Shown: piece after piece, positions 1 to 64,000 of the stretch
Numbering within the stretch: position 1 is the stretch's first letter
Layout of the letters: every line of letters starts with the position of its first letter
The notes under the pieces: model-generated
The model's database searches: none
Seen by the model: only the letters and a program-made list of their open reading frames with translations
What the model was told of the DNA's origin: nothing
Assembly (NCBI GenBank): GCA_964627095.1
Contig: CAZVKH010000001.1
Location: forward strand, 8,451-72,450
Origin: an uncultured Candidatus Saccharibacteria bacterium
Lineage (GTDB): Bacteria > Patescibacteriota > Saccharimonadia > Saccharimonadales > JAUPVS01
Length of the DNA: 64,000 nucleotides
Reading direction: 5' to 3'
Translations under genes and position numbers: made by a program

Positions 1-849
1 AGACCTGTCGTACTGTATGAATCAGGCGATACTACTACCGAAAACATCTTAATGGCCGCTGCTTGTACACCTGGTGAAACCGTAATCAAGATGGCCAGCG
101 CCAACTACATGGTGCAAGACTTGTGTTTTTACTTGCAAAAAATGGGCGTCAAAATTAGCGGCATCGGTAGTAGCACCTTGCGCGTTCAAGGCTTGAAAGA
201 AATAAAAAAGAATGTCACTTACGCCCCCAGCGAAGACCCGGTTGAAGCCATGACTTTTGTGGCCGCCGCCATTACAACCGACTCCGAAATCACCATCAAA
301 AGAGTGCCGATAGAATTTATGGAATTAGAGTTATTGAAGCTGGAAAAGATGGGCCTTAACTATGTCATGACCAAGACCTACAAAGCCGAGAACGGCCAGA
401 CCGACCTAGTTGACCTAACCATCAAGAAGCACAATGGCAGCCTGATTGCCCCGCACGACAAGATTCACCCCAACATCTTCCCAGGCCTGAATATTGATCA
501 CCTGCCCTACTTTGTGCCCATCGCCGCCGTAGCCAAAGGTCGCACCCTGATTCACGACTGGGTTTACGAAGACCGCGCCCTGATGTATACCGAAATGAAA
601 AAAATTGGCGTCAGCGTCGAGCTAGCCGATCCGCACCGAGTTTATATAGAAGGTCCGACCCGCTTTAAGGCAGCCGACTTAGTTTGCCCCAGCGGTATTC
701 GCCCGGCCGTTATGATTTTGATTGGCATGTTGGCGGCTCCCGGTAACTCGATGCTACGTAACGTCTACACCATCAACCGTGGTTACGAAGATTTGGCCGA
801 TCGTCTGAATTCTTTAGGCGCCAAAATCACCGTTCTACACGAGCTATAG
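1..849 (+). CDS. murA: UDP-N-acetylglucosamine 1-carboxyvinyltransferase, C-terminal part (5' end lies outside the window)
   Basis: Frame 1 is open from nt 1. The translation (...VLYESGDTTTENILMAAACTPGETVIKMAS ... LIGMLAAPGNSMLRNVYTINRGYEDLADRLNSLGAKITVLHEL) matches the conserved MurA C-terminal domain. Confidence 0.85.
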   Translation, partial: RPVVLYESGDTTTENILMAAACTPGETVIKMASANYMVQDLCFYLQKMGVKISGIGSSTLRVQGLKEIKKNVTYAPSEDPVEAMTFVAAAITTDSEITIKRVPIEFMELELLKLEKMGLNYVMTKTYKAENGQTDLVDLTIKKHNGSLIAPHDKIHPNIFPGLNIDHLPYFVPIAAVAKGRTLIHDWVYEDRALMYTEMKKIGVSVELADPHRVYIEGPTRFKAADLVCPSGIRPAVMILIGMLAAPGNSMLRNVYTINRGYEDLADRLNSLGAKITVLHEL

Positions 850-850
850 A

Positions 851-877
851 AAAAGACACCTTTGAAGGTGTCTTGAT
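851..877. terminator. Bidirectional hairpin (AGACACCTT-TGA-AAGGTGTCT) between murA (+) and the tRNA-His/Arg/Gly cluster (-)
   Basis: A 9-bp perfect inverted repeat sits immediately after the murA stop and 3' of tRNA-His on the other strand. Flanking A/T runs are weak. Confidence 0.45.
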
Positions 878-883
878 AATTCT

Positions 884-961
884 TGGGGCGAATGATGGGG
901 ATCGAACCCACTACCTCCGGAACCACAACCCGGCGCTCTAACCAGATGAGCTACATTCGCC
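884..961 (-). tRNA. tRNA-His (anticodon GTG) with encoded G-1 and encoded CCA
   Basis: Manual cloverleaf fold: 8-bp acceptor stem (G-1:C73), D arm GCTC/GAGC, anticodon loop TTGTGGT, T arm GTGGG-TTCGATC-CCCAT, 3' CCA. Confidence 0.85.
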
Positions 962-1011
962 TTAAACAGGGGTGATTATAGCGCATTAGCGGCATAACAA
1001 CAAGCTGTACA

Positions 1012-1088
1012 TGGTGCCCCGGGTAGGACTCGAACCTACGGCCTTGAGCTTAGAAGTCTCCTGCTCTATCCAACTGAGCTACCAGGGC
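1012..1088 (-). tRNA. tRNA-Arg (anticodon TCT); anticodon stem contains two mismatches
   Basis: Acceptor GCCCTGG/CCGGGGC, D arm GCTC-AGTTGGATA-GAGC, anticodon loop CTTCTAA (identical to the E. coli Arg-UCU loop), T arm GTAGG-TTCGAGT-CCTAC, CCA encoded. The anticodon stem GGAGA/GCTCA has G:A and A:G mismatches at its ends. Confidence 0.65.
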
Positions 1089-1096
1089 ACATATGA

Positions 1097-1171
1097 TGGT
1101 GCGGGATACCGGAGTCGAACCGGTGTCCAAAGTTTGGAAAACTTTTATATTAACCGCTATACGAATCCCGC
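1097..1171 (-). tRNA. tRNA-Gly (anticodon TCC)
   Basis: Acceptor GCGGGAT/ATCCCGC, D arm GTAT/ATAT, anticodon stem AAAGT/ACTTT with loop TTTCCAA, T arm ACCGG-TTCGACT-CCGGT, CCA encoded. Confidence 0.85.
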
Positions 1172-1200
1172 CTAATCAGGGCTATTATACCAGAGATGAA

Positions 1201-3627
1201 CTAACCTCGCTCGTCGAGCGTAGCTAACAATTCGGGGGCATCCAGCAACAGTACCTGCCCTGGGCTGGCCGTACCGGCTAGCAGCCGTTGCGCCACGACG
1301 TTTTCTACCGACCGCTGCACAACTCGGCGCAAGGGTCGGGCACCCAAACGGGGGTCATAACCTTTGTCTACAAGTAGCGCCTTGGCGGCATCGGTCAGGC
1401 TAACCGAAATTTTACGGCTTGCCAGAGTCTTATTAATACTGCCCATTAACAGGTCGACCACTTGCATCAGTTCTGGCTTAGTAAGTGGACGGAATAATAT
1501 AATCTCATCAAAACGGTTAATGAACTCAGGACGGAAGACGTTAGCATTGATAAGCTCGTTGACCAGCTCGTCTTCGAACTGCTCGAGCTGCTGGCCCTGG
1601 TCTATGCGCGCCCGAATATTCTCGGCGCCGGCGTTACTGGTGGCAATAATAATTGAGTCTCTAAAACTGATCGGTTTATTCTGTGAATCACGCAACATAC
1701 CTTCGTCGAGTAATTGCAGAAGCAGGTTCAGTACGTTGGGGTGGGCCTTTTCAATTTCATCAAATAAGACCACACTAAAGGGTTGTTTGGCAATTTGGGC
1801 ACATAGACTATAGGGGTCGGTGGCGCCGGTCGCCAGCAATCGGTTGGTGTCGTCGGGGTGCGAAAACTCATTAAGGTCAATTCGCACAATGCGGTCTTGA
1901 CCACCAAAATAGACATCGGCTAACGCCTTAGAAAGCTCGGTTTTTCCAACCCCGGTTGGGCCCAAGAACAAGAAAGTACCAATCGGCTTCTTTTCGTTAC
2001 CAACGCCAGTGCGGGCGCGTCTTAAAGCATCGCTCACCAGCTTAACGGCGCGCGTTTGGTTGATCATTCGTTGGTGAATCTTGGCCTCTAAGTTCAAAAG
2101 GGTATCTTTTTCTTCAAAGGTATCGGCTGTCTGGACCTTAATATCGAAGGATTTTTCGACACCCTGCTGAACTGAGCGGGCCGTAACAAAATGCTGCTGC
2201 TCCGGAAAGCCACAGGCTACATCAAGCAGCTTGAGTGCCTTACCAGGGAAGGCCTGCTCATGGATGTAGCGTTCGGCTAACTTGTAGGCCTCTTTAATGG
2301 CTTGATTCATTAGCACGACGCCATGTTTACCTTCGATAATTAATGTTTGATCTTCGATTACCTGAATAGTCTCTTCTTCGTTCAGCGGATTGACCACCAC
2401 TCGGTTTAGCGACTGGGTAAAGCCTGGGCTGGTTTGGGCAATCCTTAGCCATTCCTGATTGTCTAATGCCAATATAATCTTAAGGGCACCGCCTTCTAGA
2501 ACTGGCATCAGTACGCTGGACAAGTCCACAGAACCAGTACCTTCCCTTAGGAATAGCTGGGCTTCATCCAAGAACAAGACAACGTTCTTGGCGTGAATCG
2601 CTTCGTTAAAAATATGGATTAATAGTTCTTCAAGCTCACCCTTACCCTTGGCATTAGCGATCAGGTGTGATGCATTCAGCTCAATTACCTGCTGGTAACG
2701 CAAGTTCTGGGGAACATTTTTGGAATCTTGCAGAAGCCGCTGGGCCATGGTGTAGACCAGGGTTGTTTTTCCAACCCCAACATCACCCACCAAGACAGCG
2801 TTACGGCGACCAGGTTGAGCTAGTAAATGGATAATCTGATCAATTGTTTGGGCACGGCTATCGACTGGACGACGCAAGATGCCACCAGATTGCAAACCGT
2901 TGGTTATATTAAAGCCAACGTGGTTCAAAACTGGTGCCCAACCAAAACTAAGATCGCGGCCGACACCCCCGTAATGCCGCTTTTCGCGTTGGCGGTCGCG
3001 CATCATCCGCATATGATGACGCCAACTTACACCTCCCAGCACATCGTCACTATCAAGCTGTAGCTGAGCCAGGTGATGCTCATAGTGCGGTATCGACATT
3101 ACCAACCCAGCCACCAGAACAGCCGAATCGATCCGATCACTCGAAGTTGCCCGCGCAACATTAAGAGCAGTCTGCCAAACAACCGATTCTTGGGAACTCT
3201 CGGTCGATGACAGATTCTGCAAAAACTCCGGACCAATCGCAAAACGGGACCCGTAGAAATAGGCGCCCTGTTCATTGGCGACAAGTTTAGCCAGTGCCTG
3301 CGGTGACATATTGGGCTGCATCTTGGCCAATAGGCGCCGGCTAAGGACATCACTGACATCGCTGACAGTTTCGATTGACGATATCGGCGGCAAGTCCTTA
3401 AGCTCGCCGTAGTACCAAAAAAGCGGCATGGCTAGAGTGCCACTTAGGGCAAATAGTATATGGGCAATCATCTGCTGCTCAAAAAACACCCCCCAGAACC
3501 AAAAGAATAATGACAATACCACCGCCAACCAAGTGATTAGCCGCACAGATTGGTTATCTAAAATCTTTCCAAAGCGGGCTTTGGTGGCACGTGGACTTTG
3601 CAAATTGCAGTGAATCGGTGGGTTCAT
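1201..3627 (-). CDS. Membrane-anchored Clp/Hsp100-family double AAA+ ATPase (ClpA/ClpC-like, no M-domain, no IGF/IGL ClpP loop seen)
   Basis: 808 aa. Two N-terminal hydrophobic helices, then two Clp_N-like repeats. AAA1 has Walker A GDVGVGKT and Walker B VVLFLDEA. AAA2 has GPTGVGKT, VVLFDEIEKA and sensor IIATSN. C-terminal ...GARPLRRVVQRSVENVVAQRLL is typical of the Clp D2 small domain. The ATG overlaps the stop of the upstream gene (ATGA). Confidence 0.8.
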   Translation of the reverse strand: MNPPIHCNLQSPRATKARFGKILDNQSVRLITWLAVVLSLFFWFWGVFFEQQMIAHILFALSGTLAMPLFWYYGELKDLPPISSIETVSDVSDVLSRRLLAKMQPNMSPQALAKLVANEQGAYFYGSRFAIGPEFLQNLSSTESSQESVVWQTALNVARATSSDRIDSAVLVAGLVMSIPHYEHHLAQLQLDSDDVLGGVSWRHHMRMMRDRQREKRHYGGVGRDLSFGWAPVLNHVGFNITNGLQSGGILRRPVDSRAQTIDQIIHLLAQPGRRNAVLVGDVGVGKTTLVYTMAQRLLQDSKNVPQNLRYQQVIELNASHLIANAKGKGELEELLIHIFNEAIHAKNVVLFLDEAQLFLREGTGSVDLSSVLMPVLEGGALKIILALDNQEWLRIAQTSPGFTQSLNRVVVNPLNEEETIQVIEDQTLIIEGKHGVVLMNQAIKEAYKLAERYIHEQAFPGKALKLLDVACGFPEQQHFVTARSVQQGVEKSFDIKVQTADTFEEKDTLLNLEAKIHQRMINQTRAVKLVSDALRRARTGVGNEKKPIGTFLFLGPTGVGKTELSKALADVYFGGQDRIVRIDLNEFSHPDDTNRLLATGATDPYSLCAQIAKQPFSVVLFDEIEKAHPNVLNLLLQLLDEGMLRDSQNKPISFRDSIIIATSNAGAENIRARIDQGQQLEQFEDELVNELINANVFRPEFINRFDEIILFRPLTKPELMQVVDLLMGSINKTLASRKISVSLTDAAKALLVDKGYDPRLGARPLRRVVQRSVENVVAQRLLAGTASPGQVLLLDAPELLATLDERG

Positions 3628-3998
3628 TTACCTACCCCTACTACCATCATTACCAAGCTAATCGGGAAGGCGAATGGTGCCAACGGCCACAAAGCAATAA
3701 AGATAACCCCGCTCAAAAATGCCAATAAGGCTACAAATAAACCTGTGAAGATGATGAAGCTGCGCGCAAAAAACCCGACAAAGCGTGAGATAACGTTATC
3801 CAAAAGAGCGTGCATCTGTACATCAATCGACCCACCGGCTTGGCTATAAGTTTGCTTAAAGGGCGAGAACCAAGTTTGTGCCAACGCTAAAATCGAAAAG
3901 GTTTCGTTGCACCACTTGAGCCTATCAACAATCGCTTTTTGCATCGCCCATTGCCAACCAGCACCGTACCACCAGCGGAGTCCAAGAAGAATGACCAT
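3624..3998 (-). CDS. Small integral membrane protein, translationally coupled to the Clp-like ATPase (start uncertain: GTG at 4094 or ATG at 3998/3944)
   Basis: Hydrophobic C-terminal half (…FIIFTGLFVALLAFLSGVIFIALWPLAPFAFPISLVMMVVGVGK). Its TGA stop at 3624-3626 overlaps the ATG of the ATPase at 3625-3627. The start called at 4094 is GTG and would overlap the divergent ATPase gene. Confidence 0.45.
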   Translation of the reverse strand: MVILLGLRWWYGAGWQWAMQKAIVDRLKWCNETFSILALAQTWFSPFKQTYSQAGGSIDVQMHALLDNVISRFVGFFARSFIIFTGLFVALLAFLSGVIFIALWPLAPFAFPISLVMMVVGVGK

Positions 3999-4055
3999 AA
4001 CCAGTATTGTATCAGATAGCGCCAGAGAGCACACTTCTTGATATACTATAGGAAC

Positions 4056-5894
4056 ATGAAAAAACTTATCCACTATTTCAAGACTTACAAACACTTGGGC
4101 ATCGTCATCCTAGCCATAATTATGGCCGGAGCACTCGACCTAGGTGGCTACGAACGCTATGCCAACATTGTTTTAGGCGTAACCGCTTCGTTATCGGTTA
4201 TTCCATTACTCCTAGGCATGGTTCAAGACTTACGGGACGGCCAGTACGGTGTTGATATCCTTGCCGCCACCGCCATCATTTCTTCGGTGGCTCTGGGTGA
4301 ATACTGGGCCGGTATTGTTGTCGTATTAATGTTAACTGGTGGTGAATCGCTCGAAGATTACGCCGAACACCGGGCTAAGACCGAACTCGATGCCTTGCTC
4401 AGCCGAGCACCAAAGAAAGCTCACATTCTAAAAGGCAATAAGGTTACTGATGTGCTGGCCAGCAAGGTTCAGACCAACGACAAGCTTATTATTAAGCCCG
4501 GTGAGTTGGTGCCAGTCGATGCCGTTGTCATCGAAGGTCATGCCAGTCTTGACGAATCTAGCCTAACCGGTGAAAGCTTGCCGGTCGAAAAACACGCTGG
4601 CGATGAGCTACTCAGTGGTTCGGTTAACCTGGATGGCGTTCTGACCGTTAAAGCACTGCGACCGGCCGCCGACAGTCAGTACGAACAAATCATTAAGCTG
4701 GTGCGCGGTGCAGCCAGTAACCAATCACCATTTGTACGCCTGGCCGATAAATATAGTATTCCCTTCACGATTGTTGCCTACACCATCGCTATTAGCGTCT
4801 GGGTGGCTTCAGGTGACCCAATTAGATTTTTGCAAGTAATTATTGTCGCCACCCCTTGCCCACTATTACTAGCGGCGCCAATCGCATTAATATCCGGAAT
4901 GAGCCGAGCAGCGCGTCACGGTATTATAATTAAAACTGGCTCGGCCTTAGAAAAACTGGCTCAAGTAAAAACTATTGCCCTCGACAAAACCGGTACGTTA
5001 ACGGTAGGTAAGCCAGTTGTTGGTTCGATCAAGACTTTCAATAAACATAGTCAAAATAGTGTCCTGTCAGCAGCGGCCAGCCTTGAACAGGATTCAAACC
5101 ACATTTTAGCCAAGGCCGTTGTTGCCAAAGCCAACCAGGCAAACATTAAGACCTCTAAGGTAAAGAGCCTGCGTGAAGAAGCTGGTTACGGGTTAAGCGG
5201 CCTGGTTAACCGACAGCCTGTTTTAGTTGGCAATGCCTCACTCTTGCTTAAGCACGACGTTGACCTACCCAAGAAACTCCAAGACATGGCGGCCACAACC
5301 GCCTTTGTCGCCATAGACGGCGTCCTGGCTGGTACAATTGAATTTACCGATGAAGTCCGCCCGGAGTCTAAGTCAACGCTTCAGAGGCTCCGTGATGCCG
5401 GTGTACAGCACATTCTTATGATCACCGGCGATAACGTTGCAAGCGCCAAAGCAATTGCCAAAAAAGTTGGCATAAAAGATGTTCGAGCCAACTGCTTACC
5501 AGCCGACAAATTAACTGCTGTCGAAAATATTACCAACCGACCAGTTGCTTTTGTGGGTGATGGCGTTAACGACGCACCAGTTCTGACAGCCTCGGATGTT
5601 GGCATTGCTCTGGGTGCACGTGGCTCAGCGGCGGCCAGTGAATCAGCTGATGTAGTAATTATGCTCGACGACTTTGGTCGAGTCGCCACATCTGTAGAAA
5701 TCGCCAAGCGCACCTTCTTTATTGCTAAGCAAAGTATCCTGATTGGCATTTTTATTAGCGTCGGCTTAATGTTAATTTTTGCCACCGGTAAATTTAAGCC
5801 TATTTATGGTGCTGCTCTGCAAGAAGTCGTTGACGTGGCGGTTATCTTTAATGCCTTACGTGCCCACGGTTCTTGGCGCAAAAAAACTAGCTAG
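4056..5894 (+). CDS. P1B-type heavy-metal-translocating P-type ATPase lacking an N-terminal metal-binding domain
   Basis: Motifs TGES (actuator), TPCPLL (TM6 PCP/CPx-like), DKTGTLT (phosphorylation site), GDGVNDAP (hinge), SNHILA (HP-like). The ORF-track start at 4038 is TTG. ATG at 4056 is preceded by TAGGAA. Confidence 0.8.
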   Translation: MKKLIHYFKTYKHLGIVILAIIMAGALDLGGYERYANIVLGVTASLSVIPLLLGMVQDLRDGQYGVDILAATAIISSVALGEYWAGIVVVLMLTGGESLEDYAEHRAKTELDALLSRAPKKAHILKGNKVTDVLASKVQTNDKLIIKPGELVPVDAVVIEGHASLDESSLTGESLPVEKHAGDELLSGSVNLDGVLTVKALRPAADSQYEQIIKLVRGAASNQSPFVRLADKYSIPFTIVAYTIAISVWVASGDPIRFLQVIIVATPCPLLLAAPIALISGMSRAARHGIIIKTGSALEKLAQVKTIALDKTGTLTVGKPVVGSIKTFNKHSQNSVLSAAASLEQDSNHILAKAVVAKANQANIKTSKVKSLREEAGYGLSGLVNRQPVLVGNASLLLKHDVDLPKKLQDMAATTAFVAIDGVLAGTIEFTDEVRPESKSTLQRLRDAGVQHILMITGDNVASAKAIAKKVGIKDVRANCLPADKLTAVENITNRPVAFVGDGVNDAPVLTASDVGIALGARGSAAASESADVVIMLDDFGRVATSVEIAKRTFFIAKQSILIGIFISVGLMLIFATGKFKPIYGAALQEVVDVAVIFNALRAHGSWRKKTS

Positions 5895-6541
5895 AATAAG
5901 GCTGTCTGTAAAACTACAGTAATAAGCAGGGGTACAAACAAGTTGTCGGTTCCAGCTACGGCTAGATTCTCTATAGCGGTGGCGGCCAAGGGTAGCCAGA
6001 TAAGTAAAGGCACAAGTGGCCAGGTCAAAACAGTCCCGCTAAGTATCACTGTGCCGGTTACTATAGTTAACGATAACGTAAAGAACATCAAGGTCCCGAC
6101 CAATGTCTTGGTGTAGTTACGAATACTGTATTTATGGATAATCCCGTACTTGGTGCCTACTATCGCTGCCAGACCATCAGCCAGAGACAGATGTAAAATG
6201 GCGGCTGTAAAGACTATTGGTTCTGGTGTTAACAGAGCCGTGACGCCTATTCCAATTGGAAAAAACAACTCTCCCCAGGTGCGACGATTAACGCTGTGAA
6301 CAGCATGAAAAATATGCTGTTGCATCGATATTATAATGACAGCCAAAAAGGCCAGGCTCATAAACTCTATTTCGCGCCAGGTTAAAAAATATGGCCAAAA
6401 GGCCACAAAGGTACCAACACCAATATGCACAAACTTGCGCGCCGACTCACCGCGCATAACTTTTAGGCGCCACAGTAGCTCAGAAACTGCCAGTATCGTA
6501 AACACCCCAGTTAAAGCTAACAGGAGTGGCACGTACTGCAT
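5891..6541 (-). CDS. Polytopic membrane protein, polyprenol/dolichol-kinase (CTP-dependent, CdsA-like/DUF92) family candidate
   Basis: 216 aa, about 6 TM segments, C-terminal ...ADGLAAIVGTKYG motif reminiscent of the CTP-transferase/kinase membrane family. Last gene of the tatA-tatC operon. Confidence 0.4.
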   Translation of the reverse strand: MQYVPLLLALTGVFTILAVSELLWRLKVMRGESARKFVHIGVGTFVAFWPYFLTWREIEFMSLAFLAVIIISMQQHIFHAVHSVNRRTWGELFFPIGIGVTALLTPEPIVFTAAILHLSLADGLAAIVGTKYGIIHKYSIRNYTKTLVGTLMFFTLSLTIVTGTVILSGTVLTWPLVPLLIWLPLAATAIENLAVAGTDNLFVPLLITVVLQTALF

Positions 6542-7516
6542 CTACTTATTGGGCCTAAGATCTAGGAAGTTAGCGCTTTGTAAGTTCTGTAACTGGCGTG
6601 GTGCAATGTCGAAGGTTGGTCGCTTAACATGAGTTGCAACCGAACGTCTCTGCAAGACTGGCTCAATAAAGGCCGGGCGGGGTGCTGGCTGCGGTGACAC
6701 CTTGGGGGCCGGTGGCAACTGTGATGGGTGTTTTCGGCGCTGTTCTTTGGCAGCAGCCTGTGCAGCGGCATACTTTTTGGCCGCCTTGGCCCGGCGATTT
6801 GCTTTTCGGTTAGCTAGATACACAAAGAATACCGACAAGTTATACAGCAGTATTATCGGTAGAGCGATTAGGAATTGCGTTAGTGGGTCGTAGGTAAATG
6901 GCAAAACCAGGGCCAGGGCCAAACTGCCGACAATAACGTGGCGCTCGTACTTAAGCAGCTTGCGCGGTGACATCGGCTTGATGTGGTTGATGAACAAAAT
7001 AAGCAAAGGCAACTGGAACAGTAATATAAACGTCAGTATGCAAGCCAGTGCGAAGTTAAGGTAGTCGTCGGCTGATATAAGCGGATTAACACCTGTGATT
7101 TCGACACCCTGAAAGAAATGCAAGGACATTGGTAAGGCGCCAAAATATGCAAAGGCGGCGCCGGCTACTCCTAGGGTCAAGGAAAGAAGCGTCACCATGG
7201 TAATAAGGCGGCGGGTGATTTTTTTACCAACAGCTGGTTCAATAAACGATATTATATTGTAGATTAGAGCCGGTATAGCCAGGGTTATGCCCAGGATAAA
7301 GCAGATCTTCATAATAAAGTTGAACCCACCAGCCGGCGTGGTGTAGTAAAGCTGCTGGTTGAGCGGGGCCGTCATAAAGACGATTAGCTGATCATGAAAC
7401 ATATAGGCCACACCGGCACCCACTAGCAATAGCAATGCTGGCCAGGTCAGCCGGCGACGCAGTTCCTGGACATGTCCAGAAAAAGTTAGCTTTGGTTCCA
7501 TGATCTGCCCATCCAT
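6542..7516 (-). CDS. tatC: Sec-independent protein translocase TatC (with basic/Pro-rich C-terminal tail)
   Basis: N-terminal LTFSGHVQELRRRL motif, six predicted TM helices, TatC-like topology. Confidence 0.85.
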   Translation of the reverse strand: MDGQIMEPKLTFSGHVQELRRRLTWPALLLLVGAGVAYMFHDQLIVFMTAPLNQQLYYTTPAGGFNFIMKICFILGITLAIPALIYNIISFIEPAVGKKITRRLITMVTLLSLTLGVAGAAFAYFGALPMSLHFFQGVEITGVNPLISADDYLNFALACILTFILLFQLPLLILFINHIKPMSPRKLLKYERHVIVGSLALALVLPFTYDPLTQFLIALPIILLYNLSVFFVYLANRKANRRAKAAKKYAAAQAAAKEQRRKHPSQLPPAPKVSPQPAPRPAFIEPVLQRRSVATHVKRPTFDIAPRQLQNLQSANFLDLRPNK

Positions 7517-7543
7517 CTCGAAGACCTCTCGTTTAGTTATGGA

Positions 7544-7726
7544 CTAGGCTTTTTTGGTGGCTTTTGACTTAGTAGCAGGCTCTGGTTCGTCGGCATCTGC
7601 AAAACCTTTGCGGATTTCTTTAGCCGACTGACCGACACTGCGTGCTAGTTCTGGTAGCTTTTTAGCACCAAACAGCAACAAAACAATCAATAAAACGATA
7701 ATTAATTCGTCTGTTTTTCCAAACAT
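7544..7726 (-). CDS. tatA: Twin-arginine translocase subunit TatA/E
   Basis: 60 aa: N-terminal TM helix ELIIVLLIVLLLFGAKKLPELARSVGQSAKEIRKG, then an acidic/basic tail. Confidence 0.85.
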   Translation of the reverse strand: MFGKTDELIIVLLIVLLLFGAKKLPELARSVGQSAKEIRKGFADADEPEPATKSKATKKA

Positions 7727-7799
7727 TCTTGTTGACCCTCCAAGAGTTATTATTTACAAGCATAATCATAGCAGGATTATGCTACTAAATAAAGCGTGA

Positions 7800-7991
7800 C
7801 TAAGAGCCTAAGATACTGCTTTTGACAGGGTTGCCGCCATAAGCCGACGAACCATAACCACTGGCCGCGCCCCGGCTCTGTTGACTGCTAGAGGTTGCGC
7901 CATGGTGCAATAAAGCCTTGATCATACCACTCACCCCGATTGCTGCTAAAAAGCCAGCACCAATATAACCAAGGAACTCTTTGCGGTCCAT
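7800..7991 (-). CDS. Small protein with a Tat-type (RK variant) signal peptide, first gene of the tat operon
   Basis: MDRKEFLGYIGAGFLAAIGVSGMIKALL… followed by a Gly/Ser-rich tail. ATG at 7991 is preceded by GAAAAGGAAA (Shine-Dalgarno). The longer ORF-track start at 8027 has no Shine-Dalgarno. Confidence 0.45.
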   Translation of the reverse strand: MDRKEFLGYIGAGFLAAIGVSGMIKALLHHGATSSSQQSRGAASGYGSSAYGGNPVKSSILGS

Positions 7992-8234
7992 TTCCTTTTC
8001 AAAAATTGCTTGTATGTGTTTATGCATATTTATTGTTTATTTAGTATTACTTAGGTTCATATTAGTGGTAATGGTTAGCCGATGTCAAGTAGTTTATGGT
8101 TATTTTGACAACTTCTTGCGGCGACGGTTTTTGAGCCATATATATAGAACTGTTAGGTTGTACAAAACTAAGGCGACAATTATTACTGTAAGCATGGTTC
8201 TATCATGATATAATTCCCCTTAAGTATACAGCTT

Positions 8235-8723
8235 ATGATTTATATACAACACACATTCAAGATGTTTATGGGCAAAGTTTCGGCCTCTATTGTGGTGTTT
8301 TTGTTTGTTGCTGGGATGGTTCTTACGCCGGCTTCTGCTTTGGCAGCCACTCCCGACTATAGTTGCGGGGCTTACGGTGGCAACGACTATAACAGTAACT
8401 GTCCAACCGACCCTAGTACCCCTAGCTCAAGTAGCAGTTCCTCTAGCAGCTCGACTGGCAGTAGTTCTAGCGACGGAGCGGCGGCCGACACGCCGACAAC
8501 TTCGGATACTACAACTACAACCGACGACAGCACCGCTATCGATACAAACGACAAAAGTTCTTCTACCACCAAGACAGCTGCCGAAGAAGAAGCTGGTACG
8601 TCTAATAGCAGCCGCTGGCTTTTGTTCGGCTTCTCGCTCTTTCTGCTCCTGCTAGCTCTATGGCTGATCTTCTTCTTGCTCAAGCGCCGCAAGCGCCAGC
8701 AAGAAGACAAACCAATGTTCTAG
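8235..8723 (+). CDS. Secreted Ser/Thr-rich low-complexity surface protein with C-terminal TM anchor and basic tail
   Basis: Signal peptide (…VVFLFVAGMVLTPASALA), poly-Ser/Thr linker, C-terminal hydrophobic segment plus KRRKRQQ (cell-surface anchoring architecture without LPXTG). Confidence 0.5.
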   Translation: MIYIQHTFKMFMGKVSASIVVFLFVAGMVLTPASALAATPDYSCGAYGGNDYNSNCPTDPSTPSSSSSSSSSSTGSSSSDGAAADTPTTSDTTTTTDDSTAIDTNDKSSSTTKTAAEEEAGTSNSSRWLLFGFSLFLLLLALWLIFFLLKRRKRQQEDKPMF

Positions 8724-8992
8724 ACGGTCGGCTGGCCGGACGTGAGCTGAGGCTGTTCAACGATTCTATCTATGCCTAGGTCCGGCATCATGTACGATAG
8801 TTCGTCTCGTGCAGTCGGTGGTAGATCTGGGCTAACTTGGGCCACAACCGCTAGGCCATCGTCGCTACGGTCGACGACAACTCTTACAGCACTAGATATA
8901 GCAGGCATTAGATCCCAAAGATCACACTCAGCTGTAACACGGGCTTGCTGGAAGGCCTCATACTCTTGATTAGTGATTCTTCGTTTTGACAT
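8720..8992 (-). CDS. Hypothetical protein (90 aa), leaderless, downstream of a TCATGCTTGCA-type promoter
   Basis: ATG at 8992. -10 TAAGAT and -35 TTGCAT lie directly upstream. No known domain recognised. Confidence 0.4.
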   Translation of the reverse strand: MSKRRITNQEYEAFQQARVTAECDLWDLMPAISSAVRVVVDRSDDGLAVVAQVSPDLPPTARDELSYMMPDLGIDRIVEQPQLTSGQPTV

Positions 8993-9023
8993 ACCAAAAA
9001 TCTTACAGCTACTCTGTTAGATA

Positions 9024-9035
9024 TGCAAGCATGAG
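9024..9035 (-). promoter_or_regulatory. Extended -35 motif CTCATGCTTGCA (minus strand) of the promoter for the 8720..8992 gene
   Basis: A 12-mer shared with 9541..9552 and 51888..51899. -35 TTGCAT, 17 nt, -10 TAAGAT, then 7 nt to the ATG. Confidence 0.5.
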
Positions 9036-9061
9036 CGAAATATGTTTTAAGATGTCTGGGC

Positions 9062-9508
9062 TTAGTCGAGTGCTCGGGCTTGCTGGATCTGTTGCATGAG
9101 GTGACATTTGTCGCCTCCCTCCTCAAAAATTTCACACGCCACCGGGCGCTCTTCGTAAATTCCGCAGTGCTCCCAGCCGTCTTGATCGGTTTCAAGATAC
9201 TTGCAGTCATTCAGCAATACGTACCGACCAAGATTTGCCGCCAATGGTTCGGTTGGTCGCTCAGGGTCAACATAGTAAGTTTTCATACCTGTTTCGGGGT
9301 CCCATTCAAGACCACGCGGATAGGGTGCATCCGGGCGAGCCTTTGGCGATGGCAAGGGAACCGTCAGAAACTTGTTACCCGGTCGAGTCATAAGGGCGAC
9401 TTCTTGAAATGTCAGATCGAATATTTCGTTAGCCCGGCAGCAAGCCGCTTGACACTCATTGCAGTCGTCAACTGGTTCAGATGAAATTTGGATTGGAATT
9501 CTGGACAT
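9062..9508 (-). CDS. YkgJ/UPF0153-family putative Fe-S/zinc-chelating protein (CxxCxxCC)
   Basis: 148 aa, N-terminal CNECQAACC motif plus further Cys residues. Leaderless start behind a TCATGCTTGCA promoter. Confidence 0.55.
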   Translation of the reverse strand: MSRIPIQISSEPVDDCNECQAACCRANEIFDLTFQEVALMTRPGNKFLTVPLPSPKARPDAPYPRGLEWDPETGMKTYYVDPERPTEPLAANLGRYVLLNDCKYLETDQDGWEHCGIYEERPVACEIFEEGGDKCHLMQQIQQARALD

Positions 9509-9540
9509 ATTCTACGATTATTGAGCCATCTACGGTCGTT

Positions 9541-9552
9541 TGCAAGCATGAG
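9541..9552 (-). promoter_or_regulatory. Extended -35 motif CTCATGCTTGCA of the promoter for the 9062..9508 gene
   Basis: -35 TTGCAA, 17 nt, -10 AATAAT, then 8 nt to the ATG at 9508. Confidence 0.5.
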
Positions 9553-9572
9553 AGAATTGGAAGCGACTGCCT

Positions 9573-9690
9573 GGCGGCACATTTCGTCGCGGGCTCGGTG
9601 CCAGCACCTGCGCGCGCTCCTCATGAGCGCACCTTCGACTACTGTCTGCTGCGCAGCCAAGTCGAAGAACCGGCGTCTTGCTCACTGGCA
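9573..9690. other. tRNA-adjacent conserved structured element, copy C (divergent; candidate ncRNA/cis element)
   Basis: Shares GGC-GCACAT…GCTCGG-[hairpin]-CCTGCGC…TTCGA with copies A and B. The hairpin arms GGTGC/GCACC covary with GGAAT/ATTCC. It lies between the terminator of tRNA-Pro and the promoter of the YkgJ-like gene. Confidence 0.4.
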
Positions 9691-9692
9691 AA

Positions 9693-9728
9693 GAAAAAGA
9701 GCCATCCTTATGGATGACTCATTTTCTT
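9693..9728. terminator. Bidirectional rho-independent terminator (A-run, GAGCCATCC-TTAT-GGATGACTC, T-run) 3' of tRNA-Pro
   Basis: 9-bp stem with one mismatch, flanked by AAAGAAAAA and ATTTTCTTT. Confidence 0.6.
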
Positions 9729-9805
9729 TGGTCGGGGTGAAAGGACTCGAACCTTCGACCTCACGGTCCCAAACCGCGCGCGCTAGCCAACTGCGCCACA
9801 CCCCG
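9729..9805 (-). tRNA. tRNA-Pro (anticodon TGG)
   Basis: Acceptor CGGGGTG/CACCCCG, D arm GCGC-AGTTGGCTA-GCGC, anticodon stem CGCGG/CCGTG with loop TTTGGGA, T arm GAAGG-TTCGAGT-CCTTT, CCA encoded. Confidence 0.85.
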
Positions 9806-9900
9806 AGGTGTTTAACGGAGAAGATTATAACTGACTCCAGAGGAAATTGCTAGGGTTACTATAGCCTGGGACGAATAAATATGGCATAATTAACGGTAGT

Positions 9901-10059
9901 ATGAAGTATGTGTCGATTTTCTTTACAATCCTGTTGATCTGGGTGGCGGTCATCTTAATGGCAATTACCCGTAACAACTCCACGGAAATCTTCCAGCTTT
10001 TCTTGGCCGCCATTGGCTCAACGGTGGTGTTGTTCTTGATCGGTTTCTCCAGAAAGTAG
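9901..10059 (+). CDS. Unlisted small two-TM membrane protein (52 aa) immediately upstream of ubiB
   Basis: ATG…TAG ORF (MKYVSIFFTILLIWVAVILMAITRNNSTEIFQLFLAAIGSTVVLFLIGFSRK), strongly hydrophobic. It ends 4 nt before the ubiB ATG. The listed antisense ORF 9825..10079 is probably spurious. Confidence 0.35.
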   Translation: MKYVSIFFTILLIWVAVILMAITRNNSTEIFQLFLAAIGSTVVLFLIGFSRK

Positions 10060-10063
10060 TTCA

Positions 10064-11614
10064 ATGAAGCAACAATCAATTGCAGCCATTAAACGGTATC
10101 GCACCAGACGACTGGCTAGCCTGGCAACCCGCTGTTACTATCTGCATAAACGTGGTAAAGACGAACAAATGGCCACCCTGCTCTGCGACGAACTGGTTGA
10201 TTTGGGCGGTGTTTATATTAAGTTCCTTCAGGGTGTATTGTTGCGTAGTAAGTTTTTACGCAAGTGGCAGAACCCGGACCGCTTAAAAATCTTCGAAAAT
10301 CTAGAAAGTGAGCCACTCGACATCGTCGCAGTACTGCGCCACGAGCTAAAGCCGGCTCAGTTAGAACAAATAACCATGGTTCAGCCGCAACCATTTGCGG
10401 CCGGTAGTTTTGGCCAGGTCTACTATGCCCAACTACACAATGGGCAACCGGTCATTATTAAGGTGTTACGCCCAATGGTCCGTGAACTCTTACGCTATGA
10501 CCTACGCCTACTATCGACCTTTAGCAAAAGCTTCTTTACCAAACTGTACAAGAACATGAATCTACAGGTTGATGAGGCTCTGAAAGAATTCCGTGAAGCC
10601 ACCCTGCGTGAAACCGACTACAAACACGAGGCCGGTTTTGCCGATGAGATGTACCGGGCCTACAAAGACAACCCCAAGATGGTGATTCCGCAAACCTATC
10701 TTGATCTGTGTACCGACAATATCATCGTCCAAGATTTTGTACCCGGGATATCGGTTGCTCAAGTCATTAAGCTCAAGGAACAGGGAGTGGACCCAGTCGA
10801 TTACGTTAAAGAGACGCTTGGCTCTGACTTAGACCTGCAATTGAGTACCTTGGGCTACGAATCAATTATGGGCATTTTCCACTTAGAACGCATCCAAGGA
10901 GACCCCCACCCTGGCAATATCCGTTTAATGGATGATGACCGTGTTGGCTTAATTGACTTCGGCATTAGTGCCAAGGCACCACCCGAAAAGGCCGCCTTCT
11001 TTGGTATGCTGCAGGCTTATGACCGCCTATTCAAAGGCTCACAGACGGCTGTTAATTTATTCGAGCAAGGTTTGCGCTTTTTTGTTAGTGACCTATACCG
11101 GGCCCTAAAGAAACTGGCTTCTATCTACGGCAAGGGTGATGACAAAGACTACTTAAGTGAAGTCAGCGGTATTGCCGCAAAGGCCTTTGCCGAGGTTACC
11201 GGGTCGGACATTATCGAGGCTAACTTTACCCAAGACAACTCGGCAATGGCAGTAATTAACCGGCTGGTAAATAAGGGAAATCGCTTTGGGCTGGTGATGC
11301 GCTTAGATGCCAGCGATATCTTACGGGCCGTTCAGACCTATACATCATTAGTTGGTAGCTTGGGACGCTATCAGCAAGTTGTGCCGCCCATTATGGACCG
11401 CGTGGTAACTGATGTACAAAAGCTCTACCCAGAAACAATTTCTGACAGCGATGACCAAATTTCGGTTGATGACGCGATTGATATAATTATGAAGTGGCTA
11501 GAGCGCGTCGCCGAACGCGACCCAGCCCTATTCCGTCAGTTAATGAGCAAAATTAAGACGGGCGGCCAAAAGGTTGTGCCCAAAGTAAAGAAAGAAGGAC
11601 CAGCCCATGCTTAA
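10064..11614 (+). CDS. ubiB: UbiB/ABC1 (ADCK)-family atypical protein kinase
   Basis: Glycine loop FAAGSFGQVY, catalytic GDPHPGNIRL and DFG-like IDFG motifs, 516 aa. Confidence 0.8.
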   Translation: MKQQSIAAIKRYRTRRLASLATRCYYLHKRGKDEQMATLLCDELVDLGGVYIKFLQGVLLRSKFLRKWQNPDRLKIFENLESEPLDIVAVLRHELKPAQLEQITMVQPQPFAAGSFGQVYYAQLHNGQPVIIKVLRPMVRELLRYDLRLLSTFSKSFFTKLYKNMNLQVDEALKEFREATLRETDYKHEAGFADEMYRAYKDNPKMVIPQTYLDLCTDNIIVQDFVPGISVAQVIKLKEQGVDPVDYVKETLGSDLDLQLSTLGYESIMGIFHLERIQGDPHPGNIRLMDDDRVGLIDFGISAKAPPEKAAFFGMLQAYDRLFKGSQTAVNLFEQGLRFFVSDLYRALKKLASIYGKGDDKDYLSEVSGIAAKAFAEVTGSDIIEANFTQDNSAMAVINRLVNKGNRFGLVMRLDASDILRAVQTYTSLVGSLGRYQQVVPPIMDRVVTDVQKLYPETISDSDDQISVDDAIDIIMKWLERVAERDPALFRQLMSKIKTGGQKVVPKVKKEGPAHA

Positions 11615-11795
11615 GGAATTCATCCTATTCATCAAATATCCCTACACAGCCGGCGTTATTGCCACCGTCTGGCTTGGTAGCGCCGTTTTAATGGCAATTA
11701 ACCATGACTTGCCAATTGTAGCCATGGTTATCATTAATATGGCTGTCAGCGTCGTTATCGCAGCCGTTGGCTTTACCGGCAGTAAAGAAGTTTAG
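11607..11795 (+). CDS. Small two-TM membrane protein (62 aa), start overlapping the ubiB stop (ATGCTTAA)
   Basis: Good Shine-Dalgarno AAGAAGGA 9 nt upstream, hydrophobic throughout. Confidence 0.4.
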   Translation: MLKEFILFIKYPYTAGVIATVWLGSAVLMAINHDLPIVAMVIINMAVSVVIAAVGFTGSKEV

Positions 11796-12595
11796 TCCTC
11801 TATAATCTTTTGAACCGGTGCAACGCTCAATGCTAAGCCGGTACTGGCATCAACCTCGACCACTAAGCCGTTCAACTGGAACGGCCCTTTGGTTTCGAGC
11901 TCATTGCGAGTCCGCAAACCATCACGCCAGCGCGGTATGACTGATTCTAGTGCTATGCCCAGGCTGCCGTGTAAAACTCCACACATACCAACATCACTCT
12001 GGTGGGCCGTTCCCTTGGGCAGAATCATGGCATCGGCCGTTGGAACATGCCAGTGGTCACCAACTACCAAGCTGACTCGGCCGTCTAAGTAATAGCCAAT
12101 TATGACTTTTTCACTACTAAAGTCACCGTGAAAATTAATAATCGTGGCTACTTTTTTATGGTCGGCTGTTTCTTCTAATATTTGGTCGATAACTTTTAAT
12201 GGGTTGTCGCTGGGCTTGTCGGCATCTTTGCCAACAATTGTACCCAGCAAACTAACCAGTAATATGTCACCGTGAGCTGTTTTTAAAAACTTGTAGCGTT
12301 GCCCCGGTGTGCCTTCGGGGTAGTTGGCCGGACGCACGACTGGTTGCTGTGGATCACTAAGATGATCAAATATGTCGTCGTTGTATAGCGTCCAGTTGCC
12401 CCCGGTAAAGCCATCGACACCAGCATGGCGCAAGCGCTCGTAATCGGTTTTATTCAAGCCCTTACCTTCAGTAACATTTTCGGCCTGCGCTATAACTACA
12501 TCAATTGAGTGTTCATGTTTAAGGTCGGTTAGTAGTTTTTCAACGGTCTTTATACCTGGCTCACCCATAATATCGCCGAGATAGAGTATCTTCAT
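11792..12595 (-). CDS. ymdB: YmdB-family metallophosphoesterase (2',3'-cyclic-nucleotide phosphodiesterase)
   Basis: MKILYLGDIMGEPGI… N-terminus and GDHWH metallophosphoesterase motifs. Sits downstream of rny, as in Firmicutes. Confidence 0.8.
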   Translation of the reverse strand: MKILYLGDIMGEPGIKTVEKLLTDLKHEHSIDVVIAQAENVTEGKGLNKTDYERLRHAGVDGFTGGNWTLYNDDIFDHLSDPQQPVVRPANYPEGTPGQRYKFLKTAHGDILLVSLLGTIVGKDADKPSDNPLKVIDQILEETADHKKVATIINFHGDFSSEKVIIGYYLDGRVSLVVGDHWHVPTADAMILPKGTAHQSDVGMCGVLHGSLGIALESVIPRWRDGLRTRNELETKGPFQLNGLVVEVDASTGLALSVAPVQKIIED

Positions 12596-12603
12596 AACTT
12601 GTA

Positions 12604-13203
12604 TTATAGCTCTAAGCCGTTTTGCTGCTTAAGAATTTTCTTAACGTCAGAAATAACTTGCTCGGGCGAAACCGCCTGAATAACATGAATTCCCCTACGG
12701 CGGGCGGGCTTAAGAAAGCGTTCTTGGTCGTCGATAAACACCACTTCGTCGGCCTGGCAGCCAAGCCGTTTTAAAGCTAGTTCGTAGATAGCGTCATCGG
12801 GCTTGGATAGGCCTTCTTCAAAAGAAAGTATTACCGGGTCAAAGTTATCATAGTGACCACCCGCCCGTAATAAGTCGGCACTGGTTTTGTACATATTAGA
12901 CAGGATGGCAGTTTTAAGTCCGGCTTTACGGATTTTGTCGGCCAAGCTATAGACCTCGGGGTGAGCTTCTAAGATACCGGAAGCTTTTAAAAAGTCAGTC
13001 GACAATATTGTGCGGCCCTGGCGGCGACTCAACTCAGCAAAGAATTCGTCGGTACTTAATTCGCCACTCCACAAGCCTTCGCGTAAATCTTCGATACCCA
13101 AGTTATCAGGGCTAACACCCAGCATTCGGGCTAGGCTCCCCTTAAAGTTTTTACCACCCGGCGAAAGGACGCCCCCGTAGTCAAACAATACCGCCTTTAT
13201 CAT
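12604..13203 (-). CDS. HAD-superfamily hydrolase (subfamily IA)
   Basis: N-terminal motif I (FDYGGVL), motif III K and DD motifs, 199 aa. Confidence 0.7.
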   Translation of the reverse strand: MIKAVLFDYGGVLSPGGKNFKGSLARMLGVSPDNLGIEDLREGLWSGELSTDEFFAELSRRQGRTILSTDFLKASGILEAHPEVYSLADKIRKAGLKTAILSNMYKTSADLLRAGGHYDNFDPVILSFEEGLSKPDDAIYELALKRLGCQADEVVFIDDQERFLKPARRRGIHVIQAVSPEQVISDVKKILKQQNGLEL

Positions 13204-13205
13204 GG

Positions 13206-14720
13206 CTACTTAGCGAACTCGACGGCGCGGGTCTCGCGGATTACGTTAACTTTAATGGTACCAGGGTACTGCATACTAGCTTCGATCTTGGTTGCAATGT
13301 CACGGGCTAACTTAATGGCGCTTAGGTCATCGATGTCTTTAGGTCGCACAAACACACGGACTTCACGGCCGGCGCTAATGGCGTAAGATTTCTCGATACC
13401 CTTAAAGCTGTTGGCAACATTCTCGAGATCTTTCATGCGCTCCACAAAGTTCTCGGCGCTAATATTGCGGGCACCGGGTCGTGAGGCGCTGACAGCGTCA
13501 ACCACGCGCACAATCAAAGCTTCGGTAGTGGTGGCTTCAACGTCATCGTGATGCTGTTCGGCAGCCAAGGCGACTGCTTCGGGCGCACCATATTTGCGTA
13601 GCATCTCACCGCTAATGTGATGGTGCTTGCCTTCCATCTTGTGCGTCATGGCCTTGCCTAGGTCATGCACCAATGCAGCGTACTTAGTGGTCTTAACGTC
13701 AGCGTTAAGTTCTTCGGCAATAATACCGGCCATATGCGCCATCTCGGTGCTGTGCTTAAGAACATTCTGGCCGTAACTGGTACGGAATTTAAGTTCACCA
13801 AGGAGCTCCAGAATCTCGCGCGGGATACCTATTACACCAACTTCGCGAGCGGCATCTTCGCCAGCGCGCACCACGTCTTTATGAACATTCTTCTGAGCCT
13901 TCTCGACAACTTCTTCGATACGGCCAGGGTGCACCCGACCATCTTTTAGGAGCATTTCTAAGGCTTGGCGGGCAACTTCGCGACGAACCGGGTCAAAGCT
14001 ACTAAGCACAACGTAACCAGGTGTATCATCAACCATAATGTCGACGCCAGTGGCGCGCTGCAAGGCTTGGATGTTGCGACCTTCCTTACCTATAATGCGG
14101 CCTTTCATTTCTTCATCTTCTAGTTTTAAGCTAGTAATGGTTCGCTCGGCAGTTACTTCGCTGGCCATGCGTTCCATGGCTTGAGCGATAATGCTACCGG
14201 CCTGCTCTTCGGCATCAACCTGGGCTTCCTTCTGCATTTTAGAAATCAAACCGATCAGGTCACCCTTAATATCACGCTCGGTCATTTGCATCAGCTTCTC
14301 GGCCGCTTCGGTCTTGGTCAGCTTGGCAATCTTTTCGAGTTTTTCTTGTTGCTTAACGCGCACCGCTCGAATTTCGTTTTTCAGCTCTTCGGCTTCGTCC
14401 TCGGCCTTACGCAAGTTTTCGTTGCGCTTGTCGAGGGCGTCGAGTTTTTTGTCTAAGGCTTCTTCGCGGTCGAGTAGGCGTTGTTCAATTTGCTTGATTT
14501 CGCGACGGCGTGTCTGTTCATCTTTGCGCGCCTCTTCGGCCACAGCGGCAGCTTCTTCGCGTGCCTTAGCCAGTTCTTTGTTGGCCTCTTTTTTAGCTTG
14601 CGCCAGCTCTTTAGAAGCGGCTTCTTTACTTGCACCAACTCTTTTTTGCGTCACAGCAGTGCTGGCACCAAAGCCTGCGGCTAATCCAGCCACAGCCAAT
14701 ACGATGGTAATTGGATCCAT
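13206..14720 (-). CDS. rny: Ribonuclease Y
   Basis: N-terminal TM anchor, long coiled coil, KH domain (GRIIGKEGRNIQAL), HD domain (…HSTEMAHMAGIIAEE…LVHDLGK…). Confidence 0.9.
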   Translation of the reverse strand: MDPITIVLAVAGLAAGFGASTAVTQKRVGASKEAASKELAQAKKEANKELAKAREEAAAVAEEARKDEQTRRREIKQIEQRLLDREEALDKKLDALDKRNENLRKAEDEAEELKNEIRAVRVKQQEKLEKIAKLTKTEAAEKLMQMTERDIKGDLIGLISKMQKEAQVDAEEQAGSIIAQAMERMASEVTAERTITSLKLEDEEMKGRIIGKEGRNIQALQRATGVDIMVDDTPGYVVLSSFDPVRREVARQALEMLLKDGRVHPGRIEEVVEKAQKNVHKDVVRAGEDAAREVGVIGIPREILELLGELKFRTSYGQNVLKHSTEMAHMAGIIAEELNADVKTTKYAALVHDLGKAMTHKMEGKHHHISGEMLRKYGAPEAVALAAEQHHDDVEATTTEALIVRVVDAVSASRPGARNISAENFVERMKDLENVANSFKGIEKSYAISAGREVRVFVRPKDIDDLSAIKLARDIATKIEASMQYPGTIKVNVIRETRAVEFAK

Positions 14721-14912
14721 GGTTATTCCTTTCTGATATGTGTTTGCAGATCAACGCTGATAATCGTTGGCCGGCAATCACTATCACTTCTTTAGCACGG
14801 CTTCTCGAACGCGGAAATCTGAAAATTCAATTAAAAATTACTTGAGGTGCGGATTTTGTTCCCAAAACTCTTAAAATCCTAAGCCTACTATACCCCCCAG
14901 TGACGGCTTTGT

Positions 14913-15305
14913 CTATTTGCGCGGCTTGGTTATATGGATTTCGCCACCATACTCTGGTAGCGCACTTTTTTCATTCTCACCAGCGACGAGTCTAGCGACG
15001 CCGTCTTCTTGCCAGCCAGTACCACCGGCTCCCACTACGGGGATTTCTAAGCCATAGGCCAGGGCATTGCCGACACTCATGCCAATTCGTAAGCCAGTAA
15101 AGCTACCCGGTCCCTTGTAGCAAACAATGCCACCGAGGTCTTTTTGGCTCTTATTATTGGACTTAAGCAGTTCGTCGATTTTACTATGCAGCGTCTCGGC
15201 TAGTTGACGATGAGCTTCCCAGGTCAGTTCGACTTTTGTCTCACCCTCAATTAGCAGAGCAACTTCGGCCTTAGGCTGGTCGGTCTTAATGGCTAGAACA
15301 ATCAT
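14913..15305 (-). CDS. tsaB: tRNA t6A37 biosynthesis protein TsaB (YeaZ-like, short form)
   Basis: GPGSFTGLRIG motif, 130 aa, 2 nt downstream of tsaE. Confidence 0.75.
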   Translation of the reverse strand: MIVLAIKTDQPKAEVALLIEGETKVELTWEAHRQLAETLHSKIDELLKSNNKSQKDLGGIVCYKGPGSFTGLRIGMSVGNALAYGLEIPVVGAGGTGWQEDGVARLVAGENEKSALPEYGGEIHITKPRK

Positions 15306-15307
15306 AG

Positions 15308-15766
15308 CTAGCTTAACCCTTCTGTCAAATAAGATAATTCATCAGCACATTTAATCTTTAGCTCACGACCATCGTCGTCGGTTTGGGTAATAGCAACTGT
15401 CAGACGTTTTTCTGGCAGTACATGCTGAACAACATCACCCCATTCAATCACAACTACACAATTCTTGTCAGTCAACACATCGGCTAGCTCATGCTCGATC
15501 AGGCCGGCTTGGGGCAGGCGGTAAAAGTCAAAGTGGTGCATCTCCTTGGAACCACTCTTGTAAACCTTGCTAATCGTAAAGGTTGGACTAGCCACCCGGT
15601 CGGGACTACCAAATCCTCTTGCTAAACCGCGCGTAAAGGTTGTCTTGCCTCCACCCAAGTCGCTAACTAGCTCAATTACCTCACCACCACGTAGATTGCC
15701 GCCGATTATCTCGGCAATATTTTCGGTTTGGTTAGCGTCAGCCGTCTTAATAACTTTCATGCTCAT
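15308..15766 (-). CDS. tsaE: tRNA t6A37 biosynthesis ATPase TsaE (YjeE)
   Basis: Walker A SDLGGGKTTFTRGL, 152 aa. Confidence 0.8.
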   Translation of the reverse strand: MSMKVIKTADANQTENIAEIIGGNLRGGEVIELVSDLGGGKTTFTRGLARGFGSPDRVASPTFTISKVYKSGSKEMHHFDFYRLPQAGLIEHELADVLTDKNCVVVIEWGDVVQHVLPEKRLTVAITQTDDDGRELKIKCADELSYLTEGLS

Positions 15767-15823
15767 TCATGGTAGCGTGATTTACCAACCGTCGGCAAGC
15801 TTATGCGCTATAATAGGGTAACT

Positions 15824-16348
15824 ATGTTGCAGTTGAGTAAAACATTGATGGATCGTCCTGTTATGAGTCTTCGTACCGGCGGCAGGGTAGCAACGGCAAC
15901 GGCGCCTATTATTAACCCTAATAACTTGAAAATAGAAGGTTGGTACTGCCAGGATCACTTTAGCAAGAATACCCTGGTGCTTTTAAGCCAGGATGTCCGT
16001 GACATAATTGGCCAAGGTTTGGTCATTAATGACCACGAAAACTTAAGCGAAGTAGAGGATTTGGTCAGGCTAAAAGACGTGCTGGACCTAAACTTTGAAC
16101 TCCTAGGCAAGCCAGTAGTAACTGTTAATAAGAAGCGCTACGGTAAGGTCAGTGACTTTGCGGTTGAAACAGAAACCTTTTACATCCAAAAAATTTACGT
16201 TAGCCAGTCGATTATGCGTAGCCTTAACGGCGGCAACTTAGGTGTAGATAGAAGTCAGATCGTTGAAATAACGCACCACAAAATTGTTATTCAAGATCCT
16301 CTTAAGCCCGTCAAAGCTTCGACTTCAACTGCTCCGGCCGTTGGCTAA
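15824..16348 (+). CDS. Hypothetical protein, tandem PRC-barrel-like domains
   Basis: The ORF-track start at 15803 overlaps a TATAAT box. ATG at 15824 is preferred. Sequence resembles YlmC/YmxH-type PRC barrels. Confidence 0.4.
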   Translation: MLQLSKTLMDRPVMSLRTGGRVATATAPIINPNNLKIEGWYCQDHFSKNTLVLLSQDVRDIIGQGLVINDHENLSEVEDLVRLKDVLDLNFELLGKPVVTVNKKRYGKVSDFAVETETFYIQKIYVSQSIMRSLNGGNLGVDRSQIVEITHHKIVIQDPLKPVKASTSTAPAVG

Positions 16349-16953
16349 TCTTCTACCGAATCATGTAGAGCGACTTTGATATCACCATAGTTGTAGCCCT
16401 GCCTTAATAGATAAGCGATAAGTTTTTGCGGATCTTGATAACGGCTCTGACTGCGTTTCTTTTCTATTACCTCTTTTAGAGCCGATGTTTCATCTCCCTC
16501 GTCTTCGGCCAAAGCGGCTTCGATGACCTCCTTATTAACATGCTTCTGCATAAGTTCCTGGCGTAGTCGACGCAGGGAAGTGGGCTTTAACAAGCGCCGA
16601 TTAGTAATCCAAGACTGGGCAAACTTAGCATCATCAATATAATCATATTCACTTAACTTGTTAAGTATATTATCGACCGTGGGGGAGTCATATTCTTTAC
16701 GCTTTAAATAATCTCTGACCTCCCACTCACTGCGTGGTCGCCTCGCAAGGTAATCCAGCGATCTCATAAATGCCTTGTCGAGCACGGCCGTCTGTTGCAG
16801 CTCTTCTAGCTCTTGCGTGTTGTAGTCTCGCCCAATCCTAATACCGGACTTCATTAACTCGGTTTCACTTAAACTGAATGAGTATTTGTCATCAACATAT
16901 ATTGAGTACCGACTTTTACGCTTTACCTGTTGCTTGATGTCAGTAATACGCAT
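16345..16953 (-). CDS. recX: Recombination regulator RecX
   Basis: Directly downstream of recA, 202 aa, helical repeat RecX-like sequence. Confidence 0.75.
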   Translation of the reverse strand: MRITDIKQQVKRKSRYSIYVDDKYSFSLSETELMKSGIRIGRDYNTQELEELQQTAVLDKAFMRSLDYLARRPRSEWEVRDYLKRKEYDSPTVDNILNKLSEYDYIDDAKFAQSWITNRRLLKPTSLRRLRQELMQKHVNKEVIEAALAEDEGDETSALKEVIEKKRSQSRYQDPQKLIAYLLRQGYNYGDIKVALHDSVED

Positions 16954-16971
16954 TACTGCGGGTGCCTTAGT

Positions 16972-18003
16972 CTAGGCAGCCTTCTTGGCAGAGGCTTCAC
17001 GAACCTGGGCAGCTATCTTGTCTAATACTTTAGGGTTGGCTTCTAGATACTTCTTAGCAGCTTCGCGGCCTTGAGCTATTTTCTCGCCGTTATAGGCAAA
17101 CCACGCACCACTCTTTTCGACTATATTGTCTTCGACAGCCAGGTCAAGAGTATCGCCACTCACGCTGATACCTTGGTTGTACATAATGTCGAACTCAGCT
17201 TGACGGAAAGGTGGGGCAATTTTGTTTTTAACAACCTTGACGCGCACGCGCCCACCAACAATCTCTTCGCCCTGCTTAATCTGGCTGATGCGACGAATAT
17301 CCATACGAACGCTGGCGTAAAACTTGAGAGCGTTACCGCCCGTTGTTGTCTCTGGGTTGCCAAACATCACACCGATCTTCATGCGGATCTGGTTAATAAA
17401 TATGACCGTTACATTCGACTTGTTGATAACACTGGTTAGCTTACGCAGGGCCTGGCTCATTAATCGAGCCTGCAAGCCCATGTGTGAGTCACCCATGTCG
17501 CCCTCAATTTCAGCACGCGGCACAAGTGCGGCCACTGAGTCGATTACAATTAGGTCAACGGCATTACTACGCACGAGGGTTTCAACAATTTCGAGGGCTT
17601 GTTCACCACTATCTGGCTGTGAAAGCAAAAGATTAGCTGTATCGACACCGATGCGCTTGGCGTAGGCCGGATCAAGGGCATGCTCGGCATCGATGAATGC
17701 AGCCGTGCCACCAAGTTTTTGGACTTCGGCGATGGCATGCAAGGTCATGGTTGTCTTACCGCTTGACTCTGGACCATAAATTTCGACAACACGGCCTTTG
17801 GGAATACCACCACCAAGTGCTAAGTCTAACGACAGGCTACCAGAAGGGGTGCACTCCACGTGAGTAGCGTGGGCTTCACCCAACTTCATGATTGCACCTT
17901 TACCAAATTGTTTTTCGATTGTTTCGACAGCGAGGCCTAAGGCTTTGGATTTGCCTTGACTGGCTGTATTGTCGGGTTTTTCTGAATTAGCTTTAACGGC
18001 CAT
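16972..18003 (-). CDS. recA: Recombinase RecA
   Basis: Walker [11 protein letters not shown]1/L2 loop regions. ATG at 18003 is preceded by GGAGGT. The ORF-track start at 18015 includes the Shine-Dalgarno. Confidence 0.95.
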
Positions 18004-18181
18004 GACTACCTCCACTTATGTTAGTGGGTAGTATTATAGCTTCCGCCCATGTTACTGACAATGAGTCGTATTTGCCACCTCTGTTATAAATACTAACTTT
18101 TAATTAAGAGTTAATATTACTCGTCATGCCCAACAAGCATAACGAATATGCTACAATAACGCCTAGGAATACATGTGTTGA

Positions 18182-18685
18182 ATGACTAAGAAGAATCTTC
18201 GTACCGTTAGCAGCAATCAGGATGGGTTCACCGTCCCTGAACTGCTTTTGATGGTTCTTATAATTATAATCCTGTCTGGACTTGTTCTGACCAACTATCA
18301 GGCCCAACGCGCCAAGCAAAGAGACAGCCAGCGGGTTCAAGACATTAACTTGATCGACAACAAGCTCGAAACCTACTACAACGACAAAAACGCCTACCCA
18401 GCCACCTTTTCTGCCCAAGACTTGTTTAATGTTGATGAAGCGGTCTTAAAAGATCCCGATGGCAAGATGATCGTTTTTCACCCAGCGGTGGGTGACTCGG
18501 TGGCGGCTCAGGCTGTTACCAACCCGAACGAAAAAAGTGCTTCGAGCTACCTCTACATACCTTATCCAACTGGCTGTACCAATGCTGCCAATAATTGCAC
18601 CGGTTTTGTACTTAAAACTTTCGTTGAAAAGCCCACCAGCACAACTCCCAACCCATACACCAAGGTTGGCATTAATAACAACTAA
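18182..18685 (+). CDS. Type IV pilin / pseudopilin (class III signal peptide)
   Basis: Prepilin cleavage/methylation motif …DG|FTVPELLLMVLIIIILSGL…, 167 aa. Confidence 0.7.
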   Translation: MTKKNLRTVSSNQDGFTVPELLLMVLIIIILSGLVLTNYQAQRAKQRDSQRVQDINLIDNKLETYYNDKNAYPATFSAQDLFNVDEAVLKDPDGKMIVFHPAVGDSVAAQAVTNPNEKSASSYLYIPYPTGCTNAANNCTGFVLKTFVEKPTSTTPNPYTKVGINNN

Positions 18686-19266
18686 CGGCGACGGTTTCTA
18701 GAAGGATCGCTGTCTAGATATTTTTGACGGGCGTCTAATACTACTTTGCCGTAAAAGTTTGGTCGCGGGCAGTACTTAAAGTTAAAGTTTGCCTGCTCAC
18801 CGGCGGTTTCTACAATCAGATTGCCAAAACCAAAAATAGAGGCAAATATGCCCCGCTGCTTGGCGGTCACATCTTCTACGTTTGCTAGTGATAGTTCCGA
18901 GACTTTGCGATTAAATAGACCGTGCTGTAATACCTGGGTCAGATTCTTATTGCTTATGATAAGTTTGCTCTGCCTATAAATGTATGTGTAAAGCATTAGT
19001 ACCATCCAAACAGCGATTGCAATCAAGCCAATCACCACCGACAAAAATAGACGTAATTGTGAAAGCTGTTCGTTAGGGAACATAATCGGCGCCAGGAGCA
19101 TTAGCATAAATGAGCCCGCCACAAAACCAACTCCAACTTGGCAGTAAACTACAATAAGCCCGAATGAATGACGCTTAACTTCATAAAGTAAGGTTTCGCC
19201 TTCACTAATACCTTCTATAGTATTTTCGACGGTGTCTGGTGGCAGTGGGGTATCTGGATTCATCAC
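18682..19266 (-). CDS. Membrane protein with bacterial PH domain (bPH_2 / YdbS-like)
   Basis: Two TM helices followed by a PH-like domain, 194 aa. Confidence 0.55.
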   Translation of the reverse strand: MMNPDTPLPPDTVENTIEGISEGETLLYEVKRHSFGLIVVYCQVGVGFVAGSFMLMLLAPIMFPNEQLSQLRLFLSVVIGLIAIAVWMVLMLYTYIYRQSKLIISNKNLTQVLQHGLFNRKVSELSLANVEDVTAKQRGIFASIFGFGNLIVETAGEQANFNFKYCPRPNFYGKVVLDARQKYLDSDPSRNRRR

Positions 19267-19271
19267 TGCTA

Positions 19272-20303
19272 TTATAGCAAGATTTCTTGTTCTTCAGGAG
19301 TGTCCGGAGTTTTACCTAGGTGCTTATAGGCCTTGCGTGTAACCTTGCGGCCGCGCGGAGTACGCTCCAGTAGCCCAATCTGCATAAGATAAGGTTCGTA
19401 AAAGTCTTCGATAGTAGAACGCTCCTCGGCTGTAAGGGCAGCTAATGTTTCGACACCAACTGGGCCACCTTGATAGTTGTCGATTATCGCCATTAAAAGC
19501 ATGCGGTCGGCTGGGTCAAGCCCCAGATCATCAACTTCTAACAGCCCCAGAGCTTGGGTACTAATTTCGGCGTCGATGATGCCGTCGCCATTAATGTCGG
19601 CGTAGTCACGTACTCGCTTTAGTAAACGATTGGCGATGCGCGGCGTAAGCCGAGCGCGTTTGGCTAGATCTTGGGCGGCGGCCTTATCAATCTTTATGCC
19701 AATGATCTTGGCGGCCCGTTCAATAATCTGCTGGACTTCGTCTGGAGTGTAGAACTCTAAGCGGTGTATCATGCCAAAACGATCACGTAGGGGAGCGGCC
19801 AAGGCACCAGTTCGGGTGGTGGCGCCAATAATTGTAAACTTGGGCAAATCTAAGCGCAGGCTGCGGGCGGTTGGGCCCTTACCAAGCATGATGTCGAGTT
19901 TGAAGTCTTCCATGGCACTGTAAAGAACCTCTTCGACCGAACGGTTCAAGCGGTGGATTTCGTCGATGAACAGAATATCGCCGTCCTGCAGGTTGGTTAG
20001 TAGGCTAGCCAAATCACCGGCCCGCTCCACAGCCGGGCCACTGGTGACGCGAATGTTGGCTCCCATTTCGTTGGCAATAACAGTTGCCATGGTCGTTTTG
20101 CCCAGGCCTGGTGGACCGTACAACAGAATATGGTCGAGCGGCTCTCCACGTTTGGTGGCGGCCGCAATCGCCAATTGCAAATTCTGTTTTAAACGCTTCT
20201 GCCCAATATAGTTGGTGAAGTCATGGGGGCGGAGTGTAATCTCTAACTCGGCCTCAATTGGGTCTTCTTCATCCTTGGTACTTACAATTCGTTCAATCGC
20301 CAT
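19272..20303 (-). CDS. ruvB: Holliday junction branch migration ATPase RuvB
   Basis: Walker [10 protein letters not shown], Walker B DEIHRL, 343 aa. Confidence 0.95.
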
Positions 20304-20304
20304 A

Positions 20305-20886
20305 TTATTTTCCGGTTAAGGCTCGTTTAATGCGATCCTCAGTTGGGATGTCTTGCGGGATGCCAGCTAGGGCAGTGGCAGCATCGGGAGCAGTGTAACC
20401 CAAGGCCATCAAAGCCTCGACAGCTTCGTCCTGCACCAAACTTGCATCCGACTGTAATATACCCAAACTATCTAAATCAACGCCAGCCAAACCAACTTTA
20501 TCTTTTAGCTCAACGACAACTCGTTCGGCGACACGTTTTCCAACACCGTTAGCTTGCTGAATGAACTTGGTATCGCCACTTGCTAGTGCTCGCCTCACCT
20601 CACCCACTGTGCCAATACTTAACATGTTAAGTGCCATTCGTGGACCAATGCCATTGACTGAAAGGAGTAGTTCAAACAAATTTTTAGTTTCTAGGCTGCA
20701 GAAACCGTACAGGTCGTAACTGCTCTCTCTTATGTGTTCGTAGATGTAGAGCTTGGTCACCTGCTCTGGCGTCAGCTTTCCAAAGTCTTCAGCCGTTACT
20801 AGCAGCCCATAGCCAACCCCGGCGACGTTTAGAACAACGACGTCTTTCAGTTTTTCGGATACAGTCCCCTCTAACGTTGCAATCAT
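20305..20886 (-). CDS. ruvA: Holliday junction DNA helicase RuvA
   Basis: [12 protein letters not shown]…, HhH motifs. ATG at 20886 chosen because the longer ORF would overlap ruvC. Confidence 0.9.
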
Positions 20887-20908
20887 ATGATACTTATTAT
20901 CGCATATA

Positions 20909-21382
20909 TTACCGTAAAGCGGTGCTACAACAGATGGCCGCTGCCAATGCATCGGCAGCATCGTCCGGTTTTGGTATTTCTTTTAGATTGAGTAGCATAC
21001 GCACCATCTCTTGAACCTGCTTTTTGTCGGCTTTGCCATAGCCAGTCAACGACTGTTTTATTTGCTGAGGCGTGAACTCGTGCAGTTCCAGGCTATGCTG
21101 CTTACCGCAGAGCAGAACTACGCCACGGGCCTGTGAAACACTCATTGCCGTTGTAACATTCTGGGCGAAGAAGAGCTTTTCTACCGACATAACTGTTGGT
21201 TGGGTGCTTTTGATGATCTCGTGCAGCTCGTCATAAATTGTACTTAGACGCTCGCTATCGGCCTGCTTAACTGGCGTTCGGATGACACCGGCGTCAACCA
21301 GCGAAAGCTTCCCTTGCTTACTGACTTCAACGACGCCGAAACCAAGAATACCGGTACCTGGGTCAATCCCTAAAATTCTCAT
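20909..21382 (-). CDS. ruvC: Crossover junction endodeoxyribonuclease RuvC
   Basis: MRILGIDPGTGILGFGVVE…, 157 aa. Confidence 0.9.
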   Translation of the reverse strand: MRILGIDPGTGILGFGVVEVSKQGKLSLVDAGVIRTPVKQADSERLSTIYDELHEIIKSTQPTVMSVEKLFFAQNVTTAMSVSQARGVVLLCGKQHSLELHEFTPQQIKQSLTGYGKADKKQVQEMVRMLLNLKEIPKPDDAADALAAAICCSTALR

Positions 21383-21401
21383 AGTAGTAGCATAGCAGAG
21401 G

Positions 21402-22928
21402 CTAGTTGGTTATTAGGCTTTTAATACGTTGCACCAGTCGGCTTATTTCTTGGCGGTATTCATACGCGCCGTAGCTAACGATGATTATCATGACAGCCCC
21501 GATGATTACTATGTGACCCTTGCGTGGAGCAACAGTTTTATCGCCCAGAACCTTACCTGTTGTCTTGGCCACAATTTTGCGGCAGCGGCCAGTAGTGGGG
21601 TTGCGCTCTTGGCCGGCCTCGCAGGCTTTTTGAGTGCTGGCAGTTTCGATTTTGCGACAACGATTGGTCGCTGGATTCTTTTCTTGCCCAACCGGGCAGG
21701 TAATGGCTGCTAAGACTGCTAGCTTGCGGCAACGGCCAGTTTCGGGATTACGTTCTTGATCAGCATTGCAAGCCACCAAAACAGCAGATTCTTCGTTAGA
21801 CTTGCAGCGTCCGGTGGCAGGGTTGCGGAACTTACCAGCTGGGCATGGTTCTGCCTCGCCTTGCTCGGTTTGCTGTGCTGATTCACTTACGAGTAAGTTT
21901 TCCAAAGCTGGCGTTGGCTGTTTGGTTAGCGCCCAGAATCCGTTTACCAAAGCCCAGGCTTCGTCATCGGATAGGGCTGGGTAATTAACTGATGTTGTTT
22001 CAGTTATAGTCTCGAGGGTTACCACACCGCCACTGTTACCCAACTGAAGAGCCGAGACTGAGTAGTAGACAGCCTTGTATTCGTGGGCCTGTATTGTGGT
22101 TTGTTCAGGAAAAATATACTCCTTGGTGGCCGTGCGAAGCTTGCAGCCATGTAGTGATTGAGTTTGGTCGGTTGGATTATATATTTCTATAAATTCGCCA
22201 AGTGTATCGTCGCCGGCTGGGTTGGGCAAAATTTCGTTAATCTGAATGCCCTGGCAAGTTGGCTGTGAACTCGTGGGTGGCGGCACCGAAGGTGGCAGAC
22301 TTGGTGGGGTTACGCTAACGCTATATATATTGCCACCTTGCGGTGTGGCCGGCTTATAATTGGCAACACCATCTGACTTGTTGTACAGACCATTGGTTGT
22401 TGGTCTTTGTAGCGTATAGCTAGGTCCCGCTACGGCCGACACCTTATCGCAGCCAGTAATAGTAGTCGCCGAGCCCCAAGCCACGCAGTCGACCATGGTC
22501 GTGCCGTTCATCAACCTAACATGTCCGCCAGACTTAGCTAGAAATCCAGAAGTTGATACATCACCAGCACCAAAGATACTATCTGGTGCAACCGGGTAAT
22601 ACCCGTCGTGCTCCCAGATTCCATGGCCATTACCGCTTATTTGTCCGGAAATTGTGTCGATAATTTGGGTGGCGGCAGCTGTGCCATTATGCGAAGCTGA
22701 CAGATATTCTAGTCGCCAACCGGTCATATTAACCGCTGCGCCCGTAGTATTTGTTAGCTCAACGAATTCCTGTCGTGGGTATTCTACCCCAGCGCTGTCG
22801 ATAAAGCCGGTCTGAACTTCGGTAATAAGAACTGATGGCTGGACGGCGCCAACTGGCGAAGCCATACACAGCTGTAAGACAACTAATGTAGTGGCGCCAA
22901 GGCTTAGTGCGGTTAGATATTTCTTCAT
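21402..22928 (-). CDS. Secreted protein with two lamin-tail domains, four tandem Cys-pair repeats and a C-terminal TM anchor
   Basis: Signal peptide MKKYLTALSLGATTLVVLQLCMASPVGA. LTD-like segments ITEVQTG…EFVELTN and QINEILPNPAGDDTLGEFIEIYNPTD. Four repeats C-x3-[QE][EK][RK]NPxT[GN]RC[RK][KS]. A TM helix follows. Confidence 0.65.
   Translation of the reverse strand: MKKYLTALSLGATTLVVLQLCMASPVGAVQPSVLITEVQTGFIDSAGVEYPRQEFVELTNTTGAAVNMTGWRLEYLSASHNGTAAATQIIDTISGQISGNGHGIWEHDGYYPVAPDSIFGAGDVSTSGFLAKSGGHVRLMNGTTMVDCVAWGSATTITGCDKVSAVAGPSYTLQRPTTNGLYNKSDGVANYKPATPQGGNIYSVSVTPPSLPPSVPPPTSSQPTCQGIQINEILPNPAGDDTLGEFIEIYNPTDQTQSLHGCKLRTATKEYIFPEQTTIQAHEYKAVYYSVSALQLGNSGGVVTLETITETTSVNYPALSDDEAWALVNGFWALTKQPTPALENLLVSESAQQTEQGEAEPCPAGKFRNPATGRCKSNEESAVLVACNADQERNPETGRCRKLAVLAAITCPVGQEKNPATNRCRKIETASTQKACEAGQERNPTTGRCRKIVAKTTGKVLGDKTVAPRKGHIVIIGAVMIIIVSYGAYEYRQEISRLVQRIKSLITN
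21576..21846 (-). repeat. Four tandem ~25-codon repeats encoding CxxGQERNPxTGRCRK modules inside the LTD protein gene
   Basis: CPAGKFRNPATGRCKS / CNADQERNPETGRCRK / CPVGQEKNPATNRCRK / CEAGQERNPTTGRCRK. DNA-level identity is moderate. Confidence 0.5.
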
Positions 22929-23045
22929 AGTGCAGCCATAGTAAAACGACCACAACAACAGCGTCAAAACTATCCAATTAACAGTTAATTAATAGTTAAT
23001 ATTACCCTATTGGACCTTAATTAAATCTAGGCGAATTATTAACTT

Positions 23046-23777
23046 TTAATTAGCTAGAAATTCTTCTGGAATATCAAAATTGACGTGCGTATTGCTAACG
23101 TCATCAATGCTATCAATGGCATCCATCAGTCGTAAAATTTTACCGGCGGTGGCTTCGTCTTCCACGGTAACGGTATTATTGGGAACATAGGTTAGTTCAG
23201 CTTCAGTAATTTCTAGGTCAGCCGCCTTAAGGGCATCACGAACCTTACCCAGTTCTTTGGCATCGGTGTAGATGACTGACTCGTTTTCTTCTTCCTGGAC
23301 ATCCTCAGCGCCAGCGTCGAGCGCAGTTAGCATTAACTCGTCTCCAACGCCATTAACCCGAATCATGCCTTTGTGATCAAACTGGAAGGCGACAGCGCCC
23401 TTTTCGGCAATACTGCCACCATGTTTACTAAAAGCCAGTTTTACTTCTGGATAAGTGCGGTTGATGTTATCGGTAGCAACCTCAACTAAAATGGCGACGC
23501 CACCTGGCCCGTAACCTTCGTAAAGTAATTCCTGAATCTGTTCGCCACCTAGTTTGCCGGAACCACGGTCAATCGAACGCTGAATATTGGCCACCGGCAT
23601 GTTTGATGCTTTGGCACGGTCAATTGCCAAGCGTAAGCTGAAGTTCATATCGGGGTCGGCACCAGCGCGGGCGGCCACTGCAATGGCATTACCAAGTTTA
23701 GTAAACAAAGCACCACGAGCGGTATCTTTGGCGCCCTTTTGACGTTTGATTGTTGACCACTTAGAATGACCTGACAT
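23046..23777 (-). CDS. yebC: YebC/PmpR-family DNA-binding regulator
   Basis: MSGHSKWSTIKRQKGAKDTARGALFTKL…, 243 aa. Confidence 0.9.
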   Translation of the reverse strand: MSGHSKWSTIKRQKGAKDTARGALFTKLGNAIAVAARAGADPDMNFSLRLAIDRAKASNMPVANIQRSIDRGSGKLGGEQIQELLYEGYGPGGVAILVEVATDNINRTYPEVKLAFSKHGGSIAEKGAVAFQFDHKGMIRVNGVGDELMLTALDAGAEDVQEEENESVIYTDAKELGKVRDALKAADLEITEAELTYVPNNTVTVEDEATAGKILRLMDAIDSIDDVSNTHVNFDIPEEFLAN

Positions 23778-23782
23778 ATCTG

Positions 23783-25207
23783 TTATTCTAGCACATTTTG
23801 GACGTTTCGGCGAACGGCAATTCGTTTGAGCAACATTACCACAATAACAATCGCACCATAAGCTATGGTCATACTATAGACATCTATGGAAAGTTCAGCG
23901 GCGGCATGCGGGAGCCGGCTAAATTGGGCCGAGATGTCGATCATGTAGGTGAGCAGGGTCTTGGCGGGCCAGGCCAAAAGCCCAGAAACCGGCAGCCACG
24001 ACAGAGGACCTAAACCGGCGATCAAGGTTAACAACATGGCTAGCGGCACCAATGGAACAACCAAGACGTTGGCAACAAGACCGATAATCGATACCCGGCC
24101 AAATATATACATGATTATAGGCACGGTCATAACTTGAGCTGACACGGTTTCGGTAACTAGGCTACCAAGCAGCTTGGGTGACTTACGCCGCAGCCCACTT
24201 ATAGCCGGGGCAATTACCAACACTCCAAAGAATGCCAGGAATGACAAGTACCAGCCAATGTCCGACCAAATATAGTATGGGTTCCAAGCAGCTGTAATGG
24301 CGGCAGCCAGAGCCAGTAGTAACACCGGCTTAAACTGACGACCATAATACCAAGCTAACAAACTTAGGCTGCTAACTAGTGCGGCTCGTATTATTGAAGC
24401 ACTTAGGCCAGTGAGCATTACAAACACCAGCATTAATGCGCTGGCTGCTACCACAATCTGAAACTTTGAGCCCTTCTGCAAAAGCTTGCGGACGGCCATG
24501 ATAATGATCGTTAGGTTATAGCCCGAAACAGCCACCAGGTGCGTTAAGCCGGTGACCGAAAGCTGGTCATTGACTTCTTTTGGGATGGTACTTCTCTGAC
24601 CCAATAATAAACCGGCTCCAAAAGATGCTTCGGGTTCGGGTATTGAAGACTGCAGGCCGGCAATAAACCGCCGCCGCACCACATCGAGCCGTGACTGATG
24701 GCGCTGCGTAACTTTAATGTTGGCAAAACTCATTCGAGCCTGGGCAGCACCGCGCGTGGGGCTGAGCTTACCAGAGACTTGTAGTTGATCACCGCGGTAG
24801 ACCATTGATTCACCGCGGCCCTCGACCTTGATCTTTCCAAGCAAAGCAACAGTTTCAGGCTGCCTAACAACAAGCTGGTTGGCATCAAAACTTAACATAC
24901 CTTTGTCGCTATATACGGCATCGGTTTCGGCCTGTGCCGTAACTACGACTGGCCTAGCAAACAATGACTTATAACGAGACAGCTGGTACATATAGGCAGT
25001 ACCCCTAAATAGCCCTAACTGGAATCCACAACACAATAGCAGCAAACAACTAAGCACATTCTGCCAACGATAAACTGCCGCCATGAAAACAAAACTTGCA
25101 GCCAGCAGCAAAGTTTGCCGATATTCAATTCGGCGGGCCGCCACCAAGCCAAGTAAGACAGCCAAGAAAAAGCCCACCAGTTGGGTGTTTTGTTTAAAGT
25201 AGTTCAC
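23783..25207 (-). CDS. comEC: DNA internalisation competence protein ComEC/Rec2 (competence domain only, no metallo-beta-lactamase domain)
   Basis: Polytopic; LSVTGLTHLVAVSGYNLTII competence-domain motif. Confidence 0.7.
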   Translation of the reverse strand: MNYFKQNTQLVGFFLAVLLGLVAARRIEYRQTLLLAASFVFMAAVYRWQNVLSCLLLLCCGFQLGLFRGTAYMYQLSRYKSLFARPVVVTAQAETDAVYSDKGMLSFDANQLVVRQPETVALLGKIKVEGRGESMVYRGDQLQVSGKLSPTRGAAQARMSFANIKVTQRHQSRLDVVRRRFIAGLQSSIPEPEASFGAGLLLGQRSTIPKEVNDQLSVTGLTHLVAVSGYNLTIIIMAVRKLLQKGSKFQIVVAASALMLVFVMLTGLSASIIRAALVSSLSLLAWYYGRQFKPVLLLALAAAITAAWNPYYIWSDIGWYLSFLAFFGVLVIAPAISGLRRKSPKLLGSLVTETVSAQVMTVPIIMYIFGRVSIIGLVANVLVVPLVPLAMLLTLIAGLGPLSWLPVSGLLAWPAKTLLTYMIDISAQFSRLPHAAAELSIDVYSMTIAYGAIVIVVMLLKRIAVRRNVQNVLE

Positions 25208-25241
25208 CTAGCCACATTACATGGCCAGTATTAAGAAGTTC

Positions 25242-26750
25242 TTAACTTTCGCTGAAGACTTTTTGGACTAATTCAAGTTGCCTTTGGTTAGTCGGATCAA
25301 ACTTAGCCTTAAATACTAGGTCAAGCATCGCCGGGTCGTTTTTATACTTTTCCCAAAATGTGACAACTCGCTGCTTACCCTCTAAGTATGCCAAGTCTTT
25401 GTTAAATGTAAGTAGGTGATGCTCCCCGTCAGAAAGTCTATCATCAACGCTGGTTGGCGTGCCTCTAAATATTCGAACGCAGCCCGCGTAAGTGTTGTTT
25501 TGAGCGGTAGAAATTTGTTTTTCAGTTGGCTCTTCGCCGCTTTGAGCTTTTATCAACACTCGTGCCCGCCAAAGTGTTTCGAATACCTTGCGAAAGTCAT
25601 TTCCTTCGTAAGCTAAACCGTAGGCTGCATATCGCTCCAGATTCGGTGCATCCCAACTCGTATCCTCACCTGTTGTTGCTTTCTCGCAAGTCGAAGCAAA
25701 ACCTTCTTCGAAAGTCAGGTAGTCACTTACTTCGCCAGGTTCGGCAGCCGTGTATAGCCCCGTCCCAACCACCGGAATATCTGTCTCGATGCCACTCATG
25801 GCCCGGCCAGCATGAACTATGTATTCGTGCACTACTTTACTTAACATCTCTTTTGCAGAAGAAATAGGACCACGCTTGCCACCAATTACTACAGCCATCT
25901 GTTCTGTTTCCCAAGAAAGTGCAGTCGCCGATGGGTCGATAAGCACTTGGATTCCAGAACTATTATCAGGGTCACGCTGTTGATGAATAAGACTAAAGAT
26001 AGCGTACATATCATCGACGGTAAAATGCTGTTCTTCCGTCGGTCTTGGCTTAACATTTTCGTCCCAATACCGTAATATAGTCGGCTCAAGATCTGGGTTA
26101 TCGCTCAAGACTTTCTCATCCAGATAATCGAGTAGTTCTTGAGGTAGTGGCTTAAGTGGCTCGGCATCATTACGCTTAAGTGGAGATACGACGATAGATT
26201 TGCCTGCAACTTCTACCACAAAGCCATGTTCTAGCTCTTGCTTGAGTTGTTGCCCAACTCCAACCAACTCCTTGCCATCAATCTGACGCCAAATTTCACT
26301 TACTACGCCAGCGTACAAGTCTTGATCGGGTTTGCCGTACAGCTGTTCGTTCAGGTTTTGAACATAGCTAGCCCGGCGATCAAGTTCGTCTTCTGACATC
26401 GTAAAGTGGCCATCAATAAGTTCTTTGGCGCTTAGCAACCAATACATCTCGGCCATTCGATAAGCTGCGCTGTCCCAAATTGCCTCTTTGGCAGTCTGGT
26501 CGGGCTGCGCCTCGGCTAGTTTTAGAACCTCACCCAGAACAGATATGCCATTTCTTAGTTCGTTTTCATCTAAAACTGGGTAATCAAGGGTGGGGTTAAC
26601 AACATCGCCTGCGAGAAAATCATCTCTTTGTTGAGCCCGCTCATCTTTGTCGCCCGCCAAACGTTTATACGACTGAAATGCGATTTCAGGAGTATTGAGA
26701 GGATGGAGTTGTTCGCGTAGCGAGACTCCTTCAAGAAGTATCTCTGACAT
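25242..26750 (-). CDS. Hypothetical protein (503 aa; possible DUF1704-like), leaderless
   Basis: ATG at 26750 (MSEILLEG…) directly follows TTATAAT. The longer ORF-track N-terminus would run through the conserved element and the tRNA-Lys terminator. Confidence 0.5.
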   Translation of the reverse strand: MSEILLEGVSLREQLHPLNTPEIAFQSYKRLAGDKDERAQQRDDFLAGDVVNPTLDYPVLDENELRNGISVLGEVLKLAEAQPDQTAKEAIWDSAAYRMAEMYWLLSAKELIDGHFTMSEDELDRRASYVQNLNEQLYGKPDQDLYAGVVSEIWRQIDGKELVGVGQQLKQELEHGFVVEVAGKSIVVSPLKRNDAEPLKPLPQELLDYLDEKVLSDNPDLEPTILRYWDENVKPRPTEEQHFTVDDMYAIFSLIHQQRDPDNSSGIQVLIDPSATALSWETEQMAVVIGGKRGPISSAKEMLSKVVHEYIVHAGRAMSGIETDIPVVGTGLYTAAEPGEVSDYLTFEEGFASTCEKATTGEDTSWDAPNLERYAAYGLAYEGNDFRKVFETLWRARVLIKAQSGEEPTEKQISTAQNNTYAGCVRIFRGTPTSVDDRLSDGEHHLLTFNKDLAYLEGKQRVVTFWEKYKNDPAMLDLVFKAKFDPTNQRQLELVQKVFSES

Positions 26751-26792
26751 ATACATATTATAACATAATAGAATGAGTTTTACGATGCCACT

Positions 26793-26890
26793 GGGGCAAC
26801 GCACATCTACGGCCTTGCTCGGAATGCATTCCTGCGCATGGCCTTGATGACCGAACCCCGGCTGCGCCGTTTGGGTTCTCGGCGCGTGCT
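26793..26890. other. tRNA-adjacent conserved structured element, copy A (candidate ncRNA/cis element)
   Basis: About 75 nt nearly identical to 53732..53806. Nested helices CATC/GATG, GGCC/GGCC, GGAAT-GC-ATTCC. Lies between the tRNA-Lys terminator and the leaderless 25242..26750 gene. Confidence 0.5.
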
Positions 26891-26891
26891 C

Positions 26892-26928
26892 CATGAAAAA
26901 AGCCGAACACAAGGTTCGACTGTTTTCA
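26892..26928. terminator. Bidirectional terminator hairpin (CATGAAAAAAGCCGAAC-ACAAG-GTTCGACTGTTTTCATG) 3' of tRNA-Lys
   Basis: About 17-bp imperfect stem containing A/T tracts. Confidence 0.55.
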
Positions 26929-27005
26929 TGGAGGGCCCACTGGGACTCGAACCCAGGACACCCTGCTTAAAAGGCAGGTGCTCTAACCGGCTGAGCTATG
27001 GGCCC
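26929..27005 (-). tRNA. tRNA-Lys (anticodon TTT)
   Basis: Acceptor GGGCCCA/TGGGCCC, D arm GCTC-AGCCGGTTA-GAGC, anticodon stem CCTGC/GCAGG with loop CTTTTAA, T arm CTGGG-TTCGAGT-CCCAG, CCA encoded. Promoter TTGACT-17-TAATGT lies upstream. Confidence 0.9.
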
Positions 27006-27078
27006 ACATAGATCAAGAATTGCCGAATTAACTTCTTACATTATCCGTATTTTTGCCAAAAAGTCAATGTTCGGCGCT

Positions 27079-27573
27079 TTAGCGACGGCGGCGTTGACGG
27101 CGTCGGTGATGCCGTGGGTGAGCCATCCAAAAGCTGGCTAAGCTAACAAACACGCCGACTACCACCACAAATTCTTTGCTATTCATTAGCAGTGTCCAAC
27201 CACTTAGGCTGGTAATGGTGTCTTGTGGGCCGCTAGGCAGCAGCGGTACGGCTAAGATCACGCCAACAATACCCAGGGCAATGGCTGGCAGAACATTAAC
27301 GAAAGTTTTAGGACCAGACATCGACTTGGTGGTAAAAATAGTGCTCAGGACGGCTGGTAAGACCAGTAGAGCAAACTGAAAGTACTGATTAACAACGTCG
27401 GAGTTATTGCCAATTGCTGAGCCAACTAAGCCGGCTTCGTTACCAGCAAACTGCACTAATACAGCGCCGGCGCAAAGGCTTAAAAAGACCACGGCGGCGT
27501 TTGCTCGAAGCAATAAAACCACCAAGACTGGGGCAGCAATCGCTACCAACAGAGCAATATTTTGCATTATCAT
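27079..27573 (-). CDS. Hypothetical polytopic membrane protein with Arg-rich C-terminus
   Basis: 164 aa, 4-5 hydrophobic helices, …HPRHHRRRQRRRR tail. Confidence 0.45.
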   Translation of the reverse strand: MIMQNIALLVAIAAPVLVVLLLRANAAVVFLSLCAGAVLVQFAGNEAGLVGSAIGNNSDVVNQYFQFALLVLPAVLSTIFTTKSMSGPKTFVNVLPAIALGIVGVILAVPLLPSGPQDTITSLSGWTLLMNSKEFVVVVGVFVSLASFWMAHPRHHRRRQRRRR

Positions 27574-27606
27574 GCGCCCATCATAGCATGAGCGGGTTGG
27601 TTTTGC

Positions 27607-28512
27607 TTAGGCGCCGACGCGGTCGCGCTTGCCGCGCTTGCTCTTGGCATTTTGTTCGACGTAGTCGATAATCTTGCCGGCAATATTGCGGCCGGTCACT
27701 TTTTCAATAGCAAAGCCAGGGCTGGCGTTAACTTCTAGTACTAATGGCCCGCGCTCGGAACGCATCAAGTCGACACCAGATATTGGCAGACCCATGGCCT
27801 TGGCGGCCCGTACGGCTGTCTTCTTTTCTTCGTCGGTCAGCTTAACCACCGTACCTTCACCGCCCTGGTGTAGGTTTGAACGGAAGTCATCATCTAGGCT
27901 TTGGCGCTGCATACTAGCTACAACCTTGCCATTAACTACAAAGGCCCGGATGTCGGTACCGGCCGATTCGGCCACAAATTCCTGCACCAAAAAGTTCACG
28001 CCTTCTACATAGAAAGCTTGCATTACCGCCTCGGCAGCTTTGCGAGTTTCGGCTAGTACGACGCCCTTACCGTGAGTACCGCGGGCCACCTTAATAATTA
28101 GTGGTGCACCGCCGGCTTGTTCAATTAAGTCCTCTACCTGGGCAGTTTCGCGGGCAAATACAGTTTTAGGGATACCAACGCCAGAACGAGCTAGAATCTG
28201 AGCGGCGCGCAGTTTGTCGCGCGTGCGGTTGATCGCTAGCGAACTAGCGGTACTAAAAACGCCCTGCATCTCGAATTGGCGCACAATTGAAGTACCGTAC
28301 TTGGTTAAGTTAGAGGCAATGCGCGGGATAATAACGTCGATGTCGTTTATTTCTTCACCTTCGTAACGCACGACTGGGTTGCCTTGTTCTAGAGTTACAT
28401 AGCACTTGGCATAGTTAATAACGCGGACGTTGTGGCCACGTTCTTCGGCTTCGGCCTTGATTCGCTTGGTTGAAACGTTATCAGGGCCCTTCGACAAAAT
28501 AGCTATGTTCAT
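27607..28512 (-). CDS. rimK: RimK-family ATP-grasp alpha-L-glutamate ligase
   Basis: ATP-grasp fold motifs, 301 aa. Confidence 0.8.
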   Translation of the reverse strand: MNIAILSKGPDNVSTKRIKAEAEERGHNVRVINYAKCYVTLEQGNPVVRYEGEEINDIDVIIPRIASNLTKYGTSIVRQFEMQGVFSTASSLAINRTRDKLRAAQILARSGVGIPKTVFARETAQVEDLIEQAGGAPLIIKVARGTHGKGVVLAETRKAAEAVMQAFYVEGVNFLVQEFVAESAGTDIRAFVVNGKVVASMQRQSLDDDFRSNLHQGGEGTVVKLTDEEKKTAVRAAKAMGLPISGVDLMRSERGPLVLEVNASPGFAIEKVTGRNIAGKIIDYVEQNAKSKRGKRDRVGA

Positions 28513-28521
28513 ATTCCGACC

Positions 28522-28935
28522 TTACTTATTTATTCTGTTTACGTCAACTAGCAAGTTATTCTTGCGGATAAAACGACGACCAATTAACACCGGCCACTTC
28601 ATCTCGCTGCGATCGGCCAAGGTTAATAGGATGTCGTATTCATTACCATCAAGAATGATTTTAGTATCTATGGCGTAACGACGCTCTTCGTGACCATTCG
28701 AGCTAGTGACGCGTTTTATGCGATATTCGTTTACGGCAATAACCTTTTCGGGATGGTCAAAGGGCGAAAAGTAGAGCGTTTTGACACCGTCCACCACTTC
28801 TTTACGAATGTTGGTAGCATGAAGCGCACCGGTGTAGGCACCGGTATCAATTTTGGCGACAACCTTAGTAATACCAAACTCTGGGAAGCTGGCTTTTTCG
28901 AAGGCACCAATAACTTTTTGCGGTTCTTTAGTCAT
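28522..28935 (-). CDS. RimK-associated retropepsin-like putative protease (DUF785 / 'ATP-dependent zinc protease' family)
   Basis: 137 aa, KIDTGAYTGALH motif (aspartyl-protease-like DTGA). Conserved partner immediately upstream of rimK. Confidence 0.65.
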   Translation of the reverse strand: MTKEPQKVIGAFEKASFPEFGITKVVAKIDTGAYTGALHATNIRKEVVDGVKTLYFSPFDHPEKVIAVNEYRIKRVTSSNGHEERRYAIDTKIILDGNEYDILLTLADRSEMKWPVLIGRRFIRKNNLLVDVNRINK

Positions 28936-29004
28936 AGTTATCCCACTTACGCTTAAACTATCTAAATTATAGCATATTTCTTTATATTTTTCAATACTTT
29001 GCGC

Positions 29005-29121
29005 CTATTTTGGGGCGCTGGCAACCCTGGCGTAAACCAAGACGATCGCTACAACCAGTATAACAAGCAGGAATATCATAAGTGGGATAAAGCCATCTTG
29101 ATTAAGCTTGAGCCGTTTCAT
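29005..29121 (-). CDS. Possible 38-aa single-TM micro-protein
   Basis: MKRLKLNQDGFIPLMIFLLVILVVAIVLVYARVASAPK. ATG at 29121 sits inside the palindromic divergent -10 region. Confidence 0.25.
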   Translation of the reverse strand: MKRLKLNQDGFIPLMIFLLVILVVAIVLVYARVASAPK

Positions 29122-29129
29122 GGTATAAT
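29121..29129 (+). promoter_or_regulatory. Extended -10 TGGTATAAT for the GGDEF gene, overlapping the reverse-strand extended -10 TGGTATGAT (near-palindrome GGTATAATCATACC)
   Basis: TGnTATAAT 38 nt upstream of the ATG at 29167. Confidence 0.4.
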
Positions 29130-29166
29130 CATACCAGAATCGACCAAATAAAAACGACAACAAACT

Positions 29167-30039
29167 ATGAGCCAAGATCAACCTCAACAACCTCAGGAAG
29201 CTCCAGCTGAGTATGCCGACGTCTGGCACCAGCTCGACCCAGGCACGAAACTGCTTTTGTCGGACCCCGAAGGCTTAATACCAGCCGAGCAGCCACCTTA
29301 TAATCCCGATCCACCAGAAAGTCTCGGTTTAATCGGCAGCGTTGAAAAAGATGCTTATAAATATGCCTATACAGCAGCTCGCGGACTAGTTGAAAAGGAT
29401 GTCTTGAAAAAAGAAAACCTAATAACCACCCAAGAAAGAGACCAAGCCCAACTGGCCGCCAAAGAGGCTCGTTACGAAGCCACACATGACAAGATGACTG
29501 GGTTTTATAATAGAGCTGGTTTTGATATAGCCTTACAGCGCATGATAGACACCAACCCTGATGCCGATATTGGCATACTATATATTGATATTGATAACTT
29601 CAAATCTATAAATGATTCCGAAGGGCATGATGGAGGTGACGCCTTCCTTAAGGAGACCGTTGCTTGGTTGCGAGAAGTCAATGATCACCCCGAGCAAACC
29701 ATGGACAGCCAAATCGATCCGGCCGAACAAGATATGATCATGGCTAGAGTCGGTGGCGATGAGTTAGTCATAGCTATAAACTACAGCCGGGTCAACCGGC
29801 CCATAGACGAAAGCGTCGAAAAACAACTGCTAACTGATCGCGACCGCTTATACAAAGGTTTTAACCAGTTCATGGAAAAACAACATTACTACCTACTTAC
29901 CGAATTCAATGTTGGTGTCTCAATTGGCGTAGCCCACTGGCGCCTGGGCATTGACCCAGATAAACTTGTTATTCGTGGGGATAAAGACATGTACCGTCAA
30001 AAGGCTATTAATAGACGTGGCGGTGATCGGCGTCGTTAG
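29167..30039 (+). CDS. Stand-alone GGDEF-domain diguanylate cyclase (GGDEL variant) with Pro/Gln-rich N-terminus
   Basis: …GFYNRAGFD…ILYIDIDNFKSINDSEGHDGGD…RVGGDELVI… (GGDEF-family fold; active-site GGDEL). Confidence 0.8.
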   Translation: MSQDQPQQPQEAPAEYADVWHQLDPGTKLLLSDPEGLIPAEQPPYNPDPPESLGLIGSVEKDAYKYAYTAARGLVEKDVLKKENLITTQERDQAQLAAKEARYEATHDKMTGFYNRAGFDIALQRMIDTNPDADIGILYIDIDNFKSINDSEGHDGGDAFLKETVAWLREVNDHPEQTMDSQIDPAEQDMIMARVGGDELVIAINYSRVNRPIDESVEKQLLTDRDRLYKGFNQFMEKQHYYLLTEFNVGVSIGVAHWRLGIDPDKLVIRGDKDMYRQKAINRRGGDRRR

Positions 30040-31133
30040 CGCCAAAAACCTTTTTTGTGGCCCTGACTTTTACCAAACTGTTCGAGTAAGTCCTTCTGTT
30101 CTTTAGAAAGTTTGTGTGGTGTTTCGACCACCAAAGTAACAATATGAGCGCCGCGGCCACCACCACGCATGTGCGTGACACCGTGACCAGATAGTTTAAA
30201 GTCGGTGCCACTCTGCGTACCAGCCGGCACTTTCATGCGGACTGGTCCATCGACAGTTTCTACTTCTATTTCGGTACCGAGGGCGGCCGCTACCATGCCG
30301 ACGGTTTCTTGGCTCAAAATTAGATCGCCTTCGCGCGTGAACTTTTTGTGGGGTTTAACTCGTACATCAACGTACAAGTCACCGGTTTCACCACGCCCCA
30401 TGGCGTTGCCTTGTTCGCGTAAACGGATGGTTGTACCATCGTCAATGCCGGCCGGAACTTTAATTTGCAGCTCGCGTTGTTTGTGCTGAGTGCCCTTACC
30501 GTGACAAACACTACAAACCTTTTCTGGAACCTTACCGGCACCATGGCAGGTTGGGCAAACGGCGGCTTGCTCGATATTACCAAAGATCGTTCGGACGGCC
30601 TGGCGAACCTGTCCGTGCCCGTTACAGGTTTGGCAAGTCTTTAGTTCGTGACCAGGTTCAACAGTTGTACCCTTACAGTGTTCGCATTTAACCTGGCTGC
30701 TATAACGAACGGTCACCTCAGTGCCAAAGACAGCTTCTTCAAAACTAATTGTCGTGGCGACACTAACGTCTTCGCCGCGACGACGCTGCCGGCCACCTTG
30801 CTGGCCACCACCAAAGAAACTACTAAAGATGTCGCCCAGGCCAAGATCGCCAAAATCAAAGTTCACATTTTGGCCTTGGCCACCAAAACCAGCAAACGGA
30901 TCACCGCCGCCACTCGCACCACCGACGCCAGCATGGCCAAACTGATCATAGCGCTGGCGCTTACCACCATCTTTTAGAACCTCATAGGCTTCGTTGACTT
31001 CCTTGAACTTGGCCTCGTCGCCACCACGATCGGGATGAAACTCAATCGCCTTCTTGCGAAAGGCTTTCTTGATTTCGTCATCGCTGGCCGATTTACCAAT
31101 GCCCAGGACTTCGTAGTAATCACGCTTGCTCAT
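30036..31133 (-). CDS. dnaJ: Chaperone DnaJ
   Basis: J-domain with HPD (KAIEFHPDRGGD), Gly-rich linker, four CxxCxGxG repeats. Confidence 0.95.
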   Translation of the reverse strand: MSKRDYYEVLGIGKSASDDEIKKAFRKKAIEFHPDRGGDEAKFKEVNEAYEVLKDGGKRQRYDQFGHAGVGGASGGGDPFAGFGGQGQNVNFDFGDLGLGDIFSSFFGGGQQGGRQRRRGEDVSVATTISFEEAVFGTEVTVRYSSQVKCEHCKGTTVEPGHELKTCQTCNGHGQVRQAVRTIFGNIEQAAVCPTCHGAGKVPEKVCSVCHGKGTQHKQRELQIKVPAGIDDGTTIRLREQGNAMGRGETGDLYVDVRVKPHKKFTREGDLILSQETVGMVAAALGTEIEVETVDGPVRMKVPAGTQSGTDFKLSGHGVTHMRGGGRGAHIVTLVVETPHKLSKEQKDLLEQFGKSQGHKKGFWR

Positions 31134-31286
31134 TATCACCTCGTCTTAGTTGGGTAGCTTCTATTATATTCCGAAAATTCAATTCTGGGTCGGCTGTTTC
31201 ATCCGGCGGTATTGTCGTATCTTGTAGATCCTGGTAATACTGAGTTACTCGCCGACCCTTTTCTTGTAGAGCATCATCGAATTCAC

Positions 31287-31601
31287 TCATGCCAACTCCT
31301 GTTCTAGCCAAGTCTGAGCATCTTTTGATAACTTAGTGACAGGAATCGATTGAAGGACAAACGTGTCATAACTATGCAACTTGGCAACTTCTCTTTCGAC
31401 CTTTTCAAACAGATCCTCGCGCGAGTCCATCACCAATAGAGTTTCGTGGTTATTGGCTTTTTCGCCCTTCCAAAGAAAGTGAGAATCTACCGAAACCTGC
31501 TTGGCGCAAGCTACCAACTTTAGGTCAAGTAAGGATTGAGATATCAAGTCAGCCTCAGCTCGATCTTTACAGGTTAACCAAAGTTGGCAAAAGCCTGGCA
31601 T
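31287..31601 (-). CDS. cutA: CutA1 divalent-cation tolerance protein, inserted between dnaK and dnaJ
   Basis: 104 aa, …LKLVACAKQV…SHFLWKGE…ETLLVMDS…HSYDTFVLQSIPV… CutA family pattern. Confidence 0.65.
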   Translation of the reverse strand: MPGFCQLWLTCKDRAEADLISQSLLDLKLVACAKQVSVDSHFLWKGEKANNHETLLVMDSREDLFEKVEREVAKLHSYDTFVLQSIPVTKLSKDAQTWLEQELA

Positions 31602-33520
31602 TATTTTTTCTTCTTGTCTTCTTTTTCGTCGTCGACGACTTCGCCTTCGACTGGTTCGTCTTTGTCGGACTTCTTGTCACCGTCTTCGGCTGGGGCTTCT
31701 TCTTTGGCAGCTTCTTCATAAAGCTTGGCGCCAATTGGCATAGTCTTGTCGGTTAGCTCCTTGGCAGCGGCTTCTAGGGCATCTTTGTCGGCCTTGTCGT
31801 CAGCTACAACTTTTTTAGCATCTTCAACGGCTTCTTCGATTACCTTCTTGTCGTCATCGCTAATCTTGTCTTTATTGTCGGCAATCATCTTCTCGGCCTG
31901 ATAGACAGAACTGTCTAGGGTATTGCGGGCATCAATTGCTTCGCGCTTTTTCTTGTCCTCTTCGGCATGAGCTTCGGCTTCTTTAGCCATTTTTTCGACT
32001 TCTTCTTTAGAAAGGCCCGAGCTGTTTTGGATAGTAATACTCTGTTCCTTACCCGAACCCTTGTCCTTGGCCGAGACATTCAAGATACCGTTGGCATCCA
32101 AGTTAAAAGTAACTTCAATCTGGGGAACACCGCGGGGGGCCGATGGAATACCATCGAGCACAAAACGTCCGAGTGACTTGTTGTCGGCGACCATTTCACG
32201 CTCACCTTGGACAACGTGGATTTCTACTTGTGGTTGGTTGTCGGCAGCAGTACTAAAGGTTTCGGACTTGCTGGTTGGAATTGTCGTGTTACGTTCAATC
32301 AGTTTAGTCGCGACGCCACCAAGCGTTTCGATACCAAGACTAAGTGGTGTTACGTCTAGCAAAAGCACGTCTTTAACGTCACCCTGCAAGACACCACCTT
32401 GAATGGCGGCACCAATGGCCACAACTTCGTCGGGGTTAACACCCTTCATTGGTTCTTTGCCAAAGATGTTCTTAACCTTTTCTTGAACGGCCGGCATACG
32501 GGTCATACCACCAACCAGAACAATGGCATCGATGTCACTGGCTTTTAGGCCAGCGTCTTTAAGGGCCTTTTCGCAAGGAATAGCTGTTTTGTCGATTAGC
32601 TCGCCAACCAAGCTTTCCAACTTAGAGCGAGTCAGCTTGTGCTCAAAGTGCTTAGGACCATCGGCGTCGGCTGTTAAGAATGGCAGGTTAATGTTGATTT
32701 CGTTAGTGGTACTAAGCTCGATCTTGGCCTTTTCGGCTTCGTCACGCAGACGCTGCATAGCAGCTTTGTCGTCGGTAATGTCTAGGCCGTGTTCTTTTTT
32801 GAACTCGTCGGCAAAGTAGTTTACTAAAACGCGGTCGAAGTCGGCACCACCTAGGTGAGTGTCACCATTGGTGGACTTAACTTCAAAGACACCGTCACCC
32901 AGTTCCAAAATGGAAACATCGAAGGTACCACCACCAAGGTCGTAAACGGCAATTTTTTCGTCTTTCTTACTGCCCTTGTCCAAACCGTAGGCTAAAGCCG
33001 CGGCAGTTGGTTCGTTGATAATACGCTTGACTTCTAAGCCGGCAATTTTACCAGCATCTTTAGTAGCTTGGCGCTGTGAGTCATCAAAGTAAGCCGGTAC
33101 GGTAATAACAGCCTCGGTAACGCTGTCGCCCAAAAAGCTTTCGGCGTCAGTTTTAAGCTTGCCCAAGATCATGGCACTAACTTCTTCGGGGCTGTATTCT
33201 TTGTCGCCCATCTTTACCTTAACGCCGTTACCAGACTTAACCATCTCGTAACCCATTAGCTTGATGTCGCGCTGAACTTCTTTGTCGTTCCAGTTGCGAC
33301 CAATTAGGCGCTTTACTTCGTAAATTGTATTGCCGGGGTTAGTAACTTGCTGGCGGCGAGCTACCTGGCCGACTAATCTTTCGCCATTTTTATTGACGGC
33401 GACGACTGACGGCGTGGTGCGCGCACCTTCTGAGTTAGCAATAATTTCTGGCTTACCAGCCTGCATAACAGCCATGGCTGAGTTAGTTGTTCCTAGGTCG
33501 ATTCCGATGATTTTTCCCAT
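31601..33520 (-). CDS. dnaK: Chaperone DnaK (Hsp70)
   Basis: [18 protein letters not shown]…, 639 aa, acidic C-terminal tail. Confidence 0.97.
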
Positions 33521-33536
33521 AATTGTGGTTCCTTTC

Positions 33537-33725
33537 TTAATCTGAGTACACTTGTTCGTTTAATTCTGCTGGCGTTGCTTCTGGCGGCTTTTGGGGGTGG
33601 GGTGGCCGGTGAGCATTTTTGTGTGCCTCCTGGGCGGCTGCGACATCTGGTCTTACGGGAGGACCGTCACCACCAAGCGCTTCGGCTTTAGCAATAAAGT
33701 CGGCCTGGCTTGCTATTTCGCTCAT
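33537..33725 (-). CDS. Small Pro-rich hypothetical protein between grpE and dnaK
   Basis: 62 aa. The ORF overlaps the grpE stop. Confidence 0.3.
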
Positions 33726-34207
33726 GTCTGACTCCCCTTTTGCATTGTTACCTTTACCATGGCATGGCGAATAACCGAGTCATTCAAGCAATAACCCGAC
33801 TGTAGCTCTTCGCTAACCACCTCTACCGCACCCTCGCCCAAACCATCGCCTTCGTCCATACTGACGGCTTCGTGAACGGTTGGGTCAAAGACTTCACCAA
33901 CCGTTTTAATGCGCTGTACACCCATTTGCTGTAAGGTGGACTCGAACTGCTTAACAACACCTTGGACGCCTTGTACGTAGCTGTTGTCGGCCAATTCAGC
34001 GGGCACATGCTTAAGGGCTCGTTCAAAGTTATCAATTACCGGCAATAAATCTTCGATGACCTGCACCTTAATATGGTTTTGCAAGTTAGCGACTTGGTCA
34101 CCATGCTGGCGGCGAACATTAATTACGTCGGCGCGTTCGCGCTGCAGGGCTTCGGTTAGTTCGGCAATCTGCTGTTGTAACTCAGCAACGGTTGGTTTTT
34201 TAGGCAT
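33722..34207 (-). CDS. grpE: Nucleotide exchange factor GrpE
   Basis: 161 aa, GrpE C-terminal beta-domain pattern. Confidence 0.9.
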   Translation of the reverse strand: MPKKPTVAELQQQIAELTEALQRERADVINVRRQHGDQVANLQNHIKVQVIEDLLPVIDNFERALKHVPAELADNSYVQGVQGVVKQFESTLQQMGVQRIKTVGEVFDPTVHEAVSMDEGDGLGEGAVEVVSEELQSGYCLNDSVIRHAMVKVTMQKGSQT

Positions 34208-34904
34208 ACAGCATCTCCTCTAAGGTGTTACCAGCGTGTTCCACCAAGCGCATAACGTCACGATATTGCTGGCGGGTAGGTCCCAGTACGCCAATATAGC
34301 TATGGTCGCTATACGGACTCCGGAACTTACTAATGATCAACGAGCAACGCGCACTGCGTCCAATTGGGTTTTCGCTACCAATATAGACGTTAAGCGGCTG
34401 GTTGGGGGCGGCTTCTTTCAGCCACGGCTCCAGGTTGTCCAGCAGCCTCGCAACTTGCTGGACCTGTTGACCATTAATAAACTCCGGCTGACCAAATAAG
34501 TTCGACAAACCACTCATGTATAACTGATCACCAATCGTGGCTATCCCCAAGTTATGAGTTAGCTCAACTAGGGTGTCAACAGTGTTACGAATCGCTCGTT
34601 CCGGTAGGCCGCTGCTAGTAGCTCGGGTTTCCAGGGCTTTAGAGGCTCGTTCGGGTGTTTTGTCGGGGTTGTCGTTGGCCAGAGCGTTTACGTAAACGCG
34701 GTAACCTTTGTCGGTCGGTACACGGCCGGCACTGGTGTGGGGCTGTGAAATGTAGCCCATGCGCTCTAGTTCGGCCATTTCGGCGCGGATAGTGGCCGAA
34801 GAAACACCAAAAACTTTGGCCATTAAACTAGAACCTACCGGACTGGCAACCTCGGCATACTGTTCCACAATAGCGGCTAGTATTTTCTGCTGTCGTTCTG
34901 TCAT
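34200..34904 (-). CDS. hrcA: Heat-inducible transcription repressor HrcA
   Basis: MTERQQKILAAIVEQYAEVASPVGSSLMAKVFGVSSATIRAEMAELERMGY…, 234 aa. Confidence 0.9.
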   Translation of the reverse strand: MTERQQKILAAIVEQYAEVASPVGSSLMAKVFGVSSATIRAEMAELERMGYISQPHTSAGRVPTDKGYRVYVNALANDNPDKTPERASKALETRATSSGLPERAIRNTVDTLVELTHNLGIATIGDQLYMSGLSNLFGQPEFINGQQVQQVARLLDNLEPWLKEAAPNQPLNVYIGSENPIGRSARCSLIISKFRSPYSDHSYIGVLGPTRQQYRDVMRLVEHAGNTLEEMLYA

Positions 34905-34925
34905 ACCTACAGATATGATAGAAAA

Positions 34926-34952
34926 TTAGCACTCACAAGTCAAGAGTGCTAA
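34926..34952. promoter_or_regulatory. CIRCE operator (TTAGCACTC-N9-GAGTGCTAA) overlapping the hrcA promoter (-35 TTGACT / -10 TATCAT)
   Basis: Perfect 9-bp inverted repeat with a 9-nt spacer, 22 nt upstream of the hrcA ATG. It overlaps the cmk stop codon. Confidence 0.9.
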
Positions 34953-35524
34953 TTAGCTTTTTTAAGCCAGTCTTGGTAACCCTTTAAAACAAGCTCTCGG
35001 ACTTGTTCTAGACTGTTAACTGCCGTATCAATAACCAGATCATAGTTACTCATGACATATGGATCAATGCCATAAAGTGCTTTATAACGGCGTGATTCGC
35101 TATCCAGTCGTTTTTGCAATAATTTAGCGTATTCACTAGGGTCGCGCTCAATATTCTCGCTAGCCAAACGAGCATCATCCATACCTTTAAGAATACGCTC
35201 GGCGGCAGTTTTTAAGTCTAGGTCTAGAAAAACCTTAAATGAATCTGGCATCCAGTGCCAAGCGGTGCGCGAATCTAGCACCAACTTATCGCCAGTATTG
35301 TTAAGTTCCTGTAAACGACCGTCGACTTTCCTATCGATATCGGCGTTGTCTTCGGCTGACAGGTTGGCTTGCAACACATCAACCCCATTCTCGCGGGCAA
35401 TTGCCCGAAATAAATCACCAGAAGAGAAATGATCATAACCAAGTGCGGTCGCAACTGCTTTGGCAGTACTCGATTTACCGCTGCCCGGTCGACCGGCAAT
35501 AGTTATAATCATCTTCTTTGTCAT
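34949..35524 (-). CDS. cmk: Cytidylate kinase-like P-loop NMP kinase
   Basis: MTKKMIITIAGRPGSGKSSTAKAV… The ORF-track N-terminal extension was removed. Confidence 0.7.
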   Translation of the reverse strand: MTKKMIITIAGRPGSGKSSTAKAVATALGYDHFSSGDLFRAIARENGVDVLQANLSAEDNADIDRKVDGRLQELNNTGDKLVLDSRTAWHWMPDSFKVFLDLDLKTAAERILKGMDDARLASENIERDPSEYAKLLQKRLDSESRRYKALYGIDPYVMSNYDLVIDTAVNSLEQVRELVLKGYQDWLKKAN

Positions 35525-35570
35525 TGACCAAGTATATAATAGAGATGGAGAGCAAACAAAAGGGGAATAC

Positions 35571-36020
35571 ATGAAAGCACTGAACTTCAGTTTACAAGAT
35601 CAAGACGACCAGACACATTCTTTACAAGATTACCGCGGCCAGTGGGTGGTGATTTATTTCTACCCCAAGGATGACACGCCGGGTTGCACCACCGAAGCTT
35701 GCAGTTTTCGGGATGAATACGATTACATCAAAGAGCATGGCGCCGTGGTATTCGGCATCAGCAAAGACAGCGTCGCCAGCCACAAAAAGTTTGCCACAAA
35801 ATACAACCTACATTTTCCGCTACTTAGCGACGAGTCACTAGATACCATCAAGGCCTACGGTGCTTATGGCGAGCGGAGCATGTACGGCAAAAAGTACATG
35901 GGCATTATCCGCTCCACCTTCTTGATTAACCCAGATGGCGAGATCGTTAAAGAGTACCCTAAGGTAACTCCCAAGGATCATGCTGTTCAGATCGTAAAAG
36001 ACTTAGTCGCGCTTCAGTAA
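35571..36020 (+). CDS. bcp: Peroxiredoxin Bcp (AhpC/TSA family thiol peroxidase)
   Basis: …VVIYFYPKDDTPGCTTEACSFRD… ATG at 35571 with AAGGGG Shine-Dalgarno. Confidence 0.8.
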   Translation: MKALNFSLQDQDDQTHSLQDYRGQWVVIYFYPKDDTPGCTTEACSFRDEYDYIKEHGAVVFGISKDSVASHKKFATKYNLHFPLLSDESLDTIKAYGAYGERSMYGKKYMGIIRSTFLINPDGEIVKEYPKVTPKDHAVQIVKDLVALQ

Positions 36021-37784
36021 AACAGTGAAGGCTTCGGCCGGGATATCAACTTTACCAAAGCGTTTCATGCGCTTCTTTCCCTTAGCCTGTTTGGCCAGCA
36101 CCTTCTTTTTGCGCGATACGTCACCGCCATACAAACCAGTCGTGACGTCTTTACGGAAGGCGCTGATGTCTTCGCGGGCGATAAACTTACCGCCAATAGC
36201 AGCCTGCAAGGCCACCTGAAAGTTCTGGCGCGGGATAACTTCTTTAAGCTTTTCAACAACTTCCCGACCCAGTCGCTGGGCTTCGCTGCGGTGCACCATA
36301 ATACTTAGGGCGCTGACAATTTCGTTGGCAACATAAAAGTCCAGTCGTACCAGATCTTCGGCCCGGTAGTTGTCTAGCTCGTAGCTAAACGAACCGTAGC
36401 CACTGGTAACGCTCTTGAGCTGATCATAAAAGTCGGTTAGTAGGTTCGCCAAAGGTGCCTCGAATGACACCAATGCCAACTGGGCATCAACGAATGACAG
36501 ATTCTTTTGCTGACCGCGCTTACTAACAATCAGCTGGATAACGGCACCGACATAGTCTTTAGGCACGACAATCTCACCCTTAATCCAAGGTTCGCGAATT
36601 TCGGCTATCTTGGCGGGATCTGGTAAGTCGGCGGCGCTTTTTATACTTAATTCTTCGTCATTTAACAGGGTTATCTGGTAGTCGGTCGAGGGATTGGTTA
36701 CTACCAAGTCAAGATTGTACTCACGCTCCAGGCGTTCGCGCACAATATCCATGTGTAGCAGGCCCAAAAAGCCAACGCGCACGCCAAAACCCAACACCGG
36801 TGAGTTTTCGAGCTCGAACTGCAAGGCCGAGTCACTTAAACTTAGCTTTTCAATGGCATCTTTGAGCTCTTGGTAGTATTCGTTCGACTCGGGAAAGAAA
36901 CCAGCATACACAAACGGCTTAACGTCTTTATAGCCAGGCAACGATTGTTCGGCCGGACGTTTAGTTAGCGTAACGGTATCACCAACGCGGGCTTCACGCG
37001 TGCTCTTGAGGTTGGTAACGATGTAGCCAATCTCGCCGACTTCGAGCTGCTTATTGGGAGTCATCCCTGGAGTTAGAGCGCCGACTTCGAGGGCAATGCC
37101 TTCAGCGCCGGTGGCCATCATGGTAATTGGGGCGTTCTTAGCAACGTCGCCGTCGACTAGACGAACATACAAGATGACACCGCGGTAGTCATCGTAGTAG
37201 CTATCAAAAATTAAGGCCCGGGTGGAGTCGGTCATGCCGCCGACGGGTGCCGGTACTTCTTCGATAACCTTTTGTAAAACGGCTTCGACACCTTGGCCGG
37301 TTTTGGCCGAAATATGCAAAATCTCTTCGGCTGTGCAGCCCAATAGCGCAATAACTTCGGCGCTCACCCGATCCACGTCAGCCGCTGGTAGATCAATTTT
37401 GTTAAGTACCGGGATAATCTTGAGGTCGGCCGCCATAGCCAAATAGACGTTGGCCAGTGTTTGCGCCTGGATACCCTGGCTAGCATCAACCACCAGAATC
37501 GCCCCTTCGCAGGCTTCGAGGCTGCGCGAAACTTCGTAACTAAAGTCAACGTGCCCAGGAGTGTCGATGAGGTTAAGCTGGTAGCCCTGATAGTTCATCC
37601 GCACTGGGGCCAGCTTAATGGTAATACCCTTTTCTCTTTCTAGGTCCATCTTATCGAGTAACTGGGCTTTCATAGCCCGCTTCTCGACCGTTCCGGTCAA
37701 TTCCAATAGACGATCGGCCAAGGTCGATTTACCGTGGTCAATATGGGCAATTATGCAAAAGTTTCTAATCTGTTCTTGATCCAT
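36003..37784 (-). CDS. lepA: Elongation factor 4 (LepA)
   Basis: IRNFCIIAHIDHGKSTLADRLL…, C-terminal LepA-specific domain. Confidence 0.95.
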   Translation of the reverse strand: MDQEQIRNFCIIAHIDHGKSTLADRLLELTGTVEKRAMKAQLLDKMDLEREKGITIKLAPVRMNYQGYQLNLIDTPGHVDFSYEVSRSLEACEGAILVVDASQGIQAQTLANVYLAMAADLKIIPVLNKIDLPAADVDRVSAEVIALLGCTAEEILHISAKTGQGVEAVLQKVIEEVPAPVGGMTDSTRALIFDSYYDDYRGVILYVRLVDGDVAKNAPITMMATGAEGIALEVGALTPGMTPNKQLEVGEIGYIVTNLKSTREARVGDTVTLTKRPAEQSLPGYKDVKPFVYAGFFPESNEYYQELKDAIEKLSLSDSALQFELENSPVLGFGVRVGFLGLLHMDIVRERLEREYNLDLVVTNPSTDYQITLLNDEELSIKSAADLPDPAKIAEIREPWIKGEIVVPKDYVGAVIQLIVSKRGQQKNLSFVDAQLALVSFEAPLANLLTDFYDQLKSVTSGYGSFSYELDNYRAEDLVRLDFYVANEIVSALSIMVHRSEAQRLGREVVEKLKEVIPRQNFQVALQAAIGGKFIAREDISAFRKDVTTGLYGGDVSRKKKVLAKQAKGKKRMKRFGKVDIPAEAFTVLLKRD

Positions 37785-37826
37785 TTGTCTTGCAGTATAA
37801 CAGAGGTCAACAGATATGGGTACTGT

Positions 37827-39416
37827 CTACTGGATTTTGACCGTACCTAGAACTATCTTTTTGGCCTTATCAACAATTGGCCGAACTTCTTCCAATCCGA
37901 ATATCCAAGAAACCGTGATGTGAACCATTAATGTAACTAATGAAATTGTTCCAAGCTTAACACCAAGCGTCACAAAACCTCGGTCTACTGTGGTTAACGG
38001 CAGTAGCGATATCATCATAAAGGCGGCTACCAGCGAGAATCCAGTGACGGCAATGATTTTGAAAATACCACCCCAGAAGTATTTATCAATAAGTTTTGGA
38101 TCACGCACCACCATCACCACAAATAGCAGCGCTACCTCGGCAGTTGCCACAATCGACTGAGCCAGAGCCAGGCCGGAAACCCCGTAAGAATCGTTGCGAG
38201 CCAGCGTAAAGGCTAGATATATGTTAAGTGCGATGGCGGCAATCGAACCAAGCAGCGGCGTTACCGTGTCCTTCTGAGCATAGAAGTATCGCGATACCAT
38301 GGCATAGATTGATCTAAAGAAGATGGCAACAACCAAGAAGCCAAAAATCAGGGCCACTTGTGGTGCCAGATTACCAAATATCAGACGCGCCAAGTAACCA
38401 CGCGCAAAGTAAGCTACAACGCAGACCGGCATCAGCAGCCAAATCATGGTACGCAAAATGCTGAGGAAGTCTTTACGGAATAGGTCAGGGCGGCCTTGAG
38501 CCAGGCGTTCGTTTAAACGCGGAAAGGCAGCGGTGGCGATTGAACTACCCAGCAGCATGATTGGCACGTTCATAAGGGTAACAGCATAGCTATAGTTACT
38601 AATTGAACCAATCCCTAGGTTATTGGCGCGGTTCAGCTCAACAACAGTATTAACCTGGTCGATACCTTGGTCCAGAGATCTGGGTGGCAGCTGCCGTAAA
38701 ACATGCCGAAAATCATTGTTCTTAAAGAATATTTTGGGAGTGTACTTAAATTTAAGTCCCGCCATACCCATCCAAGAAACGATCAGTTGTAATATACCAC
38801 CAATTACAGCGCCGACGGCCAGGCCAACGATACCCATACTATCTTTAAATATGTAGATACTCGCAATCACCGAAGCGTTATAGATAAGTGGGCCTATTGC
38901 GTAGAAGAAGAAACGACCAAAGGTCTGCTGCACGCTAGTGACGATTCCAGCCAGAGTAAAGAATAATGGGTTCAACGAAATTAGCCGCAGCATTAGTACG
39001 GCTTCGTTCAAGTTTTGCTCAGGTAATTTTGGATAGAGCGCGCTGATGAGTGGCTGGGCAAACACGAACAGAATCACCGCCACGATTACCATGGCGATGG
39101 TTAGTAAGTTTATGATGCTGCTTGTTATTGCCCACAAGTGCTTCTTGTCGCCAGCCTCGAGCCGTTCGGCCAAAACCGGCATAAAGGCCACACCCAAAGC
39201 ACCTGCGGCAATAGTGTAAAAGAAGAAATCTGGAATCTGGAAGGCCGCAAAGAAAGCATCGGTTGAGCCAATTTGTGACGGTGCATTCCAGTTGGCGCTA
39301 ACTAACCGGTTGCGCAAGAAACCAAGTAATTGACCAGCCAGAGTAACCACGAATAGCAATGTGGCGGCACTGCCAAAGCTAACGCGCGAGTTGGCACGGT
39401 TCTTGAGTTTATTCAT
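37827..39416 (-). CDS. murJ: Lipid II flippase MurJ (MviN)
   Basis: 529 aa, 14 predicted TM helices, MurJ N-terminal pattern. Confidence 0.85.
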   Translation of the reverse strand: MNKLKNRANSRVSFGSAATLLFVVTLAGQLLGFLRNRLVSANWNAPSQIGSTDAFFAAFQIPDFFFYTIAAGALGVAFMPVLAERLEAGDKKHLWAITSSIINLLTIAMVIVAVILFVFAQPLISALYPKLPEQNLNEAVLMLRLISLNPLFFTLAGIVTSVQQTFGRFFFYAIGPLIYNASVIASIYIFKDSMGIVGLAVGAVIGGILQLIVSWMGMAGLKFKYTPKIFFKNNDFRHVLRQLPPRSLDQGIDQVNTVVELNRANNLGIGSISNYSYAVTLMNVPIMLLGSSIATAAFPRLNERLAQGRPDLFRKDFLSILRTMIWLLMPVCVVAYFARGYLARLIFGNLAPQVALIFGFLVVAIFFRSIYAMVSRYFYAQKDTVTPLLGSIAAIALNIYLAFTLARNDSYGVSGLALAQSIVATAEVALLFVVMVVRDPKLIDKYFWGGIFKIIAVTGFSLVAAFMMISLLPLTTVDRGFVTLGVKLGTISLVTLMVHITVSWIFGLEEVRPIVDKAKKIVLGTVKIQ

Positions 39417-39472
39417 CGTTTCTAATTATAGGTACAAGCGCCCTAATTAGAAACCTTGTTTTTTAGTTGCGG

Positions 39473-41356
39473 CTAGTAAAGAGCGGCTTCGGTAGGCATC
39501 TTAGCGCCTTTTAAGATTTCGATGACTTCGGGGGCATCAACCGTCTCTTTTTCGAGCAAGGCTTTCTTGAGTGCTTCTAGCTTGTCTTTATTTGACTTAA
39601 TGACTAGCTTGGCGCGACGGGCGGCTTCGGATATCAATGACTCAATTTCATCGTCAATAATCTTGGCGGTGTCTTCGGAGTACTGACGTTCGTGCATTAG
39701 TTTGTCCATCATAATACCTTCATCGGTGTGGAAGACTTGGTTGCGCAGCTTACCGCTACCCATACCTTGGTTAACAATCATGTCGCGCGCTAGGTCGGCG
39801 GCGGCTGGGAGGTCTGAACCAGCTCCAGTGGTAACGTGATCAGGCCCGTACATAATTTCTTCGGCAATGCGGCCACCCAACATACGTGCCAGGACGTCTT
39901 TAAATTCAACAATGCTGTGATAACTTTTATCTTCGGGTGGGATAGACCAGGTGACACCGCCGGTACCGCCTCGGGGGATAATCGTGACCTTGTGAATAGG
40001 ATCGCTGTCCGGCAAGATGTGACCGACAATGGCGTGGCCGGCTTCGTGGTAGGCCGTCATTTCTTTTTCTTTTTCGCTCATAATCTTGCTCTTGCGCTCG
40101 GGGCCGATGGCAATCTTTTCAAAGGCACCAGTTACATCGGATTGAGTGATTTCTTTTTTGTTATGGCGGGCAGCCAAAATGGCGGCTTCGTTAGCAATAT
40201 TAGCCAAGTCAGCACCAGACGAACCGGCTGATTTTGCGGCTAGGGCATCGAGGTCAACCGACTTAGACAGTGGTTTCTTTTGGAAATGAACTTTTAGGAT
40301 AGCTTCACGGTCTTTGCGATCGGGCAAACCAATATTAACGCGCCGGTCAAACCGACCAGGTCGTAGAAGAGCTGGGTCAAGTACATCGGCGCGGTTGGTA
40401 GCGGCTAAGACAATGACGTTCTGGCCTTGTTCAAAGCCGTCCATTTCTACCAAGATCTGGTTAAGGGTTTGTTCACGTTCGTCGTGTCCACCACCCATAC
40501 CAGAACCACGCTTACGCCCCACGGCATCAATTTCATCAACAAAGATAATACATGGTGAGTTCTTTTTGGCTTTAGCAAATAAGTCACGGACGCGGCTGGC
40601 ACCGACACCAACAAACATTTCAACAAACTCAGAACCAGAAATACTAAAGAAGGGCACGTTGGCTTCGCCGGCGACAGCTCGGGCCAACATCGTCTTACCG
40701 GTACCAGGAGGCCCCACTAGTAATACGCCCTTAGGAATCTTGGCACCAACGCCTTCGAACTTTTTGGGGAACTTTAGGAATTCGACGACTTCTTCGAGGT
40801 CTTGTTTGGCTTCGTCGCTACCGGCAACTTTTTTAAAAGTTACCTTATCTTTTTCGTTGCCATACAAACGAGCCTTGCTCTTACCAAAGCTCATTGCTTG
40901 GTTACCCTGGCCTTGGGCGCTACGCAACATAAAGAACAGTACACCGCTAATTAATATGACTGGCAATATACCGCTTAATAGTGATACCCACAGGCTACCA
41001 GTATTAGGATCGGGTTGCGGGTTAACGGTTAGGCCTTCGACGTCCTTATTCAGCCCCTGGTCGTAAATGCTTGAGCCGGCTTCTTTATAGGACTGTTCGG
41101 TAGGCTTATCTTGATCTTTCTTAGTGACAAGCACTTCGTTGCCCTTGATAGTTAGCTCTTTAGTTTGGCCGGCATTGGCTTCTTCGACCACCTTAGACAA
41201 GGGAACTTTGGTGAGTTTGCTCGGTTGATTGTAGGCAGCAAAAACTACCATACCAAACAAAATAATTATGGCCACTAAAGCTAGGTTTTTGAGGCCACGC
41301 TTACCGGCGCTCGGCTTTTGGGGGCTACGAGAATTTCGAAAAGGTTTTTTATCCAT
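39473..41356 (-). CDS. ftsH: ATP-dependent zinc metalloprotease FtsH
   Basis: Walker [18 protein letters not shown] zinc motif. Confidence 0.95.
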
Positions 41357-41393
41357 GTACGTATTCTAGTATATCTTCTTGAAAGGCAGAAAT

Positions 41394-42278
41394 CTAGCGG
41401 TCTGGTCGACCGAGTGCTAAGTGCTTAGCTTGAACGTCCAAGTAGTAGCCAGCACTGATATCGGCCCGCTTGTGGGACTGGTAGGTCTTAGCTGCCACCA
41501 CCAAGCGCTCCAGTGTTTTTTTATCAAATTCGACTTGATGTGAGCGCAACCAACTTGCCAAAACCTCTTTGGCAACATTGTGCGGTAAATGCACAAACCA
41601 TGCTCGGTCAATCTTGTCGGTGGCTGGCTGAATATGAAGTTGTACCGCCAGAAGTTGTTCCAACTCTTGGTTGGTGCGATGGGCCGACTGGATGTGGTCT
41701 AAAAGTTGCTGCCGCTGCGCCGCCGTAAACTTGTTGGTAATGTTTTGGCGAACATAGTTACGCAAGTAGGTATCATCCGAATTGGTACTATCTTCGCGCC
41801 ATCTGATATTGTGCGCCTGGGCGTAGTCTTTAATCTGTTGTTTATCGTAACTAAGTAAAGGGCGGACTACAACATCGGTGCTTTTGAGCGAACTTAAACC
41901 CCTGCGGCCAGTTCCGCGCAGCAAGTTAATAATGGCTGTTTCGAGCATATCGTCTTGATGATGAGCGGTAATAATTGACTGAGCGCCAGACGCTTGCCGC
42001 ACCTTATGCAAGAATTCATAACGCGCCCGTCGTGCCAATGCTTCGCTGGCGCCAGCGCCAAGTTCACCCTTGTGGTAGGCAAATGGTATCTGGTGAGAAC
42101 GTGTTACATCCTGGATTAGCAGACGATCCTGATGGGAATCATCACGAATGCCATGGTCAAAATGCGCCACTGTAATGCGTACATCCGGCTGCTGGCGCAG
42201 AATATCAAGTAGTACCATTGAGTCGACACCACCCGAAACAGCTAGCACGTAGTGGCCGCTAGGGACATGAATATTCAT
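41394..42278 (-). CDS. tilS: tRNA(Ile)-lysidine synthetase TilS
   Basis: PP-loop SGGVDSMVLL, 294 aa. Consistent with the tRNA-Ile2(CAT) gene at 57212. Confidence 0.85.
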   Translation of the reverse strand: MNIHVPSGHYVLAVSGGVDSMVLLDILRQQPDVRITVAHFDHGIRDDSHQDRLLIQDVTRSHQIPFAYHKGELGAGASEALARRARYEFLHKVRQASGAQSIITAHHQDDMLETAIINLLRGTGRRGLSSLKSTDVVVRPLLSYDKQQIKDYAQAHNIRWREDSTNSDDTYLRNYVRQNITNKFTAAQRQQLLDHIQSAHRTNQELEQLLAVQLHIQPATDKIDRAWFVHLPHNVAKEVLASWLRSHQVEFDKKTLERLVVAAKTYQSHKRADISAGYYLDVQAKHLALGRPDR

Positions 42279-42313
42279 ACTCCTATCTTATCAGGTGTGC
42301 TATAATTTGCATT

Positions 42314-42874
42314 ATGTCAGAAATATTGGCTGGATTCGTTGGCAACCCCAGTTCGGGCAAGTCTCGCTTAACCTCGCATTTGTCTACCACACTGGAGATT
42401 CCTCGAGTTACCGGGTCGGACATTATCAAAGGCTGGGCCTTAGAACGTGGCGTGTCTTTAAACAAACGCCCCGACTTTACAGCTTTTCAGCTTAGAATGC
42501 GCCAGGAACTTGGGCCGAATTGTCTAATGCAAGCGATGCTTACTCATCGCAACGAGGCCGGCCTGATTATCGATGGTCTTAGAAACATACAGGACTACAA
42601 TATGTTTAAAGAAGAGGGCGGACTAACTATCGCCACCTGGTGTCCACTAACCGAAAGGTTTAGACGCGCCCAAGAGGATGGCGATCAAAAAAATGCTATT
42701 TGCTCAATCGAACAATTCCAGCAGGCCGAGGCAGTCGAATATGCCGACGCTAGCCTCGTCGGACAGCACACCGTAACAATAATGCAGATGGCCGATGTCT
42801 CAGTTGACGCCTCCAGCCCCCTTGACAGGGTTCGGGCTGAAGTTGAAGCACTCTTGCTAGCATCTGCCAGCTAG
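42314..42874 (+). CDS. Hypothetical P-loop NTPase / kinase-like protein
   Basis: Walker A GNPSSGKS. TATAAT 8 nt upstream (near-leaderless). Confidence 0.45.
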   Translation: MSEILAGFVGNPSSGKSRLTSHLSTTLEIPRVTGSDIIKGWALERGVSLNKRPDFTAFQLRMRQELGPNCLMQAMLTHRNEAGLIIDGLRNIQDYNMFKEEGGLTIATWCPLTERFRRAQEDGDQKNAICSIEQFQQAEAVEYADASLVGQHTVTIMQMADVSVDASSPLDRVRAEVEALLLASAS

Positions 42875-44172
42875 TTACTTACTTGGCTGGGCGAACTGCC
42901 CCTTGGGTAGACAACCAGATCCTGGCTCGATTTTTCCCAAGCTGCTTGGATCGGCGCCAGTACGCGCCAGCTTTCTAGCACCTCATCACTAGTAGCAAAC
43001 AGGGTGTGGTCGGACTTCATGGCGTCAACAAAGACGCGTTCGTAGGCATCGGCCAGACGGTCTTCAAAATGATGCTTGTAGTGGAAAGATAGCGGGTGCT
43101 GTTCAATTTGCCAGGCATAGCCCGGTTTCTTAACCCACAACCCTACACAAACCGCTTCGTCGGGCTGAATTCGTAGGGTTAGTAAGTTGGCTTCGGTATT
43201 GCCTTCGCCTTTGTAGGCGACACGGATTTCGGTGTAGTCGTCATCCATCGACTTGCCGGTGGTAAGCTTGATTGGCATTCCCTCCCAACGAGGATCTTTG
43301 GACTCCAACTGAACCGAAACAAAAGTTTCGACATTGCTGTCAGGGTTTTTTACTTCATCTTTATAGCCATCGTACTGGGCGCGCACGGCTTTAGTAGCTG
43401 GCACCAATTTTTTAAGTGCCTCGCGGCGTAAGCGCGGAATGCTTTTCCAGTCATCAAGCTTTGGTAGCTCCATAAGAGTTAAGGCAAGGAGTTGCAAAAG
43501 ATGGCTTTGCACCAAGTCACGCAAAGCACCGGTTTGTTCATAAAAGTGAGCCCGGCCTTCTATACCAATCTTTTGGCAGGCCACTACCTCTATATTGGCA
43601 ATGAATTCACTGCTCCAGGTTTGGGCAAAGACCGGATTAGCCGACCGGAAAACTACCAAGTTTTGGGCCATTTCTTTGGCCAGATAATGATCGATTCTAT
43701 AGACCTGGTCTTCTTTAAAATGCTTGTCGAGATCTTTAACCAGCTTTTCTGCCGAAGCCAGGTCGGTTCCAAATGGTTTTTCTAATAACAGCTTGGTGTC
43801 GGTCTTTTCGGCTAGTCCGGTTTGGCCAAGATGCTCAATCACACCCAAGGCGGCACTGGGCGGTACCGACAAATAGAACAGTCGCTGAGCCGAACCACCT
43901 AATGATCGTTCGATACCTTCTAGCTGTGTGGCTAGATTGTGATAATCTTGCTTGCTATCTAGGTCCATCTGACGCAGTTCAAGGTGGTGCTCCCAAAATT
44001 CGTCGGCGTCTGGAGCGACATCAGCTAACTTAAGATGGCGCCGTGATATACCAATGATGCGAAAAGCCTCGGGCAGAGCCTTGGCCTGAGCAATCTCGCG
44101 AATCGCTGGCAGTAACTTGCGCTGAGCCAGATCGCCGCTAATACCAACAATAACTAAAATGGTTGGTTTCAT
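42871..44172 (-). CDS. zwf: Glucose-6-phosphate 1-dehydrogenase
   Basis: GISGDLAQRKLLPA NADP-binding motif, RIDHYLAKE active-site motif. Confidence 0.9.
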   Translation of the reverse strand: MKPTILVIVGISGDLAQRKLLPAIREIAQAKALPEAFRIIGISRRHLKLADVAPDADEFWEHHLELRQMDLDSKQDYHNLATQLEGIERSLGGSAQRLFYLSVPPSAALGVIEHLGQTGLAEKTDTKLLLEKPFGTDLASAEKLVKDLDKHFKEDQVYRIDHYLAKEMAQNLVVFRSANPVFAQTWSSEFIANIEVVACQKIGIEGRAHFYEQTGALRDLVQSHLLQLLALTLMELPKLDDWKSIPRLRREALKKLVPATKAVRAQYDGYKDEVKNPDSNVETFVSVQLESKDPRWEGMPIKLTTGKSMDDDYTEIRVAYKGEGNTEANLLTLRIQPDEAVCVGLWVKKPGYAWQIEQHPLSFHYKHHFEDRLADAYERVFVDAMKSDHTLFATSDEVLESWRVLAPIQAAWEKSSQDLVVYPRGSSPSQVSN

Positions 44173-45071
44173 TTATTTAACTCGTGTCCGCCAAATTTAT
44201 TACGCATCGCCGCGAGTAATTTAGTAGCAAAGTTAGTTTCGCCTTTTTGCGAGGCTAGTCGCACATCAAACGAGGTCTGAATCGCTGGCAGTGGAATACC
44301 CAAATCTTTAGCCGTTTCGAGTGTCCAACGGGCTTCGCCCGACTCGGCCACAAAGCCGTCGATGCCGTCTAGGTTGGGGTTTTCGGCCAAGGCTGCCTGC
44401 GAAAGTTCATTAAGCCAAGACGTTACCACGCTATGGTGCTGCCAAACGTTGCCGGCTGCTGCCAGGTCAAGATCTTTGTAGGCACCTTCTTTAAGCATCC
44501 GGTAGCCTTCGGCCAAACTTTCCATCATGCCGTATTCAACGGCGTTATGGACCATCTTAACGTAGTGACCAGAGCCACTCGGACCAAAATGGAAGTAAGC
44601 GCCTTCTGGTTGCGCTAGGGTTTTAAGGACTGGTTCAATTACAGCCACGCCGGCTTTGTCACCACCGACCATCATCGAAAAGCCGTTTTGGTAACCCCAA
44701 ACGCCACCACTAGTACCAACATCAAGCAATAACGAACCTTGGCTAGCTACTAACTCGGCCCGTTTTTGCGTTAAGCGGAAGTCGGAATTACCACCGTCTA
44801 CCAAGACACTTCCCTTAGGTACCAACTTAAGCCAATCATTAATTGTTTCGTCCATAATCTCGGCCGGTAGCATAATCCACAGCACCACCGGCTCATCACC
44901 AAAGGCAGCCACCACATCTTGTGGGCTCGGGGCAGTAGTTGCACCGTAGCCAACGGCTTCATCAATTGGCCCTTGACTACGATTATGAGCAATTACCTCG
45001 TGACCATTTTCACTTAGCTTGCGAGAAATTTGCATACCCATGCGGCCTAGGCCAGCGATTGCGATTTTCAT
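44169..45071 (-). CDS. gnd: 6-phosphogluconate dehydrogenase (decarboxylating), short YqeC-like form
   Basis: MKIAIAGLGRMGMQISRKL… Rossmann N-terminus, 300 aa. Confidence 0.85.
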   Translation of the reverse strand: MKIAIAGLGRMGMQISRKLSENGHEVIAHNRSQGPIDEAVGYGATTAPSPQDVVAAFGDEPVVLWIMLPAEIMDETINDWLKLVPKGSVLVDGGNSDFRLTQKRAELVASQGSLLLDVGTSGGVWGYQNGFSMMVGGDKAGVAVIEPVLKTLAQPEGAYFHFGPSGSGHYVKMVHNAVEYGMMESLAEGYRMLKEGAYKDLDLAAAGNVWQHHSVVTSWLNELSQAALAENPNLDGIDGFVAESGEARWTLETAKDLGIPLPAIQTSFDVRLASQKGETNFATKLLAAMRNKFGGHELNK

Positions 45072-45730
45072 ACGGTGTCTCCTGTTTGGTCATTAAAAAT
45101 TGTGAGCTTGGGAACTTGTTTAAGGGCTTGGGCCGGCTGGTCGGTAATTGGTAAATCTTGCTGAAGTCGCTCTAGTTGAGGAAGCTTGGCCTCGCCCATG
45201 GCATAGACTACGGCCTCACTAAGTGCCGCTATGGCCGGTGCCGTCATGGTAATTCTTTGGTAATCGCCGTTATCAAATGAAGCCGCCCATTCGGTGGCAG
45301 TAACGGCTGGGCTACCCGGAATAATACCGGCGGTGTGGCCATCCGGACCAATCCCAAATAGACCAACACAGTAAGCCGCACCTTGGCAGAATTCTTGAAG
45401 GTGCTGAGCATATTCAGTGGTTGTTTGGCTACGATCATGGCCGTGTAAAACTGGTACGGCGGTGGCGCCTGGCAAGTTAAAGCCAGCGTCTTTGAGCTGC
45501 TGCCAATTAGAATCACTATGCCCCACCGGGCCAAAACGTTCGTCAGTTAAGGTGACGGTAAGATTTTCTAGGTTGGCGTCTTGGAGTCTTTGAGATACCG
45601 CTACGGCTACGGCAATGGCTGATCCACCCGGAACCAACCAAAGCACCTTACCCTCGCCCAGCTTTTGACGAAACACCCCCGCCAGGTAAGTGACAACCGA
45701 TTCATCATTGGTGACTTTGTACAGCTGCAT
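45068..45730 (-). CDS. pgl: 6-phosphogluconolactonase
   Basis: NagB/RpiA/CoA-transferase-like fold signature …LVPGGSAIAV…, 220 aa. First gene of the pgl-gnd-zwf operon. Confidence 0.75.
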   Translation of the reverse strand: MQLYKVTNDESVVTYLAGVFRQKLGEGKVLWLVPGGSAIAVAVAVSQRLQDANLENLTVTLTDERFGPVGHSDSNWQQLKDAGFNLPGATAVPVLHGHDRSQTTTEYAQHLQEFCQGAAYCVGLFGIGPDGHTAGIIPGSPAVTATEWAASFDNGDYQRITMTAPAIAALSEAVVYAMGEAKLPQLERLQQDLPITDQPAQALKQVPKLTIFNDQTGDTV

Positions 45731-45757
45731 TGTGTACTCAGTATATTACAATGAGGC

Positions 45758-46373
45758 TATGAAACTAGCGGTTATTGGGGCAAACGGTAAAACCGGTCGC
45801 GTGTTTGTACGGACCGCCCTAGAATCCGGCCATACTGTTACGGCCGCCGTCCACCGTCACAATTCCCTACCCAGCCATCCAAATCTTGTCATTAGGCAGG
45901 TTGACGCCACCAAGCCGGACGATATGAACGACCTGGTAAACGGTCAAGATGCCGTGATTAGCCTAATCGGTCACGGCTTAAAAACTCCACCCAATGTTCA
46001 GACTGACGCTATCAAGGCGATCGCCAAGGCCATGACTAAAAACCAAAAGCTAATCAGCCTCACCGGCACTGGTGTGCGCCAACCAGGTGACCACATTGCA
46101 ATCTTTGACCGTCTACTAAACGAACCCCTGGCATTAGTTATGAAAACTATGGTTCAGGACGGGCGTAATCACCTGGCCGCCCTGGAACAAAGCCAAGTAG
46201 ATTGGACAGTGCTGCGTGCTCTAAAACTAACCAACCGGCGCAAACATAGCTTTCAGCTGCTAGTAAACGGCCCGGCAAGATTATTTGTGTCACGAGCCAC
46301 CGTGGCTCAGGCCATTCTTGATGTTCTAAAACAAAAAAGTTTCTCGCGCCAAGCACCAATTATTGGCAAATAA
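45758..46373 (+). CDS. NAD(P)H-binding NmrA/SDR-like oxidoreductase
   Basis: MKLAVIGANGKTGRVFVRTAL… ATG at 45758 with GAGG Shine-Dalgarno. Confidence 0.65.
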
Positions 46374-46390
46374 TCAGGTACACTAAAGCC

Positions 46391-46834
46391 ATGAAAACAA
46401 TCACTATTTGTTCCAGCGCTGCTTTCTACCGTGACGTCATTAAGATTAAAGAAGAGCTGGAAAAGCTTGGTGTACACGTAATAGTGCCCAAGACTGCCCT
46501 GCGCATGCAAAAGAATAATGACTACGAAGTCAGCCACTACAAAACCTGGATGGCCGATGCCAACGACTACCACAAAAAAGCCGAACTAATGATGAGCCAC
46601 TTCGAGGAAATCGATAAAGGTGGTGCTATCTTGGTAGTTAACAACACTAAGCACGGAGTAGAAAACTACATTGGCGGCAACGTTCTAATGGAAATGGCCT
46701 TGGCCTTCTTTCAGAAAAAACCAATCTTTATTCTTCATGACATACCCCATGAATCACCTCTTATCGAAGAAGTCTTGGGGGTTTTACCAATCACACTAAA
46801 GGGCGATATCAAAAGCCTCGTTAAGCAGCTTTAA
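46391..46834 (+). CDS. Nucleoside 2-deoxyribosyltransferase-like (Rossmann NDT/YtoQ-like) protein
   Basis: 147 aa, MKTITICSSAAFY… pattern typical of NDT-like proteins. Confidence 0.4.
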   Translation: MKTITICSSAAFYRDVIKIKEELEKLGVHVIVPKTALRMQKNNDYEVSHYKTWMADANDYHKKAELMMSHFEEIDKGGAILVVNNTKHGVENYIGGNVLMEMALAFFQKKPIFILHDIPHESPLIEEVLGVLPITLKGDIKSLVKQL

Positions 46835-46896
46835 CTAAGACCACTGCCAGATTTCCGTCATGCCATCACTATAGCAAATAGGCTATACTGTTAGGA

Positions 46897-48018
46897 GTGA
46901 CTAAGAAACCGCGACCAAGTAAAAAACAAGGATTTGCCAGCCTCGGGCTGGTGGTTTTACTTTTGGTAGCCGGTGCAATTTTTTATCAGTTAGCCGTATC
47001 AGCTCCACGCACCCCTAAACTTCCCGAACCATCATTAAAGGCTTTGGCCAAGGAAAAGAACATTGAGCTTGGTAACTTTGCGATCGCCAACCATCTTGAT
47101 GTTAAGCCCTACACCGACATCCTAACGTCGCAGTTCGACTTTGCATTGGCCGATAACACCCCCAACTGGTACTTCACCGATGGCGGGTTACGACCAACCG
47201 AAAGTACCTATAACTTCGTCCAGATGGATCAAGTAGTTAACTTTGCGAAAAGCAATAACATGCCGGTTCAAGCCCACCACTACGTTTGGGGTGAAGAAAA
47301 GTGGCTGCCAGCTTGGCTAAAAGACGGTAACTACACTAAAGAGCAGCTGATGAAGCTCTTGCAGGATCACATTACAACTGTTGGTCAGCGTTACAGTGGT
47401 CAGGTTCGCGAATGGACGGTGGTCAACGAACCTTTCACCCGGCAACAACACCTGTTTGACCTTAACGACTGGTGGGCCGATAACATCGGTGATCAAAGCT
47501 ACATTGATCAATCGTTCATTTGGGCTCGCCAAGCTGACCCCAAATCTAAACTAATCATTAACGACTTCAATAACGAAAGCATTAACGATACTTCTAACTT
47601 GATGTACGACTACGTTAAAGGGGCGTTAGCCCGCGGCGTCCCAATTGATGGCGTTGGCATGCAGATGCACATTGATGGTGGCCATCCACCAACCAAGGAT
47701 GAGGTTATTTCCAATATGAAGCGTTTCGGTGCCCTTGGTGTGCGCGTCTATGTTACCGAATTCGACGTCAATATGAATGATGTCAAAACCAATGCCGCCG
47801 GCAAAGATGAAATTCAGGGCAATATTTATTACGAAATGATGCGGGCTTGTATTGAATCAAAAGTTTGCGACAGCTTTGCCTACTTAGGAATTACCGATAG
47901 CGAAACTTGGTACAACTACATCGGACTAGCCGACCCCCGACCACTGATGTTCGACAAGAATTACCGACCAAAACCAGCCTTTTGGAGCACACGAGTCGCT
48001 TTAGAACAGCAAGACTAG
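46897..48018 (+). CDS. Glycoside hydrolase family 10 endo-1,4-beta-xylanase with N-terminal TM/signal anchor
   Basis: Catalytic motifs WTVVNEPF (acid/base Glu) and YVTEFDV (nucleophile Glu). Confidence 0.8.
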   Translation: MTKKPRPSKKQGFASLGLVVLLLVAGAIFYQLAVSAPRTPKLPEPSLKALAKEKNIELGNFAIANHLDVKPYTDILTSQFDFALADNTPNWYFTDGGLRPTESTYNFVQMDQVVNFAKSNNMPVQAHHYVWGEEKWLPAWLKDGNYTKEQLMKLLQDHITTVGQRYSGQVREWTVVNEPFTRQQHLFDLNDWWADNIGDQSYIDQSFIWARQADPKSKLIINDFNNESINDTSNLMYDYVKGALARGVPIDGVGMQMHIDGGHPPTKDEVISNMKRFGALGVRVYVTEFDVNMNDVKTNAAGKDEIQGNIYYEMMRACIESKVCDSFAYLGITDSETWYNYIGLADPRPLMFDKNYRPKPAFWSTRVALEQQD

Positions 48019-48551
48019 AATAGCTCAGTGTTCTTGGTGCTATAACGTGACTCTAAAGTATAGGTGCCGTCTTCTTCTAAGTTTGTCTGTAGAGTGTATT
48101 CGTCACACTCGATACAGCCTTCCGGTCCAACTGTGTATTCGTAGGCAGCCCCTTTGGGATCGGTCTTAGGATAAACACCGCGCAGCTCACTCAGTTCATT
48201 TGGATAAAAGCCGTACTGGCGGTGGTAATTTTCTAGGCGAACTTGCAGGGTCTGCACATCGCGGCGACGCTCGTCGTTACGGGCCTCACGCATTAAGTAA
48301 GGCCAGAAAGCTATGATCATACCAACAATGACAATTACGATGATGCAAATAACTAGGTTCATTATCCAGCCAATCCTAGAGATTACTGGTGAATTACCAG
48401 CTTTTTTGGCCTGGCTAGCACCAACTAATCCGACAATAAAACCGGGCAAAGACAACCCAAATAATGCTAAACCAAGACTAACTAAACCAAGTACATCAAC
48501 CGGTTCATTTTTGGGTGCATGGGCAACTGGAGTGGTACTGTCTTTTGTCAT
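48015..48551 (-). CDS. Membrane protein: DUF4190-like N-terminal TM domain fused to a pseudopilin/GspG-like C-terminal domain
   Basis: …VQTLQVRLENYHRQYGFYPNELSEL… resembles the T2SS/T4P pseudopilin globular domain. Confidence 0.4.
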   Translation of the reverse strand: MTKDSTTPVAHAPKNEPVDVLGLVSLGLALFGLSLPGFIVGLVGASQAKKAGNSPVISRIGWIMNLVICIIVIVIVGMIIAFWPYLMREARNDERRRDVQTLQVRLENYHRQYGFYPNELSELRGVYPKTDPKGAAYEYTVGPEGCIECDEYTLQTNLEEDGTYTLESRYSTKNTELF

Positions 48552-48585
48552 AGTAGTTTCCTTATTTATGACAACAGTATATCAG

Positions 48586-49128
48586 CTACTTAAGCTTATT
48601 AAGATGGCGCAAGCCTAATAGCACCAACAGCCCCATAACACCGGCTCCAATAAAGGCGGCCACAGCGGCGTAGTAGGCGATCATACCAAAGGTCCAGTAA
48701 GCGTAGCCGTCACCCAACAAAATTCCACGCAGGGTTTCACCTTGGAACAAGCTCTGCTTTTGAGCTTGCAACTTAGCGTTAGTAGGGTCCTTCATAGCTT
48801 CGGCACTAACTTCGGCGTAGGTTTTACCACCAGCAATATCATCAAGATGCTTACCAATGTAGTCATTGGCGTATGCCTTAGCCTTAGGTCCGTCATCCAC
48901 CTGTTGTCCAGCGTACTTTTGCAAAGTTGGGTACTTGGCCGGATCCAGTGCTGGGCTACCCTTGGCCGGGAAGTAAATTTTTTGAGCCGAAAGTTCGTTG
49001 CGCACGTTGGTAGTAGCGAAGTTGTAGGCGTAGAAAGATAGACTACCGACGGCCAGTAGTACGGCTGTCATAGCAGCGCCCAGTAGTATAAATACTTTAT
49101 CAATTGTTTTACGATCTGATTTTGCCAT
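48586..49128 (-). CDS. Hypothetical membrane protein (N- and C-terminal TM helices)
   Basis: 180 aa. Confidence 0.45.
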   Translation of the reverse strand: MAKSDRKTIDKVFILLGAAMTAVLLAVGSLSFYAYNFATTNVRNELSAQKIYFPAKGSPALDPAKYPTLQKYAGQQVDDGPKAKAYANDYIGKHLDDIAGGKTYAEVSAEAMKDPTNAKLQAQKQSLFQGETLRGILLGDGYAYWTFGMIAYYAAVAAFIGAGVMGLLVLLGLRHLNKLK

Positions 49129-49188
49129 GTTTATTCCTTTTTACTGCCCTACCTTAGCATTCTTAGCGCTTACGTTTTGTGATTTGAA

Positions 49189-49398
49189 TCACAGTTCGGG
49201 CTCGGGCGTATCCTTCCTATGCAGTATCAAGTAGAGTATTGGCAATAAGCCGGCGGTATTTAGAACTAGCATACACATGAACCAGCCAGTTTGATAACGC
49301 CGGGCTGACCGCCACAGACCGATTCCTTTCCATACGACATCCCAAAGTGCCACTGCAACTATTACCATTGCCCAGCCTAGCGATAATGAATTGTCCAT
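49189..49398 (-). CDS. Small two-TM membrane protein
   Basis: 69 aa, hydrophobic. Confidence 0.35.
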   Translation of the reverse strand: MDNSLSLGWAMVIVAVALWDVVWKGIGLWRSARRYQTGWFMCMLVLNTAGLLPILYLILHRKDTPEPEL

Positions 49399-49422
49399 TT
49401 TTACCTCCTTGTTGGTAGTTTT

Positions 49423-49815
49423 TTATACAATCCGGGCTAACTTGCGCAGCTCTTTGCGGTGTGAAAAACGAGGATTGTCGGTAATAACTTCGCGGGTCGG
49501 GATTATCCGCCCGCGCAACTTGTGGTCGTTCGGCAAACCACTCAGTAACAAATAGCCCTGCCAGTAACGGCCGCCAACTTCTAGTTCCAGGTGGGTCAAA
49601 TCAGAGGCATAGGCTTCATCTTCGACTTCGTACAATCGATAGCGCCCCAAGCCAAGCACACAGTCTGACTTATGAGCGTTATGTGAAGTTACTAAAATTT
49701 CACCGATTCCCTTAGCGTCAACCCAGGCAAATACCTTTTTGTCTAAATATAAAACTTTGGTGTGATGCTGGGTTTCGATAAGCTTATAGATGCCGTTAGC
49801 GCGTAACCGTATCAT
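49423..49815 (-). CDS. Hypothetical protein (130 aa)
   Basis: Overlaps the upstream gene by about 20 nt (operonic). Confidence 0.4.
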   Translation of the reverse strand: MIRLRANGIYKLIETQHHTKVLYLDKKVFAWVDAKGIGEILVTSHNAHKSDCVLGLGRYRLYEVEDEAYASDLTHLELEVGGRYWQGYLLLSGLPNDHKLRGRIIPTREVITDNPRFSHRKELRKLARIV

Positions 49816-50278
49816 GATGTCCCTCGTGGTTTAACTGCTCGAGGCAACGTAGTTCGATGTATTCCGAGAAGTTGTTGGCACAACGCTCATTAAAAGTTCG
49901 GATCTTAAAGTCTTTAACACGGGTATGTAAGACAACCGTACTACCCCAACCAGCATGCGAGTAATTAATACCGCTCACAACGTCATAGGTAACCTCATCT
50001 TCGTTGACGAACAGTGGTTTTTTATCAAGGTAGATGATTCGCCTATCGGTCGCTACCAGGATCACAAAACCATCTAAGTTCTGGCCATAAACAAGGCCGC
50101 CAATATGCTCGTCGGCATGAACAATACTGGGCAAGTAACGGCTGGCGCCGTGTAGCAAACCAACCCGCGTCATACCTAGATCTTTAAGCTCTTGTATAAT
50201 CCGCCGACGGTGGTTCGGCATTTCTTTATTGCTGACATGTAGGTTGCGGTTATCCTTGGTGGCTAAAGCTGTGTACAT
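49796..50278 (-). CDS. Hypothetical protein with bacterial PH-like domain
   Basis: ATG at 50278 (MYTALATK…). YLPSIVHADEHIGGLVYGQ…GFVILVATDRRIIYLDKK resembles bPH_2. Confidence 0.4.
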   Translation of the reverse strand: MYTALATKDNRNLHVSNKEMPNHRRRIIQELKDLGMTRVGLLHGASRYLPSIVHADEHIGGLVYGQNLDGFVILVATDRRIIYLDKKPLFVNEDEVTYDVVSGINYSHAGWGSTVVLHTRVKDFKIRTFNERCANNFSEYIELRCLEQLNHEGHHDTVTR

Positions 50279-50360
50279 AATGGCCGTCCTCCTGCTTACA
50301 GTAAAGCAGTTGCCAAGCACCGTTACAGTGACACTAGTCAGTTGTTGCGTGTGATACCAA

Positions 50361-51005
50361 TCACAGCTTGAGTTTTTGCTCGATGGCCGGCAAATCTGTC
50401 ACGATAATTGCCTGGCTATTCACCTCTACCAAGTTAAGGTCTTTGGCTTTGTGCAATTCTCGGCTGACGGTTTCGCGTGATAAACCAGTGCGCGCCGCCA
50501 GGTCACCTTCTTTAAGTGGTAATTGGTAGGTGCTAGTTTTGACTTTTAGGCCAAGCCGATGGCACTCAATAACCAGCTCGTACAGCAAGCGCGTTTGGGC
50601 GCTGCCCGACATCAACTGAACTAGACGCCCCAGTAGACCATCGGTGCCTTGATATAAACGCGCCAGTAGGTCGTACATAACATCCGGGTTGTCCTTTACA
50701 AACTTAACTGCAGCCGTGGCCGGGACAATATGTAGTTCGGTGTCTATTTCGGTTTTAAAGAAATACTTGTTGGGTGTTTTGTTTATAGCCCAAGACATTG
50801 GGAAAAAAGCTGGAGGTTTAAAAACATTAACAATTACTTCTTCGCCGCGGTAAGAAACATCGTACTGGCGAACCCGGCCTTTGGTGACATAAAAAATATG
50901 CTCCGGCTCTTCACCGGCAAACACCAAAATCTGGCCTTTTGGGTAGGTGCGTTGCGGGTAGGTTCTAAAAAACTGGTCAATTTTACTGGAAACTGCGGAA
51001 GTCAT
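50361..51005 (-). CDS. Crp/Fnr-family transcriptional regulator
   Basis: cNMP-binding domain plus C-terminal HTH (RETVSRELHKAKDLNLVE). Confidence 0.8.
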   Translation of the reverse strand: MTSAVSSKIDQFFRTYPQRTYPKGQILVFAGEEPEHIFYVTKGRVRQYDVSYRGEEVIVNVFKPPAFFPMSWAINKTPNKYFFKTEIDTELHIVPATAAVKFVKDNPDVMYDLLARLYQGTDGLLGRLVQLMSGSAQTRLLYELVIECHRLGLKVKTSTYQLPLKEGDLAARTGLSRETVSRELHKAKDLNLVEVNSQAIIVTDLPAIEQKLKL

Positions 51006-51038
51006 ACTGTCTTCCTCCTACTCTGACTATAGAACTGT

Positions 51039-51854
51039 TTAGGCTGTCTGGCAATCAGGAGTGGCTGTTGCCAACCAGGCAGCTAATGACGTATTAAACG
51101 CTTCTTGCTTGATAGCCTTAGTATCTTCGCTGTAATTATCGAAGTCTGTTGGCTGTACTATGGCAAAAGCACGATTAATATACGCCGACCGGTCTGCAAG
51201 ATAACGCTTAACCGGAACATACTCGTCAGACCTCTCCATGAGAGCCACCACGTGGCCGCCGACTACGTCAGCAACAAGCCAGCGAAGCCCCAGCTCACAG
51301 TCGGTTGCCGTGTCGTTAACAACATGCTCGGAAGCCCGTATCGCTGTTCTTAGGTAGCCGACCCGCTCAACTGTGTTGAAGATTCTCCCCAATTTAGTGT
51401 GGTCATCAAAGACCACTTCTTCGGCGGCCTCAAAGATTAAGTCGGCCAAATGAGGCTGTTGTTGGGCGACATCTTCTATAATCTTGCGCAAATGGCCACG
51501 CTCTTGCGCCTCGTCTTGGATTGTTTTGTTGCTGTAAGTAATATCCCCAACAATCACTTCGGCCCAGTCATGGATAATGGCAGCAGCTTCTAGTACCTGC
51601 TCTTCGTGTGGCGTCATTAGCCCAGGCTGATCGCGACGCAAATTACGGTTCATAGCCCGGGCAATTCCTCGCGTCAGCGGCATGTGCAAAAGGTTGTTAA
51701 CGTCTGCGCCAAGTAGCTCTTGCCAACGTTCGTTAGTTACCCCTTCGGGCATGTAACGTTCGTAACGAACACGGGTCGCCAGCTCCTGTCCAAGATCAGT
51801 GGCGGCAAAGGCGTTGTGGATGTCCATGATGTTGGGTTGAATTTCGGTGCTCAT
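51039..51854 (-). CDS. Hypothetical HD-domain-like phosphohydrolase, leaderless
   Basis: ATG at 51854 (MSTEIQPN…). …AAIIHDWAEVIVGDI… HD-like motif. TCATGCTTGCA promoter upstream. Confidence 0.45.
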   Translation of the reverse strand: MSTEIQPNIMDIHNAFAATDLGQELATRVRYERYMPEGVTNERWQELLGADVNNLLHMPLTRGIARAMNRNLRRDQPGLMTPHEEQVLEAAAIIHDWAEVIVGDITYSNKTIQDEAQERGHLRKIIEDVAQQQPHLADLIFEAAEEVVFDDHTKLGRIFNTVERVGYLRTAIRASEHVVNDTATDCELGLRWLVADVVGGHVVALMERSDEYVPVKRYLADRSAYINRAFAIVQPTDFDNYSEDTKAIKQEAFNTSLAAWLATATPDCQTA

Positions 51855-51887
51855 ACTACTTTCATAGTCCTGCTTGGCTATTAATAT

Positions 51888-51899
51888 TGCAAGCATGAG
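51888..51899 (-). promoter_or_regulatory. Extended -35 motif CTCATGCTTGCA for the 51039..51854 gene (overlaps the ATG of the divergent thioredoxin gene)
   Basis: -35 TTGCAA, 17 nt, -10 GACTAT, then 9 nt to the ATG. Confidence 0.45.
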
Positions 51900-52407
51900 C
51901 ATAATAGTTTTAGGCTATACTTATAGGGTGAATAAAAAACTTTTGTTGGCCATTGCCGTAATAATCGTCGTCATAGGTGCTGGTGTTATTTACTTGCTAA
52001 CCAGTAGTGAGCCAGAAAAAGCCATGGAAACAGTTACTGATCAGTCGACAACCACGTCTACTAGCCCGACCACGCCCCCTCCAGTTACTGACAATTCAAA
52101 ACCCGGCGCCTACATTGACTACACCAGCTCGGCAATTTCTCAGACTTCGGGCACAAAACTACTGTTCTTTCATGCGCCGTGGTGCCCCCAATGTCGCGAT
52201 CTCGAAGACAGCATTAAGCAGGATGGCGTGCCAGACAGTGTGACAATTATTAAGGTCGACTACGACAGCAACCAGGCCCTCCGCCAAAAGTATGGCGTAA
52301 CCCTACAGACGACCGTGGTTAAAATTGATGATAACGGTAACTTGATAGATAAGTTTGTCGCCTATCAAGAGCCTAGCCTGGCGGCTGTAAAGCAACGACT
52401 GTTGTAA
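51895..52407 (+). CDS. Membrane-anchored thioredoxin-like protein (TlpA/ResA-like)
   Basis: WCPQC active site. N-terminal TM anchor. The ORF-track start at 51874 is TTG. ATG at 51895 preferred. Confidence 0.6.
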   Translation: MSIIVLGYTYRVNKKLLLAIAVIIVVIGAGVIYLLTSSEPEKAMETVTDQSTTTSTSPTTPPPVTDNSKPGAYIDYTSSAISQTSGTKLLFFHAPWCPQCRDLEDSIKQDGVPDSVTIIKVDYDSNQALRQKYGVTLQTTVVKIDDNGNLIDKFVAYQEPSLAAVKQRLL

Positions 52408-53147
52408 TGGCGCTATTGATTCTTTCATTTATCGCCGGTGTACTCACCATTGCGGCACCCTGCGTACTACCGTTGTTGCCGGTTATTGTCGGCGGTTCAT
52501 TGGTAGAGAATGACGAAGAAAAATCTACCCGTCAATGGTTGCGACCGTTAGTTATCGCTCTAAGTTTAGCCCTGTCGGTGGTTAGCTTTACGCTGCTTAT
52601 TAAAGCCACGACCGTTTTACTGGGAGTGCCACAAATTGTCTGGCAAGTTGTTTCGGGACTGATTGTGATTGCCCTAGGTATTAATTACGTCTGGCCTAAA
52701 GCTTGGGAAGTTCTGTCGGCCCGGTCTGGGTTATTTACCACTTCTAACGCCGCTTTGGGTAAGGCCTATAAACACAAAGGCCTGTGGGGAACCGTCTTAA
52801 TTGGCGTGGCGCTGGGTCCAGTCTTTAGTAGTTGTAGCCCAACTTACGCTCTGATTGTGGCGACGATTCTACCGGTTTCATTTGCGCAGGGTCTGATTTA
52901 CCTAATTGCTTATGCCTTGGGTATGAGCATCACCCTTTTACTAATTGCCTACCTGGGTCAGGTTTTCTTGAGCAAATTGCGTTGGTTGAGCAACCCCAAC
53001 GGCTGGTTTAAGAAATTTATTGGGATTCTTTTTATTACAGTTGGCATCTGTGTACTGTTTGGCGTCGACAAAAAAATCCAGGCCTACGTGCTTGAAAAAG
53101 GCTGGTACGACCCAATTAGCAATATCGAGAGGCGCCTCAGTAACTAG
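52407..53147 (+). CDS. ccdA: Cytochrome c-type biogenesis / thiol-disulfide transporter CcdA (DsbD family)
   Basis: Six TM helices, conserved Cys in TM1 (IAAPCVLPLLP) and TM4. Confidence 0.75.
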   Translation: MALLILSFIAGVLTIAAPCVLPLLPVIVGGSLVENDEEKSTRQWLRPLVIALSLALSVVSFTLLIKATTVLLGVPQIVWQVVSGLIVIALGINYVWPKAWEVLSARSGLFTTSNAALGKAYKHKGLWGTVLIGVALGPVFSSCSPTYALIVATILPVSFAQGLIYLIAYALGMSITLLLIAYLGQVFLSKLRWLSNPNGWFKKFIGILFITVGICVLFGVDKKIQAYVLEKGWYDPISNIERRLSN

Positions 53148-53181
53148 ACGCTCTAAATTATAAGTATATAATAGGCTTATT

Positions 53182-53715
53182 ATGTCAACTTTTGAACAAG
53201 AACGTCGTTCCCAGATGATCGATATTGCTACCTACCGGCAGATTAAGGAAATCGGCAAAGGCTTGGTGACTTTGTCGGGCGTGGCGTTTTCGGAAAAGCC
53301 CGACTATGACCTTGACCTTACTATAAGCCGCATCACCGACGAAACTTTTGGCGTATTCCCACAAATGGGTTACAAAGTTCGCGTGGCAAGCAAACAAACA
53401 CCGGAGGCAAACCACGAAAACCTATTAATTACCGTCAAAGGTTTTGGAGTAGTCGATAGCGAAGGTGAGCTACTCTACAGACGCAAAGTCGGGATAACAG
53501 TTATCGACCAAGAAGTTAAATATTCGTGGGTAGACCTTTTACTACCGCGTGATGGCAAAACACCAGAGAGAGCTCAGCCACAGAGTCAACTAGAGGCTGG
53601 CATCCGCGAACACTTTGAAGCATGGGAGCATGAAATCAGTGGACGACAATTTTACCTCGACCCGGAAAGCGCCCAAATGCTGATGGCCGAAATTCAGGAA
53701 ATCGCCGAGCTCTAA
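53182..53715 (+). CDS. Hypothetical protein (177 aa)
   Basis: No recognised domain. Its stop is followed directly by conserved element copy B. Confidence 0.45.
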   Translation: MSTFEQERRSQMIDIATYRQIKEIGKGLVTLSGVAFSEKPDYDLDLTISRITDETFGVFPQMGYKVRVASKQTPEANHENLLITVKGFGVVDSEGELLYRRKVGITVIDQEVKYSWVDLLLPRDGKTPERAQPQSQLEAGIREHFEAWEHEISGRQFYLDPESAQMLMAEIQEIAEL

Positions 53716-53731
53716 GGCTTTTGGCGGGGCA

Positions 53732-53830
53732 GGGCAACGCACATCTGCAGCCATGCTCGGAATATATTCCTGCGCGTGGCTTTGATGACCGAACCTGGGC
53801 TACGCCCGACGGTTCAAGTCTTCTCTGTGA
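53732..53830. other. tRNA-adjacent conserved structured element, copy B (candidate ncRNA/cis element)
   Basis: About 75 nt nearly identical to copy A. Helix 2 covaries (AGCCA/TGGCT versus GGCC/GGCC). Palindrome GGAATATATTCC. Confidence 0.5.
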
Positions 53831-53833
53831 CCA

Positions 53834-53868
53834 AGAAAAAAGACCCTTCTTGTGAAGAGTCTCTTTTC
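53834..53868. terminator. Bidirectional rho-independent terminator (A-run, GACCCTTC-TTGT-GAAGAGTC, T-run) 3' of tRNA-fMet
   Basis: 8-bp stem, AAGAAAAAA upstream, TCTTTTCTT downstream. Confidence 0.6.
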
Positions 53869-53943
53869 TTGGTAGCGGGGGCAGGACTCGAACCTGCGAC
53901 CTCGTGGTTATGAGCCACGCGAGCTGCCACTGCTCCACCCCGC
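53869..53943 (-). tRNA. Initiator tRNA-fMet (anticodon CAT)
   Basis: 5' CGCGGGGTGGAGCAG identical to E. coli tRNA-fMet. C1 is unpaired with T72. Anticodon loop CTCATAA. CCA encoded. Confidence 0.85.
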
Positions 53944-54024
53944 GTCGAGTTGAGCAAGCTATAGCATACCAGATGAAAGCTACTTATACAACATCGGTGG
54001 GAAATGTGGTAGAGTATCTTCACT

Positions 54025-54726
54025 ATGACCGATATGCTCGCTCCTTCAGCCGAAGCCGAAAAATTGCCAACAGATGACCCGACAACCATACTAGCACTTG
54101 AAGCACGCGACTTATTACTCGCCGCCAGCCAAGCCGAACCGGGCAGCCCGGATGAGGTAGCCGCCCTAGAGGAAGCCAATAGTCGCTTTAGCGAGCTGGT
54201 TAGCGAAACCCAGGAATTCCTTACCAAATTTGCTCTGAGCCGCCCCCACCCCAGGCATTTTGATGTGCAAGAAGTAGTCCAGGAAACCTACGCCCGAGCC
54301 TATAAGGGTTTACATAATTTTAGGGGTGACGCCAAGTTTTCTACGTGGCTATTTTACGTTTTGCGCAGCTGTACTGATAACTACTGGAGACGCGAGGCAC
54401 GTCACAACAATCAGCCCCTACCCGAAGAAGACGGTTCAGATCCATCCTTGGTTGGTAGTATTGCCGTGGTGTCATCATTAGATACTGGCGAGGTCGACAG
54501 CTTTTTGGACTACAGTAGCCTTTCGCCGGAACTAGAAGCAATGCTGGCCACTTTAAGTCCCAAGCAACAACAAGCTATTCGTATGCATGACGTAATGGGA
54601 CAAACCACTAAAGAATGTGCCGCGCAACTAGGTGTTAGTGAAATTAGTTTTAAGATGAACGTACACCGGGCTCGCCATAACCTACGCCGCGAATTCCCCG
54701 ATGCCAGAAACTGGTTAGAAGAATAA
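54025..54726 (+). CDS. ECF-type RNA polymerase sigma factor with ~55-aa N-terminal extension
   Basis: Sigma70 region 2 (…YARAYKGLHNFRGDAKFSTWLFYVLRSCTDNYWRR) and region 4 (…QQQAIRMHDVMGQTTKECAAQLGVSEISFKMNVHRARHNLRREF). Confidence 0.8.
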   Translation: MTDMLAPSAEAEKLPTDDPTTILALEARDLLLAASQAEPGSPDEVAALEEANSRFSELVSETQEFLTKFALSRPHPRHFDVQEVVQETYARAYKGLHNFRGDAKFSTWLFYVLRSCTDNYWRREARHNNQPLPEEDGSDPSLVGSIAVVSSLDTGEVDSFLDYSSLSPELEAMLATLSPKQQQAIRMHDVMGQTTKECAAQLGVSEISFKMNVHRARHNLRREFPDARNWLEE

Positions 54727-54728
54727 TC

Positions 54729-54756
54729 TTGACAAATTAGCAACTTCATGTATAAT
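54729..54756 (+). promoter_or_regulatory. Near-consensus sigma70 promoter TTGACA-16-TATAAT (with upstream TG)
   Basis: TTGACA at 54729-54734, TGTATAAT at 54749-54756. Confidence 0.7.
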
Positions 54757-54814
54757 ACTTAGTGTTGTCATGACAAAACAAACAACAAAATAAAACAACA
54801 GGAAACTACACACA

Positions 54815-54898
54815 ATGAAATCACAACTCGCCTACGAGTTCGCCCAAACCCAAGATCAGGCAGTTTCACAATTTGACGATCTAATCTCATCTTTGTAA
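54815..54898 (+). CDS. 27-codon ORF (MKSQLAYEFAQTQDQAVSQFDDLISSL) between its own promoter and terminator; micro-protein or small-RNA gene
   Basis: Shine-Dalgarno AGGAAA 8 nt upstream of the ATG. Bounded by a consensus promoter and an intrinsic terminator. Confidence 0.35.
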   Translation: MKSQLAYEFAQTQDQAVSQFDDLISSL

Positions 54899-54924
54899 AC
54901 CTACTCGATCAAACTCCCATAAAA

Positions 54925-54956
54925 GAGCCCTTTAAGCGCAAAGGGTTCTTTTTATT
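54925..54956 (+). terminator. Rho-independent terminator (GAGCCCTTT-AAGCGC-AAAGGGTTC + TTTTTATT)
   Basis: 9-bp stem including one G:U pair, followed by a T-run. Confidence 0.7.
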
Positions 54957-55034
54957 GCCGTTCGCCTTTCAGCTAGCTGGTCAACAGAGGCAAAACATGG
55001 TATATTCACTGCTGTCCATGTAACAAGTTTATAG

Positions 55035-55111
55035 GGCGGCGTAGCTCAGTTGGTTAGAGCACAGGACTCATAAGCCTGGGGTCACAAGTTCAAATCTTGT
55101 CGCCGCTACCA
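55035..55111 (+). tRNA. Elongator tRNA-Met (anticodon CAT)
   Basis: Closely resembles E. coli elongator tRNA-Met (…GTTGGTTAGAGCAC…CTCATAA…GGGGTCACAAGTTCAAATC…). CCA encoded. One A:G mismatch at 31:39. Confidence 0.75.
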
Positions 55112-55167
55112 AACTTATTTGATATCGCTTGTGTTTAACCCCGTTTGGGGTAATAATAAACGGTATT

Positions 55168-55842
55168 ATGGATATGGATCTTAAACCCCCGACGCAGCCC
55201 AAATATCAGCTTAAGGAAACTCCGCCACCCGGCGCAACGCCACCTGAACCGCAGATGGACGACCCCTTTAAAGTTGATCCGCCACCACCCGAACTAACCG
55301 TACCTAAACCAAAGAAAAAACGCAGCGGCAAAGCTAAAAAGGCTTTGCTGGTTATTTTAGTATTGGCTCTGCTTGGTGCGGCCGGCTATGGTATTTACTA
55401 CTGGCAACACCAGCAAGTCGACAAACTAGCTAAAGAAAACCAGGCTCTAACCGCCCAACTAGCTGCCGCCAATAAAAAAGCTAGTGATGCCGAAGCCGAG
55501 AACGCCAAGCTTAGCGAAGCAGCCACCCCGCCAACGGCCGATACTTTGGTAATTACGGCTGCTACCGCCGATTGCCAGGCCGAGGTTGACCCAGCCACTA
55601 AGAAGGCTTTGGTATACACCCAAGGCACGCAAGGCACTGACAAAAAGAAAGTGCTGTATTCGACTGATAAGACCTTTGCCAAGGTTAGCGCTACCTGTGC
55701 TGCCACCGCTAACGCCACCGAGCCAGCCACGCTGTACTATGCTAAATTAGCCGGTACTACCTGGACGGTCATCTATGCTGACACCGCCGAGCCCGACGCC
55801 GACGTAACTGCTTTGTACGCCATCCCAACTGAATTCAAATAA
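55168..55842 (+). CDS. Single-pass membrane protein with Pro-rich N-terminus and Ala/Thr-rich extracytoplasmic domain
   Basis: The ORF-track start at 55129 is TTG. ATG at 55168/55174. TM LLVILVLALLGAAGYGIYYW. Confidence 0.5.
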   Translation: MDMDLKPPTQPKYQLKETPPPGATPPEPQMDDPFKVDPPPPELTVPKPKKKRSGKAKKALLVILVLALLGAAGYGIYYWQHQQVDKLAKENQALTAQLAAANKKASDAEAENAKLSEAATPPTADTLVITAATADCQAEVDPATKKALVYTQGTQGTDKKKVLYSTDKTFAKVSATCAATANATEPATLYYAKLAGTTWTVIYADTAEPDADVTALYAIPTEFK

Positions 55843-55843
55843 A

Positions 55844-55876
55844 AGAACCGGCCTCTGGAAGCCGGTTCTTAATTTT
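55844..55876. terminator. Bidirectional terminator AGAACCGGC-CTCTGGAA-GCCGGTTCT + TTAATTTT
   Basis: 9-bp perfect stem between convergent genes. Confidence 0.7.
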
Positions 55877-55891
55877 ACGTTAACTCTTTAA

Positions 55892-56296
55892 TTAAGAGTC
55901 TTCGCGTAGCTCGCCACCATGAACGATCAATGCGTAAAGCACCAATACGTCGATCAGGATGGCAGCGAGTGACCAGACTGGGTAGGCTGGAATAAACGCC
56001 ATGCTAGTCAGCAATGATACAGTTGTCACGATAACGGCAACGATGCGACCAAACAAGTGGCCCGAAAGTACCGAGAAACCAGCGAACAATAGAATCATCG
56101 CCAAAACTAGTTGACCCCAGCCCCAAGCTGTAAAGTTAAAGACTGCTAGGTGCTGTTCGGTAACAACGTAGAATGAACTACGAGTTAATGAAACGATGCC
56201 CAGGAATGCCTCGAAAAAGGCGCGCACGATCAGAAGTATACCGGCAAAGTATACCCAGCCGACCCATCCAGATGGTTGTGTTGTTGGTTTAGCCAT
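55892..56296 (-). CDS. Hypothetical four-TM membrane protein
   Basis: 134 aa. Confidence 0.45.
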   Translation of the reverse strand: MAKPTTQPSGWVGWVYFAGILLIVRAFFEAFLGIVSLTRSSFYVVTEQHLAVFNFTAWGWGQLVLAMILLFAGFSVLSGHLFGRIVAVIVTTVSLLTSMAFIPAYPVWSLAAILIDVLVLYALIVHGGELREDS

Positions 56297-56361
56297 AAAA
56301 GCCCTCCTTAGTTGATGATTAAATCATCTCGCTTACTGGAATTTTTGTCAAGGAAGTTGCC

Positions 56362-56676
56362 TTAACGCTTATGCTTTTCAGTATGAGATTCGGCACGGGC
56401 TTGCATTTTTTGACCACGCTTCTTTACAAAGGCGTTTATAAAGGCACCAAAAATAGCAATTCCTAGCAGAATGTAGATGGTCGTAAATAACTTACCGGCA
56501 TCGGTTTTGGGCGTAATGTCGCCATACCCAACAGTGGTTAGGGTGACGATGCAAAAATAGTAGGCATCGACCCAGCCCCACTTTTCGACAAAGTGATAGA
56601 AAGCCATGCCAACCCCCAACACTGCGAAAGTAATGGTTAGTAGTAGCCTGTACATATAGCGGTCAAGTGGGTTCAT
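56362..56676 (-). CDS. Minimal two-TM potassium channel (pore domain only, TVGYGD selectivity filter)
   Basis: 104 aa: TM1, pore helix, TTVGYGDITP, TM2. Confidence 0.75.
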   Translation of the reverse strand: MNPLDRYMYRLLLTITFAVLGVGMAFYHFVEKWGWVDAYYFCIVTLTTVGYGDITPKTDAGKLFTTIYILLGIAIFGAFINAFVKKRGQKMQARAESHTEKHKR

Positions 56677-56691
56677 TGGTTTCTCCTGTAA

Positions 56692-57150
56692 TTATTTATC
56701 TGTCTGGCGATGTTGGAAAAAGTCCATCCAGGCTTGAAAGTTGCGCTGGAAAGTCGATACTACCACAGCTGGCTGAGCGGCCTTATTTTGCTCTTTGGAC
56801 ATATCAACAGTGTTGGCCAGCGCCACCCGCTTGGGCACCAAAACCAGTTTTTCATTAGGGGCGGCCTTGCCGAACTGGCGCCGGGCGGCTAGTTCCAGGA
56901 ATTGGTTGGTATTGTAGTACTGATTGGCTAGCTTTTGGTTATTATTCTGGAGATCCAGCACCTGGTTTTCTTGCTGTATAGCCGAGATTTGCTTTTGCAG
57001 GCCGTAGTTAGTCTGAATAGCCGAGATTGTACTCCAGCTTACTAACAGGGCAATGCCGGCAAAGATTAAAAGCCCCACCACGCGCACGTCTTGGAGTTGC
57101 TTAAAATAGGGATGGTTTTGGATATTTTTGATTTTACTGTTCATGAACAT
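56692..57150 (-). CDS. Septum-formation-initiator (FtsB/DivIC)-like single-TM coiled-coil protein
   Basis: N-terminal TM followed by a Gln/Asn-rich coiled coil. 152 aa. Confidence 0.4.
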   Translation of the reverse strand: MFMNSKIKNIQNHPYFKQLQDVRVVGLLIFAGIALLVSWSTISAIQTNYGLQKQISAIQQENQVLDLQNNNQKLANQYYNTNQFLELAARRQFGKAAPNEKLVLVPKRVALANTVDMSKEQNKAAQPAVVVSTFQRNFQAWMDFFQHRQTDK

Positions 57151-57211
57151 TTTTATTATACAATCCTTTGCCCAAAATCTGCTATACTCACTCTGTTAAT
57201 ACCACGACCAC

Positions 57212-57287
57212 GGGGGTGTAGCTCATCGGTCAGAGCAGGCGGCTCATAACCGCTTGGTAGATGGTTCAACTCCATCCACCCCCACCA
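57212..57287 (+). tRNA. tRNA-Ile2 (anticodon CAT, lysidine-modified type)
   Basis: Anticodon arm GGCGG-CTCATAA-CCGCT-TGGTA closely matches E. coli tRNA-Ile2 (GGCGA-CTCATAA-TCGCT-TGGTC). tilS is present in the window. Confidence 0.7.
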
Positions 57288-57291
57288 AATA

Positions 57292-57326
57292 TCATGCTTG
57301 AGCTTACACCGTTTAACCTCTATACT
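57292..57326 (+). promoter_or_regulatory. Promoter TCATGCTTGAGC-17-TATACT for the 57359 gene (fourth instance of the TCATGCTTG motif)
   Basis: -35 TTGAGC with the upstream TCATGC extension, -10 TATACT. Shine-Dalgarno GAGAGGG before the ATG. Confidence 0.45.
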
Positions 57327-57358
57327 AACTAGCAATAGGTAAAAGAGAGGGTTAACGC

Positions 57359-58408
57359 ATGGCTAGACTACCAGTTCCGGGCGGCGATACGGGTACATGG
57401 GGCACTGTACTCAATGACTTCTTAGGGGTAGCACATAATAGCGACGGCACGCTGAAGTCAATCACTTCGGCTACCGTGTCAGATTTTTCCGAAGCAGCCA
57501 TCGACGCTGCCGGTAGCGCCATGACAGCAGGTCCGGGCGTTTCTGTAACTGTCGACGATAACGCCAACACCATCACTGTTGGTAACGTCCGAACTACTAA
57601 TGTGCAAACTGCCAGCTACACACTGGCCTTAACCGATGCATTTAAGACCGTCCAGTTTGATGCTGCCGGTAATGTTTTCCCTACTCTTACCATCCCGACC
57701 AACGACGTTATACCATTTGCAATTGGAACGGTAGTTTATGTCACTCACTTAGCTACCGCCCGCTATACCACTGTAGCCGCTTCTGGAGGTGTTACACTGC
57801 AAGCTCCTAGCGGTCTTTCGGTTGGGCCAAAGCAAACCCTAACTCTGCAAAAAACCGCCAGCGATACCTGGATTGTTACCAGCGCCATCAGTGCCAGTGA
57901 CCCAGGCGTACTTCACGAAGTTGGCGCCTTGCCACCGGGTTACTCGCATCTTGGTACAGTTTCAACACTTAGCCTAAATGGTCAGATTTGGGTTCCTTTC
58001 GAAATCCAGTCGCCAATGGCGATGCCGGCAATAGTCATAAGGGTCACCACTGCCGTACCCGGATCACAGTTTAACCTGAGTATCTATCAGTGTGATACTT
58101 CTTGGACGGCTGCCTCATTTATTGGCACCATAATCAACCAGACGGCTGTTACCGGACTAAATACTATTACCCCACCGGCCACTACACTGCCACCAGGGCG
58201 TTATAGTATAAAGCTACGTTATTCTGACCTTTCGGCTATCGATATCCGAGCCATTAACTGTGCTCCGCCTTTCGTGGATCCCAGCATTGGTGCCACCGCT
58301 GGTGTCCAAAAACTAACCGGCTCATCTGGTAGTAACGACTGGACCGCTGCCACCTTAGCGACCGGAGGCTTTCAGCTCCCTTTCTTCTTCAGCCAACGGG
58401 CTCTGTAG
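57359..58408 (+). CDS. Thr/Gly/Ala-rich hypothetical protein, phage minor-tail/tail-fibre-like N-terminus
   Basis: MARLPVPGGDTGTWGTVLNDFLGVAHNSDGTLK… No signal peptide. Beta-rich repeats. Confidence 0.45.
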   Translation: MARLPVPGGDTGTWGTVLNDFLGVAHNSDGTLKSITSATVSDFSEAAIDAAGSAMTAGPGVSVTVDDNANTITVGNVRTTNVQTASYTLALTDAFKTVQFDAAGNVFPTLTIPTNDVIPFAIGTVVYVTHLATARYTTVAASGGVTLQAPSGLSVGPKQTLTLQKTASDTWIVTSAISASDPGVLHEVGALPPGYSHLGTVSTLSLNGQIWVPFEIQSPMAMPAIVIRVTTAVPGSQFNLSIYQCDTSWTAASFIGTIINQTAVTGLNTITPPATTLPPGRYSIKLRYSDLSAIDIRAINCAPPFVDPSIGATAGVQKLTGSSGSNDWTAATLATGGFQLPFFFSQRAL

Positions 58409-58443
58409 CACCTCCGGCGGACACACCGCCAGATGTTCCATCA

Positions 58444-59388
58444 ATGCAGCTCGTTGGCTCGAATCCATTCGCGCTTACGCAACCTTCGGGTGCGCGTGGT
58501 CTTCATACGCTTATGCCGTTTGGCAGTAAGCTTTACGCCGGTTTTGGTGACTGGATTTCGAATACCGGTCCGGTTGAAATCACTTCTTGGAATGGCTCAT
58601 CTTGGACTAGCGAATTTACTGCCAAAACGGAAAGTATAGTTCGCTACCGAGTTTTGAACGGTAAGCTGTTTGTACCTTATATCGACCCACGCACCAGTTA
58701 TCACAACGACTTTGCCGTTCTGGAATCTGGTGGCTGGACCGAATATCGAACTGGATCAGGGCCAAACGAAGCCACCTTACACACCTTTGATATGACATAC
58801 TTTGGCGGTCAATACTGGGGGGCCGGTGCCGCCACCGATGACAATAAGGCGTCGGTTTACCGCAGCGCCGACTATACATCCGGTGGATCCTGGACTCGTT
58901 CCAACTTTGGCACACCGAACGGCGAAGATCGTATCTATACTATCTGGCAAGCCGATGGCAATTTGTACTGCCGCTTCTCGACCGGGCCTGGTGTCGTTTT
59001 CTTATGGAATGGCTCGGCGTGGGTAGACTCCGGCCTATCCAACACCAACGCACCCGGCTGGAACACCGAAACTTTTGGTACCAAAACTGCCTACACCAAT
59101 GCCTTTAACGGCGGTAGTGCCGACAAAGTCCGCACCTTCGACAGCACTAATGGCGTCCAAACCTGGGATAACGCCGGCAACACCTATGCGCTGTGTGTCA
59201 GTGGTAGTTACGTATACGCCCTGGCCGACGCCGGTACGGCCTTTAAGCAAGTTCTCCGCTCCACCGACCTCGTAACTTGGACACCAATCGCCCTGCCACC
59301 GTCTGACTGCGAAAGCATAGCTATTTGGAATAATACCGTCTACGTTGGTACCACTAGCGGCGCGCTATACAACTATGCGCTTAGTTAG
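58444..59388 (+). CDS. Hypothetical Trp/Gly/Thr-rich beta-propeller-like protein
   Basis: 314 aa, repeated W/G/T motifs (…SWNGSSWT…, …GGWTEY…, …LWNGSAWVD…). Confidence 0.45.
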   Translation: MQLVGSNPFALTQPSGARGLHTLMPFGSKLYAGFGDWISNTGPVEITSWNGSSWTSEFTAKTESIVRYRVLNGKLFVPYIDPRTSYHNDFAVLESGGWTEYRTGSGPNEATLHTFDMTYFGGQYWGAGAATDDNKASVYRSADYTSGGSWTRSNFGTPNGEDRIYTIWQADGNLYCRFSTGPGVVFLWNGSAWVDSGLSNTNAPGWNTETFGTKTAYTNAFNGGSADKVRTFDSTNGVQTWDNAGNTYALCVSGSYVYALADAGTAFKQVLRSTDLVTWTPIALPPSDCESIAIWNNTVYVGTTSGALYNYALS

Positions 59389-59950
59389 CTCGGGCTTTTT
59401 GCAAGACCTTGGCCCACCACACCAAGTTGTCCATCAGCTTCTCAGGGCTAGAGCCTCGCAAATTTCCTTCGCTAAAGTTGCCTTCTTCGTCAAAAGCACC
59501 CCAAACGTCAATCACCTTGACTGAAGTACCTAGTAGCGGCACCATCCCAATTTGGGCAACCACCGGCACAAGATGCTCTAGTGTAGCCGAGCCACCTAGG
59601 GCACCGTAGCCAACAAAGGCCACCGGCTTACGGGCCCACTCGTTATACAAGTAATCTATAGCGTTCTTTAGGCTGGCTGGATAGCCATGGTTATACTCGG
59701 GTGTAACAAAAACATAGCCATCGAATGAATCAATAAGTTTTGACCACTTCTTGGTATGCTCTCTTTGATATTGTTGCATCGAAGCCAAATTTGATTCATC
59801 TAGAAATGGCAGATTAACATCAGCCAGGTCGATTAGCGTAAACTTAACATCCGGCGTGTCAGAAACTTGATCAACAAACCAGTCGGCAATTTTACGACCG
59901 ACACGGGAAGGGCGGGTAGAGCCAACGATAACGGCAATTTTTAAAGTCAT
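59381..59950 (-). CDS. NADPH-dependent FMN reductase (flavodoxin-like fold)
   Basis: MTLKIAVIVGSTRPSRVGRKIADW… FMN_red family. Confidence 0.75.
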   Translation of the reverse strand: MTLKIAVIVGSTRPSRVGRKIADWFVDQVSDTPDVKFTLIDLADVNLPFLDESNLASMQQYQREHTKKWSKLIDSFDGYVFVTPEYNHGYPASLKNAIDYLYNEWARKPVAFVGYGALGGSATLEHLVPVVAQIGMVPLLGTSVKVIDVWGAFDEEGNFSEGNLRGSSPEKLMDNLVWWAKVLQKARAN

Positions 59951-60028
59951 GGGTGTGTAACCTTTCGTTAATTTTCTATATCGCTATAAATTGTATAGTA
60001 ACTTACTATACTTTGTAAAGCCTGAAGT

Positions 60029-60379
60029 GTGCGTTATACTGCTAGCATGAATCCTGCCATCGAAAAACATCCTGGCTGTATCGAAAATACTTTAACCATC
60101 CTCGGCGACAAATGGACTGCCTTAATTGTGCGTGACCTCTCTTCTGCCAAAGCCCGCTTTGGTGACCTCGAGACCTCTTTGGCTGGTATCAGCCCGCGTA
60201 CCCTGAGCCAACGCCTCGACAAACTAGAAAAAGAAGGCATTGTAATTAGACGCCTCTACTGCGAGCGACCACCACGTTACACCTACGAACTAACTAGTAA
60301 GGGGCTGGAACTTCAAGAAATTCTAGTCAAGATGTCCGAGTGGGGTGACCGCCATAACTGCCAAAAGGGTATCGCGTAG
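60029..60379 (+). CDS. HxlR-family winged-helix transcriptional regulator
   Basis: …ILGDKWTALIVRDL…GISPRTLSQRLDKLEKEGIV… Divergent from the FMN reductase gene. Confidence 0.8.
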   Translation: MRYTASMNPAIEKHPGCIENTLTILGDKWTALIVRDLSSAKARFGDLETSLAGISPRTLSQRLDKLEKEGIVIRRLYCERPPRYTYELTSKGLELQEILVKMSEWGDRHNCQKGIA

Positions 60380-61291
60380 CTCGTCAACATTGTTAGCGGC
60401 CATAAAACGCTCGCGGAGTTCTTTGGCGCCATCAAAGCCGTTAATATAAACCTTACAGAATTTGTTAAGGGTATGAACTTTTCTTTCATTATTTTGCCAG
60501 GTTTGGGCGAACAGCTCGATATGGCGCTGGAACAACTCCATCTTTTGCTGCTTGGTCATGTCTACCCACGGACTTTGCTGAGCAAACACATAGGGGTCTT
60601 CAAAAATACCACGGCCGATCATAATTCCATCCAGCTTATACTCCTCTGCCTTTGCCAAGGCCTCTTGGCGCGTTAGCACATCGCCATTACCAACTAGTAA
60701 GGTGGCGGGGGAGAGCTGGTCACGCAACTCGCGGATCTGGTTGATAACATCCCAGTGAACCGGCACCTTAGACATTTCTTTAGTGGTCCGACCATGTATA
60801 GTTAACATGTTAAGTTTTAAGCTTAGCAGAAATTCTGGCCAGGTAATGTCGACTTCATTAAAGCCAATCCGGGTTTTTACCGAAACGGGGAAGTCTTCCC
60901 CGGCGGCTTTTTGGACAGCCCGGATGATCTCCCCTGCCGCTTCCCTGTTATTAATTAAGGCGCTGCAGCAGCCATTCTTAACGACAGTCTTGTCGGGACA
61001 CCCCATATTTATGTCCACCCCAGCAAAGCCCATTTCTTTAAGTTCCAGAGTAGTTTTGTAATAATTATCGGGGTTTTTACCCCATAACTGGGCAATAATT
61101 GGCGTTTCTTGGGCAGTAAACTGCAACTTGGGGAGTAGCTTTTCCCGACCCGGACTTTGCAAGCCATCGACGTTAACAAACTCGGTAAAATAGAGGTCGG
61201 GTGGAGCGGTACTAGCCACTACCTGACGGAACACGCTGTCGGTGACATCGTCCATGGGGGCTAAAACTAGGAAGGGCTGCGGTAACTGCAT
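60323..61291 (-). CDS. dus: tRNA-dihydrouridine synthase
   Basis: TIM-barrel Dus family (…LAPMDDVTDSVFR…CPDKTVVKNGCCSAL…). 3' end overlaps hxlR by 57 nt. Confidence 0.8.
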   Translation of the reverse strand: MQLPQPFLVLAPMDDVTDSVFRQVVASTAPPDLYFTEFVNVDGLQSPGREKLLPKLQFTAQETPIIAQLWGKNPDNYYKTTLELKEMGFAGVDINMGCPDKTVVKNGCCSALINNREAAGEIIRAVQKAAGEDFPVSVKTRIGFNEVDITWPEFLLSLKLNMLTIHGRTTKEMSKVPVHWDVINQIRELRDQLSPATLLVGNGDVLTRQEALAKAEEYKLDGIMIGRGIFEDPYVFAQQSPWVDMTKQQKMELFQRHIELFAQTWQNNERKVHTLNKFCKVYINGFDGAKELRERFMAANNVDELRDTLLAVMAVTPLGHLD

Positions 61292-61300
61292 CGCTCTAGT

Positions 61301-62098
61301 TTATTGGTACTTACGTAGTTCTTGCAACACATTACTTTGCGATGTCCGCAACAGACTGTCGCGGCGCTGGGCATACTCTAAGGTATGCTCAGTGTATCTC
61401 AACCAGTGTCGTGTTCGCTGATTGCCGTCACCATGCAAACCAAATAAAACGACCGTTAAGGCTCTTTTGGCCATAACGTGTTCATCAACCGACCAGCCCA
61501 GCCGTTTACCAGCTACTCCAATCATATTGCCAATAGTGTCTTTGGTTTGCACTACTTTAGGGTATAGTTTATCGGCGCGATAATGGGCCCGACCGCCACT
61601 TCTAGCCTCTTTGGCGACAACTCGAACACAATCGACTTCGGCCTGTATGGCCGCTCGGCGATCTTCTAGTTTAACGACACGACCTTCAAGCCCTTCCCTA
61701 GCCTTACGCTTCTTAACGGCTTCAACAAGATGTGGGCGATTCTGATACTCACTTTCGGCGCGAGCCCTAATTCGCTTGGCCAGCATGACTGGACTACTAA
61801 CAATCGCCTTGTAGTCATCGGCCGGGAAAACCAATCCGCGCCAAGCGTTATCGACATCATCATCATGGGCATTGCCGGTATACAAAGCTAAGCGAATGTC
61901 TACCGGATCAATTATTGCCAAGTCCTCGACAGCCGTTGCCCCCATGGCTTGGCGACTAGTTTCGGTATCGCTTAAAACATTCAACAGATGACTGAACGTA
62001 ACTGGCTGTTCCCAGTCAATTCCTAACTCATGCCTTGGCTGGGTGCCTTCGAATGGAAGTGGTCCCTGCCCCACCCCGGGATGTGTTGCTTGTGCCAT
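61301..62098 (-). CDS. Hypothetical protein (265 aa)
   Basis: No recognised domain. Basic, Arg-rich. Confidence 0.4.
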   Translation of the reverse strand: MAQATHPGVGQGPLPFEGTQPRHELGIDWEQPVTFSHLLNVLSDTETSRQAMGATAVEDLAIIDPVDIRLALYTGNAHDDDVDNAWRGLVFPADDYKAIVSSPVMLAKRIRARAESEYQNRPHLVEAVKKRKAREGLEGRVVKLEDRRAAIQAEVDCVRVVAKEARSGGRAHYRADKLYPKVVQTKDTIGNMIGVAGKRLGWSVDEHVMAKRALTVVLFGLHGDGNQRTRHWLRYTEHTLEYAQRRDSLLRTSQSNVLQELRKYQ

Positions 62099-62103
62099 CG
62101 CTA

Positions 62104-62472
62104 TTAACCAAGCAGCCTTCGGGCGGCTGCTACACCAGCTCTGCCAATATCAATTTCGTCTTTACCGGGACGCATATAAGCATCATGCCCGATTGGTTTA
62201 GGTGGTCCTTTTACCATGTCTTCAGGTCCAAGTTGATCGGATGTTTTTGCAGGTTTGGGTTCTGCCGTATCAACACGAGCAACTGGAGCCTGCTCAGCAG
62301 CCAAATCTTCGTCACGACTAGCGACTATACCAGCCGCTCGGGCAGCTTGTTCGCGATATGGGTCTTTAAACTCTGGCTGTTCGGTAGGTGGCGTTGTATC
62401 TGCAGACATTCCAGAGGGCGCTTCGGACGGAGCTTGAGGAGTGGGATCAAACAATGACGGCTGATCGTTCAT
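62104..62472 (-). CDS. Hypothetical Pro/Ala-rich low-complexity protein
   Basis: 122 aa, predicted disordered. Confidence 0.3.
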   Translation of the reverse strand: MNDQPSLFDPTPQAPSEAPSGMSADTTPPTEQPEFKDPYREQAARAAGIVASRDEDLAAEQAPVARVDTAEPKPAKTSDQLGPEDMVKGPPKPIGHDAYMRPGKDEIDIGRAGVAAARRLLG

Positions 62473-62520
62473 ACGCCAAATATACCATGTGTGTGTAATT
62501 TTTACAATTATGCGGTGGGG

Positions 62521-63633
62521 TTATTCCCAGCGGAAAATGCGGAAGGCAATGAAGTATATAATTACCGTCCAAGCTGCCATCAAGCCAAGTTGTGGTCCTA
62601 GCTCTAACAAAGTCTTGCCTTCGGTGGCGATTAAACGAATGCCCTCGATAACCGGTGTTAGCGGCAAGAATGACGACACCGTTTGCAGCCACTCGGGCAT
62701 TAAGAAGCGCGGGAAAAACGTGCCCGACAAAAATAACATCGGAAACACCACAATGTTAGACAGTGGTGCGGCCTGCTGCTCGTTCTTGGCCCAACCACCC
62801 AGCGCCAGGCCAATGCCTAAAATCATGGCAATACTAAATACTAAAAACAGGGCCAAAGCCAAGTAGTTGCCAACCACATTAAGATCAAATACGACTATGG
62901 CGACAATAAACATCAGCGCCATGGTCATCATGCCAACCACGCTTTGCGAAACAACGTTAGCTAAAAAGTACTGCCAAACCCGTAGCGGCGTGGTGTGCAA
63001 GCGGCGCAGTACGCCCTGCTTTTTAAGCTCCGGAAAAACGTTAACTGGGCCAAATATGCCAATACCGATAATCGAAAAGCCTAGTAAGCCAGCAAAAGTG
63101 TAATCGAATTGGCTGAGCGCTTGTTCATTAATCTGCTCGGCCTTAACTGTGAAAGGTGTTGGGGCTTTGACAAACTGGCTATTCAAGCCCTGGAATTGGG
63201 ATTGCAGAATAGACGTTAGGGCTTGGCTGGCTTGTAGGTTGTTTTGGGTATAGTAGACCACGGCCTGGCCGCTTGGTAGCTCACCACTTTGCTGCCCAAA
63301 ACTAGAAGGCAAAATTATGGTGGCGTCTAACTGGCCGCGTGTCATCTTTTCTTTGGCGCCGTCCAGCGAAGTTACATCAGTGCTGACTTTGTAAATCTGG
63401 GCCTTGCCAATCTGTTCGGTGAGCTGCTTAGCGTAGGGCGAGTCGGACTGATTTATAACCGCCACTTTAAACGAAGTGTCGTTGTTTTTGCCAAAGATTC
63501 CGCCAAAAACAAACAAGAATATCAACGGGAATGCAAAGATGAAAAACAGCGAGGTTTTATCACGAAAAGCCCGCCGAATCGCCACCTTAGCAAAGACTTT
63601 AACAGGCAGCAACGACTGTTTCAGGTTGCTCAT
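62521..63633 (-). CDS. ABC-2 type transporter permease
   Basis: N-terminal TM plus large extracytoplasmic loop, then five C-terminal TM helices (ABC2_membrane architecture). Confidence 0.8.
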   Translation of the reverse strand: MSNLKQSLLPVKVFAKVAIRRAFRDKTSLFFIFAFPLIFLFVFGGIFGKNNDTSFKVAVINQSDSPYAKQLTEQIGKAQIYKVSTDVTSLDGAKEKMTRGQLDATIILPSSFGQQSGELPSGQAVVYYTQNNLQASQALTSILQSQFQGLNSQFVKAPTPFTVKAEQINEQALSQFDYTFAGLLGFSIIGIGIFGPVNVFPELKKQGVLRRLHTTPLRVWQYFLANVVSQSVVGMMTMALMFIVAIVVFDLNVVGNYLALALFLVFSIAMILGIGLALGGWAKNEQQAAPLSNIVVFPMLFLSGTFFPRFLMPEWLQTVSSFLPLTPVIEGIRLIATEGKTLLELGPQLGLMAAWTVIIYFIAFRIFRWE

Positions 63634-63635
63634 GG

Positions 63636-64000
63636 CTAGTCCTTCAGGTCCTTGCCGGTAAGATCAATAAATACGTCCTCGAGGTCGGCTTGCTCAACAT
63701 GCTTTGCCTTTTTAAAGCCACGTTTTAGAAGTTGCTGGACAAGGTTTTTGGGCGTGTCTAAGGCGATGATTTTGCCATTATCCATAATGGCAACGCGATC
63801 ACACAATATCTCGGCCTCTTCCATATAGTGCGTAGTTAAAATGACTGTGACGCCACTATCACGAGTCTTTTTGACCAAGTCCCACAAATGACGGCGAGCT
63901 TGGGGGTCCAACCCAGTGGTGGGTTCGTCCATAAAAAAGACTTTAGGCTTATGTACCAATGAGGCCACAATGCTAAAGCGTTGGCGCTGGCCCCCCGACA
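63636..64000 (-). CDS. ABC transporter ATP-binding protein (C-terminal part; 5' end beyond the window)
   Basis: LSGGQ signature (SGGQRQRFSIVASLV) at the window edge, Walker B FFMDEPTTGLD, H-loop TTHYMEE. Confidence 0.8.
   Translation of the reverse strand, partial: SGGQRQRFSIVASLVHKPKVFFMDEPTTGLDPQARRHLWDLVKKTRDSGVTVILTTHYMEEAEILCDRVAIMDNGKIIALDTPKNLVQQLLKRGFKKAKHVEQADLEDVFIDLTGKDLKD

Follow-up and report, generated by a model that had tools for sequence, protein, structure and literature searches.

The question raised by this locus is whether a surface protein encoded beside a competence gene handles extracellular DNA or serves the cell in another way. We analyzed a 64,000-nucleotide stretch of DNA from an uncultured Candidatus Saccharibacteria bacterium (the window), in which an earlier note had read a lamin-tail-domain (LTD) protein as a possible surface DNA receptor for natural transformation. 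It has yet to be established how CPR/Patescibacteria bind and import DNA; the majority have no annotated ComEA, and their ComEC has no nuclease domain (PMC6744442). We found that the LTD protein of the window is an ordinary orthologue of a huge uncharacterized family in Saccharibacteria and other CPR and not a special case, and that its assignment to Saccharibacteria stands.

Architecture of the LTD protein and its family

The LTD gene occupies 21402..22928 on the minus strand, the strand of every feature in this section, and is supported by its ORF and translation, two Pfam LTD matches, a database match and the homologue alignment. The ORF (21402..22967) begins at a TTG and would encode 521 aa. 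However, the homologue alignments begin at the Met of the ATG at 22928, translation from which gives exactly the 508-aa product that had been described, and database protein P0001 is 100% identical to it. The upstream TTG falls within a promoter-like -35/-10 pair in the yebC-LTD spacer (TTGACG-18-TACTAT, 22938..22967), a consensus match only, with 9 of 12 positions matching. The range originally assigned to the protein and its neighborhood, 21402-25207, holds three minus-strand genes, and the LTD gene alone covers 21402-22928.

The product is a type I membrane-anchored surface protein, in which a signal peptide, LTD 1, a Pro-rich linker, LTD 2, four C-x12-C hairpin units, a transmembrane (TM) helix and a short basic tail follow one another. 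The signal peptide (aa 1-28, 22845..22928; MKKYLTALSLGATTLVVLQLCMASPVGA, with predicted cleavage before VQ) is a hydrophobic N-terminal segment that is modelled as a helix, the first strand starting at aa 33. LTD 1 (aa ~30-200, 22329..22841, net charge -6) and LTD 2 (aa 225-345, 21894..22256, net charge -10) each match the Pfam LTD model on their own, with E values of 3.7e-8 and 2.1e-14, respectively; LTD 2 is further supported by the model and by conservation, Cys225 and Cys262 being nearly invariant in the family alignment. In the whole protein, PF00932 matches twice (E 1.6e-23, 83.6 bits against a gathering threshold of 34.3). The AlphaFold model (pLDDT 86) contains two beta-sandwiches, both with pLDDT >90, four hairpins and the TM helix, and the best PDB matches of the whole model in Foldseek are the lamin Ig-folds 3gef, 1ifr and 3jt0 (target TM-score 0.66-0.71, probability 1.0). 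The two lamin-tail-like segments of the earlier note were therefore confirmed. Strong acidity of both LTDs is a family trait (median net charges -8 and -10). The Pro/Ser/Thr-rich linker between them (aa 201-224, 22257..22328; PPSLPPSVPPPTSSQP) has low pLDDT at 214-218 and varies in sequence among relatives, PPP occurring in 13 of 112 members.

The C-terminal anchor had also been recognized correctly: hydropathy and a modelled helix (pLDDT 86-94) place the TM segment at aa 471-490 (21459..21518), and a cytoplasmic basic tail follows (aa 491-508 and the stop codon, 21402..21458, net +3). A family-conserved Y-E-Y-R (aa 489-492; Y-E-[YW]-R across the family) bridges the boundary between TM helix and tail; in the family alignments R492 is invariant and Y486 and E490 are at least 90% conserved. 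This motif sits after the TM helix rather than before it, and it closes none of the other ORFs of the window. Inspection of aa 453-470 (GKVLGDKTVAPRKG) revealed no LPXTG, GlyGly-CTERM or PEP-CTERM signal before the helix. Pfam and NCBIfam searches detected no DNA-binding domain (HhH, OB); HhH/ComEA models gave no match at E<=0.1, nor at E<=10 when the parts were searched separately. The ExeM/Xds nuclease model (NF033680) was rejected, as its score was 16.1 bits where 1300 are required, over model positions 8-128 only.

Between LTD 2 and the anchor lie the four tandem C-x12-C modules (21573..21848; first Cys at aa 362, 387, 411 and 436; family consensus PCxxGQERNPxTNRCRK), which are present exactly as first quoted and, given the homologues, do not arise by chance. 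All of the 120 best homologues have 2-7 such units with a period of 25-26 aa, and a search with the repeat-array profile returned 1995 representative proteins at E<=1e-3. Every unit forms a beta-hairpin in both the full-length and the repeat-only model, presumably closed by one disulfide. The units are joined by linkers of 11-12 residues, and the repeat-only model resembles beads on a string (pLDDT 70, pTM 0.21). The stalk is basic, with a net charge of +8 here and a family median of +9, and its R, N, T and R/K positions are kept at 88-96%. The DNA of the four units differs at synonymous sites and TRF found no tandem repeat at the DNA level, which indicates that the repeats are old and have been maintained by selection on the protein.

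The repeat had been thought to belong to no named family, and this holds only in part. The LTD protein matches Pfam PF25314 (TNF receptor-like) below threshold, with 16.5 bits against a cutoff of 27 and over profile positions 18-33 of 34, i.e., half a domain. However, the four-fold repeat consensus scores 37 bits against this model, 17 of 28 sampled family members match it at E<=0.01, some exceed its threshold, and DPAM calls the corresponding region of an orthologue TNF receptor-like. A Foldseek search with the low-confidence repeat-only model gave no significant match, the best being megalin/LDLR-type repeats at E 0.037. The 2-cysteine adaptor family (PF08793) was rejected, with 16.8 bits against 22 over 7 residues only (RNPATGR).

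Relatives of the LTD protein are numerous (>2229 matches with the same layout) and are named "lamin tail domain-containing protein" in the database. Query coverage is 93-100% for most of the best 120 matches, the Pfam LTD was found in 28 of 28 sampled relatives, and ~2000 clusters at 50% identity have the repeat array, with the same architecture in nearly all. Among 142 newly returned best representatives, 125 to 130 are matched by the LTD1 and LTD2 profiles of the family itself and 119 by its TM/tail profile. In five proteins (P0197, P0207, P0266, P0269 and P0280), the cassette of hairpin repeats, TM helix and aromatic-E/Q-aromatic-R motif bears other heads, which match neither the family LTD profiles nor the Pfam LTD at E<=0.001. 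The cassette thus looks more like a generic stalk and anchor than like a DNA-specific module.

Gene neighborhood and its conservation

The gene order in the window is comEC-yebC-[LTD]-ruvC-ruvA-ruvB, part of a conserved cluster for DNA uptake and recombination that continues with a pilin gene and recA-recX. All three genes between which the LTD gene had been placed were confirmed by Pfam. On the minus strand, ruvC (20909..21382, E 9.4e-52) follows the LTD gene at a distance of 19 nt, with no terminator-like site between them on that strand, and the yebC/TACO1-family gene (23046..23777; PF01709 and PF20772) and comEC (23783..25207) lie upstream. The 474-aa ComEC has the DUF4131 and Competence domains only and contains no metallo-beta-lactamase (MBL, nuclease) domain in Pfam or NCBIfam searches. 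The genes ruvA (20305-20886), ruvB (19272-20303), recX (16345-16953) and recA (16972-18015) were assigned by ORF translation and by tblastn at matching positions in related loci; all four are on the minus strand, and their Pfam domains were read on the counterpart genes of related loci. A type IV pilin-like gene (18182..18685) runs on the plus strand. The nearby pilin and recA-recX of the earlier note thus stand on translations, counterpart loci and a prepilin-type N-terminus (DG/FTVPE), although the pilin-like ORF itself has only sub-threshold NCBIfam matches (GspG, ComGC and other pilins); its counterpart in L016, L019 and L020 bears the Pfam N_methyl domain.

Synteny with competence genes held in most related loci and failed in others. 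comEC lies no more than three genes upstream of the LTD gene in 19 of 23 distinct loci (the window, 17 fetched loci and, from Table S1 of Wang et al., Ca. Southlakia epibionticum), and 15 of the 23 have the exact order of the window, with the LTD gene between yebC/comEC and ruvC. In L010, L011/L012 and L017, comEC directly abuts the LTD gene on one strand, overlapping it by 4 nt in L011, and yebC and ruvCAB are either missing or inverted. Immediately upstream of comEC, these loci and L013 have a gene for a secreted DUF1524 (His-Me finger) nuclease, which is not adjacent in the window or in S. epibionticum. However, L019 and L020 retain LTD-ruvCAB without comEC or yebC, and in L015 and L018 the LTD gene is linked to neither comEC nor ruvCAB. 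Because synteny breaks both ways, comEC is not singled out as the partner. Cell-wall genes recur as well: ruvC and ruvA are separated by a class A PBP gene in S. epibionticum, L021 and L022; in L015 such a gene is convergent with the LTD gene and overlaps it; and Mur genes are nearby in L018 and L020.

The S. epibionticum orthologue and candidate roles

The orthologue in Ca. Southlakia epibionticum ML1 is SEML1_0775, listed in Tables S1 and S2 of Wang et al. (Cell 2023) as a "lamin tail domain-containing protein". Similar to the window protein, it lies between RuvC (0774) and YebC (0776), followed by ComEC (0777), and it has two Pfam LTDs and then a region parsed as "TNF receptor-like" by the published DPAM analysis. 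At 630 aa it is longer, being extended N-terminally by ~115 aa, and its locus differs in the PBP gene described above. Its function is not discussed by Wang et al., who mark the family as core and Patescibacteria-enriched and give a Tn-seq call only. In co-culture, SEML1_0775 was called essential (NE/ES/ES), the successive insertion counts being 30, 6 and 1 and the read counts 450, 104 and 13; comEC and yebC were dispensable (NE/NE/NE), with reads steady at ~12,000 for comEC and at 1000-1800 for yebC (Wang et al. 2023). S. epibionticum is naturally transformable via ComEC (PMC10633639), and its annotation tables contain no ComEA term. Since the orthologue is called essential and comEC is not, the main fitness role of the protein is not ComEC-mediated uptake. 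Some of the depletion may be a polar effect on the PBP gene downstream, so the essential call does not establish that the protein itself is required.

The reading that we placed first, to which we give somewhat less than an even chance, is that the LTD protein handles extracellular DNA beside ComEC in a ComEA-like manner, with a role beyond transformation or with a second role; the Tn-seq result requires one or the other. The protein would be located beside the ComEC port, within the zone of the cell wall, and act in DNA capture or hand-off. The basic hairpin stalk would be the likelier polyanion-binding part, and the acidic heads may provide distal binding or spacing, similar to the LTDs of extracellular nucleases. 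A wider role could be the acquisition of extracellular DNA or nucleotides. In favor of this reading, the comEC-LTD adjacency outlasts rearrangement in some lineages, with the nuclease gene upstream. Additionally, only 31% of CPR genomes have an annotated ComEA, and for CPR an alternative DNA-binding mechanism has been proposed, and ComEC without a nuclease domain is general in CPR (PMC6744442). LTDs do occur in extracellular nucleases, as had been noted: one is found in ExeM, an enzyme of extracellular DNA, the degradation of which in vitro is slowed by LTD deletion (PMC6085458), and others are found in haloarchaeal Hvo_1477 and the MBL protein "ComA" (PMC5118699). However, ExeM does not need its LTD to degrade DNA in vivo (PMC6085458), which counts against a DNA role, as do the missing HhH and OB matches and the other heads on the same cassette, and two acidic LTDs are unlike a simple electrostatic DNA binder, only the repeat stalk being basic. 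Therefore, the proposed surface receptor for transformation gains from comEC synteny, LTD-bearing DNA enzymes and scarce ComEA and loses from the Tn-seq data, the acidic heads and the synteny breaks, and the DNA-receptor idea is plausible but unproven.

A bolder form of the DNA-handling reading, which we regard as rather unlikely, makes the family the CPR alternative to ComEA: the disulfide-locked basic stalk would grip dsDNA within the wall zone and pass it to the MBL-less ComEC, the DUF1524 nuclease would take over strand degradation, and capture would also feed nucleotide scavenging. Such feeding would account for a protein that growth requires although ComEC is dispensable.

A host-contact or envelope role without DNA is about equally likely as the DNA-receptor role, and we hold it as a serious but tentative alternative. 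The two Ig-like heads, kept off the membrane by a disulfide-stabilized stalk, would bind a ligand on the host surface or on the bacterium's own wall for epibiotic growth, and the position beside comEC and ruvC would reflect ancestral order retained in a small genome and no functional link. Heads, stalk and TM anchor form a typical adhesin layout, and the same stalk and anchor carry other heads; epibiotic growth requires multiple adhesins (Wang et al.). This role also agrees with a core and enriched family whose orthologue is called essential while the neighboring comEC is dispensable, with the decay of synteny in both directions, with PBP genes at or near the locus and Mur genes nearby, and with acidic LTDs, which speak against DNA binding by the heads. 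However, inertia alone is hard to credit for the direct comEC-LTD adjacency, the 4-nt overlap and the upstream nuclease gene where yebC and ruvCAB have moved, other prokaryotic LTDs are mostly joined to nucleic-acid phosphoesterases, and possible polarity on the PBP gene weakens the Tn-seq argument.

It is improbable that the protein is a passive, ComEC-independent accessory of secreted nucleases such as the DUF1524 enzyme, concentrating surface DNA whose breakdown would supply nucleosides or phosphate for import. The association of LTDs with nucleases in ExeM and Hvo_1477, the DUF1524 gene within an operon-like unit in four loci and the missing nucleotide synthesis of CPR (PMC6744442) agree with this reading, and it would reconcile an essential orthologue with a dispensable comEC, but the LTD protein has no nuclease domain, its likeness to ExeM is limited to the N-terminal LTD of ExeM (~16 bits against 1300), the DUF1524 gene is not adjacent in the window or in S. 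epibionticum, and bacterial LTDs are so far only putative DNA binders.

The family is a concrete DNA-receptor candidate: it is core and enriched in these bacteria, surface-exposed and encoded beside comEC in most sampled genomes, and the sole genetically tractable species requires its orthologue for growth. If the host-contact or envelope role holds instead, the protein is still among the few conserved, essential epibiont surface proteins with a confident domain model.

Comparison with known systems

The TNFR "A1" module follows the pattern C-x2-G-x-Y/F...C. With TNF-receptor-like modules (PF25314, TNFR_nem), the repeats share the C-x-x-G-x-[YF/E] hairpin, one presumed disulfide and the arrangement as a tandem extracellular stalk; they differ in that only half a domain is matched, below threshold in the window protein, the linkers are 11-12 residues long and the fold match is not significant. 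Similar to the LTD protein, ExeM/Xds of Shewanella and Vibrio and the haloarchaeal Hvo_1477 and MBL "ComA" are secreted or envelope-associated and carry an N-terminal LTD. These proteins act in extracellular DNA metabolism; they have EEP, thermonuclease or MBL catalytic domains as well as OB folds, none of which are present in the LTD protein.

ComEA is the membrane-anchored dsDNA receptor of competent bacteria. Although its anchor is N-terminal rather than C-terminal and the two proteins are not homologous, ComEA resembles the LTD protein in its single-pass anchor, in the bulk of the protein lying outside the membrane, in a gene beside comEC and, as we hypothesize for the LTD protein, in the task of holding DNA at the ComEC port.

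The lamin-tail protein and its family

The LTD gene occupies 21402-22928 on the minus strand. Its open reading frame extends to 22967 (521 aa) when read from a TTG codon, which we dropped in favor of the ATG at 22928 because the homologue alignments begin at the methionine encoded there, a 100% identical database protein (P0001) likewise has 508 residues, and the TTG opens a promoter-like TTGACG-18-TACTAT pair (22967-22938). A hydrophobic signal sequence forms the N-terminus, and a Pro/Ser/Thr linker separates two lamin-tail domains. The earlier note, drawn from the sequence alone, had described two such segments, four cysteine-pair repeats and a C-terminal membrane anchor, and all three were borne out. 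In an HMM search with Pfam LTD (PF00932), the domains jointly scored 83.6 bits against a cutoff of 34.3, each alone being significant; the four C-x12-C units (CPAGKFRNPATGRC, CNADQERNPETGRC, CPVGQEKNPATNRC and CEAGQERNPTTGRC) are all present, with their first cysteines at residues 362, 387, 411 and 436; and a hydrophobic helix (residues 471-490) is followed by a basic tail. At the membrane boundary lies a cytoplasmic motif, YGAYEYR (residues 486-492; 21459-21470), near-invariant family-wide at Y486, E490 and R492. Such conservation would not be expected of a simple anchor and may indicate a partner in the cytoplasm or the membrane. A sorting signal common to several proteins was rejected, as the YEYR-type ending is absent from all other ORFs in the window.

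Over 2229 relatives came from a full-length search. The top 120, nearly all aligned over their full length, measure 480-660 aa; the named members are "lamin tail domain-containing protein" from Saccharimonadales, Saccharibacteria or Parcubacteria. All 120 carry two to seven units, most commonly four, with a period of 25-26 aa, a net charge of +2.2 per unit and the consensus L-K-P-C-x-x-G-Q-E-R-N-P-x-T-N-R-C-R-K (conservation: R 94%, N 88%, T 96%, R 96%, R/K 92%). A profile of the repeat array, run against 1.84 billion representatives, matched 1995 proteins at E<=1e-3, of which 546 reached E<=1e-30. Among the best 150 from this search, 142 representatives were newly returned, and the LTD1 and LTD2 profiles matched 125 and 130 of these, respectively. 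Five proteins (P0197, P0207, P0266, P0269 and P0280) carry a hairpin-repeat, TM and aromatic-[EQ]-aromatic-R cassette beneath heads without a match at E<=0.001 to either the family LTD profiles or Pfam LTD, a sign that stalk and anchor may form a module open to reuse. A eukaryote-like protein carries 22 units. A 48-aa two-unit profile returned only 129 candidates, comprising family C-terminal fragments and a few small basic proteins; it failed to recover the LTD family itself and is uninformative on other architectures. Four of its matches (P0121, P0123, P0124 and P0127) are small, very basic proteins with one to three CxxGxxRNPxTxRC motifs, without signal peptides and without a match to the viral 2-cysteine adaptor model, so that a connection with that motif is unsupported.

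Synonymous positions differ among the four units in the window gene, and TRF detected no tandem DNA repeat in the gene; therefore, the array is old and maintained by selection at the protein level. We consider the architecture and family assignment solid, with very little doubt. The family is already catalogued yet undescribed, its stalk module is without a curated bacterial family, and the window copy is an ordinary orthologue.

With 112 relatives as input, AlphaFold modelled the protein (mean pLDDT 86) with both LTDs as beta-sandwiches (pLDDT above 90), each unit as a two-stranded hairpin (pLDDT 73-86) and, at the C-terminus, a TM helix with another helix after it. The top Foldseek matches in the PDB were the Ig-folds of lamins A/C, B1 and B2 (target TM-score 0.66-0.71, probability 1.0). 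When the repeat region was modelled alone (pLDDT 70, pTM 0.21), the hairpins were defined and their mutual arrangement was not, so the model suggests a string of beads and not a rigid rod; a fold search with this model gave no significant structural neighbour. Conservation is found between the two cysteines of a unit, and variation in length and sequence in the linkers, from which we infer that the cysteines probably pair within each unit.

Gene order around the LTD gene

In the window, comEC (23783-25207), yebC (23046-23777), the LTD gene and ruvC, 19 nt downstream of it, follow one another on the minus strand; Pfam confirmed all three neighbors, and the placement proposed earlier, between ruvC and yebC/comEC, holds. 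The genes ruvA, ruvB, recA and recX come after ruvC, as labelled from ORF translations, conserved positions in related loci and Pfam marks on the counterparts there. A bPH_2 (bacterial PH-domain) membrane protein gene (18682-19266, minus strand) follows ruvB and keeps this position in most related loci, and a prepilin-type gene with weak pilin-model matches lies on the strand opposite to the LTD gene. YebC-family proteins are linked to the translation of polyproline, and the LTD gene, just downstream of yebC, encodes a PPSLPPSVPPP stretch within residues 201-224 (22257-22328). We rejected a tie between the two: PPP occurs in only 13 of 112 relatives and is therefore not a family feature, so its proximity to yebC is probably a coincidence.

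Upstream of comEC, a minus-strand block (25242-28935) encodes a putative carboxypeptidase found by Pfam scan (25242-26753, weakly MATCAP/QEGLA-like), a small multi-TM protein (27079-27573), a putative RimK-type ATP-grasp ligase (27607-28512) and a RimB-like protein (28522-28935), the last two from Pfam marks on related-locus counterparts. The block is found again next to the cluster in L001, L002, L005, L007, L011 and L021, and its RimK part in L023; a ligase/peptidase pair that carries out C-terminal glutamylation is a possible reading. A putative GGDEF-type diguanylate cyclase-like ORF with a GGDEL motif (RVGGDELVI) lies on the plus strand at 29167-30039.

We compared the window and the locus of Ca. 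Southlakia epibionticum with 21 fetched loci, 23 distinct loci in all; a 10-sequence alignment search led to 10 genome loci. The order comEC-yebC-LTD-ruvC is kept in 15 of the 23 (the window, L001-L008, L014, L016, L021-L023 and S. epibionticum), although these counts are not independent events because the loci are interrelated. The LTD gene directly follows comEC in three loci (L010, L011/L012 and L017), where yebC and ruvCAB are either missing or inverted; the 4-nt overlap between comEC and the LTD gene in L011 points to translational coupling. In one further locus (L013, the same place as L009), comEC lies three genes upstream of the LTD gene. Two loci (L019 and L020) retain LTD-ruvC-ruvA-ruvB without comEC or yebC, and two (L015 and L018) show neither pairing. 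The gene cluster is thus real and old. The synteny with comEC expected in the earlier note is upheld in that the comEC-LTD pair persists through rearrangement; however, LTD-ruvC survives without comEC, and synteny alone therefore gives comEC no special claim to be the partner.

The window ComEC (474 aa) contains only DUF4131 (OB) and Competence domains and lacks a metallo-beta-lactamase (MBL) domain, like CPR in general, from which the ComEC-MBL fusion is reported to be essentially absent (Méheust et al. 2019, PMC6744442). According to that study, a mere 31% of CPR genomes have an annotated ComEA, and its authors propose that DNA is bound by some other mechanism. In every lineage without yebC between comEC and the LTD gene, a gene for a secreted, signal-anchored DUF1524/GmrSD_C (His-Me finger) nuclease lies directly upstream of the MBL-less comEC (L010, ~7617-8369; L011, 5645-6394; L012, 1296-2045; L013, 3087-3800; L017, 4075-4416). 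This nuclease could supply the strand degradation missing from CPR ComEC. No such gene was found in the window by tblastn, and that of S. epibionticum lies elsewhere in its genome (SEML1_0519).

Genetics of the orthologue and possible function

Published Tn-seq data for S. epibionticum (Wang et al. 2023, PMC10633639; Table S1, normalised reads at T0, T1 and T2) cover the LTD orthologue SEML1_0775 (NE/ES/ES, essential in co-culture; 450, 104 and 13 reads, with 30, 6 and 1 insertions), which is flanked by RuvC and YebC, with ComEC beyond. ComEC (SEML1_0777) is NE/NE/NE, with about 12,000 reads at each time, and YebC (SEML1_0776) is NE/NE/NE (1810, 1424 and 1008). Downstream, RuvC (SEML1_0774) is NE/GD/ES (200, 1321 and 674), as is the class A penicillin-binding protein, or transglycosylase, SEML1_0773 (425, 12 and 0.9). 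Since insertions in the intervening ruvC are far less depleted than those in either the LTD or the PBP gene, simple polarity is not an easy explanation for why LTD mutants disappear, although this comparison has only 2-7 ruvC insertion sites behind it. Deletion of comEC in the same study abolished transformation and left growth unaffected. Given the Tn-seq calls, the receptor for transformation alone that had been proposed cannot be the full explanation. The study names ComEC, DprA and ComFC as conserved CPR com components; its text contains neither ComEA nor a discussion of SEML1_0775, and its annotation tables contain neither ComEA nor K02237.

The LTDs are acidic (net charges -6 and -10 in the window protein; family medians -8 and -10), which speaks against a simple DNA-binding head, and the stalk is basic (+8; family median +9). 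With the comEC-LTD pairing in mind, we tentatively rank first a protein that would handle DNA beside ComEC, with polyanion binding more likely to reside in the basic stalk than in the LTDs. Ranked second, as a possibility to which we give only slightly less credence, is a role in host contact or the envelope. The essentiality in co-culture fits such a role, as does a second recurrent neighbor: a class A PBP gene separates ruvC from ruvA in several lineages (SEML1_0773; L021, 8397-10817; L022, 8369-10819) and, in L015 (7481-9763), convergently overlaps the LTD gene with no ruv or comEC genes near, which points to the cell wall. The order shared with comEC would then be merely inherited. Capture of DNA at the surface without ComEC, for nuclease-based scavenging, ranks third and seems unlikely. 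Prokaryotic LTDs are mostly joined to membrane-associated phosphoesterases (PMC6085458) and also occur in haloarchaeal Hvo_1477, of extracellular DNA metabolism, and in MBL "ComA" proteins (PMC5118699). Removal of the LTD slowed DNA degradation by ExeM in vitro and left it nearly normal in vivo; what the domain does was called unresolved there (PMC6085458).

The repeat unit and TNF receptor modules

The window repeat region matched Pfam PF25314 (TNF receptor-like domain) below threshold, at 16.5 bits against a cutoff of 27 and only over profile positions 18-33 of 34; by this score the window protein thus falls outside the family. The same model matched 17 of 28 relatives at E<=0.01 and scored 37 bits with a synthetic four-fold unit consensus. 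The first unit opens with C-x-x-G-x-[YF], a pattern presumably akin to that of the TNF receptor A1 module, which has one disulfide. Actinohivin, the sole PDB sequence match of the unit (RNxQTGRC, E 0.02), is an unrelated beta-trefoil lectin and was judged a chance short motif; 2C_adapt, CBM_14 and ANATO were rejected, as their matches were sub-threshold or a few residues long. A structure-based parse has called the repeat region of the S. epibionticum orthologue "TNF receptor-like" (Wang et al. 2023, PMC10633639). The earlier note, which did not recognise the repeat as a named family, therefore stands with respect to the PF25314 threshold but not to this likeness, and the most apt description of the repeat is one half of a TNFR-like module that serves here as a separate unit.

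Follow-up and report, generated by a model that had tools for sequence, protein, structure and literature searches.

Candidate insertion modules with a covarying hairpin core at the 3' ends of Saccharibacteria tRNA genes

The stretch of DNA analyzed here (the window, 64 kb in length) contains three copies of a conserved intergenic element, each located beyond the 3' end of a tRNA gene. All three, copy A (26793-26890), copy B (53732-53830) and copy C (9573-9690), are read on the plus strand and are convergent with a minus-strand tRNA gene, for tRNA-Lys, tRNA-Met and tRNA-Pro, respectively. Copies A and C lie upstream of the starts of minus-strand genes, and copy B lies 17 nt past a stop codon. 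The original prediction, made from the sequence of the window, had placed three copies at these positions, had noted a terminator between each copy and its tRNA, and had excluded conservation at the protein level. All of this is borne out, the placement of the copies both by direct comparison of the sequences and by a covariance model. The window represents core chromosome, with genes for RecA, RuvB, DnaJ, TatC, a PP-loop ATPase (Pfam ATP_bind_3), Dus and a sigma factor. The features of the three copies are given below, where K is the conserved core hairpin, P1 to P4 are helices or hairpins, c' is a direct repeat of the tRNA 3' end and T is the terminator module.

26781..26796, minus strand: copy A, remnant of c' (direct repeat of the tRNA-Lys 3' end), of which only CCCAGTGG, equal to tRNA nt 61-68, is intact
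26795..26857, unstranded: copy A, core K, 63 nt, identified by the covariance model (73.2 bits), the fold and covariation; helices P1 (26804-26807/26846-26849), P2 (26811-26818/26836-26843) and P3 (26820-26824/26829-26834); invariant segments GCTCGG, CCTGCGC and GACCGAACC
26851..26893, unstranded: copy A, P4 (26851-26882) and the decayed inverted tRNA-Lys 3' end (...TGCTCCA), the latter paired with 26792-26802 so that a three-way junction is closed
26891..26931, unstranded: copy A, bidirectional terminator T (CCATGAAAAAAGCC...GTTTTCATGG), abutting the CCA end of the tRNA
26929..27005, minus strand: intact tRNA-Lys(TTT), host of copy A, with a promoter-like site at 27067-27040
53721..53734, minus strand: copy B, remnant of c' of the tRNA-Met 3' end (TTGGCGGGGCAGG versus TGGTAGCGGGGGCAGG)
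53733..53795, unstranded: copy B, core K (P1-P3), covariance model 81.1 bits
53790..53833, unstranded: copy B, P4 (CGAACC...GGTTC) and the decayed inverted 3' third of tRNA-Met (GGTTCAAGTCTTCTCTGTGACCA)
53831..53872, unstranded: copy B, terminator module T; the close relative L044 has a different module in its place
53870..53944, minus strand: tRNA-Met(CAT), initiator-like, host of copy B
9571..9633, unstranded: copy C, core K, belonging to the divergent 'CCATTTCG' subfamily (members L070, L081 and L088), covariance model 59.0 bits, with several mismatches in P1 and P2
9625..9690, unstranded: copy C, P4, of which the arm ACCTTCGAC is the reverse complement of tRNA-Pro nt ~45-53
9688..9731, unstranded: copy C, terminator module T
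9729..9805, minus strand: tRNA-Pro(TGG), host of copy C

The motif GCTCGG-N8-CCTGCGC, whose two segments had been described as invariant, occurs exactly three times in the 64-kb window with no mismatches allowed. A covariance model built from 45 distinct homologous cores detects exactly these three copies in the window, with E values from 5e-20 (copy B) to 5e-14 (copy C). The fourth-best match in 64 kb scores 13 bits (E 0.15).

When 185,579 species genomes were scanned for the pattern, 50 stretches matched. Nine of these are true homologues, all from Saccharibacteria/Patescibacteria assemblies, and the remainder are chance matches in high-GC DNA. (One of the nine homologous contigs carries the label Limnocylindria.) A metagenome scan combined with nhmmer enlarged the set to ~65 copies, and the covariance model gave 74 matches from 59 sources. 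Altogether it finds ~56 distinct homologues, located exclusively in Saccharibacteria/Patescibacteria DNA. The sample consists mainly of short metagenome contigs with few copies per single genome, and hence intragenomic dynamics are thinly sampled.

The conserved core, K, is a 63-nt imperfect hairpin (P1-P3) with a fixed bulge and fixed mismatches. Across the 45 distinct cores, 90.8% of the cells in P1-P3 are paired, compared to 76.3% in shuffled alignments, and 120 cells are changed on both sides, compared to 44 in the shuffles. Neither observed value was reached in any of 500 shuffles. In slid-register controls, only 25–49% of cells are paired. Individual pairs show the same trend: 11:57 is AU in 29 cores and GC in 12, 22:46 is AU in 22 and GC in 18, 30:37 is AU in 30 and UA in 13, and 31:36 is GC in 26 and AU in 19. 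The three helices drawn in the original prediction are therefore correct, and these data support its claim of a conserved nucleic-acid fold with compensatory changes and invariant loop sequence. Beyond the element as first described, we find the additional hairpin P4 and a closing helix. Folded as a single strand, a well-preserved unit forms a three-way junction with the closing helix, K and P4 as its arms, and so does copy A. These Y-shaped folds have z-scores of -2.6 to -4.1.

Proximity to a tRNA gene is a general property of the family. In the ~40 copies with enough flanking contig, the core is followed after 64-106 nt by a convergent tRNA gene, whose orientation is the same throughout. The host genes represent 13 isoacceptors: Met, Lys(TTT, CTT), Arg(TCG, CCT, TCT, GCG), Asn, Ser(CGA, GGA, GCT), Gln and Pro. 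Similarity among the cores does not track the identity of the tRNA. One cluster of related cores spans Met, Lys(TTT), Lys(CTT) and Arg(TCG), other clusters combine Arg with Asn, Met with Pro, and Gln with Ser, and tRNA-Met is host to cores of five clusters.

We aligned each tRNA with the DNA downstream of it to derive the layout of the full unit, which occupies ~130-170 bp at the 3' end of the tRNA gene and contains no ORF. Read in the sense of the tRNA, the intact tRNA is followed by a new bidirectional terminator, the stem of which reaches the CCA, and by a decayed inverted copy of nt ~76-44. Next come an inner hairpin and a direct copy that covers nt 44-57 (the variable loop, 5' T-stem and TTCG), which together make up P4. 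The 63-nt hairpin K follows, then a direct repeat of nt ~59-76 that extends to the CCA and, often, a second terminator that resembles the original one of the tRNA, seen directly past the repeat in L049, L029, L140, L098 and L122.

Each of the tRNA-derived pieces resembles its own tRNA more than others. In local alignments (match +1, mismatch –1), the outer repeat reaches 11.8 with its own tRNA but 5.4 with non-cognate tRNAs, and the own tRNA is higher in 31 of 32 loci. The corresponding values are 9.6 versus 7.4 for the copy of nt 44-57 (own tRNA higher in 27 of 32 loci) and 8.7 versus 6.1 for the inverted copy (25 of 32), the boundaries of which were set as crude windows. In 27 of 33 loci, the start of the outer repeat is 15-19 nt away from the tRNA 3' end, with a mode of 18. 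In 17 of the 33, the repeat is unbroken to the CCA and ends there, and 14 of these 17 are clean duplicates of 15-18 nt. The length of the duplication is 16-18 nt. The repeats in the window are degraded, with 8 nt retained in copy A, internal deletions in copy B and no clear repeat in copy C. Unlike in copy B, the tRNA-Met repeat (c') is intact in the related locus L120.

Since K lies between a copy of nt 44-57 and a repeat of nt ~59-76, its place within this partial copy of the tRNA is T-loop position 58. The tRNA-end repeat on the far side, together with the internal tRNA-derived pieces, shows that the whole unit is an insertion into the 3' end of the tRNA gene, accompanied by duplication of the tRNA end. 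This layout is the expected product of a circle [3' end-terminator-P4-K] integrating via the last 16-18 nt of the tRNA, and equally of a staggered cut that runs from the T-loop to the CCA. Either route leaves the tRNA intact and provides it with a new terminator. One caveat here is that sequence which looks derived from the target might also result from gene conversion with the neighboring tRNA, and the tRNA-specific internal pieces could have been kept similar by such conversion instead of being made at insertion. Integrative elements of tRNA genes are typified by a direct 3' repeat with an intact tRNA, as seen here with the best match to the own tRNA, and by an integrase inside the element, which this ORF-free unit lacks.

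The explanation that we favor, at about even odds (roughly 50%), is that each copy is the core of a small, non-autonomous module for site-specific insertion or integration at tRNA 3' ends, that such modules form a family specific to Saccharibacteria, and that the hairpin acts in cis as a single-strand structure. An enzyme supplied in trans would copy such a unit, now or recently, from one tRNA gene to another, and K and P4 would be conserved because the single-stranded form (DNA or RNA) must fold. The stacked arms of the three-way junction may imitate segment 44-76 of the target tRNA gene, with K protruding at T-loop position 58. Given a requirement for folding of the single strand, K would be a cis-acting recognition structure rather than the product of an independent sRNA gene. 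Several lines of evidence point in this direction, namely the association with tRNA genes, the repeat of the own tRNA, the clusters of related cores at different tRNAs, the former terminators past the repeat, the covariation in K, the three-way junction, the arrays of copies, the symmetry of the fold between strands, the lack of a promoter-like site, the terminator module and left flank that differ in the close relative L044, and the lack of an Rfam match (the last five are detailed below).

A number of observations argue against the insertion modules. No linked recombinase, transposase or reverse transcriptase was found: Pfam searches revealed no recurrent integrase, recombinase, transposase, Cas1 or reverse transcriptase among 122 neighboring ORFs, and no integrase, transposase, reverse transcriptase or Cas1 among 20 ORFs of the window. 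Among the homologues, mostly short contigs, no pair of empty and filled alleles and no excised form was observed. Near-identical copies at different tRNAs of one genome were not seen, and the unit ends lack terminal inverted repeats. Copies A and B are ~86% identical and copy C is far more divergent, from which it follows that any mobility is not very recent.

Alternatively, K and P4, perhaps with the closing helix, may be transcribed and function as a structured RNA, in which case the insertion context would explain only how the element arrived. The transcript could be a plus-strand RNA that ends at the shared terminator or a product of read-through in the tRNA sense, and it could serve as a 3'-end stabilizer or insulator, as a protein-binding sRNA or as an RNA that pairs with the 3' part of the cognate tRNA. 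We view this as unlikely, though a serious contender. Strong covariation and invariant internal-loop nucleotides are expected of such an RNA, as are the Y-shaped folds. Copies A and B, which share one genome, differ in a compensatory way, and this might equally reflect selection on a transcribed RNA. Moreover, cores score equally high in loci with degraded repeats and in well-preserved loci, and the A-run/hairpin/T-run terminator that separates each copy from its tRNA carries a T-run for either direction (as examined in copy A). On the plus strand, the sequences flanking K are antisense to tRNA nt 59-76 and 44-57 and nt 58 faces the base of K, an arrangement reminiscent of guide RNAs. However, about half of the loci, all three copies of the window among them, have these antisense segments in decayed or truncated form, and yet K persists.

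Other data also argue against an RNA product. No promoter-like site was detected upstream of the element on either strand for copies A and B, while the tRNA-Lys promoter was detected in the same analysis. The upstream flanks are unrelated between loci, and the element in well-preserved loci is bounded on both sides by terminators (the new one and the tRNA's former one). Wobble pairs in K are rare and evenly divided between strands, with 20 G-U (plus strand) versus 26 A-C (minus strand) in ~850 cells; G-U thus accounts for only 2–3% of pairs on either strand, apart from one fixed U-G. Raw minimum free energies favor the tRNA-sense strand, but this bias disappears when composition is controlled (z-scores of -2.87 versus -2.80 for the two strands). 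A strand-symmetric fold dominated by Watson-Crick pairs is as expected of a hairpin that acts at the DNA level, and the symmetry leans toward DNA rather than RNA action. Of the two roles initially proposed, that of a plain sRNA gene sharing the tRNA terminator fits poorly with the missing promoter, the unrelated flanks, the paired terminators and the symmetry of the strands. The other, a 5'-leader element, fails for copy B, since there is no gene downstream of it on the minus strand.

Copies also occur in tandem (L081) and in arrays of the form element-cargo-element-tRNA (L098, L122, L112, L140, L137 and L083). In both L098 and L112, the two copies of the array are nearly identical. Partial tRNA 3' ends flank 2-6 kb of cargo next to the element at six loci (L098, L122, L112, L140, L137 and L105). 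Based on Pfam analysis of 10 island ORFs, this cargo is island-like in content. It includes a HigB-like toxin paired with an IrrE/HTH gene, along with a Schlafen/AlbA_2-domain protein, a lipase, an alginate lyase and a surface protein, and L105 has a truncated large serine recombinase. These loci raise the possibility, which we consider doubtful, that the unit is itself immobile and represents a scar, i.e. the tRNA-proximal arm (attP arm plus replacement terminator) of a larger, tycheposon-type island whose cargo and integrase have been deleted from these reduced genomes. Serial integration into tRNA genes, with older elements pushed outward, is known from the tycheposons of Prochlorococcus (bioRxiv 10.1101/2020.12.28.424599). 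Flanking sequence is also variable: comparison of the window with its close relative L044 shows nearly identical tRNA, K and P4, but a different terminator module and a different left flank at copy B. A broader comparison of close strains, based on exact protein matches of neighboring genes, yielded contigs of ~1.2 kb or nothing.

Several features of the family are hard to reconcile with deleted islands. The compact anatomy is constant over 13 isoacceptors and the repeat abuts K, which would be unexpected if the interior had been lost by random deletion. Protein-binding sites of the arm type conserve sequence and show no hairpin covariation. The larger islands at these loci use another breakpoint, with only the last 6-9 nt of the tRNA kept beside the terminator, and their junctions share a different pseudo-T-arm sequence. 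No integrase recurs among the 122 neighboring ORFs. Viral and plasmid collections are likewise silent: pattern scans of IMG/VR gave no match, or chance matches in high-GC coding DNA, and blastn against GenBank phages and PLSDB plasmids gave none.

A more radical view, which we regard as quite improbable, is that the unit exemplifies a new class of mobile element, ~150 nt long and devoid of genes, that homes to tRNA genes and folds as a single strand into a three-way junction imitating nt 44-76 of the target, with the conserved hairpin projecting at T-loop position 58. In that event, the unit would be inserted by a host or unlinked enzyme, for which an Xer-like or Cas1-like integrase would be a candidate, as would a tRNA-primed reverse transcriptase that produces the 18-nt repeat of primer-binding-site length. 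Each insertion would duplicate the last 18 nt of the tRNA, give it a renewed terminator and offer cargo islands a second place to land.

LTR retroelements are primed at a primer-binding site of 18 nt that corresponds to the tRNA from the CCA to nt 59, where the polymerase is stopped by m1A58. The outer repeat resembles such a site in its 18-nt match to the tRNA 3' end, and one can imagine that it was made by reverse transcription that began at, or was primed by, the 3' end of the mature tRNA and stopped at nt 58, after which the unit entered the cognate tRNA gene through homology. The best-preserved repeats indeed span exactly nt 59-76, with a precise CCA end and a start beside nt 58, and the succession of forward, inverted and forward tRNA segments resembles snap-back template switching. 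Even so, we consider a retroelement-like origin very unlikely, as no reverse transcriptase is encoded among the 122 neighboring or 20 window ORFs, nt 44, where the internal copy starts, is no known stop of reverse transcription, and selection to keep the tRNA intact would likewise place the boundary at the CCA or past it. All tRNA genes here encode CCA, and so an origin from DNA accounts for the identical boundary. The unit itself is not classed as an LTR-type or other retroelement: unlike these, it has no LTRs, reverse transcriptase or polypurine tract, and it always lies beside the cognate tRNA gene.

With respect to known systems, the insertion modules are most readily compared to the islands of tRNA genes, such as tycheposons and others formed by tyrosine-integrase crossover in the T-loop. 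Like them, the unit is integrated at the tRNA 3' end, leaves the tRNA intact and has a partial tRNA repeat on its far side; successive integrations push older ones outward, and cargo accumulates by the tRNA. Unlike them, it measures 130-170 bp, ~100 times less, encodes neither an integrase nor any other gene, and has one conserved core at at least 13 different tRNAs. Nor do islands as described have a covarying hairpin at T-loop position 58 and an inverted tRNA copy.

A second group for comparison comprises integron attC sites, CTX-phage attP(+) and REP/BIME sequences, in which structure is likewise preserved over sequence, the hairpin is imperfect, Watson-Crick paired and strand-symmetric, and copies stand at the ends of cargo in arrays with the newest member nearest the anchor. 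In contrast to attC, the core sites R''/R' (RYYYAAC/GTTRRRY) are absent, and we dismissed attC as an identification because inspection of the alignment revealed no GTTRRRY partner and no integron integrase is nearby. Instead of attI or dif, a tRNA gene serves as the anchor, and the unit includes a terminator and tRNA-derived arms; single-strand recombination is in our case only inferred.

Casposons insert at the 3'-distal end of tRNA genes, with a 14-bp target-site duplication that preserves the gene in Methanosarcina, and also form tandem insertions (PMC4779613). The unit shares with these elements, and with the spacer integration of CRISPR systems (the Cas1 family), the 3'-distal position, the long, gene-preserving duplication and the tandem copies. 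It differs in the absence of terminal inverted repeats, Cas1 and PolB, in its ~100-fold smaller size and in its duplication, which is 16-18 nt and spans the T-loop to the CCA. Finally, MITEs and other small non-autonomous repeats are also short, non-coding, structured, intergenic and present in multiple copies. On inspection, the ends of the unit (GCAACGCACATC... and ...CTTTTCTT) are not inverted repeats, its position at tRNA genes is strict and its 16-18-nt duplication is far longer than typical, and a MITE or DNA transposon was rejected on these grounds.

Searches against RNA families were also negative. With Rfam 15, the whole window yielded only 8 tRNAs at the gathering threshold, copy A yielded only chance microRNA and terminator-type matches of 14-15 bits at E ≤ 10, and ten homologous loci yielded nothing over the element at E ≤ 1. 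The families covered include SRP RNA, tmRNA, 6S RNA, RNase P RNA, riboswitches, ribozymes, group I/II introns and sRNAs, and the result agrees with the original prediction, in which the element was not recognized as SRP RNA, tmRNA, 6S RNA, RNase P RNA or a common riboswitch. Resemblances noticed by eye to hammerhead ribozymes (UGAUGA...GAAA), box C/D RNAs and K-turns were discarded, since neither the spacing nor the partner boxes fit and Rfam gives no match. A tRNA or tRNA-like gene was also rejected: ARAGORN and RF00005 call only the genuine neighboring tRNAs, and all that the element holds of a tRNA is fragments (nt 44-57, nt 59-76 and an inverted copy), with no 5' half. A full-text search of the published literature retrieved no description of the element, and papers that deal with group I introns in tRNAs of Patescibacteria, or with TIGR-Tas, proved to be unrelated to it. 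Within the literature searched, the small tRNA-targeting insertion modules of Saccharibacteria are a previously undescribed family.

Saccharibacteria and other CPR bacteria have tiny genomes, and gene exchange among them is poorly understood. The family described here marks the 3' ends of many tRNA genes of Saccharibacteria, at the border with variable regions of cargo. If mobile, it would be an unusually small and precise tRNA-targeting element, a handle on the seeding of islands and possibly a compact system for site-specific insertion; if it acts as RNA, it would represent a family of structured RNAs that is widespread in a major uncultivated lineage and yet unannotated. In either case, the covariance model can be used to annotate the element and to seek, across complete genomes, an enzyme that co-occurs with it. 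In the window itself, three of the eight tRNA genes are occupied, and at the unoccupied tRNA-His gene, the tRNA's own terminator follows directly.

The tRNA repeat that flanks the element (the direct copy of tRNA nt ~59-76 on the far side of the conserved hairpin core, K) is reduced at roughly half of the loci to its core-proximal 8-11 nt, corresponding to tRNA nt 59/61-68/70. Reduced repeats were seen at the following positions.

Window 53721-53734, beside copy B
Window 26781-26796, beside copy A
Homologous loci L045, L044, L078, L074, L048, L086 and L019 on other contigs

Four homologous loci show an apparent second type of tRNA-3'-end junction.

L094 ~8330-8400, putative second-type junction
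L140 ~545-620, putative second-type junction
L105 4940-5000, putative second-type junction
L098 ~7480-7530, minus strand, putative second-type junction

In each of these, the tRNA remnant past the element's terminator consists only of TGG plus 6-9 nt. Next comes a cargo segment of 2-6 kb that opens with a shared pseudo-T-arm sequence, TACGTnCAnTCGAAnnGGAAC. The short remnant and the common start of the cargo suggest a separate island family, with recombination near tRNA nt 68-70. The 8-11 nt left in the reduced repeats are the counterpart of the piece retained at these island junctions, which suggests that the repeat was rearranged later and did not decay by point mutation.

Sequence around the element also differs between close relatives. 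The window and L044, the closest relative, are nearly identical in tRNA-Met, K and the neighboring hairpin P4, yet the terminator between copy B and tRNA-Met (window 53831-53872) is replaced in L044 by an unrelated one (~235-290), and the DNA to the left of copy B is different as well. A 3.5-kb stretch of the window holds three tRNA(CAT) genes, of which the initiator-like one alone has the element; L044 shows the same arrangement.

Window 53870-53944, minus strand, initiator-like tRNA(CAT) with the element
Window 55035-55111, plus strand, tRNA(CAT) without it
Window 57212-57287, plus strand, tRNA(CAT) without it

At L105 4811-4844, a second, partial copy of the module comprising the top of helix P2 and P3 (GTGCTCGG-loop-CCTGCGCGC) is nested in the P4 region of an element, suggesting that this module is the key conserved unit. 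Members of the 'CCATTTCG' subfamily, including copy C, have an additional hairpin, small and covarying, that separates K from the tRNA repeat, with stem arms GCTGC/GCAGC, GTTCGC/GCGAAC and GCTGCC/GGCAGC.

Window 9560-9576, additional hairpin
L081 5565-5590, minus strand, additional hairpin
L088, additional hairpin
L105 4712-4735, additional hairpin

A mechanically called ORF of 556 aa with a TTG start (window 25242-26912, minus strand) extends through copy A and its terminator. The true start of this gene is most likely the ATG at 26750, giving a 502-aa protein whose sole Pfam match is weak and MATCAP-like.

Contig DATHJH010000025.1 (L037/L045), labelled 'Candidatus Limnocylindria', is probably mis-binned; it contains two Saccharibacteria-type elements, and its tRNA-Met genes are Saccharibacteria-like. 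Near the contig end at L120 (~4120-4160), tRNA-Met departs from the sequence of its relatives past ...GGTTATGAGGCA; an intron, a chimeric end of the contig or a rearrangement could explain this. At the start of the L112 contig (1-41), a tRNA 3' end in forward orientation and its reverse complement stand 10 nt apart, with the element next in line; the pair is either arranged head to head or an artefact of assembly at the end of the contig.

Follow-up and report, generated by a model that had tools for sequence, protein, structure and literature searches.

A hairpin-forming non-coding module beside Saccharibacteria tRNA genes, with its core inside a split copy of the tRNA 3′ end

The 75-nt repeat found beside tRNA genes in the window (the whole stretch of DNA analysed here, 64,000 nucleotides from an uncultured Candidatus Saccharibacteria bacterium) is, as judged from sequence comparison, the conserved, hairpin-forming distal end of a non-coding module of ∼130–170 nt located next to tRNA genes. 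The repeat is not free-standing: its core lies inside a partial direct copy of the 3′ third of the neighbouring tRNA. This split-tRNA anatomy recurs at five tRNA types in many genomes, compensatory changes have preserved the stem of the core hairpin, copies from one genome are most closely related to each other even when they lie at different tRNAs, and sites without the module exist. We propose, at roughly even probability, that the module is a miniature, non-coding, non-autonomous element that targets the tRNA T-loop; the 75-nt repeat is probably its structured boundary and recombination site. The module appears to be a kind of gene-less tRNA-targeting element not described before, and a full-text literature search yielded no description of such an element.

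Two near-identical copies lie on the + strand at 26794–26868 (copy A) and 53732–53806 (copy B), with 87% identity over 75 nt, as originally predicted. A 32-nt probe with up to three mismatches allowed matches at these two places only and finds no match in any of 100 shuffles, and the covariance model scores of the two copies (Table 1) correspond to E∼1e-21. The same model recovers a decayed third copy (C) on the + strand at 9567–9639 (28.7 bits, E=6e-6), and the element is carried by three of the eight tRNA genes of the 64-kb window. Copies A and B are both located ∼65 nt upstream of a long hairpin, which overlaps a tRNA gene of the minus strand at its 3′ end, tRNA-Lys for copy A and tRNA-Met for copy B; copy C is convergent with the minus-strand tRNA-Pro. 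The placement claimed for copy B is borne out as well, since it starts 17 nt past the TAA (53713–53715) of the 53182–53715 gene and its terminator hairpin overlaps the 3′ end of the convergent tRNA-Met. Copy A is located upstream of a divergent gene for a MATCAP-like peptidase and copy C upstream of a gene for a CxxCxxCC protein. The similarity between A and B ends at ∼75 nt, as had been noted, but the flanks are not unrelated to anything: each copies the 3′ part of its own tRNA. The left flank is a degenerate reverse-complement copy of the 3′ end of that tRNA and the right flank continues the same tRNA from CGAACC. The left arms of both copies are eroded, with 8-nt exact runs and small deletions (13/18 with gaps allowed). 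Arm identity among the window copies is 72% and core identity 80%, values that do not support a core more constrained than the arm. A small protein gene was also considered and, on inspection, rejected: open reading frames cross the element on both strands, but A and B resemble each other as nucleotide sequences, with a similarity that goes beyond any shared frame and on into the tRNA.

Table 1. Features of the three module copies in the window and of their partner tRNA genes.
Feature	Position	Strand	Remarks
Copy B left arm, degenerate reverse complement of the tRNA-Met 3′ end; displaced tRNA nt ∼59–76 and start of old trailer	53721..53733	+	TTGG..CGGGG.CAGG against TTGGTAGCGGGGGCAGG; 8-nt exact run
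Copy B core	53734..53789	+	87.6 bits, covariation
Copy B core block 1, GCAACGCACATCT	53734–53746	+	
Copy B covarying bulged hairpin	53747–53781	+	
Copy B core block 2, TTGATGAC	53782–53789	+	
Copy B right arm CGAACCTG (reverse complement of tRNA nt 57–50) and hairpin P3 (AACC/GGTT, GGGC/GCCC)	53790..53816	+	
Bidirectional terminator-like extended palindrome, common to copy B and tRNA-Met	53830..53873	.	fold z=−5.6 with element; contains the reverse complement of the tRNA-Met CCA
Intact tRNA-Met (CAU), initiator-like, C1.U72 mismatch	53870..53944	−	mismatch read from sequence
Copy A left arm GCCACTGGG, degenerate copy of the tRNA-Lys 3′ end (GGCCCACTGGG)	26787..26795	+	
Copy A core: block 1, hairpin (26809–26843), block 2	26796..26851	+	83.3 bits
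Copy A right arm CGAACCC and P3 hairpin	26852..26878	+	
Copy A bidirectional terminator CCATGAAAAAAGCCGAAC..GTTCGACTGTTTTCATGG	26891..26931	.	terminator-like on both strands
Intact tRNA-Lys (UUU)	26929..27005	−	
Copy C: decayed core (9567–9639); right arm CACCTTCGAC and P3 partner GTCGAAG (9630–9667)	9567..9667	+	
Intact tRNA-Pro (UGG), partner of copy C	9729..9805	−	terminator ∼9690–9731

The anatomy of the module was established from the window copies and 15 strong copies from other Saccharibacteria contigs (compared loci are labelled L006, L009 and so on, the window copies A, B and C). A partial direct copy of tRNA nt ∼44–76 contains the core, which separates G57 from A58 in the T-loop of that copy. 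Along the + strand of the window (antisense to the tRNA), the parts follow in the order left arm, core, right arm, loop and inverted arm copy, and last the bidirectional terminator and the tRNA. The left flank corresponds to tRNA nt 58/59–76, read as the reverse complement from the CCA end inward, with exact runs of 19 nt in L016, 18 nt in L023a, L024b and L027, and 16 nt in L009, L015 and L020. The right flank restarts at position 20 of the tRNA reverse complement (CGAACC) and continues for 6–14 nt, from nt 57 back toward nt 44, with 1–3 target nucleotides skipped at the insertion site between the arms. An inverted copy of the right arm forms a second hairpin, which is followed by a small extra hairpin in the tRNA-Asn subgroup. 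In well-preserved copies the core reads AA(A)CGCACATCT, bulged hairpin, TTGATGAC. The module is found at tRNA-Lys, tRNA-Met, tRNA-Pro, tRNA-Asn and tRNA-Arg, and the arms match the adjacent tRNA specifically in every well-preserved copy. No copy has an open reading frame between the tRNA and the displaced fragment, or a gene between the terminator and the core, and the sole conserved neighbour of the module across genomes is the tRNA.

The terminators of copies A and B are extended palindromes that include the tRNA's own CCA (CCATGAAAAA..hairpin..TTTTTCATGG), and CCA-containing terminator palindromes are likewise present in L016, L023 and L027; hence the tail can pair with the tRNA 3′ end and the hairpin is bidirectional. 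Nucleotides 58–76 of the tRNA-Met next to copy B, together with its terminator, would be a replacement brought in by the module. In the same tRNA positions 1 and 72 are unpaired, with C1.U72 in place of the C1.A72 usual in bacterial initiators, and two more tRNA-Met genes are present in the window at 55035–55111 and 57212–57287, both on the + strand.

The structure of the core was assessed in an alignment of 17 copies against 500 shuffles. Standard pairs occupy 94.6% of the cells of the proposed pairs, 9 of the 13 core hairpin pairs have changed on both sides, and this covariation was reached by none of the 500 shuffles; sliding the partners out of register abolishes it. Such covariation is not required by a double-stranded attachment site. 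Both clamping blocks are kept in L009 and L033, where the hairpin between them is wholly different. The perfectly palindromic tip described for copies A and B (GGAATGCATTCC and GGAATATATTCC, respectively) is real in this window but does not extend to other genomes, where loops are non-palindromic, for example GGAGTAAACTCC and GGAGCAAGCTCC; the palindromic tip is genome-specific and common to A and B although they lie at different tRNAs. The strand on which the hairpin folds is indicated differently by two tests. On the + strand the core hairpin has 22 G.U cells versus 6 A.C cells, 12 of the 22 wobbles coming from a single column, a U.G kept in 12/17 copies. Folding energies of the core plus the next 45 nt (P3/P4) favour the other strand, which is lower in 14/17 copies (p=0.0014). 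Known RNA families do not account for the structure: only tRNAs pass the gathering threshold of Rfam release 15 in the window, and a permissive Rfam scan of the A and B loci gave nothing credible over the element. A hammerhead or box C/D motif, suggested by UGAUGA...GAA, was dismissed on inspection of the sequence, which lacks the required stem II or D box.

Species-representative genomes and metagenome contigs were scanned for homologues with the two invariant blocks as query. In both scans true copies came from Saccharibacteria only, at 50–90 bits, and chance matches in other phyla scored 14–21 bits. Strong copies were obtained in L006–L010, L015, L016, L018, L020, L022, L023, L024 (two), L027 and L030. 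The weaker matches are separate decayed copies, including a tandem second copy in L023 and relics in L033 and L036; copies C, L023b, L018b and L033 are decayed older copies. The prediction of a real, conserved, structured and tRNA-linked element is thus upheld by homologues in other Saccharibacteria and by the covarying stem. The cores group by genome and not by tRNA type. Copies A (Lys) and B (Met) are mutual nearest neighbours at 88% identity, as are L024a and L024b at 92%, and L015 (Lys) and L023a (Met) are each 92% identical to L024a (Asn). The arms behave differently from the cores in that they follow the local tRNA. The arm and second-hairpin region of copy C is homologous to the tRNA-Pro module of L027, and in each of the two the arm and its inverted partner follow the T-stem of their own tRNA (CTTCG here, CTCCG in L027). 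Both the extra direct and the inverted tRNA copy track the local tRNA. Copies are dispersed, with three in 64 kb. A carrier was sought in two scans of viral contigs, which gave chance-level matches only (13–17 bits), and by BLAST against phage and plasmid collections, where nothing matched the core.

Several loci bear on how the module came to lie where it does. In L009 and L020, 120 nt or more beyond the left arm are homologous to the conserved non-coding end of a large-serine-recombinase island, and the same island end directly abuts an intact tRNA-Asn in L020 and L050. These junctions, as far as sequence comparison can tell, show the displaced end to have been a genuine tRNA 3′ end at one time, and hence the ∼150 nt that separate it from the tRNA would have arrived later. 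Alternatively, the island could have integrated into the fragment as a pseudo-site. Two tandem modules are present in L023. The order in L024 is tRNA, cargo, module, cargo, module, where the arm nearer the tRNA matches exactly, at 18/18 positions, and the farther one, decayed, at 16/18. Module-free tRNA-Asn sites occur in L033 and L040, which belong to another lineage. As a sign of recombinational activity, a relic site differs between near-identical strains by a 97-nt block bounded by CGAAC repeats (L033/L038 400–800 versus L036/L039/L037, with the same SmpB protein), the upstream flank differing too; L037 is a recombinant with its breakpoint inside the core hairpin loop. Among the SmpB-anchored tRNA-Asn loci we saw empty sites, island-occupied sites and the rearranging relic, and no isogenic pair of filled and empty sites. 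A search for presence/absence polymorphism by way of the sigma-factor neighbour returned a single close homologue, on a broken 1.4-kb contig. In the fetched flanks no recombinase gene lies in or beside any copy, and the neighbours have no recombinase domain. Kilobase cargo blocks in L008, L018, L020, L022 and L024 leave 7–9-nt tRNA-end stubs beside the module terminator; this cargo is a separate phenomenon, the stubs being as expected for integration into the acceptor stem.

Thus we propose that the module is inserted between G57 and A58 of the T-loop of Saccharibacteria tRNA genes, or, in equivalent wording, directly after the CCA with an 18–19-nt duplication of nt 58–76. In the direction of the tRNA the resulting order would be tRNA nt 1–57, a replacement for 58–76, the terminator, one or two small hairpins (one of them formed with the T-loop region in inverted copy), a copy of tRNA nt 44/52–57, the core and the original 58–76. 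The tRNA would be kept intact and its old 3′ end displaced ∼150 nt downstream, where it would decay. We infer that it moves, or once moved, as miniature integrative elements without autonomy do. A recombinase provided in trans would act at GGTTCG|A, a T-loop sequence of universal conservation, and the core, with its two invariant blocks clamping the hairpin, would be the recombination site, recognised as a folded single strand as in the integron attC or the CTX-phage attP. An attachment-site or target-duplication model accounts for the repeat of nt 58–76 only, and leaves the extra direct copy of nt 44–57 and the inverted copy of nt 44–60 unaccounted for. It also speaks against the insertion account that one family would need tRNA-specific arms at five tRNA types.

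As an alternative, rather unlikely in our estimate, the + strand of the window would hold a small-RNA gene that converges on the tRNA and is antisense to its 3′ end. It would comprise a 16–19-nt 5′ seed reaching from the CCA to the T-loop, a body formed by the core hairpin, P3 and P4, and a Rho-independent terminator. The RNA would base-pair with the tRNA, with the tRNA precursor or with 3′ tRNA fragments, for instance to titrate them or to control processing. Every copy does have a hairpin and T-run at its end on the + strand, the complementarity to the adjacent tRNA is perfect over 16–19 nt in many genomes although the tRNA-Asn stems differ between genomes, and the excess of G.U over A.C cells with a retained U.G fits transcription of this strand; but more than half of those wobbles come from the one column, the folding energies point to the opposite strand, and the + strand terminator hairpin also terminates the tRNA strand. 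No conserved promoter was found, nor a promoter-like site upstream of copies A or B, and an island end or terminator directly borders the left arm in L009, L020, L023a and L027, where no room is left for one. Small-RNA seeds are normally the best conserved part of the molecule, but the presumed seed is the least conserved part of the window copies, with its short exact runs and its indels. No Rfam family matches, and insertion explains the origin of the arms. The independent small-RNA gene of the original prediction therefore survives only as a lesser candidate, weakened by the missing conserved promoter and the contradictory strand tests. Its other form, a small RNA derived from the 3′-UTR of the 53182–53715 gene, drew on the 3′-UTR position of copy B behind a + strand gene and does not hold up. 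A search of 5.8 billion proteins gave only one homologue (64% identity) of the 177-amino-acid product of that gene; at the locus of the homologue another gene follows 42 nt downstream and the element is absent, so that a conserved 3′-UTR of this gene is rejected; elsewhere the only constant neighbour is the tRNA.

The copies could also be inert scars, that is, att-site arms left by integrase-carrying islands or prophages in the T-loop after deletion of the interior, with a core that has no present function. The tRNA genes concerned are integration hot spots, serine-recombinase islands and cargo are found at the same tRNAs, and an intact tRNA with a displaced fragment is the signature that genomic islands leave. 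Older copies decay, and arm and core identities in the window are similar. We nevertheless judge scars to be quite unlikely: independent deletions would not give one gene-less architecture of ∼150 nt at five tRNA types in more than 12 genomes, with no gene between terminator and core in any copy, a hairpin maintained by compensatory changes, and two copies of one genome, at different tRNAs, that are 88% identical and share a genome-specific hairpin tip. The earlier dismissal of an att site is not supported. Copies A and B are indeed not the two ends (attL and attR) of one 27-kb island, since housekeeping DNA fills the interval and the arms of each copy are specific to its own tRNA, but each copy alone shows the signature of insertion at a tRNA. 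The geometry would, moreover, suit a guide-type element whose RNA or folded strand pairs through its two arms with the tRNA gene on either side of position 58 and keeps A58 (up to U60) out of the pairing, at the base of the core hairpin, where a trans-acting enzyme would cut or recombine to give homing into T-loops. The 16–19-nt arm, clamped hairpin, 6–14-nt arm and 1–3 skipped nucleotides fit this arrangement, as does the specificity of the arms for the adjacent tRNA; but an origin of the arms as flanks derived from the target explains them equally well, the flanks examined contained no associated protein gene, and the evidence from the + and − strands conflicts. We regard guidance of this kind as very improbable. 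Only a slim chance likewise attaches to a self-targeting, gene-less mobile element whose own transcript or folded strand would guide the insertion of a new module at position 58 and so rebuild the tRNA end. To our knowledge, guide-directed homing into the conserved T-loop is a mechanism described for no bacterial element.

Among known systems, the T-loop-targeting module that we favour works most like the tRNA-targeting genomic islands. The sublocations of integration within tRNA genes reportedly fall into classes, one of them a T-loop class (Williams, in 2002, is said to have drawn them up). As in such islands, the module would regenerate an intact tRNA, a displaced direct copy of the 3′ end marks the far boundary, the crossover would lie in the T-loop, and successive insertions would be stacked by the tRNA. 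In the Islander account, a regenerated tRNA and a displaced fragment mark the endpoints of genomic islands (Islander, PMC4383910); the module copies have the intact tRNA and the direct fragment, exact over 16–19 nt and degenerate in copies A and B, whereas an integrase or recombinase inside the element was found in no copy. Unlike these islands, the module is only ∼150 nt, an order of magnitude smaller, carries no integrase and no cargo, has the extra direct copy of nt 44–57 and the inverted T-loop copy, uses a covarying hairpin as its boundary and occurs as one family at five tRNA types. Tycheposons of Prochlorococcus reportedly form tRNA-adjacent tandem arrays with partial tRNA repeats and integrase-less cargo units, and the module arrays are similarly tandem beside the tRNA and accompanied by partial tRNA repeats. 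Tycheposons are, however, said to be of kilobase scale with dedicated tyrosine recombinases, and we know of no structured core splitting the T-loop in them.

The attC sites of integrons and the attP(+) of CTX phage are folded single-strand sites in which structure is kept while sequence varies, and it is on this basis that the module is compared with them. Its structure, too, is kept by compensatory change, in a bulged hairpin clamped by short conserved blocks, and the L024 array resembles a series of integron cassettes. The attC boxes RYYYAAC / GTTRRRY are only approximated, P3 reading ACCGAAC...GTTCGAG with one mismatch per box; the target is the tRNA T-loop and not attI or dif, and the cargo blocks beside the module appear to belong to separate serine-recombinase islands. 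No integron integrase was found in the fetched flanks, where nothing linked the module to IntI or Xer. With MITEs and with REP/BIME, Correia, RUP and ERIC elements the module shares its short, non-coding, multi-copy and hairpin-forming nature and its position after genes by terminators, and as in MITEs its copies are more alike within a genome than orthologous copies are between genomes. In contrast to MITEs, it lacks clear inverted repeats at its termini (in inverted orientation the core blocks AACGCACATC and GATGACCGAA match at 6/10 positions only) and any short duplication around the core, the only duplication being that of the 18–19-nt tRNA end, which ends exactly at the CCA and flanks the whole module; it is also strictly tied to tRNA 3′ ends and restores an essential gene. 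In retroviruses and LTR elements the primer-binding site is an 18-nt complement of the last 18 tRNA nucleotides, with a stop at m1A58. The 18-nt complement of the tRNA end in the module also ends at position 58/59, but the module is without reverse transcriptase, LTRs or polypurine tract and its complement matches the tRNA gene next door; the only reverse transcriptase met in the compared loci is a type VI retron in separate cargo. Target-matching arms are a feature that the module has in common with guide RNA systems (H/ACA-type pockets, the IS110 bridge RNA and the TnpB/IscB omega RNA). No effector gene is located near the 17 copies, and the guides of bridge RNAs are far shorter than the module arms.

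Genes for tRNAs are classic landing sites of genomic islands, and the known elements carry an integrase and are kilobases long. The module is ∼150 nt and gene-less, is found in the T-loops of at least five tRNA species, restores both the tRNA and its terminator and keeps a covarying hairpin. These features point to one of three possibilities: a "minimal integrative element" mobilised in trans, a recombination site that is used as a folded strand and does not belong to the integron or Xer systems, or an RNA antisense to the 3′ ends of tRNAs. The genomes of Saccharibacteria are tiny and contain little non-coding DNA. A structured non-coding module that recurs in them is therefore of note by itself, and it may help to explain how the tRNA-linked variable regions of these organisms are built up. 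For annotation, a displaced tRNA end together with the core can serve as a marker of former tRNA boundaries and of junctions with islands. Should the arms act as guides, their T-loop-directed specificity would be of biotechnological interest.

A number of further observations were made at the compared loci. The copy in L006 (2100–2530) is the only one on the same strand as its nearest tRNAs (Ala and Ile), and ahead of its left arm stands a second copy of the 5′ leader of tRNA-Ile (TTTAACTTATTTTGATGGGG), suggestive of an inversion through the palindrome of the acceptor stem. In L008 (6373–6470) a partial tRNA-Met copy beside a second tRNA-Met gene is interrupted in the anticodon loop and not in the T-loop, and the insert is a hairpin related to the core (21.7 bits); the sequence suggests a sister family that would use the other 7-nt loop. 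Partial tRNA copies beside intact tRNAs, their T-arm split by unrelated inserts, are present in L018 (3330–3440) and L008 (4090–4200), and from these sequences split tRNA ends seem to be general in these genomes, with several insert types. Large-serine-recombinase islands occupy the extreme 3′ end of tRNA-Asn in L050/L051/L058 (5280–10459) and L020 (1075–4718) and share a conserved non-coding end of ∼250 nt and tRNA stubs of 7–9 nt. Their genes include those for an HTH protein, DUF2178, thioredoxin, a DsbD fusion and glutaredoxin, and the L020 island has a CPBP protease and an IS3 transposase. In the window, thioredoxin and DsbD genes (51874–53147) lie just beyond the displaced fragment of copy B. 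The cargo beside the L022 module encodes a type VI retron reverse transcriptase (1735–2571, − strand; PADLOC RT_VI, 154.7 bits), preceded by a long non-coding stretch (∼600 nt upstream) that could hold an msr/msd RNA. In L032 (300–420) an orthologous tRNA-Met is joined at the anticodon loop to high-GC foreign DNA, which is either a chimeric assembly or an island junction. Contig L059 ends (5280) exactly at the 3′ end of tRNA-Asn and its sister L058 runs on into the island; together with L032, this end points to strain variability at tRNA ends.
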